From positions 1 through 25,881 of the IMG/VR virus record IMGVR_UViG_3300030677_000019: a DNA stretch of 25,881 nucleotides; one strand, written 5' to 3'. Shown piece after piece: positions 1 through 25,881 of this stretch (positions are counted from its first letter, which is position 1; each line of letters opens with the position of its first letter). Position numbers and translations under genes: made by a program. The notes beneath the pieces are model-generated. The model saw only the letters and a list, made by a program, of their open reading frames with translations. It ran no database searches and was not told the DNA's origin. This stretch comes from a virus (Duplodnaviria; Caudoviricetes).

Positions 1-226
1 GGGCTCGACGGTTGGTGAAGTACAGGTTGAACTGCCCTTCGTTAAGCTGGTCGGTCGTGGCGTTCGCCAGGCCATTGTTGGCCGCTGCCGCTTCAGCCGC
101 CTTCTGCGCCGCTTCCGCCGCCGCCTGTGCCGCAGCCGCCGACGCGTTGGCCGTGCTGATGCCGCTGTTGTTGACCAGCGCACGCTTGCCGGCGCTGCCG
201 ACGATGGGAACGCGCATGTTCGTCAT
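1..226 (-). CDS. Tail fibre/spike protein, N-terminal part (runs off window)
   Basis: Not in the ORF track. Hand translation from ATG at 226 (ATGA overlap with upstream stop): MTNMRVPIVGSAGKRALVNNSGISTANASAAAAQAAAEAAQKAAEAAAANNGLANATTDQLNEGQFNLYFTNRRA. An Ala-rich coiled coil is followed by a TTDxLxEGxxNLYF/YT motif recalled from phage tail fibres, and the gene follows the ejection genes. Confidence 0.65.
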   Translation of the reverse strand, partial: MTNMRVPIVGSAGKRALVNNSGISTANASAAAAQAAAEAAQKAAEAAAANNGLANATTDQLNEGQFNLYFTNRRA

Positions 227-2814
227 GAACCGGCACTCAGAAGGGATTCAAGACGGTCATGCTGGGCGGGCGTGAGTTTATTCTCATTGCGCCGCACCGA
301 GTCCATCACGTGCTTCATCATCGTCTCGCGCGCCACCGGGTTGGTCATCTCTTTGACGGCATCCATCCGCTGGTCGAGCGACAGCGTTTTGTAGGAACTG
401 AGTGGAACCTGTTCGCGCAGGCCGGGAACGCCGGTCTTGATCGCATCTACGAAGCCTTCAGGCTTGCGCTTGAACACCTTCTCTGGGTCCGATGCTTTGG
501 CGTAGTGCTGCAGATCTGGTGGCAAGACGGCATCGCGCACTTGTTCCCCGGCGAACTTGCTGGCGCTGCTGTAATCCTTGAGGCCTTCAGCAATCCGTCC
601 AGGCGCATCGAAGAAGGGCACTTCGCCTACCAGACCCTTCGCTGCGGCGAACATGCCAGCACCGGCGGTGCCTTCGCCCTTCTTCTTGCTCTCCACGATG
701 TGCCGTACCGTCGCGCCCATCTGCAGCATCTCTAGGGCCGGGTTGTGCACGAGGTATTTCGGGATGTTGACCCCGAACAGCTTCATGCCGCCGGGCTCCG
801 GAGCATCCTTCTGCTGCTTGTCGCCGGGCTGGTAGTAGCCGCCGACCTGGTTCGCGCCGTAGTAGCCCATGGCCAGCAGCGCCGCGCCGATGGTCTGCTT
901 CTTGAGATTGCGCATGATGTAGTCGGCCTGATCGGGTGTCAGATTCTTCAGCCCCTTGGAGGCGATCACCTGGCCGAGAGCCTTCGCACCACCGCCGGCA
1001 TAACTTCCCGCTTCCGCCACGAAGTTGGTCGGAATCTTCACGATCGGCAGGATGTACTCCAGCGTTTTCCCCGCCGCCTTGCCTGCGCCGCCGGAACGGT
1101 TCAGATGGCCGATCATCATGCGGTAGGCGGTGACGGCAGCGTTGTCGTTCATGAAGATGGCGCGCTGGCTGTCCTCGTAGGCCTTGGCGCCGAGCATGGC
1201 CTGCGTGGCCGGCGACTGCATCTGCTTATCGACCTCGGCCGGACTCTTCCCCTCGGCCGTCAGTTGCTTGCGTAAGGCCGCCCCGCGAAGCTCAACCGAG
1301 CGATAGAACTCGTTGCGCTTGGCTGGGGTCTTCAGCGCGCCATGCACTTGTCCCACCAGATCCATCAGCTTGTAGTGGTGATCCTTGTCCTTGCCGTAAA
1401 GCACGTCGTTCGTCCCAGCCCCGTGGACGGCCGTCTTGTACATTTCCTTGAGCGTGGCAGCCGAGAAGGTCTTGCGGGCCGCCTGCGCCTCCGCACGAAG
1501 GCTAAGACCCGCTCCCTCGCGTGGCGCCATGTCCGCAATGCTGCGAATGCCGGGAATCTGGCGTAGAACGCTGCCGACACCCTCTTCCAGCGGCGTAGAG
1601 AGAGTGCGCAAGGTGGCGGCACTGGTCAGCTTGCCGAGCGTATGGAACGACGACAGGATGATGGCGCGGCGGAAAGCCAGCAGGCGATCGGCCAAGCGGG
1701 CCGGCAACGACTGGTTGTTGCGCTCAAGCGTGCGGATGGCCTTGTCGGCTTTGGCGCGCAGTGCATCGCGCTGTGACTGCAGTTCCAGCGTTCCCTCGTC
1801 GTACTGCGGCTTGGCCTTCACCGGCTTGCTGAAGTCGCCCGTGTCGAGCTTGTGCTGCAGGTCGGCCATCTGCTTGGTCAGGTCGGCGCGGCGCGTGGCA
1901 TTGCGCACCTCTTCGGGAGACTTCTTCGGCGGTGGCTCGGGCTTCGCTTCCTTCGGTGTGATCGCGTCCAGATCGTCTTTTGCCTTGGCCAGGCGCTGAC
2001 GCAGCGCGGTGACTTCGGCCGTATCCACGGTGGCCTTCTTGGCTCGTGGACCGGTATCACCTGCGGCAATGCGTGCATTCACCTCGTCAATCTGCTTTTG
2101 CAGCCTCGAGCGTGCCGTGTTTTCTTGCCGATCACTCTTACCCATATCCGCATACCGCTGCGCTAGCTTGTCACGCTGAGCACGTATGGCCTGCGTCTCT
2201 TCGGTCCACTTGGGAGAAGGCTTATCCGGCTTGCTCATATCTCGCGCGTCAATGCGCTTGGTCAGAGCGTCGATCTGATTCTTCATGGCCGTCTGTGCAG
2301 CCTTGTTCTTCGCCTCGTTTGGATCCACGGGGCGCGTGGCTGGCGGCGAAGGTTCCATCAACTCAAGCTTTCCCTTGAGCGCATCGCGCTGTTGCTTCAG
2401 CGCCGTGATTTCCGGCGACTCCACAGAGAATTTATCGGGCTTCGACGTATCCCGCGCAGCAATACGTTGGTTGAGATCGTCGATTTCCTTCTTCAGCGCG
2501 TTCTGTCGAGCGGTGACCTTGGCCTGTTCCGGCGTCGGTGGGATGGCCTTTTCCGAGCTGACTTGCTTGGTGCGAAGTTCGGCTTTGATGGCCTCCAATC
2601 GCGTCTGCATCTCACTTTTTGTCTGCTTACGCACCTCTCCGATGCCAGCAATGATGTCGGCGATCTCGGATTTCCATAGCGGCGTGTGAGCATGGATTTC
2701 CTCATGGATTGAATCAATCAGATCGGCCGCATCTTTCACTCCGGCATCCACGCGGTTTTTAGCCATCGCGCGAATGATCTTTTTGACTTCCGGCGTCGCC
2801 TCGCAGCCACTCAT
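223..2814 (-). CDS. Large internal virion/ejection (polyvalent-type) protein, 863 aa
   Basis: Long ORF, likely start ATG 2814 (ATGA overlap). It has four charged helical repeats, then a helical membrane-like region with PIVKIPTNF, resembling the PFxxxPxN motif of large podophage internal proteins. It is the last gene of the ejection cassette. Confidence 0.7.
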   Translation of the reverse strand: MSGCEATPEVKKIIRAMAKNRVDAGVKDAADLIDSIHEEIHAHTPLWKSEIADIIAGIGEVRKQTKSEMQTRLEAIKAELRTKQVSSEKAIPPTPEQAKVTARQNALKKEIDDLNQRIAARDTSKPDKFSVESPEITALKQQRDALKGKLELMEPSPPATRPVDPNEAKNKAAQTAMKNQIDALTKRIDARDMSKPDKPSPKWTEETQAIRAQRDKLAQRYADMGKSDRQENTARSRLQKQIDEVNARIAAGDTGPRAKKATVDTAEVTALRQRLAKAKDDLDAITPKEAKPEPPPKKSPEEVRNATRRADLTKQMADLQHKLDTGDFSKPVKAKPQYDEGTLELQSQRDALRAKADKAIRTLERNNQSLPARLADRLLAFRRAIILSSFHTLGKLTSAATLRTLSTPLEEGVGSVLRQIPGIRSIADMAPREGAGLSLRAEAQAARKTFSAATLKEMYKTAVHGAGTNDVLYGKDKDHHYKLMDLVGQVHGALKTPAKRNEFYRSVELRGAALRKQLTAEGKSPAEVDKQMQSPATQAMLGAKAYEDSQRAIFMNDNAAVTAYRMMIGHLNRSGGAGKAAGKTLEYILPIVKIPTNFVAEAGSYAGGGAKALGQVIASKGLKNLTPDQADYIMRNLKKQTIGAALLAMGYYGANQVGGYYQPGDKQQKDAPEPGGMKLFGVNIPKYLVHNPALEMLQMGATVRHIVESKKKGEGTAGAGMFAAAKGLVGEVPFFDAPGRIAEGLKDYSSASKFAGEQVRDAVLPPDLQHYAKASDPEKVFKRKPEGFVDAIKTGVPGLREQVPLSSYKTLSLDQRMDAVKEMTNPVARETMMKHVMDSVRRNENKLTPAQHDRLESLLSAGS
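1720..2545 (-). repeat. Four degenerate ~60-70 aa coiled-coil repeats inside the 863-aa protein
   Basis: Cores: LKKEIDDLNQRIAARDTSKPDK, MKNQIDALTKRIDARDMSKPDK, LQKQIDEVNARIAAGDTGPRAK and LTKQMADLQHKLDTGDFSKPVK. Three are followed by QRD (QQRDAL, AQRDKL, SQRDAL). Confidence 0.8.
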
Positions 2815-5800
2815 ACAACGCACCCCGGCTCGAGTTGATCCTTCTGGGCGATCAGTTTGAGTTGCGCGCTCAGATCCTTGAAATGCTGGTCAGCGGTCTT
2901 TCGAGCGCCACCTGTCACGCCCGACTTGCGCTGAGCCTTCGTCTTCTGCAACTCGGCGATCTGCGCATCCTTTTCCTCGATCATCTTCGATAGGCGCTCA
3001 ATCTGCCCACGCTCGGCCGGCGTCAGGTCACGTCCAGCGGCGGCCTTGGCCTGGGTGAGCAGGTCGGCCATGGAATAGTCCTCACGGCTCATCATGCGGC
3101 GTGCAGCCAGACCGAAGCCCTGTTCGTAGCCCGAGGCCTTGCTGGCCTGATCGTTGGCTTCCAGTGCGTCCTCTACCGTGCGCAGCTTGGCGCGGGCGAC
3201 GGCCTCGGCATTCACATCCTTGTCATCGACCGCCTGAGCGATGTCAGCATTGGCGTCACGAAAGCTGTTCTTCAGGCGCATGCGGTCCTGGATCAGCGTG
3301 GCCGATTCCTCGGCACTCAGGGGACGAGGCTTCTCGTTGATCGTGCGTGCGAGGTCTTGGCCAGCGCCCGGATCGTCTTCCAGCTTCTTGGATGCCGTAT
3401 CCCACGCCTCGCCGAAGGTGCGCTTTCCCTCGTAGTCCACCTCATCCTTTCCCTTCAGCGCACGCTCTTCCGCAACGGTGGCGTGCTTGATGCCGGTGGT
3501 TTCCGGCGTGGGCTCGGAACGGGCTACGCGATCGGCGGTGGGCTCAGGTTCGGCTGATCGCTGGTCGGCAGGGGTTGAATCGACGGCGTCGGAATCGGCG
3601 CCTGATACCCGTGCTTGTGCGGACCCATTTCCATGATCGCCGGCAGTCCCCGCAACCGGCGGTTCAGCGCTGCGTGCACTATGTGATTGAAGCTCGGCGC
3701 TTTCGGTGTTCGCATGGTCGGTGTCCGGTTTCCCCAGAGCCCAGAGCTTACGCGCCTTTTCGGACGCTGTCCCGGTCATGGCAGCAATGATGTCTTTCGG
3801 GTCGGCGCCAGCATCCACGGCCTTGTCCACCAGGTCGGCAATGGACATCACGTCGGCCTGATGTTCCGGCGCCACGTCCAGACCCAGCGAGTCCATGGCG
3901 GTCGATCGATCTTCCGGTGCCATGGCGGCTGTCGCTTGGCGGCTTTGCTGAAGTTCCACGTGAAACGGATCGTTGTCGCCGGTCAGGCTGATCTGGTGCG
4001 GGTGGAAGGCTACCCAGGCGTTCTGGTCGGGCAAATGGATGCCGTCGTAGCCCTGCGCTTCCAGATGGGCGCGCACCTGTCGCGCTTGGTCGGGTGTCTC
4101 GATCGCCTGTGCCTCGTCCAACGGCATCTCGTAGGGCTTCTTGATGTCGAGTTGCGCCTGCATCACGCGCTCATCGGCCGGTCGTCCCTCGCTGGCATTG
4201 CGCGCATACCCCTCGGCGCTGGCACGGTCTGGCGTGAAGAAGTGGCCCAGCGGCGAGGTCGCGTGCGCGGTGGACTCGCCCGAACGGTCCTCGAACTGGT
4301 CGAAGTCGTTGGCGGTGCCATGGTAGACGGTCAGCGGCTTGCCCTTGTCGTCGGTGACCTTGCTGGCGTTCGGGTCTAGCAGATGCTCCACACCGTCGTC
4401 CACATAGGGCTTGGTGTCGAGGTTCGGCGAGATGTCGGATGCGCCAGCACCCTCGGTCTCGGCCTTGTCCAGATAGGGCTGAAGCGCCTCATTGAAGGCG
4501 TCGTGAGTAACCCCGTACTTTTCCTTGAGGTAGGTCTCCTCGTAGGTGTTCGCGTTGACGTTGTGCGCGTCGGCGTAGTCCTTGCCCTGATCGAGCTGGG
4601 TTTTCTCCGGCGCCTCGTGGGCATTGGCGATCACGTCATGCGCGTCCACCTTGACCACTGTGCCGTCCGGCTTGGGCACGTCGATGAACTGCGGGATGCG
4701 CTTGTCGATGAAATTGACGCTGTTGTCCTTGGAGCCGCCACCGCCAAGAGGGACGCTGGTGGTGGCATCGATCGGGGTAGCGGGGTGCAGCGGAACCTCA
4801 GCGTCAGGATCGGCCTTGACCATGGCATCAGCCGCCGCTGTATGCGCCGCGACATCAGCCGGTGCAAGACCGGCCTCGGCGGCATTCTTGGCGACCAAGC
4901 TGGCTGCGGTCGATCCCCCACCCACATTCGCGCTGGCATCCTTGGCCGCTTGCTGCGCTTGCGCTTGTGGCGGGGTGACGGGCGCCGGCTCCGCTTCGGG
5001 TAATGGCGTCGGCTTGGCCTCGCCACCACCAGGAAGCAGCCCGAGTGCCGCTGCGGTAGCCGCACTGGTCACGTAATCGGCTGGCGTGGAGCGCTGGCCC
5101 GTCGTCAGGTCACTGAGCGCGCGTCCACCCACACCGGATGCCGCGCCGACCAGTGGACGGGCAAGGTAGGGGAGGCCATGGCCCATAGGGAGAAGGTTCG
5201 CGTCGGTGTCTGCCAGCGCCATGCTTGCGAGTTGGGCGTTGCTGACCGGCTGACCGTTGGCATCCATCGCTGCGGCCTGTGCGCCAGAACCCGTCGTCCC
5301 CAAGACGGCCGCCGTGCGCAGCGCAGGGCTGGTCATGGCGTTGGCGATCATGCCGCCGGCGGTAGGTGCCGCTTCCACCACCGGAGCCACTTCACCCGCG
5401 CCGCCCGCCGCCATCGCGGTGGCAATCGACCCGCCCAAGTTGCCGACCATCTGGATCACATCGGACCCGATCCCTGCGCTGGCTGGCGCTGCCAGTTGTG
5501 GGTTGGTGGCCACGGCCGGTGCAATCGCGTTTTGGGTGAAATCCTGGCTCAACGTGCCGTGACCGCCCAGTGCATTGATCGTCGCGTCAGCCGGGGCAAG
5601 GAACACCCGTCGGACGCCTTCGTTGAGTCCGGTGGCGGCGGTATTGACCGACTTCGCCAAGCCGCGCGTGAGAGGGTTGTCGATCAGGTATCCGGCACCC
5701 GTGCCATAGGGCACGGTACCGGTAGCGCCCAGCGCCGCCTTGATCTTGTCACCGAGTGATGGCGGTGCATCGGGCGTGAACTGCGACCAATCAACCGCCG

Positions 5801-5861
5801 CCGCTGGCGCAGCATCTGGCACCGGCGTGTCAGGCGTGAACTGGCTCCAATCCGTTGCCAT
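2811..5861 (-). CDS. Large internal virion/ejection polyvalent protein with ART-PolyVal-like ADP-ribosyltransferase domain, 1016 aa
   Basis: N-terminal DWSQFTPD occurs twice and is followed by Gly/Ala-rich amphipathic segments. An HEAPE...YADAH module precedes SKVTDDKGKPLTVYHGT...GHFFT...AEGYA...LDIKKPY...GYDGI...WVAFHPHQI, the ART-PolyVal signature. The C-terminus is coiled coil. Confidence 0.8.
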   Translation of the reverse strand: MATDWSQFTPDTPVPDAAPAAAVDWSQFTPDAPPSLGDKIKAALGATGTVPYGTGAGYLIDNPLTRGLAKSVNTAATGLNEGVRRVFLAPADATINALGGHGTLSQDFTQNAIAPAVATNPQLAAPASAGIGSDVIQMVGNLGGSIATAMAAGGAGEVAPVVEAAPTAGGMIANAMTSPALRTAAVLGTTGSGAQAAAMDANGQPVSNAQLASMALADTDANLLPMGHGLPYLARPLVGAASGVGGRALSDLTTGQRSTPADYVTSAATAAALGLLPGGGEAKPTPLPEAEPAPVTPPQAQAQQAAKDASANVGGGSTAASLVAKNAAEAGLAPADVAAHTAAADAMVKADPDAEVPLHPATPIDATTSVPLGGGGSKDNSVNFIDKRIPQFIDVPKPDGTVVKVDAHDVIANAHEAPEKTQLDQGKDYADAHNVNANTYEETYLKEKYGVTHDAFNEALQPYLDKAETEGAGASDISPNLDTKPYVDDGVEHLLDPNASKVTDDKGKPLTVYHGTANDFDQFEDRSGESTAHATSPLGHFFTPDRASAEGYARNASEGRPADERVMQAQLDIKKPYEMPLDEAQAIETPDQARQVRAHLEAQGYDGIHLPDQNAWVAFHPHQISLTGDNDPFHVELQQSRQATAAMAPEDRSTAMDSLGLDVAPEHQADVMSIADLVDKAVDAGADPKDIIAAMTGTASEKARKLWALGKPDTDHANTESAELQSHSARSAEPPVAGTAGDHGNGSAQARVSGADSDAVDSTPADQRSAEPEPTADRVARSEPTPETTGIKHATVAEERALKGKDEVDYEGKRTFGEAWDTASKKLEDDPGAGQDLARTINEKPRPLSAEESATLIQDRMRLKNSFRDANADIAQAVDDKDVNAEAVARAKLRTVEDALEANDQASKASGYEQGFGLAARRMMSREDYSMADLLTQAKAAAGRDLTPAERGQIERLSKMIEEKDAQIAELQKTKAQRKSGVTGGARKTADQHFKDLSAQLKLIAQKDQLEPGCVV

Positions 5862-7078
5862 CAGCTCACCGGTACCGGAATGCCGTTCTTGACGATGTAC
5901 TTCTGATTGCCTTTCTTGAGCGGCGTGCCTTCGGGATACGGGCTACCCGGCGCTTTGATCGGCGGTGGCAGGCCGGCAGGGAGGACAGCAGGACCAGCCG
6001 CCGGTGGCGTGTAATCACCTTGCGGTGACACACCCGGCGGTAATGCGGTCGGCGCTCCACCCATGGCAGCGGCAATGCCGGTCGGTGCAGCGGGTGCCGG
6101 CGCGCCACCCATGGCACCAGCGATCGGATTCGATGCTGGCACTTGAATGCCGGTGATGGGGTTGGCGTTCTGCGGCGGCGGCGCACCCGGCGTGCCAATG
6201 GCCGAGCGGTGCAGCGCGGAGAACTTCTGCAGCGCATAGTCGGTGTTGGACATCTTCGGGTCGATCGCCTTCTGCTGGGCCTGCCATGCCATGAAGGCCT
6301 GCGCCTTCAACGGATCAGGCTTGCCGGTGACCGGATCGGTCGCTCCAATCATGGCCAAGTCGTTCGCGGTCGGGGCGCGCGTGTTGCCGGCACCGGAAAG
6401 ATGGGTGACCGGCTGTCCATTGAGGCTCAGTGGAGCTACTTCGCCGGTCAGCTTGTTCACGCGGATCTGATTGCCGCTGCCATCGCTGGTGACCTCCCAA
6501 TTCGCGGCTTTGTCGGTGCCGATGCCGGCCATAGCACGCTTCGCTTCAGCCGCATTCTTTCCGGCTCCCGCGTTCGCCTCGTTGGCGTCGGCCATGGCTT
6601 TGGCGATGTCCGCGCTGCCTACCGCCGTCGGTGCGATGTTCTGGCTATCGGGCGTCATGCTGGGGTTCAAGGCGACACCGCCGCTGACCTCGGTGAGCTT
6701 CTGTGGCTCGCCGTGCATCACCGCCAGGATGTTGTTGATCTTGTTTTGGTCGGGATCGGCGCCTGTTGCGAGCGCCATCGCGTTGTTGCCCCATCCGATG
6801 TTTTGTTCCGTCTTGGCGCCGCCGGCCTGCTCCTGGTAGTTGGTGCCGCTTTGCGCCATCGCCGCAGCGACAATGCCCTGCGCAGCGGGGTCACCAGACT
6901 GGGCCCGCTGCATGACATCCGGGGTCATTGCCGCCAGCGCGAGCTGCTTGTTTCGCGTGGCGCGCGCCTGCTCCAACAGGTTGCCCTGCTGAATACCCTG
7001 CGTCACGCCGGTATTGAACGACTGGTTGGGGTTATTGCCCAACGCCGCGCCGAGTGTCTGCCATCCGTTCATCGCCAT
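5861..7078 (-). CDS. Internal virion/DNA ejection protein, 405 aa
   Basis: Ala/Gly/Gln/Pro-rich ORF starting GWQTLGAALG and ending in a short YPEGT...YIVKNG beta motif typical of podophage ejection proteins. It sits in the ejection cassette with a TGATG overlap. Confidence 0.65.
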   Translation of the reverse strand: MAMNGWQTLGAALGNNPNQSFNTGVTQGIQQGNLLEQARATRNKQLALAAMTPDVMQRAQSGDPAAQGIVAAAMAQSGTNYQEQAGGAKTEQNIGWGNNAMALATGADPDQNKINNILAVMHGEPQKLTEVSGGVALNPSMTPDSQNIAPTAVGSADIAKAMADANEANAGAGKNAAEAKRAMAGIGTDKAANWEVTSDGSGNQIRVNKLTGEVAPLSLNGQPVTHLSGAGNTRAPTANDLAMIGATDPVTGKPDPLKAQAFMAWQAQQKAIDPKMSNTDYALQKFSALHRSAIGTPGAPPPQNANPITGIQVPASNPIAGAMGGAPAPAAPTGIAAAMGGAPTALPPGVSPQGDYTPPAAGPAVLPAGLPPPIKAPGSPYPEGTPLKKGNQKYIVKNGIPVPVS

Positions 7079-7090
7079 TGCGGTGACCCC

Positions 7091-7768
7091 TTAAGTGAAA
7101 TTGGGCATATTCATGGTGTAGCCGCCACCGACCGACGTAGGCGTGCTGCCGACACTCGATCCGATGCCCTGACCATCCCCGGCGGTGATGGCATTGGCGG
7201 TGCCGCCGTTCGCGGCCGACGCTTTCGCGTAGGCGCCCAGTACATCAGACAGGCCGCCGATCCACGGGTTGGGCTGCTCCGATTGCGCCTTGAGCTGCGC
7301 GAGGTAGGCGTCGGCCTTGGAGTTCTGCTGGATCTGGCCAATCTGCGAGCCATAGGCCAGCGTGTCGCCGGTCTCGGCTTGGCGCTGCATCTGCGGGGCG
7401 TCGATCTGCGACATGAGGTTCGCGTTGCCCTGGCCGTAGGTGCTGATGCCCGTGGCAGCGGCTTGTGCGGCCTGCTTGTACGCTGCTGACGTGTTGCCCA
7501 CTTGGTTCAGTGGCGCATTCGCATTCGATTCGTTCGCAGCCAGCGCCGCATTGAACTTGCCCAGCGCCGCGGCCTGATAAGGCTGTGCGGTCGAATTCTG
7601 GAACTGGCTGATGACTTTCTGCGTGGCCGTGTTCGACTGCTTGTTCAGCTGTGCCTGCTGAATCTGCCCGGCAGCCAGATCGTCGTTTTGTGCATTGGCG
7701 GTCTGGTGCTGGTTGTACATCGCCAGACCAGCGGACACCAGCGCGGCGCCTGCGACCCAAAAGCTCAT
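7091..7768 (-). CDS. Small ejection (pilot) protein, 225 aa
   Basis: Hydrophobic N-terminus MSFWVAGAALVSAGLAMY followed by a Gln/Ala/Asn-rich helix, as in P22 gp7 or T7 gp14-like proteins. ATGA-coupled. Confidence 0.65.
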   Translation of the reverse strand: MSFWVAGAALVSAGLAMYNQHQTANAQNDDLAAGQIQQAQLNKQSNTATQKVISQFQNSTAQPYQAAALGKFNAALAANESNANAPLNQVGNTSAAYKQAAQAAATGISTYGQGNANLMSQIDAPQMQRQAETGDTLAYGSQIGQIQQNSKADAYLAQLKAQSEQPNPWIGGLSDVLGAYAKASAANGGTANAITAGDGQGIGSSVGSTPTSVGGGYTMNMPNFT

Positions 7769-8187
7769 GGCGGCGTCTCCTGATCGATCGCGGGCAACGG
7801 GTCGGCCGTGGTGAGCATCGCCTCAAGCTTGGCGATGTCGGTCTCCTCGGTCGGGTGGATGGTCGCGAAGAAGGTGTCAGAGTGCGCCAGGCCGGCCTTC
7901 TTGACGCCCTTCTTGGAGAACAGGATGTGGAATCCGGTGTAGCGCTGGGTTTCCTCATTCTCGGACGCCAAGATGGACAGGTCGCCCGCACAGATTGCCA
8001 GATGGTCGGTGGTGTGCACGGCGCCAGTCAGGCAATGCCCCTCGCGGATCAGCATGGCGCGCACGTACACCCCTGGCGCGAAGAAGTGCGCCACCGGAAA
8101 ATCCGCTTGCGGGAGTGTCTGCAGTTCCTTCTGGATCTCCATGATCCGATCCATCGGCAGGGCGCGAAGTGGTGTGACGTTGCTCAT
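7765..8187 (-). CDS. Cupin-like (double-stranded beta-helix) phage protein, 140 aa
   Basis: HFFAPGVYVRAMLIREGHCLTGAVHTTDH...GDLSI...GVKKAGLAHSDTFFATIH: beta-strand pattern with an HxxxH metal-type motif. ATGA overlaps at both ends. Confidence 0.65.
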   Translation of the reverse strand: MSNVTPLRALPMDRIMEIQKELQTLPQADFPVAHFFAPGVYVRAMLIREGHCLTGAVHTTDHLAICAGDLSILASENEETQRYTGFHILFSKKGVKKAGLAHSDTFFATIHPTEETDIAKLEAMLTTADPLPAIDQETPP

Positions 8188-8819
8188 ATCGTGCTACTCG
8201 CTGCCGCGCTGCCGCCGGATCCGAAGCTGCCGGCCACAGGCGCGTAAGCCGTGCCATAGCCGTACAGCTGGCCTTGTCGGGCCGCTGCGGCGTTCGTGCT
8301 GTTGGTGTAGATCTGGCCGAAGTCACCGAACGCGTTGCCGATGGTGTTGGCCGTGGCATTGGCTTGCGCGTTCTTCAGGTTCGACTGCAGCGCGCTGGTG
8401 GCGTCCTGCGCGCCGGCCGTGCCATTGAGGCCACCCTGCGCCATTGCCAGCAGGTTCGACTGAGTGTTCTGGTCAGCCGCCTGCAGCGAGGCAGAGGCGG
8501 CCTGTCCGCGCTGGGAAGCGTCCAGCACGCCGGTCGTGTAGTCCTTGCCGGCCTGGGTCGCCTCATCGGTCGCCACGCTTCCGCCGGTCTGTCCGCCGCG
8601 CGCCAGCGCGAAGGTCAGGTTGCGATTGTTGACCTGCTGCTGCTGGTTCAGCTGGTTCATGTAGTACTGCGTGGTCGCCGTGCCCAGCTGGTTGTATTCG
8701 GCGGTGCGCTGCGGCGAGGCAAACAGATTGTTGATCTGCGTGGTCGCGGCGGCCTCGCTGGCCTGCTGCTGCTGCGTGTTGGCTTCGGCGGCTTTCGCTG
8801 CGCTTGTCGACGATCCCAT
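8184..8819 (-). CDS. Internal virion/ejection protein, 211 aa
   Basis: MGSS start, Gln/Ala-rich helical sequence and an FALARGGQTGGS motif typical of podophage pilot proteins. It directly follows the GNAT-like gene. Confidence 0.65.
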   Translation of the reverse strand: MGSSTSAAKAAEANTQQQQASEAAATTQINNLFASPQRTAEYNQLGTATTQYYMNQLNQQQQVNNRNLTFALARGGQTGGSVATDEATQAGKDYTTGVLDASQRGQAASASLQAADQNTQSNLLAMAQGGLNGTAGAQDATSALQSNLKNAQANATANTIGNAFGDFGQIYTNSTNAAAARQGQLYGYGTAYAPVAGSFGSGGSAAASSTI

Positions 8820-8822
8820 CGG

Positions 8823-9323
8823 TCAATCCCCCTTCACGCGGCTAAAGCACGCCACATCTTCACCGTTACGGCCGAATTGCCGCTGGGTGCCTTCATGCAC
8901 CATGCCCAAGGATCGCACGTACCATTCGCACGTCTTGACCCGGCTGGCCAGCACCGAGGTCTGCAACCGCCGGGCGCCGGTGTCCAGCAGCGACTGCATC
9001 AGCCAGCGGGCGGTCTTGGTCATGTGCCGCCAGTGCGTCGCCCAGCCTTCCATGCTTCCCACCATCCACGACTCCCACACGCCCGGGCGAAGCTCGAAGA
9101 AGCCGCCGGCATAGATCGGCATGCCATCCTTGCCCAGCCCGGTGAATTTCACCCCCGACAGACCGATCAGCTGTTTGGCCGCCATCTCCGGGTCGTAGCC
9201 CTCGGCAAAGGAGAACGCGACGAACTGGTCGCGCTCATCGGGTCGCATCTGCTCGCACAGGTAGGTGAGGTGCCAGTTCTTGGTCAGCACGACGTTGCTG
9301 GGAGGATGGCGCGGCGTGATCAT
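8823..9323 (-). CDS. GNAT-fold/T7 gp13-like virion assembly protein, 166 aa
   Basis: MRPDERDQF...YAGGF...GVWESWMVG...RRLQTSVLASRVKTCEWYVRSLGMVHEGTQRQFGRNGED resembles the GNAT C-terminal motif. It occupies the conserved position directly after the nozzle. Confidence 0.65.
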   Translation of the reverse strand: MITPRHPPSNVVLTKNWHLTYLCEQMRPDERDQFVAFSFAEGYDPEMAAKQLIGLSGVKFTGLGKDGMPIYAGGFFELRPGVWESWMVGSMEGWATHWRHMTKTARWLMQSLLDTGARRLQTSVLASRVKTCEWYVRSLGMVHEGTQRQFGRNGEDVACFSRVKGD

Positions 9324-11176
9324 GCGCCCTCCCGCTCATCTTGGACGTACAGGTTCACCGCCTGAATCTGCCATGGCGAAGAGGCGTAGTTGACCTTGAA
9401 GCTCATGCTGGGGGCACAGATCGGCATGGCGACAATCATGCCCGGAACGGTGTCCGGTGGAATCGGAAATGGCGGGGTGTACAGGCCAAAGTTGGCCTGG
9501 TCGTAGCCCACGCTGATGTTGGGTGTCGCCCCGTTCCCCACGAAGTCGAACCCGGTGACCATCTTGTTGACGCCCGGATTGCCCATGTCCAGCCATGGCG
9601 TCTGCACCACACCCGGAAACGGTGCCGAGCGGCTGGGCATCGCGGTGTCATCGTTGAAGTCGTTCGGCGTGGTTGGATCGACCTTGAGAATGTCGTTGTT
9701 GGCGCGGATGTACAGCGTGTCGTTCAAGATGGTGAACTGCTGGATCGTGAACGGGTACACGTACCGGCTCCAAAAGCCTTGGCCGCTGACCGAAGGGATG
9801 GTGTAGACGAACACCGTTGATGTCGCGTTGTCGGCGTTCTGGAAGCTCAACCAGTATTGCCCCAGCGCCGGAACGAAGGTGCCCACCGGCTCCGTCCCGT
9901 TCGCTTTCGCTGCCGCCAGCGCCTGCTGCACCAGGGGATCGATCGGCATGCCCACATCGCCCGCTTCCAGGTTGGTCGAGGCATCGGCAATGCCCACGCT
10001 GCGCACGCCGCGCGAGGACAGGAACAGCAGGTCGTTGGCGACTGGCGACATGGCCAGGTTGTGGGTCGAAGCGATCGGCAGGCCGTCGAGCAGGGTGATG
10101 TTGGCCGGATCGGGATCGAGCTGCCACATCTGCGATCCCTCGGCATTGAAGGCGACCAGATTGGAGCGGTAGAGGTTCATCGCCGCGACTGGGTTGGCGC
10201 CATAGCTTTGCAGGCCAAAGGGAAGGTATCCGGCGTTGTTCGGGCTGGTCCAGTCGGTCGGGTTCACCGTCGCGCTGTAGCGGATGGTGTCGTTGTCACC
10301 GGCATACACCTTGCCGGCGGCGATCTGAACAATCTTCGATTGCGGACAGTTCACGTCAAGAATCTGCCCGGTCTGGGCAATCCAGTCGATCTGGCTCGGC
10401 GCGGTTCCATCCAGTACCGCGGCACCCGGTGAGGTCGGGAAGGTCGGCTCGGTGGCGCCGGACAGCAGCAGCGGCTCGGCTTCCCAGGTGATCAGGGAGC
10501 CGATGATGCCTTCCCAGATGACCTGGTTATCGGTGACCGTGACGCCAAGCACATTCGGCCAGGCCGGCTCGGTGGCGCCGCTCTTGCCCGGGGCCGCTTG
10601 GGTGGCTTCGTAGACGAGTCCGGCCTGCGCGACCTGCGACACGTAGTTCCACGAGACCGCATCGAAGGCGACACTTCCGCCGTGCGATCCGGCATTGGCG
10701 ATCAGGCGAATGAAGACGAACGCCGCATTCGGTGGGGCCGTGCCGGTGACCGTGGTCTGGTGCCAGCTGCCGCCCGGTCCCGGCCCAATCTGGTTGCCGA
10801 CCGAAGCGCCGGGCAGGATGGTCAACGAGCTATCCATCCATTCCAGCGACATGGTGAAGGCCACGTCGTCGGTGCCGGCGTTGTCGATGTTGCCGAAGGC
10901 GCTCGCGGTGATGACCTGGCCAGGCACCACGGGCGAGGTGTCGGTCTTGTCCAGCTGAATCAACCCCGTACCGGAACCGGAGACCTTCCACGTCCCCTGA
11001 TAGACGCTGGCGTTCTGCGTGACCCACGTGCCGGCCGAGGGATTCCATCCGGTCAGGTCGCCGGTTTCAAATCCCGGGTTGACCAGCGGGGTGGTGATGA
11101 TCGGCGCGCCACTGGTCGGAACGACAAGCGAACCGGGGACGTAGGTGGTGCCGGCCTGCCAGACGGGCGTACTCAT
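9320..11176 (-). CDS. Tail nozzle (tail tubular protein B-like), C-terminal part, with N-terminal carbohydrate-binding modules, 618 aa
   Basis: Likely start ATG 11176 (ATGA overlap). It contains a WQAGTTY repeat, an LVNPGFETGDLTGW jelly-roll domain, and SGATEPxW/FP repeats. Propeller-like blades follow (IRYSATVNPTDW, NLVAFN, DLLFLSSRGVRS, DVGMPIDPLV, WSRY), ending in a TPWLDMGNPGVNK C-terminal domain. Confidence 0.7.
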   Translation of the reverse strand: MSTPVWQAGTTYVPGSLVVPTSGAPIITTPLVNPGFETGDLTGWNPSAGTWVTQNASVYQGTWKVSGSGTGLIQLDKTDTSPVVPGQVITASAFGNIDNAGTDDVAFTMSLEWMDSSLTILPGASVGNQIGPGPGGSWHQTTVTGTAPPNAAFVFIRLIANAGSHGGSVAFDAVSWNYVSQVAQAGLVYEATQAAPGKSGATEPAWPNVLGVTVTDNQVIWEGIIGSLITWEAEPLLLSGATEPTFPTSPGAAVLDGTAPSQIDWIAQTGQILDVNCPQSKIVQIAAGKVYAGDNDTIRYSATVNPTDWTSPNNAGYLPFGLQSYGANPVAAMNLYRSNLVAFNAEGSQMWQLDPDPANITLLDGLPIASTHNLAMSPVANDLLFLSSRGVRSVGIADASTNLEAGDVGMPIDPLVQQALAAAKANGTEPVGTFVPALGQYWLSFQNADNATSTVFVYTIPSVSGQGFWSRYVYPFTIQQFTILNDTLYIRANNDILKVDPTTPNDFNDDTAMPSRSAPFPGVVQTPWLDMGNPGVNKMVTGFDFVGNGATPNISVGYDQANFGLYTPPFPIPPDTVPGMIVAMPICAPSMSFKVNYASSPWQIQAVNLYVQDEREGA

Positions 11177-11949
11177 GTGTTGCCCCCATCGAGCGGGAAC
11201 AACCCGTCGTAGTTGGTGCCAGCTGGCGAACCCGATCCGCCGGCAAAGGTGGTGACAATCGGCGTGGACTGCGTATTGACGCCCTCGTTGACCGTCGCGC
11301 CGGCTGCCAGTGGCCACACGGGCTCGGTGCTACCGGTGGCCGGGTTATCACCCTCGGCGAGCGTGCAGACGTACTGGAAGCCGTTGTAGGTCGATGGCTG
11401 GATCACTGTGCCGACACTTACCTGCGTGTTGGCGGTCCATGCCGGCGGGTTGTTCTGGGTGGTCGCCGCGTAGACGTAGCCGTTCGGCGTGGTCGGGGTG
11501 ACCAGCTGGTTGAGCTGGTATTGGGTGTTGGGCGCCCACGTGCCCGTGGACTGCAGCCAGTAGTGGTAGACATTGCCGTCACTGAAGCCGGCCACGACGT
11601 ACAGAAATCCGAGGAACGGTGCGGCGAAATAGATCTCGTCGAGCGTGCCGGTGAAGGCCGGATTCGGATGGATCAAGATGTTGCACACGTAGCCGGCCGG
11701 CATGGTGATGTTGGTCAGCGCAAAGACGTTCAGCAGTCCCTTGAAGGCAACGAGCCCTTTCGTGCCGGTGGTCAGCGTCTCATCCAGCGTGGTGCCGTCG
11801 CGGCTGGTCGGTGCTCCGGAGATATCGACGTAGCCGTTCAACAAGTCATAGACGCCATCGGGCGAGGCGCCGCCCTTGTCGCGCAACCGGGTGATGCCGG
11901 TCTTGAGACTGGTCAGCACCGGGACCGAGCGCAGGCCACGTGCCGCCAT
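11173..11949 (-). CDS. Tail nozzle N-terminal part/virion protein with C-terminal CBM5/12-like repeats, 258 aa
   Basis: The start LTSLKTGITRLRDKGGASPDGVYDLLNGYVDISGAPTSRDG resembles nozzle N-termini. Repeats WAPNTQY...NGYVY and WTANTQV...NGFQY, plus TGSTEPVWP, follow. The gene comes after the adaptor (TAATG overlap). Confidence 0.65.
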   Translation of the reverse strand: MAARGLRSVPVLTSLKTGITRLRDKGGASPDGVYDLLNGYVDISGAPTSRDGTTLDETLTTGTKGLVAFKGLLNVFALTNITMPAGYVCNILIHPNPAFTGTLDEIYFAAPFLGFLYVVAGFSDGNVYHYWLQSTGTWAPNTQYQLNQLVTPTTPNGYVYAATTQNNPPAWTANTQVSVGTVIQPSTYNGFQYVCTLAEGDNPATGSTEPVWPLAAGATVNEGVNTQSTPIVTTFAGGSGSPAGTNYDGLFPLDGGNT

Positions 11950-13661
11950 TACCAGACCCTCCGCGGACGCACGGCATTCAGCGGCATGCCGTTCACCGGT
12001 ATGTAACGGCGCGTGTTGTGGGTGCCGGCGATCAGGTCACCCAGGAAGGTGGTCAGCTGCCCCTGCACGTTCTGCGCGTCCGGCTGGCCGTAGTGCATCT
12101 TGGCATTGCCCAGCGCGAGCATGAACACGGCGCGATAGTCGATGGTGGTCTGGTCGTTGTCGTTGACGAACGATTGCAGGCCGAAATAGCCCTTGATGCG
12201 CAGTGACCATGTGTTATCCGGCGGTCCCGGCCATATTTCGATGCACTGGCGGCATTCGTAGCTGTCAGGTATCGAGTTGATGATCGAGGTGTAGCGCAGC
12301 GGGTCGATACCGCACGACAGCGGACGCCAGTTGTTGTCGTTCTGCGAGATGCCTACCCAGGTGATCGCGCGCGGGTCGAGCGTCTTGGAGCACGCGCCGG
12401 TGGTGTTGACCAACGGCGGCGCATTGCCGGAGGGTGTGATGGACCCGTTGTACTGAAAGCTGGTCGTGCCGGACCCTACCTGCGCCATCTGTGCCATCTG
12501 GTAGGTCAGCGGACCATTTCCGTAAATGATGTAGCCCGTCGCGCCGGTTACAGCCGCCCAAGTCACCGTGTTCGTGCTGTTCGGCCCGGTGGTTATGACC
12601 TGCACTTCTACGGCCTGATTGGTCTCGCCATTGGCATTCAAGGCAGTCACCACGTAACCATACGTGCCCTGGATCAGTGCTCCTGCGCTCGCATCGGTTG
12701 CCACGCTGACGCCTGTAGGCGCCTGAATCGATCCGTTGACGGCATCGTCGTTCTCGTTGAAGTCGTAGAAGCGTTGTCCCTCGAGCATCGACCACGTGAA
12801 CCACCGCTCACCACGGAACACCTTGTAGCGACGGAACAACAACTCCTGCGCTTCGATCAAGAACGAATTGAGTAGCGGAACCATGCCCGGCGGCGGGACC
12901 ATCATGGCGGCGAAGCCCAGGCGCGTCATGAGTTCGATGCGCAGCTGCTTCAGCGTCTTGGTCGGGTAGTCCGTCTCGCTGCATTCGCAGTTGTAGTTGG
13001 TCGGAACCACCGCGACTGACACCGTGGCTGGCGCCGATGTATTGCCATCATACGTACCCGTGTAGGTGAAGCTGTCCGGACCGTGATAGAAGACGTTCGG
13101 CGTATAGACGATGGCGCCATCAAGGACGAAAGCGCTGCCATTTGTCGCTTGACTCGCGATAGCAAGCGTCGCATCGACGGGTGAACCGTCCTGAGTGACG
13201 CTGGTTGTGACCGAGTTGTTGTTCGAGTTGCTGGCAACGGAGATCGTCTCGTCGGACGCCACGGGCGTCGGCGGTGCCGGTGGTGTGACCGTGACCGTGT
13301 TAGTGCCCAGCGCCTCGCCAGCTGAGCCGGGAAGAAGCTGAACCTGAAGTTGGGTCAGGCCTGTGGGCACTGCATACGCTTCCGTGCCACCGTTATTTCC
13401 AGTGGGCTGTAGCAAGGTGCGATCGCCAGGGGTTGGCGACAGGTAGATGATCGACGATCCGTCGGCCGGCGTGCCTGCGGTAGTGGCGTTCGCATAAGTG
13501 AAGCCGAGTGTGTCTGAGCCAGTGTAGGAGCCTATGAACGTCAGGAAGATTTCGACATAGTCGCCCTGTGTCGCGCTGGCAACATACGACGTGCCGTTCC
13601 AGCACGCGGGCGGTGATTGCGTGCCATCACTCCAGTTGTTCGGGTTGGATAGCAGGTTCAT
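11949..13661 (-). CDS. Head-tail adaptor (tail tubular protein A-like) with added Ig-like domains, 570 aa
   Basis: Adaptor-like core TLKQLRIELMTRLGF...LNSFLIEAQELL...GQRFYDF...IEIWPGP...LALGNAKMHYGQPDA. It also has a Big_9/cadherin-like domain (YTPNVFYHGPDSFTYT) and an FN3-like insert (YGYVVTALNANGET...VTWAAVTGATGYIIY). Confidence 0.7.
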   Translation of the reverse strand: MNLLSNPNNWSDGTQSPPACWNGTSYVASATQGDYVEIFLTFIGSYTGSDTLGFTYANATTAGTPADGSSIIYLSPTPGDRTLLQPTGNNGGTEAYAVPTGLTQLQVQLLPGSAGEALGTNTVTVTPPAPPTPVASDETISVASNSNNNSVTTSVTQDGSPVDATLAIASQATNGSAFVLDGAIVYTPNVFYHGPDSFTYTGTYDGNTSAPATVSVAVVPTNYNCECSETDYPTKTLKQLRIELMTRLGFAAMMVPPPGMVPLLNSFLIEAQELLFRRYKVFRGERWFTWSMLEGQRFYDFNENDDAVNGSIQAPTGVSVATDASAGALIQGTYGYVVTALNANGETNQAVEVQVITTGPNSTNTVTWAAVTGATGYIIYGNGPLTYQMAQMAQVGSGTTSFQYNGSITPSGNAPPLVNTTGACSKTLDPRAITWVGISQNDNNWRPLSCGIDPLRYTSIINSIPDSYECRQCIEIWPGPPDNTWSLRIKGYFGLQSFVNDNDQTTIDYRAVFMLALGNAKMHYGQPDAQNVQGQLTTFLGDLIAGTHNTRRYIPVNGMPLNAVRPRRVW

Positions 13662-13679
13662 GAATCCGTCGTCCTACAT

Positions 13680-13708
13680 AAAAACGGCCCGACCGAAGCC
13701 GGGCCGTT
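13680..13708 (-). terminator. Rho-independent terminator after the head genes
   Basis: Minus strand AACGGCCCGGC-TTCG-GTCGGGCCGTT-TTT: strong stem, C(UUCG)G tetraloop and T tract. Confidence 0.85.
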
Positions 13709-13735
13709 GTCGGCGAAAACGAAGGTTCAGAGTGC

Positions 13736-14185
13736 TTACGCGTCCTGGTCCTCGTCCACATCCCCACTGCCGGTGGCTGGGGCAACAGGCGCGTGCACGA
13801 TCACACTGGCCTGGTTGTACTTGACCTTGTCCTCGTCACCGCGCTGATACGGCAGTCCCGACTCTTTGGCCAGTGACTGCACGGTGCGGTAGACGTGGCG
13901 AATGGCATCCTCGCCATCCTTCTGGGCGTAACGGGTTTCCAGCAGCGTATAAGCCTGCGCAGCATTCAACCCTTCCGGTACCGGCACGTCGCGGGTCTCG
14001 GTGACCAGAACCGACTCGTCGCCGTGGATTTCCTGCAACACCGGCACCTCGTAGCCGTACACGGTGACCGGGATCGAGGTGGTATGTCCGCGAAGGATCA
14101 GCACATCGCACTGCTCGATCGTGGCCACAGCGGCCTTGGGTGCCGGTGCGGCCGGCTTTGGTGCGGCTTTGGGTGCGTCGGCCAT
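13736..14185 (-). CDS. Hypothetical head-module protein, 149 aa
   Basis: Likely start ATG 14185 (MADAPKAAPK) just after the upstream stop, with GGAG upstream. Core IPVTVYGYEVPVLQEIHG. It ends just before the terminator. Confidence 0.7.
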   Translation of the reverse strand: MADAPKAAPKPAAPAPKAAVATIEQCDVLILRGHTTSIPVTVYGYEVPVLQEIHGDESVLVTETRDVPVPEGLNAAQAYTLLETRYAQKDGEDAIRHVYRTVQSLAKESGLPYQRGDEDKVKYNQASVIVHAPVAPATGSGDVDEDQDA

Positions 14186-14187
14186 GA

Positions 14188-14532
14188 TTACTGGACTCCC
14201 AGCAGACCGACCGACACCGTGCCCGTGCCTGCGGTGGTGACGTTGACCGCGATCCACGGCGGCAACAGAATTTCCTGCTGGGGCAACGAGGCGGCGTTGA
14301 GGGTGGCGATGGTGAACCAGTTCGCGTCACCGCTGGCGGGGGCGTTGGGCTGGATCAGGGGATTGCCCTGAATCGTCACCACACCACCGCCGGCAATGGC
14401 GTTCTGCAGAAACAGCACCGCGTTTTTGTTCTGACCGCCCTGAAAGGGGCTGGTGGTCAGGTTGATTGGGGTCTGCTGACCGGTCGCCGTGATCGACAAC
14501 GCGGTGGCAAGCTGGATGAACTCGGTTCCCAT
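14188..14532 (-). CDS. Putative capsid decoration/virion protein, 114 aa
   Basis: Beta-rich, nearly uncharged ORF directly after the capsid gene, with a GGAGAA ribosome-binding site. Confidence 0.6.
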   Translation of the reverse strand: MGTEFIQLATALSITATGQQTPINLTTSPFQGGQNKNAVLFLQNAIAGGGVVTIQGNPLIQPNAPASGDANWFTIATLNAASLPQQEILLPPWIAVNVTTAGTGTVSVGLLGVQ

Positions 14533-14545
14533 CTTTGTTCTCCGT

Positions 14546-14572
14546 GAAGGGCCGGGGAATGTCCGGCCCTTC
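14546..14572 (-). promoter_or_regulatory. Perfect 10-bp stem-loop downstream of the capsid stop (no U tract)
   Basis: GAAGGGCCGG-ACATTCC-CCGGCCCTTC, immediately upstream of the next RBS. Confidence 0.6.
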
Positions 14573-14586
14573 GTTGGGGTGGATGA

Positions 14587-15639
14587 TCAGGCGATCGAGA
14601 GAACCGCCATGCAGTTCCGCTTGCTGATCGTCATACCGTAATCCGAGGTAAGACCCCAGAAGTACGTGTATCGATCATAGATGCGCGGCGGCTTGCGGTT
14701 GATCATCCAGCGTCCCTTGAACGGACGCAAATGGATGAACTTGGAGTTGAGGAAGTAGCAGCGCTTGGCCCACGGGTAGGTGATCGCACCAAGGATCACA
14801 TCGAGCGCATCGAAGCTCGGATCCCAGACCAGCTCCACGCCCTTGAAGTACAGGCCCATGATGCCGCCGGACATGTCCGAGGACTTGTTGTCGCCCCACG
14901 ACTGCATGCGCACGATGCCTGCCGCGCAATCCAGACGGTACGCATCCAGGAACTTCGAGCCGCAGAAGATCTTGTCGGGTGCGTGGCCACCGAACTGCGT
15001 GCAGGCGCGCCAGGTGATTTCCATCTGCTGGGTCAGCGTGCCCAGCGTCGCGGTGCTGATGGCCATGTTGGCGTTGTTCTGCCAGAACGTGTACACCGAC
15101 GGATCGAGGCCGCCGACAACGCCCGTGGTCGGGGTGGTCGAGACCAGGTAGTCAAGGCCCGGAACCGCCTGCGCGGACTGCGAGCCGTTCTGGTGGATTT
15201 CCAGATCCCATGCATCCTGAAAGCCCTGCTTGAGGACCGTGTAGTTCTCCTTGATCTTGGAGACCAGCACGACCTTCTCGGAGGCTTCCAGCTTGGCGTC
15301 CTGGTCATCGGTGAGGATGATGCCGTTGTCGGCCAGCTCGGTTTCGTTGAGGGTGAAGCCGTCGTGCGCCTCGTAGTGCATGTACGGCGCCATGCGAACG
15401 GTGTCGCGACGGTTGTAGGTAACCTGCTGGTCACCCGAGTAGTTCTGGTAGTTCGAGTTGTTCGAGATACGAACCTTCTCGTTGAAGATGCCGTTGCCGT
15501 AGATCGACGGGATCTTCTTCTCGATGAACCATTTCGCCAACGGTTTGGCGTGCTCGATCTGATCGATCGGGTCGTTTTCGGCGTAGCTCATCAGCTGATA
15601 GTTCGCGCCGTTGAGCAGTTGCTGTGGAGTGATGGGCAT
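14587..15639 (-). CDS. Major capsid protein (HK97 fold presumed), 350 aa
   Basis: Likely start ATG 15639 with GAGG RBS. Motifs DQIEHAKPL, HDGFTLNETELADNGI, GLDYLVSTTPTTGVVGGLD...WQN, PDKIFCGSKFLDAYR, FKGVELVWDP and KRCYFLN match podophage capsid proteins. It follows the scaffold gene. Confidence 0.85.
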   Translation of the reverse strand: MPITPQQLLNGANYQLMSYAENDPIDQIEHAKPLAKWFIEKKIPSIYGNGIFNEKVRISNNSNYQNYSGDQQVTYNRRDTVRMAPYMHYEAHDGFTLNETELADNGIILTDDQDAKLEASEKVVLVSKIKENYTVLKQGFQDAWDLEIHQNGSQSAQAVPGLDYLVSTTPTTGVVGGLDPSVYTFWQNNANMAISTATLGTLTQQMEITWRACTQFGGHAPDKIFCGSKFLDAYRLDCAAGIVRMQSWGDNKSSDMSGGIMGLYFKGVELVWDPSFDALDVILGAITYPWAKRCYFLNSKFIHLRPFKGRWMINRKPPRIYDRYTYFWGLTSDYGMTISKRNCMAVLSIA

Positions 15640-15780
15640 TGCAGTGGCCTCGTGAACAGGAAAGGGAAAACCCCGTAGGGTTACTTCTTTCCACGTTCGA
15701 GGGTGCGAAGCTCGATGCGGCACTACCAGGCGCGACACTGGCTTACGGCTACGTGGGTTGCGGCGCTTACCGCGTGTTGG
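15640..15780 (-). ncRNA. Candidate structured cis-regulatory 5' leader of the capsid mRNA
   Basis: Nested stems: GCGG/CCGC; CCACGT/ACGTGG enclosing GCCAG/CTGGT and TCGAG/CTCGA; then GGAAAG..AACCC-TACG-GGGTT..CTTTCC. Confidence 0.55.
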
Positions 15781-15785
15781 ACGGC

Positions 15786-15814
15786 ATCCTCGCCGTGCGT
15801 GAATGGGTTGTCAA
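15786..15814 (-). promoter_or_regulatory. Sigma70-type promoter for the capsid operon
   Basis: Perfect TTGACA (15809-15814), 17-bp spacer and GAGGAT (15786-15791), directly downstream of a terminator. Confidence 0.65.
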
Positions 15815-15823
15815 GCGAGCGGC

Positions 15824-15859
15824 AAAGAAAAGGGCCGCGCGCTTCACAGCGGACGGCCC
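15824..15859 (-). terminator. Rho-independent terminator after the scaffold gene
   Basis: Minus strand GGGCCG-TC-CGCT-GTGA-AGCG-CG-CGGCCC-TTTTCTTT. Confidence 0.75.
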
Positions 15860-15913
15860 CGGGTATCGACCGCGCTGGCTCGGACCAGTCACGGGATGGG
15901 TGGAGGTGAAAGA

Positions 15914-17050
15914 TTACTCGGAGGCGGCACCGAATGCACCGATCTCGAAGGCCTCGGTATCGCTCTTGGGCTTTGGCCGCATGCCGGAGCTGGCGTTGCC
16001 CGGACGGATCGGCATGTGGCCTACGGGTGGCAGCTGCCGCGTATTACCCACTGCAGATGGTGCAGCGACGGGCGCCGTGGGCTGCGGCAACTGACCGTAA
16101 GCGCGCGCCACGGCCTCGGGCCACTTGCTCGGGGGCAACGTTTCCACGATCAGGTCCAATGTCGGCTTGAGCATGTCCATCTTGACCGCGTAGAACGGGT
16201 CAGCCGGAACCCCTAACGCCGGGTTGCCTTCGCGTAGATTCTTCCCCAGCTGGCCCAGATGCGCGTTTGCCGTCTGCACCGCCACAGCATGCTGCTGCTG
16301 CTCGGTGTTGGCCTGCACTGCACGACCTGTCATCGCCGCTTGTGCCCGCTCGGCAGCGTGCTGCTTGGCCAGTGCCTCGGTGATGTCGCCGTTCTCCACG
16401 GCCGCCTTCAAGTCGGGGTGACCGGCCAGTGGATCAACCAATCCCGGCACGTCGCGGCCGATCTCCTGGCCGAGCTGCTGCAGCGTGGACAGCATCGTGT
16501 CGAACGCCACGCCCTTGGCCTTGATGTCGGTCCCGTTCAGCGCCTTGCCGACCTCGATCATCATGCCCAGCTGCTGCGGTGGCACGCCCGATTGCTGCAG
16601 GAAGCCATTCCACTCATCCAGGTTCTGCTTGGCCTCGCGCAGCGGGGTGATCTCCGCATCCTTGGTCTTGAGGCTGGATGTCAGCTCGCGGAAGCGCTCG
16701 GCCGCCTTGGCCTTCAGACCAAGCGACTTGATCTCGGTCTCAACCGCCGGGTCAGGCACGGCCGCCGGGGTGACTTCAGCGACCGGCGGAACGACCGCTG
16801 GCACAACCTCTGCAGCAGCGGCAGGTGTAGCCACCTTGGCTGCTGCAGCAGCCGCCACATCCGCTCCATCCCGAGCAGGATGGCCTGCTGACTCATCACT
16901 TTGCGTTGCATGGTCTACCCCCTGGTCAAAGGCCGAGGATGCCGCTTCGTCCACATTCGGCGTGGCGGTGGTATCGGCAGGTGCATCGGTTCCCGTATCA
17001 GCCGGCAGGTCGGTAGGGGTGGTGTCGGTGGTTTCGCCTTCAATGATCAT
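15914..17050 (-). CDS. Capsid scaffolding protein, 378 aa
   Basis: Acidic, Pro/Ala-rich disordered N-terminus, AAERFRELT coiled coil, DPLAGHPDLKAAVENGDIT segment, and a short basic plus helical C-terminus. It lies between portal and capsid. Confidence 0.75.
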   Translation of the reverse strand: MIIEGETTDTTPTDLPADTGTDAPADTTATPNVDEAASSAFDQGVDHATQSDESAGHPARDGADVAAAAAAKVATPAAAAEVVPAVVPPVAEVTPAAVPDPAVETEIKSLGLKAKAAERFRELTSSLKTKDAEITPLREAKQNLDEWNGFLQQSGVPPQQLGMMIEVGKALNGTDIKAKGVAFDTMLSTLQQLGQEIGRDVPGLVDPLAGHPDLKAAVENGDITEALAKQHAAERAQAAMTGRAVQANTEQQQHAVAVQTANAHLGQLGKNLREGNPALGVPADPFYAVKMDMLKPTLDLIVETLPPSKWPEAVARAYGQLPQPTAPVAAPSAVGNTRQLPPVGHMPIRPGNASSGMRPKPKSDTEAFEIGAFGAASE

Positions 17051-17301
17051 TTGGAAGCCCTCGTATAGCCCTCTTCAAAGGCCTTGGCTGGCGAGAATGA
17101 CTTGTAGCCATCGGCATAAACAACGAAGTAGTCGCCGGGAGAAGGAGTGAATCTAAGGAAAACTTCGGCGGGAACTTCAAACGACCCATAACCTTCGTCT
17201 GCTGGCGTGATTATTTGGCCGTTCACGTCTTTAATCTTCAATGCCCACACGGTCTTGTGGCACTCGTACTTCGGCATCTCTCTTTCGTCTTCGTTGCTCA
17301 T
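17047..17301 (-). CDS. Small conserved phage protein (GDYFVVYADGYKSFSPAKAFEEGY family), 84 aa
   Basis: ATGA overlaps at both ends, a recognisable phage motif, and visibly more AT-rich DNA than the flanks. Confidence 0.75.
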   Translation of the reverse strand: MSNEDEREMPKYECHKTVWALKIKDVNGQIITPADEGYGSFEVPAEVFLRFTPSPGDYFVVYADGYKSFSPAKAFEEGYTRASK

Positions 17302-19955
17302 TTGGCTAGCTCTCCAGGGTTCATCGGCATGGGTGACATGGCGGGCATGGACGGAAGATGCCCATTGGACGTTGGTGGTGCATTGGCTTCAGCCAGCCGC
17401 CCACCGGGCGCGACGGGGTGAATGTGGATGGCAGTTGGGGTGGGCGCAATCACCGGACTGACGTTCTTGGTATCCAACGCGACAGGGGCATCAGTGGGTC
17501 CAGGCACCGCACCATTCACCATCGCTTCGACCAGGTGCTGCGGGATGGCCGGAGCAACCGCACCGATGAGCGCGATGGCAGACGCCGTGGTCAGTACGCC
17601 ACCCTTCACATCGGCAAGGATCGCGGTCAGCGCGGCAATCTGGGTACCAGCGAAGGCGGTCAGCTCGATCGGCGGCGGCGGCGGGGGTGGAGGCGGCGGC
17701 GGCGGCGTGCGAGGCGGATCAGGCAGGAACGCAGTCGGGTCGATCCGGTCGCCGGTGCGCCGGATGGTCTCGGCAATCAGCGCCTCTTTGCAGTCGGCCA
17801 CTTCTTCCTTGGTCGATCCGCGCAGTGCGCCAACCTCGTCAATCGCCTTGTTCAGATCGGGGAAGATCGCGGCCCATGCCTGCTGCTGCGCGGCGGTGTC
17901 GGGCTTGCCCGTCGAGCCGGCATGGATCGACACGTTCACCAGCGCGTTCAGGTCATCGATCCCCATGTCCTCGGGCCAAAGGCACCAGGGACCGGCGATC
18001 GTCTTCACGTCCTGCACGGTCATCTTCTGCAGCGACACCTCGGCGGTGTACTGCGCCAGATCGTTCATCACCTCATCCAGCGCTGCCCGCATGTAGCCTG
18101 TGCGCGACTTGCTGCCCTCCTGTTGAATCTGCGCCTCGGTGGCGGTCTTGGGAGTGTGGATGGATGAGGACAAGGCCTCCTGCACACCCCATATCTGCTC
18201 GAGCTCGGCACGGATGACGGAGGTGTCGTACAGCGACTCATCGACCCGCGCGTAATTCACCGGGGCGAGGATCTGGGCAAGATTGAGATTCGGATTCAGT
18301 GACTCAATCGCCACCATCTCCTGCAATCCGCCCTCTTCCAGCTTCTTGGCATTGTCCTTGTCCAGCATGTTGGCCAGGAACGCTGTCTTGGGCAACGTGC
18401 GTTTGCGGTGCGTGCGGAAGTTGGTGCGAACGCTGTCGTACTCGTCGAACAGGCTTTCGGAGCGGGTGACCAGTGAGCGCGGATGGCGCTCGCCGTCCAC
18501 GTTGCCGATGGCGTATTGGAAGTACGGATAGAAGCGCGAGCTGCCCGGATCAGGTGTATAGGGCGCCTTGCCGTAGGTGTCGAGACCTTCGACGAAGCTC
18601 AGGATCGTGGAGCTTTCGCGGTTCCACACCTCCCAGAACGCAATGCAGGGCTCGCCGCTGCTGGTGGCAATGCCGGTGTGGTTGCTGCCGTTGCCCATGC
18701 CAGTGGCACCCTTGGTGTAGCTGTCGGCATCCGAGGCACTGATGTTGTCCGAGGCCATCAACCCCGAGTCGCGCGCAGCGGTGGCATCGGTGACCTTCTG
18801 GCGGTAGTACATGGTCGCCTTGGCCAGACGCTTTTCGATATCTGGCATGTCGGCCTTGGCCTGCGACACCGGAATGAAAGCGCGCTGGGCGATCCACGGA
18901 GAATCGCGGTAGCTGGCCATGTCGCGGCATTCGGTCGCGATCTGCATGTCTTCGGCCGGGATGAAGTCAATGGCGAAGCCGCGCGACACGACCATCTCCA
19001 CCTTCGCTTCCAGCCCCATCATTTCCTGCGCCAACTGCGCCTTGAGCGCGTCCTCGTTCTTCGCCTCACCCGATTCCAGTTCCCGCTTGGTCTGGCCTAT
19101 GGTGGCGAGGTTTTCGAGGATGTCGTCAATCTGCTGCTGGATGATCGGGTCTTTGCCGGTGCGCTGCAGCCAGCACGCCTTGATCCAGCCGACGCCGATG
19201 GTCAGCGCCGAGTTCACCAGCGGCAGCGCCTGACGCTTCAGCTGCGCCTTCTTCCATAGGCTGGCAATGACCAGTTCCAGCGTGTCGGCGAGCTGCTTGG
19301 CGTCGTCGCGCAGCTGCTGGTAGGGCTTGAGGATCGCGGTTACCTGCTGCAACAGGATGCTCTGCGGGTCGGTGCCCGTCTGACTCGGCGGTGCGTTGGA
19401 CGGCGGACCGCCGGGTGCTGGACCGGGAGGTGGCGCACCAAAGCTCGGCGGGGGAGGTGCGCCCGGTGGAAGCCCCGGCTGCGCACCCAGCGCGTTGGCC
19501 CCGTGCATGCCTTGGCGAGCCGCGATCAGGGAAGCCAGTGCGCCCGGTTCAGCGCCCGGTGTCGCCGCAGCTTGCGATGGCAGCGTGCCCTGCTGGGCAA
19601 TCACCATGGACTCGATTTCTTTCTGCGGCGGCGGCTGACTAAAGCCAGACGGCGCCACGTCCACATTCGGGTCTTGCGCGTACAGGAACGACCGCAGCAC
19701 ATCGATGTAGCTCTGCGCGATCGGCACGTTGACGGAGAACTTTCCGTGATCGGCGCGGGCGTAGTAGCGATCCTGCGCATACCGTTTGCGTGCCACCTTG
19801 TCGTAGGCGCGCGCGGTCATGATCTTGCCGCTTTCGCCCATCCACGCTTCGCAATCGGCCTTTTCCTCGGGCGTAGGCTGGCGGTTACCTTGCTCCGCGC
19901 TGCCGGGGGTGGCGACGCTCACGCCTTCGTCAAAGTCTTGGGTTTCCGTGGCCAT
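17298..19955 (-). CDS. Portal protein, 885 aa
   Basis: Directly follows TerL. Podophage portal motifs LYAQDPNVDV, SALTIGVGWIK, WEVWNR, RFYPYF and KTATEAQIQ are present, plus a Pro-rich insert and tail. Confidence 0.85.
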   Translation of the reverse strand: MATETQDFDEGVSVATPGSAEQGNRQPTPEEKADCEAWMGESGKIMTARAYDKVARKRYAQDRYYARADHGKFSVNVPIAQSYIDVLRSFLYAQDPNVDVAPSGFSQPPPQKEIESMVIAQQGTLPSQAAATPGAEPGALASLIAARQGMHGANALGAQPGLPPGAPPPPSFGAPPPGPAPGGPPSNAPPSQTGTDPQSILLQQVTAILKPYQQLRDDAKQLADTLELVIASLWKKAQLKRQALPLVNSALTIGVGWIKACWLQRTGKDPIIQQQIDDILENLATIGQTKRELESGEAKNEDALKAQLAQEMMGLEAKVEMVVSRGFAIDFIPAEDMQIATECRDMASYRDSPWIAQRAFIPVSQAKADMPDIEKRLAKATMYYRQKVTDATAARDSGLMASDNISASDADSYTKGATGMGNGSNHTGIATSSGEPCIAFWEVWNRESSTILSFVEGLDTYGKAPYTPDPGSSRFYPYFQYAIGNVDGERHPRSLVTRSESLFDEYDSVRTNFRTHRKRTLPKTAFLANMLDKDNAKKLEEGGLQEMVAIESLNPNLNLAQILAPVNYARVDESLYDTSVIRAELEQIWGVQEALSSSIHTPKTATEAQIQQEGSKSRTGYMRAALDEVMNDLAQYTAEVSLQKMTVQDVKTIAGPWCLWPEDMGIDDLNALVNVSIHAGSTGKPDTAAQQQAWAAIFPDLNKAIDEVGALRGSTKEEVADCKEALIAETIRRTGDRIDPTAFLPDPPRTPPPPPPPPPPPPIELTAFAGTQIAALTAILADVKGGVLTTASAIALIGAVAPAIPQHLVEAMVNGAVPGPTDAPVALDTKNVSPVIAPTPTAIHIHPVAPGGRLAEANAPPTSNGHLPSMPAMSPMPMNPGELAK

Positions 19956-19985
19956 GGGCGACGCTCTCGATGGGGAAAGGTGGGA

Positions 19986-21563
19986 TTAGCGGTAGTACCG
20001 CGCCCGCGCAGCTTCGTCTGCTTGGTCGTCGTTGTCCATGGACTCCACCCATCGGCGGGTGAACGGGATGATCTCGTCTTTCTTCGGTTTGTCGGCCGGA
20101 TCCTTGCCTTCGAGCAGCATGTCGATGGCGCGCCCGAACATGCCGGCGCAGTCCCACATGTCATCGAAGGTGCCACCGGGAAAGCTGCACATCTGCTCGA
20201 TGAACTCATCACCGAATGTCCCTTCCTTGACGTGCACCTCAAGAACTTCCACGTGGCCAAGGAAGCCCTGGCACTTCTGCAGCTTGTCGCCCGTGGATGG
20301 CAATAGCTTGCGTATTGCGTAGGTGCGCTTCTTGCGCATCTGGTTGCGTACTTCCGGACCGATGGCGTTCTCAATCGGCCCCTTTTCTCCCAGCCAGAAC
20401 ATCGGCTCGTACTGCTGCAACAGCGACATGCCCGCGGCGATGCCCTTGTCCGTGGTCACGCGCTCATTGAATCCACCGTCAACCCAGATACCGCCCGTAT
20501 GGTCCAGACCGATGGCTAGGTGAGCGGTCTTGTCACCGGCGTCCTGCTTGGTCGCGAAGTCACTGATCAGCGTCCAGCGGATGCCCTCGGGCGTCTTGCT
20601 GTAGCGATGGAACTGCTCCCGCTGGCAGTAGATGCCCTTGTCGGGCACGGGCTTCTGCTGGAACAGGCTGGACCAGGTGCGGGCAATGGCCTTGAAGATC
20701 GACCAGTGGCGCGGACTGAACCACTCCGGCCACAGGTAGTCGCCGACCTCGCGCCCCAACGGATCATCGTCACGGTCGGCCTGCGCCGGGATGCACAGCA
20801 CGCGCCAGGTCTGGCCATCGCGACACTCGATGTATCCGCTTTCCCCGTTCCACGTCTCGGGCAGGATGGAGCCGGCCAGATCCTTCTGGTTCCACCGGGT
20901 CTGAATCAGGATGATCGATGCCTTGGGCTTCAGACGAGACAGGAAGTCATCGCGGTAGGCGTTGAGCGTGCGCTTCTGGTCGTTCTCGCTGTCCGCTTCA
21001 AGACGCCCAGCCACGGGGTCATCGATGATGCCCAGGTCGCAACGGCTGGACGTGATGCCGCCCAGAAGGCCCGCAGCGAACAGCCCCGACCCGTTGGTCA
21101 ACTCCCACTCGTCGGCAGCGTTGGAGCCGCGCACGATGGTCGTGTGCTTTTCCCAGATGCTGGCGTAGGCCGCGCTACTGCAGATTTGCCGAGCTCGCTT
21201 GCTGGCACGAATGATCGGCGTGCCGGCGTAGCTGGTCATGAGCACGCGGATGCCGGGGAACTTGCCCATCGCCCACGTCGGCGCCACCACAGCGGCATAA
21301 CTGGACTTGGCCGAACCCGGAGGGGCGAAGATCATCAAGCGGCCGTAGTCCTGCTCGATGCACTCCTGAATCTGTTCCATCATCACGCGCTGGTGGATGG
21401 CTACGCTGGTCTCGATGGGCTTAAATAGCCATTCGTCCGGCGACTCGCTGATCGGCGCGCCCGGGATCTCGATGGCCTGGCTGTACTCCGACAGCGACTC
21501 GAAGGCGCGATCTCGGCGCAACAGTTCGCGCGCTGCCGCTGCCGGGGAGCAAACGTCAAGCAT
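19986..21563 (-). CDS. terL: Terminase large subunit, 525 aa
   Basis: Walker A APPGSAKS, Walker B LGIIDDP, coupling motif IQTRWNQKDL, and nuclease acidic residues in ISDFA...GDKTA...FPGGTFDDMWD. Confidence 0.92.
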   Translation of the reverse strand: MLDVCSPAAAARELLRRDRAFESLSEYSQAIEIPGAPISESPDEWLFKPIETSVAIHQRVMMEQIQECIEQDYGRLMIFAPPGSAKSSYAAVVAPTWAMGKFPGIRVLMTSYAGTPIIRASKRARQICSSAAYASIWEKHTTIVRGSNAADEWELTNGSGLFAAGLLGGITSSRCDLGIIDDPVAGRLEADSENDQKRTLNAYRDDFLSRLKPKASIILIQTRWNQKDLAGSILPETWNGESGYIECRDGQTWRVLCIPAQADRDDDPLGREVGDYLWPEWFSPRHWSIFKAIARTWSSLFQQKPVPDKGIYCQREQFHRYSKTPEGIRWTLISDFATKQDAGDKTAHLAIGLDHTGGIWVDGGFNERVTTDKGIAAGMSLLQQYEPMFWLGEKGPIENAIGPEVRNQMRKKRTYAIRKLLPSTGDKLQKCQGFLGHVEVLEVHVKEGTFGDEFIEQMCSFPGGTFDDMWDCAGMFGRAIDMLLEGKDPADKPKKDEIIPFTRRWVESMDNDDQADEAARARYYR

Positions 21564-22026
21564 CGCCAGACGGGTCTACACCACCGTCTTTGTGCACTCC
21601 ACCGGCCGCGATGGCGAGCAGTTGATCGCGCGTCAGTTGGGCCGGCGTGCTGGTCAGTGGGTTCTGCGGATCGTTGCCGAGCAGCACGGTCTTCTTGTAG
21701 CGCGTATCCCACATCTGGATCAGCTTGAGGTCGTGCCAGATGACCAGCTTGTCACGGTCGACGCTGCCGGTGGACTCGCCGCCTTCGTCTTCCTTCTTGC
21801 CTCGAGCCGTCAGTCGGCTGCGGTGTGCGATGGCGTCTATGCCAAGCTCGAACGCTGCATCTATGCGGTTGGCAAAGTCCACGTTCTTGCTGCGCCACAG
21901 CTTGTGCGTGCTGACATCCAGGCCGATCCGGTCGCATACCACCGTCAGCGGCGTGCCTTCCTTCAGCCCTTCGCACAGCGCGGCAATCAGCGCTTCCTTC
22001 TGTTCATCGGTGAAGGGACTGGTCAT
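21556..22026 (-). CDS. terS: Terminase small subunit, 156 aa
   Basis: N-terminal HTH (LCEGLKEGTPLTVVCDRIGLDVSTHKLW), oligomerisation helices (GIDAIA, RDKL), and a GNDPQNPL tail. Overlaps the TerL start by 8 bp. Confidence 0.85.
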   Translation of the reverse strand: MTSPFTDEQKEALIAALCEGLKEGTPLTVVCDRIGLDVSTHKLWRSKNVDFANRIDAAFELGIDAIAHRSRLTARGKKEDEGGESTGSVDRDKLVIWHDLKLIQMWDTRYKKTVLLGNDPQNPLTSTPAQLTRDQLLAIAAGGVHKDGGVDPSGDA

Positions 22027-22229
22027 TGGCGGTTGAGGATCGCGTTGGCCTTGCGGCGTATCTCGGCGGCTTCGGCCGAGGTGAGGTTGCCGGCGGCTAG
22101 TTGCTGCGTGGCGCGCGCCTTCGCATTGGCGGCGTGACTACGGTCCGGCATCGGATACTTGCGCTCCTCGGGTAGCCCAAACATCACGTCCTTTAGGTAG
22201 GACCGACCCTTACTGGTCAGCTCAGCCAT
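22023..22229 (-). CDS. DUF6582-like small basic phage protein, 68 aa
   Basis: LTSKGR..L....FGLPEERKYPMPDRSHAANAKAR matches the recalled DUF6582 pattern. AGGTGA RBS and ATGA coupling to TerS. Confidence 0.7.
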   Translation of the reverse strand: MAELTSKGRSYLKDVMFGLPEERKYPMPDRSHAANAKARATQQLAAGNLTSAEAAEIRRKANAILNRQ

Positions 22230-22425
22230 ACGTCACCTGTCCGCCGAAGTTCTCTCGCCGGTAGAACGAAGGCCGTGCCGAGATGGGCATGGAACCGTAC
22301 CGCGCCGTCAGGATGTGCCGGATCGAGGTGGACAGGTTCGTCAGTTGGAGCATTGGCCCCGGCGCGGGTCCGCCATGCGCAAGCGTTTCCTGCATCCGTC
22401 GCGTTCGGGTGGTTGACTTGGGCAT
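22222..22425 (-). CDS. Hypothetical protein, 67 aa
   Basis: ATG with GGAG upstream and an 8-bp overlap with the next gene. No recognisable motif. Confidence 0.45.
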   Translation of the reverse strand: MPKSTTRTRRMQETLAHGGPAPGPMLQLTNLSTSIRHILTARYGSMPISARPSFYRRENFGGQVTYG

Positions 22426-22565
22426 CGCTCGGACTCCGGCAGGGTCAGAAGGTGGGCGGCATGGCAGTCGGCGCAGCGGCCTTGGACGAAGCGCAGCTTA
22501 GGCTTTCGTTGGCGGCAGTGAAAGCAGGGAAACAGCGCGTCAGGGTCGATTGGCTTACTCGGCAT
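22341..22565 (-). CDS. Putative small zinc-finger protein (CFHC...CADC), 74 aa
   Basis: ATG 22565 overlaps the upstream stop, and there are two CxxC pairs. The C-terminus overlaps the next ORF by 85 nt, which lowers confidence. Confidence 0.4.
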   Translation of the reverse strand: MPSKPIDPDALFPCFHCRQRKPKLRFVQGRCADCHAAHLLTLPESERCPSQPPERDGCRKRLRMADPRRGQCSN

Positions 22566-22683
22566 AGTGGTCGTGGTCGCAGTTCGTGCAGCTCTTGTAC
22601 CGATAGGGATGGGCATCGAACCACCAGATGTGGCCACCCACGCGGTACCACTTGTGAAACCCGAGCCAGCATCGAATGCGCAT
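22555..22683 (-). CDS. DUF1660-like small protein, 42 aa
   Basis: MRIRCWLGFHKW...CTNC matches the CxxGxHxW...CxxC pattern of small phage proteins. AAGGGAAG RBS before ATG 22683. Confidence 0.55.
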   Translation of the reverse strand: MRIRCWLGFHKWYRVGGHIWWFDAHPYRYKSCTNCDHDHYAE

Positions 22684-22707
22684 GATCTTCCCTTTGGCTG
22701 ATGTGAC

Positions 22708-22727
22708 AAAGCCCCATTGCTGGGGCT
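22708..22727 (-). terminator. Probable weak rho-independent terminator
   Basis: Minus strand AGCCCCA-GCAA-TGGGGCT-TT: GNRA loop and short T tract, about 20 nt after the stop at 22750. Confidence 0.5.
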
Positions 22728-22749
22728 CTGCGTTCACAAGGTACTGCGA

Positions 22750-23061
22750 TCAGCTGCCGAGCGGGGGGACATCGCCCGGGCCGCCGGAACCGCTGGCAGG
22801 AGCGGTCGGCGATGCGGCCGCGAGGGCAGCGGTGTTCGCCTCGATCGTGGCGTTGTTGGCCGCCAGGGTGACAGCCGCTGCTTCAACGGCGGCATCACTG
22901 TCGCCAGACGTGCCGGCTTCAATGGCAGCGACGGCGGCGTTCGTTGCGGTGGTGTTGGCTCCTACGGCTGCCGTGTTGGCAGTGATGGCGGCTTGCAGGT
23001 CGGAAAGGCCGGGCATGGTGATCTCCAAGATGATGATGGTGGGCTTTCGGAAAAGGAACAT
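22750..23061 (-). CDS. Ala/Thr/Asn-rich coiled-coil protein (103 aa, or 88 aa from ATG 23016)
   Basis: LSDLQAAITANTAAVGANTTATNAAV...IEANTAAL heptads. A GGAGA RBS precedes the internal ATG 23016. Confidence 0.6.
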   Translation of the reverse strand: MFLFRKPTIIILEITMPGLSDLQAAITANTAAVGANTTATNAAVAAIEAGTSGDSDAAVEAAAVTLAANNATIEANTAALAAASPTAPASGSGGPGDVPPLGS

Positions 23062-23121
23062 GGGCGTGTCCAGGTTGGGCGCCGAGCGGAGTGTGTCACC
23101 GCTGGCGTGATGGTGAAAGTC

Positions 23122-23370
23122 CTACTTCGCAAACCCCATGTTGCGAAACCAGGACTGCATGAATCGCGAGGCCGCTTTGTCGTCGCTGAAGCCGCGGATA
23201 CCTACGTCCGTCTCGCCCGAGCCATCGGTGGCCTCGCTGAACAGCACGAAGGCCTGGCGCGGACCCACTTGGCCCTCGTCGATCGCTTGGGCAATCATCC
23301 GCAGCGTGTCAGCCATCGACGGCAGCTCGGGCTCATCCTTCCTCGGGAAGCGCAGCACGTTGTCAGACAT
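23122..23370 (-). CDS. Hypothetical protein, 82 aa
   Basis: TGATG coupling. MSDNVLRFP start and ADTLRMIAQAIDEG helix are common in small phage proteins. Confidence 0.65.
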   Translation of the reverse strand: MSDNVLRFPRKDEPELPSMADTLRMIAQAIDEGQVGPRQAFVLFSEATDGSGETDVGIRGFSDDKAASRFMQSWFRNMGFAK

Positions 23371-23972
23371 CAGAACAACTCCGGGTTGATCGCGCGAATC
23401 TCAATGATTGCGCGCGGATTGGCCTTGTCGATGCGATGGTAAATGTGCCGCTCTCGCACCTGGCGGTCATTCACATAGCAACCCTTCTGGACCAGCTCTT
23501 TGACCTTCATCCCGCCGAACTTCACCGTCTTGTAGCGGTTCTGCAGGATGTCGAGGATCAGTGACTCGTCCAGATCGGGCCGTTCGCTCGCGTAGAAGAT
23601 CCACATGGTCACCGCGACGGGCATTGTCAGCTGCAGTCGACACATTGTAGGTATCTGCGCGAGAGCATCACGCTCATAGGCCAGCGCCTTCTTGGACTTG
23701 ATCGAAGAGGGCCGGCCACCGATCGTCACGATGTCGCGGCTATTTGCTTTACTGGCAGGCTCGCCGAGTATGGTAAATGCCACCAGGGCCTCTGACGCGT
23801 TGCGATGTGGTTTCGAACCACCGTCTAGGATCGACGCTACGGCGCCTGCGCGCTTCGTGGCGGCATTCGCAGACTCAACCCCAGGCGAGGGTAGCTCCCC
23901 AACAACGGGTTGCGCGAGGAGGTCATTCTGCGAGTTAGTGAACTCTACGGTTTGTTTGGCAGGAAGTCTCAT
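23370..23972 (-). CDS. rusA: RusA-family Holliday junction resolvase, 200 aa
   Basis: FTILGEPASKAN...PVAVTMWIFY..RPDLD...ILDILQ...NDRQV...DKANPRAIIEI. Likely start ATG 23972 (ATGA overlap). Confidence 0.8.
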   Translation of the reverse strand: MRLPAKQTVEFTNSQNDLLAQPVVGELPSPGVESANAATKRAGAVASILDGGSKPHRNASEALVAFTILGEPASKANSRDIVTIGGRPSSIKSKKALAYERDALAQIPTMCRLQLTMPVAVTMWIFYASERPDLDESLILDILQNRYKTVKFGGMKVKELVQKGCYVNDRQVRERHIYHRIDKANPRAIIEIRAINPELF

Positions 23973-24298
23973 GCCATCGCCTCGTAGGTCGCGGTGATCG
24001 CCTCGCAGAGCGTCGGCCCATCGAGCCGCCACACGATTTTCCCATGAATCTTGCTCAGGGCTTCGAACACCCCAGCGAGCCATGTCGGCGTTTTCTCGAT
24101 CAGGGCGAAGGCGCGGATGTCGGTCGAGGGTATGGCGTAGATCTGGCCTTGTGGGTTGACGAGGATGAAGTGCTGGCCTCGGTTGCGAATCCGGTCGAGG
24201 CAGATCAGCACCGAGCTTGGAAGGCAGGTGATGTCCCCGACCGGATCGGGAAGCTTGACGCCTTGGACGCGGCGGGCGGTGGGGCCGATGGAAGTCAC
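23969..24298 (-). CDS. Hypothetical protein, 109 aa
   Basis: Coupled by GTGA and ATGA overlaps to the helicase and RusA genes. Confidence 0.65.
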   Translation of the reverse strand: MTSIGPTARRVQGVKLPDPVGDITCLPSSVLICLDRIRNRGQHFILVNPQGQIYAIPSTDIRAFALIEKTPTWLAGVFEALSKIHGKIVWRLDGPTLCEAITATYEAMA

Positions 24299-25719
24299 GA
24301 TTGGAATCCCCTTTTTTTCGTGGTGTGTTCGGGAGTCGGTGCGGCAGGGCGTGGACCGATGAGATTCTGCATGCGCATTTCGCTGAACGTGTTTTGCAGG
24401 TCGATCGCGTGGCCAGTGCGGATGTTTCGACCCTTCGCCGGAATGACCTCGACGATGCCCTTGAGGTGGGTGTTTTCGTCGTAGTAGTCCTCGCGATGGA
24501 GGAACAGGATTACATCGGCCTTCTGCTCAATTTCACCCGATTCGCGCAGGTCGGTCATGGTCGGACGTTTGTCATTGCGGGTGGCCACGGCGCGGTTGAG
24601 CTGCGCAAGGAGGATCACCGGGCACTTGAGTTCCTTCGCCAGCGTCTTGCAGCCTTGGGTGATTCGTCCGTATTCGTGGCGAACTTCCGCCTTCGGATCG
24701 AGCTGCATGTCGTGCATGTGATCCACCACCACCAGGCGGATGGGCGACTGCAGGTGAGCGCGGCGCACGCGGGCCATGAGCTGGTCGATGCTGATGGCGG
24801 GACTTTCGTCGATCAGCAGCGGTGATTCGCTGATGCGCTGCGTGGCATCGTTCAATCGGGACCACCAGAAATCGGCATCGATGTCGTGCTGGGCGGGGTT
24901 CTCCACCCATTCGTGGGGGATTTCGCCGACGCAAGCGACAGCACGTGCCATGCATTCCTCGGCCGTCATCTCGATCGAGAAGAAGGCCGTGTTGTGACCT
25001 GCGAGTGCGTTGTTCAGAGCGGTCTGCAGGCCGAAGATGGATTTGCCCATGCTGGGTCGTGCACCGACGACGTACAGAACGCCATCGCGTAGGCCCTTGG
25101 TGCAGTCGTTGAGACCCTTCCATGGCCACGGCGAGCCAAGCAACTGCGGTCCGCGCTGGTAACGCGCCATCAGCTCAGCCTGCATCCGTTGCATGCCGAT
25201 CTTCGCCGGCTCCAAGTTACCGCGCAGTTTGTTGACCTGGATCTGCGACAGCGCATGCGAAGCGTCCGCGATGAGTTGCTGACTTTCCGAGCCGCGTCCG
25301 TAGGCGCCGGATGTGAGTTTGGTTCCGACATCGATGGCCGTGCGCAGCCGGGACTTTTCCACCACGATCTCGGCGTAGGCGACGATGTTGGCGGCGCTCG
25401 GGGTGTTGTTGTCCAGCTCGTACAGGTAAGCCGATCCGCCAATCATCTCGGCAAGGCCATGCGTCTCGAACCAGTCCCCGAGGGTGACGGCATCGACCGG
25501 CGTCCCGCGTCGAGTGAGTTCACCGAGAGCGCGAAAGATGAGCCGATGATCCTTGCGGTAGAAATCCCCCTCCATGAGCCAATCGGAAAGTTTGGCCAGC
25601 GCATCCGGCGCGAGCATCAAGCCGCCGATAACGGCCTGCTCGGCCGCGATGTCGTGCGGCGGTAGCAGCAGCGAGGCGACATCCGCCGGCGGACGGTCGG
25701 TTGCGTAGTCGGCGCTCAC
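24295..25719 (-). CDS. dnaB: Replicative DnaB-family helicase, 474 aa
   Basis: PPHDIAAEQAVIGGLM N-domain, Walker A GARPSMGKS, FFSIEM, VVVDH, and QLNR...KRP...DLRESGEIEQKADVILFLHR. Likely start GTG 25719 (GTGA overlap). Confidence 0.93.
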   Translation of the reverse strand: MSADYATDRPPADVASLLLPPHDIAAEQAVIGGLMLAPDALAKLSDWLMEGDFYRKDHRLIFRALGELTRRGTPVDAVTLGDWFETHGLAEMIGGSAYLYELDNNTPSAANIVAYAEIVVEKSRLRTAIDVGTKLTSGAYGRGSESQQLIADASHALSQIQVNKLRGNLEPAKIGMQRMQAELMARYQRGPQLLGSPWPWKGLNDCTKGLRDGVLYVVGARPSMGKSIFGLQTALNNALAGHNTAFFSIEMTAEECMARAVACVGEIPHEWVENPAQHDIDADFWWSRLNDATQRISESPLLIDESPAISIDQLMARVRRAHLQSPIRLVVVDHMHDMQLDPKAEVRHEYGRITQGCKTLAKELKCPVILLAQLNRAVATRNDKRPTMTDLRESGEIEQKADVILFLHREDYYDENTHLKGIVEVIPAKGRNIRTGHAIDLQNTFSEMRMQNLIGPRPAAPTPEHTTKKRGFQS

Positions 25720-25880
25720 GCGGCGGCTCGCTTGGCTTGTTCGCCGGCTGTGGTGAGCTTGCAATCGCCGTCCGGGGTGAACCACCAGAGTTTGTACCAG
25801 TTGCCCTTGACGGCGTTGCGGTAGTGAGCTCGCCAATTGATCTTGCGGGTCTTGCGGTCACGCATGTCATCGCGGAATCG
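25716..25880 (-). CDS. C-terminus of probable phage replication initiator (partial)
   Basis: Not in the ORF track. Hand translation RFRDDMRDRKTRKINWRAHYRNAVKGNWYKLWWFTPDGDCKLTTAGEQAKRAAA* has its stop overlapping the dnaB start. The W...NAV..NW.KLW...LTT.G motif and position fit initiator genes. Confidence 0.55.
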   Translation of the reverse strand, partial: RFRDDMRDRKTRKINWRAHYRNAVKGNWYKLWWFTPDGDCKLTTAGEQAKRAAA

Positions 25881-25881
25881 G

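Follow-up and report, generated by a model that had tools for sequence, protein, structure and literature searches.

Little has been mapped of how tailed phages adjust the amount of capsid protein to that of scaffold, or of how temperate phages silence a capsid gene that is fed by a promoter. Both questions are raised by the region upstream of the major capsid gene in a virus record of 25,881 nt (25.9 kb, ~63% complete), which was analyzed as a whole and is called the window here. An initial annotation, made from the sequence alone, had described a highly structured RNA leader in front of this gene. Here we ask whether this leader is conserved as an RNA and what it might do for capsid synthesis.

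The capsid gene is preceded by a leader and a predicted promoter

The main genes of the window, encoding DnaB, RusA, terminase, portal-like, scaffold-like, capsid and tail proteins, are all located on the minus strand. The phage is a podophage with integrated prophages among its relatives, and one leader-bearing relative is an integrated prophage with an integrase and a repressor. The gene downstream of the leader (14587-15639, minus strand, 350 aa) encodes the major capsid protein, as had been proposed: the protein scores 255 bits against NCBIfam NF033394 (capsid_maj_Podo, cut-off 80), also matches PHROG 9953, and its predicted model yields matches to capsids of the HK97-type fold. Between the portal-like gene and the capsid gene lies a putative scaffolding protein gene (15914-17050, minus strand, 378 aa), whose product has an acidic N-terminus (assigned with low confidence), a helical core and a C-terminal helix. 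Profile and fold searches (fold search E ≤ 0.001) gave neither a family nor a fold match for this protein, and its name is therefore taken from synteny. Elsewhere in the window, a large gene of the tail/internal-protein region (2811-5861, minus strand) contains an ART-PolyVal ADP-ribosyltransferase domain (E 1e-15), and a virion-module protein (11949-13661, minus strand) contains a Bacterial Ig-like (Big_9) domain; the latter is much shorter in most relatives.

The scaffold-like gene stops at 15914 and the capsid gene starts at 15639, which leaves a gap of 274 nt; the leader described before is the 3' half of this gap. All sequence strings named in the initial annotation were present at 15640-15780, but on the minus strand. 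From 5' to 3' the gap contains a terminator-like hairpin, a TTGACA-17-GAGGAT site, a hairpin (P0), a three-way junction, a further hairpin (P4) and the Shine-Dalgarno (SD) sequence. The intrinsic terminator-like hairpin with its U-tract (15824-15860, minus strand, stem 15850-15834) follows the scaffold gene. At this location, 5' of the capsid promoter, the terminator often has a GUGAGAC- or GUGAAG-like loop region (window 15824-15860; L121, L008, L028, L139). The scaffold-capsid gap is often 400-900 nt longer, with the insert located 5' of the capsid promoter (L002, L020, L049, L060, L079 and others).

For comparison, capsid homologues were gathered from viral, genome and metagenome collections. 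The 199 loci obtained included 190 with a capsid start and yielded 138 distinct leaders; 131 leaders had at least 150 nt of upstream sequence, and 84 were non-redundant at 80%. In the window, a predicted sigma-70-like promoter (15786-15814, minus strand) consists of the -35 box TTGACA (15814-15809), a spacer of 17 nt and a weak -10 box GAGGAT (15791-15786). Promoters of this type were detected before 60 of the 84 leaders compared with 4 of 84 coding controls; a stricter promoter scan of the window did not list the TTGACA-17-GAGGAT site. Spacers of the promoters before the 60 leaders are mostly 16 or 18-19 nt long, 17 nt being rare (3/60), and these lengths may reflect a preference of the host sigma factor or a need for activation.

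In the relative L088, transcription is predicted to start near 5869, and the closing stem of the junction (P1) is found at 5888. Among the matches listed, RNA contigs from three coded studies, which possibly belong to one campaign, start at 5881, 5916 and 5924 and end at 7534-7759; the runs were selected by their match to the leader stretch, and contigs cannot show transcription starts. The contig from run X16 (run kind not on record) reads through, and runs X1, X4, X8 and X10 were without the contig pattern of X2, X3 and X14. Contig depth, which cannot rank genes, was left out of the evidence. These contigs hint, though weakly, that the capsid gene has a transcript of its own and that the leader is part of it.

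Leaders of homologous capsid genes share a covarying three-way junction

Folding of the single window sequence is unremarkable: the leader alone has a z-score of -1.57, with 15 of 200 shuffles folding equally well, and its minimum-energy fold is a hairpin that occludes the SD (15702-15687 with 15664-15648), not the junction. A plus-strand fold was rejected (z = -0.76; the genes are encoded on the opposite strand). Support beyond chance is provided by the relatives, in which the description as highly structured, not evident from the sequence taken singly, is upheld as a conserved covarying fold.

Alignment A2 comprised 43 leaders of canonical layout, which were hand-picked from 71 non-redundant rows and thus stand for the canonical class, not for every variant. 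Without constraints, RNAalifold recovered from these leaders the junction of stems P1, P2 and P3, closed by CCACGU/ACGUGG as described before, with two-sided changes in 12 of 13 pairs; P1-P3 thus covary in leaders of homologous capsid genes. The window junction spans 15691-15756 (minus strand), with the P1 strands CCACGU (15756-15751) and ACGUGG (15696-15691) and the two arms at 15742-15725 and 15715-15697. When the pseudoknots described below were added on an unfitted MAFFT alignment, 17 of 20 pairs showed two-sided changes, which was matched by 0 of 500 shuffles, a control that overstates significance because kinship is ignored. Slid controls for the junction and pseudoknot PK2 were only 30-45% paired. 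Alignment A3 was fitted to a model built on P1-P3 only (74 matches from 84 sources); in its 70 distinct rows, 96.9% of the cells of the junction and PK2 are paired. G-U pairs outnumber A-C pairs by 82 to 6 (26 to 6 minus a single conserved G-U), an excess that fits an RNA transcribed from the minus strand and supports RNA over a DNA hairpin.

Both arms contain the UCGC sequence that had been read as twin free loops; in the comparative model, however, these are the 3' strands of two pseudoknots. Each UCGC pairs back with the strand just 5', resulting in two homologous mini-pseudoknots. Unit 1 (15725-15749, minus strand) consists of stem P2, which is 99.7% paired, and the short pseudoknot PK1, in which the strand before P2 pairs with loop 2 (G15749-C15732, C15748-G15733 and G15746-C15734, with C15747 bulged). 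Unit 2 (15697-15723, minus strand) consists of stem P3 and pseudoknot PK2, formed by the strand between P2 and P3 with loop 3 (GUGC 15723-15720 with GCAC 15706-15703, and G15718-C15707, with C15719 bulged). In A3, PK2 is paired in 97.9% of cells and shows two-sided changes in three of five pairs. One PK2 pair switches between G-C (38 rows) and A-U (31 rows); on the capsid tree the same pair was concordant in 47 of 47 leaders, with eight changes and four of four independent pairs. PK1 has 2-5 bp with an optional one-base bulge, and 188 pairs were counted versus 175 ± 3.5 with shuffled partners (1/2000); in the Stenotrophomonas clade it is weak, with only two pairs. Sequence comparison supports PK1 as well, less strongly than PK2.

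The two units can be described by one consensus, with a pairing strand of 2-5 nt, zero or one bulged base, a G and a short A/U-rich linker in the 5' part, and a stem of 4-5 bp, NN-UC, the partner strand and the 3' arm of the stem in the 3' part. A G, a UCG and an AG are near-invariant in both. The topology is unusual, since the pairing strand of the loop leads almost directly into the 3' arm of the stem. With a descriptor derived from canonical leaders, one unit or more was detected in 69 of the 84 leaders versus 24 of 251 coding windows, and at least two units in 37 of 84 versus 4 of 251. Units extend to capsids that are only 34-36% identical to the window capsid.

Other parts of the leader named in the initial annotation exist in the window but are not shared. 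The GCGG hairpin, P0 (15760-15773, minus strand), is variable in sequence and likely located close to the transcript's 5' end; it is present at 15773-15760, its exact sequence occurring in 1 of 84 leaders. The C(UACG)G hairpin before GAGG is likewise present, with the cap kept in 2 of 84 leaders, and GUAAGC is repeated in 1 of 84. All three (P0 sequence, UACG cap, GUAAGC repeat) were therefore discarded as conserved features. Hairpin P4 (15661-15690, minus strand) varies in length and fits both of the folds considered below. The SD GAGG (15648-15651, minus strand), assigned from sequence and alignment, is followed by the ATG at 15639.

Rfam 15 had no match in the window, and at E ≤ 10 none of the matches for five loci and the window stretch overlapped the leader. 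Judged by comparison of relatives, the leader is almost certainly a conserved structured RNA with twin pseudoknots in a three-way junction. The proposal of a cis-regulatory RNA absent from the catalogue has thus stood up to the conservation, covariation and Rfam analyses.

The last stem of the junction can pair with the Shine-Dalgarno sequence

An alternative fold that hides the SD had been missed in the initial annotation. The 3' arm of P3 is an anti-SD strand: in the window, the anti-SD arm 15702-15687 can pair with 15664-15648, and the resulting predicted OFF helix (15648-15702, minus strand) covers the SD. This helix and the junction, the predicted ON fold, are mutually exclusive by prediction. 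For 64 of the 65 non-redundant leaders of canonical layout, the predicted ground state has the SD paired with the 3' arm of P3 (p > 0.5). The free ensemble of the 65 canonical leaders lies a median of 13 kcal/mol below the junction, which is an upper estimate because the energies omit both pseudoknots. The energy order of the ON and OFF folds is a model prediction.

Opening of the ribosome-binding site (RBS) was calculated to cost 14.2 kcal/mol in the free leader and 5.5 kcal/mol when the junction is held, compared with 8.5 kcal/mol at other late-gene starts (n = 62). Holding the junction lowered the computed cost in 64 of 64 leaders (one was skipped). When the strands of P3 were swapped in silico, the opening cost was 7.5 kcal/mol, and 54 of 64 leaders showed a drop of >3 kcal/mol; after the same swap in P2 the cost was 14.0 kcal/mol, and 4 of 64 showed such a drop. 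Since the RBS in the OFF fold would be more closed than those of other late genes, yet the gene encodes the most abundant virion protein, the ON state at work is most likely the conserved junction.

Over all 84 non-redundant leaders, the duplex of the anti-SD strand with its own SD has a mean energy of -14.8 kcal/mol versus -12.0 kcal/mol with foreign SDs, and in 30 of 84 the own SD is in the best tenth. Covariation between both sides was determined with anchors that make no use of complementarity. Position +1 after CUC covaries with the SD side (38/54 vs. 27.0, p = 0.0002), as does position +2 (34/54 vs. 23.9, p = 0.0016); for position +3, covariation with the SD side was not significant. On fixed MAFFT columns the anti-SD showed no excess over shuffles (128/500 for pairing, 250/500 for the covariation score). 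In a tree-aware anti-SD test with only six independent pairs, 4.9 changed the same way and 0 the opposite way (p ~0.06). Because of the fixed-column result and the small number of independent pairs, the switch is well supported but unproven by covariation alone. We consider it quite probable that the leader is a functional SD/anti-SD switch with two states; it is a real, conserved phage leader RNA absent from Rfam, and its kind would be that of a translational switch. As the junction is located 5' of the SD it folds first, and on nascent RNA the mean formation probability is 0.75 for P1, 0.65 for P2 and 0.32 for P3.

The leader is linked to one capsid family

A pattern scan for unit 1, which took in 42 of 64 parts of the viral collection, found at least 120 viral loci, 97 of them before capsid genes of the NF033394 family. 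The other loci comprise one full motif at a contig end and one that is cut off, the rest being without a second unit by eye. With model R2, each of the 13 leader-bearing genomes scanned gave one strong copy, which was that of the capsid gene. A descriptor scan for second copies in the window gave 3 matches versus 2-11 in shuffles. Scans of 151 genomes of the host family (R1) and of 151 genomes of the class (R2) gave only capsid-linked matches and weak ones in long open frames; since 23-32 candidates were scored per genome, the motif is to be called not found there, rather than absent. In the genomes searched, the motif was not found before metabolic genes, and a blastn search with the leader among 50,697 records of cultured phages gave no match. 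Only two plasmid records matched; both represent one S. maltophilia circle of 42 kb, on which the same capsid gene is found. This circular "plasmid" (L376, NZ_CP090425.1), with capsid gene and leader, is probably an excised phage.

The leader is also present in prophages of the cultured strains Stenotrophomonas acidaminiphila JCM 13310 and SCAU 4, S. humi DSM 18929 and Luteibacter sp. SG786, which makes its trigger directly testable. Cultured distant relatives lack the motif. Among them, RHph_N65, Mae-Yong1326-1 and ppBjS10J-1 are leaderless, and their capsid gene lies 16-22 nt behind the scaffold gene; thus, the leader is present where direct scaffold-capsid coupling has been lost. In the capsid spacers of Mx8, Mx9 and BUCT555 (141-163 nt), models and descriptor detected no units. 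The spacers of the Myxococcus phages Mx8 and Mx9 (L337:2054-2200, L326:2711-2874; 146-163 nt) look structured, with a G/C stem, a loop of sequence AUUCGCG and a hairpin that covers the SD, and match neither the models nor the descriptor.

A phage assembly protein may hold the leader in the open state

The explanation we favor, at somewhat less than even confidence, is a translational ON switch held open by a phage assembly protein, with the scaffold as first candidate. The capsid gene would be transcribed from its own predicted promoter, and the leader would serve as a two-state translational switch. In the ON state the twin-pseudoknot junction would keep the anti-SD strand occupied, and in the OFF state the long hairpin, predicted to be more stable, would hide the RBS. 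An assembly protein, most likely the scaffold, would bind both repeated units and hold the ON fold, so that capsid protein would be made only during head assembly and the gene would stay silent in the prophage. We only infer the operation of the switch in vivo, its triggering by a protein and the identity of that protein. A phage protein seems overall a reasonable candidate for the trigger, at not quite even chances, and the scaffold specifically a tentative one; a feed-forward assembly switch, in which scaffold binding to the twin-pseudoknot leader unlocks the RBS of the capsid mRNA, is likewise possible but rather doubtful.

A protein trigger is favored because the repeated near-invariant units and their extra copies suggest multivalent binding, because a temperate phage whose promoter is of the host type must keep the gene off in lysogens, and because the leader occurs where direct scaffold-capsid coupling was lost. 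In addition, the gene families common to all 13 leader-bearing genomes in blastp comparisons belong to the virion module only. No non-virion regulator common to the 13 genomes was found in this comparison, which used a crude ORF caller, may miss small or divergent genes and included the window at ~63% completeness. The scaffold has no RNA-binding fold recognisable in the fold search at E ≤ 0.001, and two leaderless relatives likewise have its conserved basic helix. Atlas searches with the two genes that follow the capsid gene named no family.

A close rival, nearly as likely as this explanation and in itself possible rather than probable, has the same two folds working without a phage ligand. 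The junction formed during transcription would be a kinetic trap or a standby site for S1/30S; fresh transcripts would be translated strongly and older ones would refold to the OFF state, following the logic of the MS2 maturation leader, tisB and timP. A ligand is possibly unneeded because P1 and P2 form unaided on nascent RNA, and that no non-virion regulator common to the carriers was found in the blastp comparison points the same way. In the accessible descriptions, a tisB pseudoknot is an S1/30S standby element (PMC7708055), a timP pseudoknot frees the SD (PMC13000454) and MS2 has a transient permissive fold (PMC4615214). However, a ligand-free leader leaves the near-invariant bases repeated in both units unexplained, and the host-type promoter would lead to capsid synthesis in a lysogen unless it needs an activator. 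Host copies of the motif were, moreover, not found in the two samples of 151 genomes.

It appears unlikely that the junction is a repressor operator, for instance for free capsid protein, or mainly a 5' structure that stabilizes the mRNA, with the anti-SD only tuning output. Such a role would agree with the anti-SD covariation on fixed columns, which is not above shuffles, and with reports that T4 gp32 binds a leader pseudoknot and regulates its own translation (PMC10690425) and that the P22 scaffold is autogenously regulated (PMC5529062). Yet for 64 of 64 leaders the prediction is that a stabilized junction opens the RBS instead of closing it, and the junction ends ~40 nt 5' of the SD, which would be too far for a simple steric block.

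We regard a small-molecule or ion riboswitch that links capsid synthesis to host physiology as improbable. Translational ON riboswitches use SD/anti-SD/anti-anti-SD logic. The leader shares with them a conserved structured domain that is mutually exclusive with an SD-sequestering helix, and its aptamer-like build (multistem junction, pseudoknots, bulged base) is combined with an SD/anti-SD platform. Unlike them, it has no Rfam family, with no match to an Rfam riboswitch, and no metabolic gene context: 97 of the at least 120 pattern loci lie before this capsid family instead of genes for ligand metabolism or transport, and the number of units and their connectors vary.

A cis-acting antiterminator, such as put of HK022, or a packaging/assembly RNA, as suggested in the initial annotation, is very improbable: two stem-loops do lie directly behind the promoter, but the element is always found between promoter and capsid SD, its last arm is complementary to, and predicted to pair with, that very SD, the L088 RNA contigs among the matches listed end within two genes of the capsid (7534-7759, a weak point), and no Rfam match was found.

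The leader combines features of known switches

With the leaders of tisB and timP, the capsid leader has in common a 5' UTR pseudoknot linked to the release of, or access to, a sequestered SD, and alternative ON and OFF folds (PMC13000454, PMC7708055); in the capsid leader, the location of the pseudoknots upstream of a sequestered SD is predicted. As far as these sources are accessible, theirs are single pseudoknots in toxin mRNAs under antisense RNA control. The capsid leader differs in having two homologous knots in a junction and a last stem that is itself the anti-SD, and in preceding a capsid gene; an antisense partner was not seen in the second-copy search of the genome.

The MS2 maturation leader also belongs to a phage virion protein and shows conserved inhibitory SD pairing with an earlier-forming permissive fold (PMC4615214). 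According to the accessible text, the permissive fold of MS2, an RNA phage, consists of a single small hairpin, and one copy of the encoded protein is enough (PMC4615214), whereas here the elaborate conserved fold would be the permissive one and the gene encodes the major capsid protein. The operator of T4 gene 32 is a phage leader pseudoknot bound by a phage protein (PMC10690425), and P22 scaffold synthesis is an example of post-transcriptional control of head-assembly stoichiometry (PMC5529062). Both are cases of autorepression; binding to the capsid leader is predicted to activate a different gene, and instead of the RBS block of the gene 32 type, an opening of the RBS is predicted when the fold is held.

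Fremin et al. (2023; PMC10690425) list a candidate RNA, DNAVirus_5613, of 86 nt with 259 sequences, located ≤25 bp upstream of capsid_maj_Podo genes 52 times. The accessible entry describes it as palindromic with one covarying pair and gives no pseudoknot, switch or function. The capsid family is the same as in the window, and by its listed description, on which the comparison is based, this uncharacterized candidate may be the leader or a part of it. No description of the pseudoknots or motifs of the leader was found in full-text searches that covered few subscription papers, and in the accessible main text of Weinberg 2017 (PMC5737381) the word "capsid" does not occur.

If a translational ON switch held by an assembly protein is indeed at work, the coat gene of a DNA phage would be translationally activated by its own assembly partner, and the leader might be one of a wider, unrecognized class of tandem mini-pseudoknot capsid leaders. 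The leader is compact (~110 nt) and its structural model is well supported; it would suit structure determination and might be used as a component for controlling translation inducibly.

Natural variants of the leader show which bases matter. Extra pseudoknot units or a second junction are located 5' of the canonical one in L102 (1039-1103), L005, L076 and L186. More distant capsid clades have variant leaders (L187, L151, L158, L165, L181, L185, L198; L147, L150, L152, L154, L162, L170; L205, L234, L267, L277). Some variant layouts have an extra hairpin between the units and others a single unit, and longer nested ones are seen in L115 and several proviral records. In the groups L187-L198 and L147-L170, an arm complementary to the own SD region is retained.
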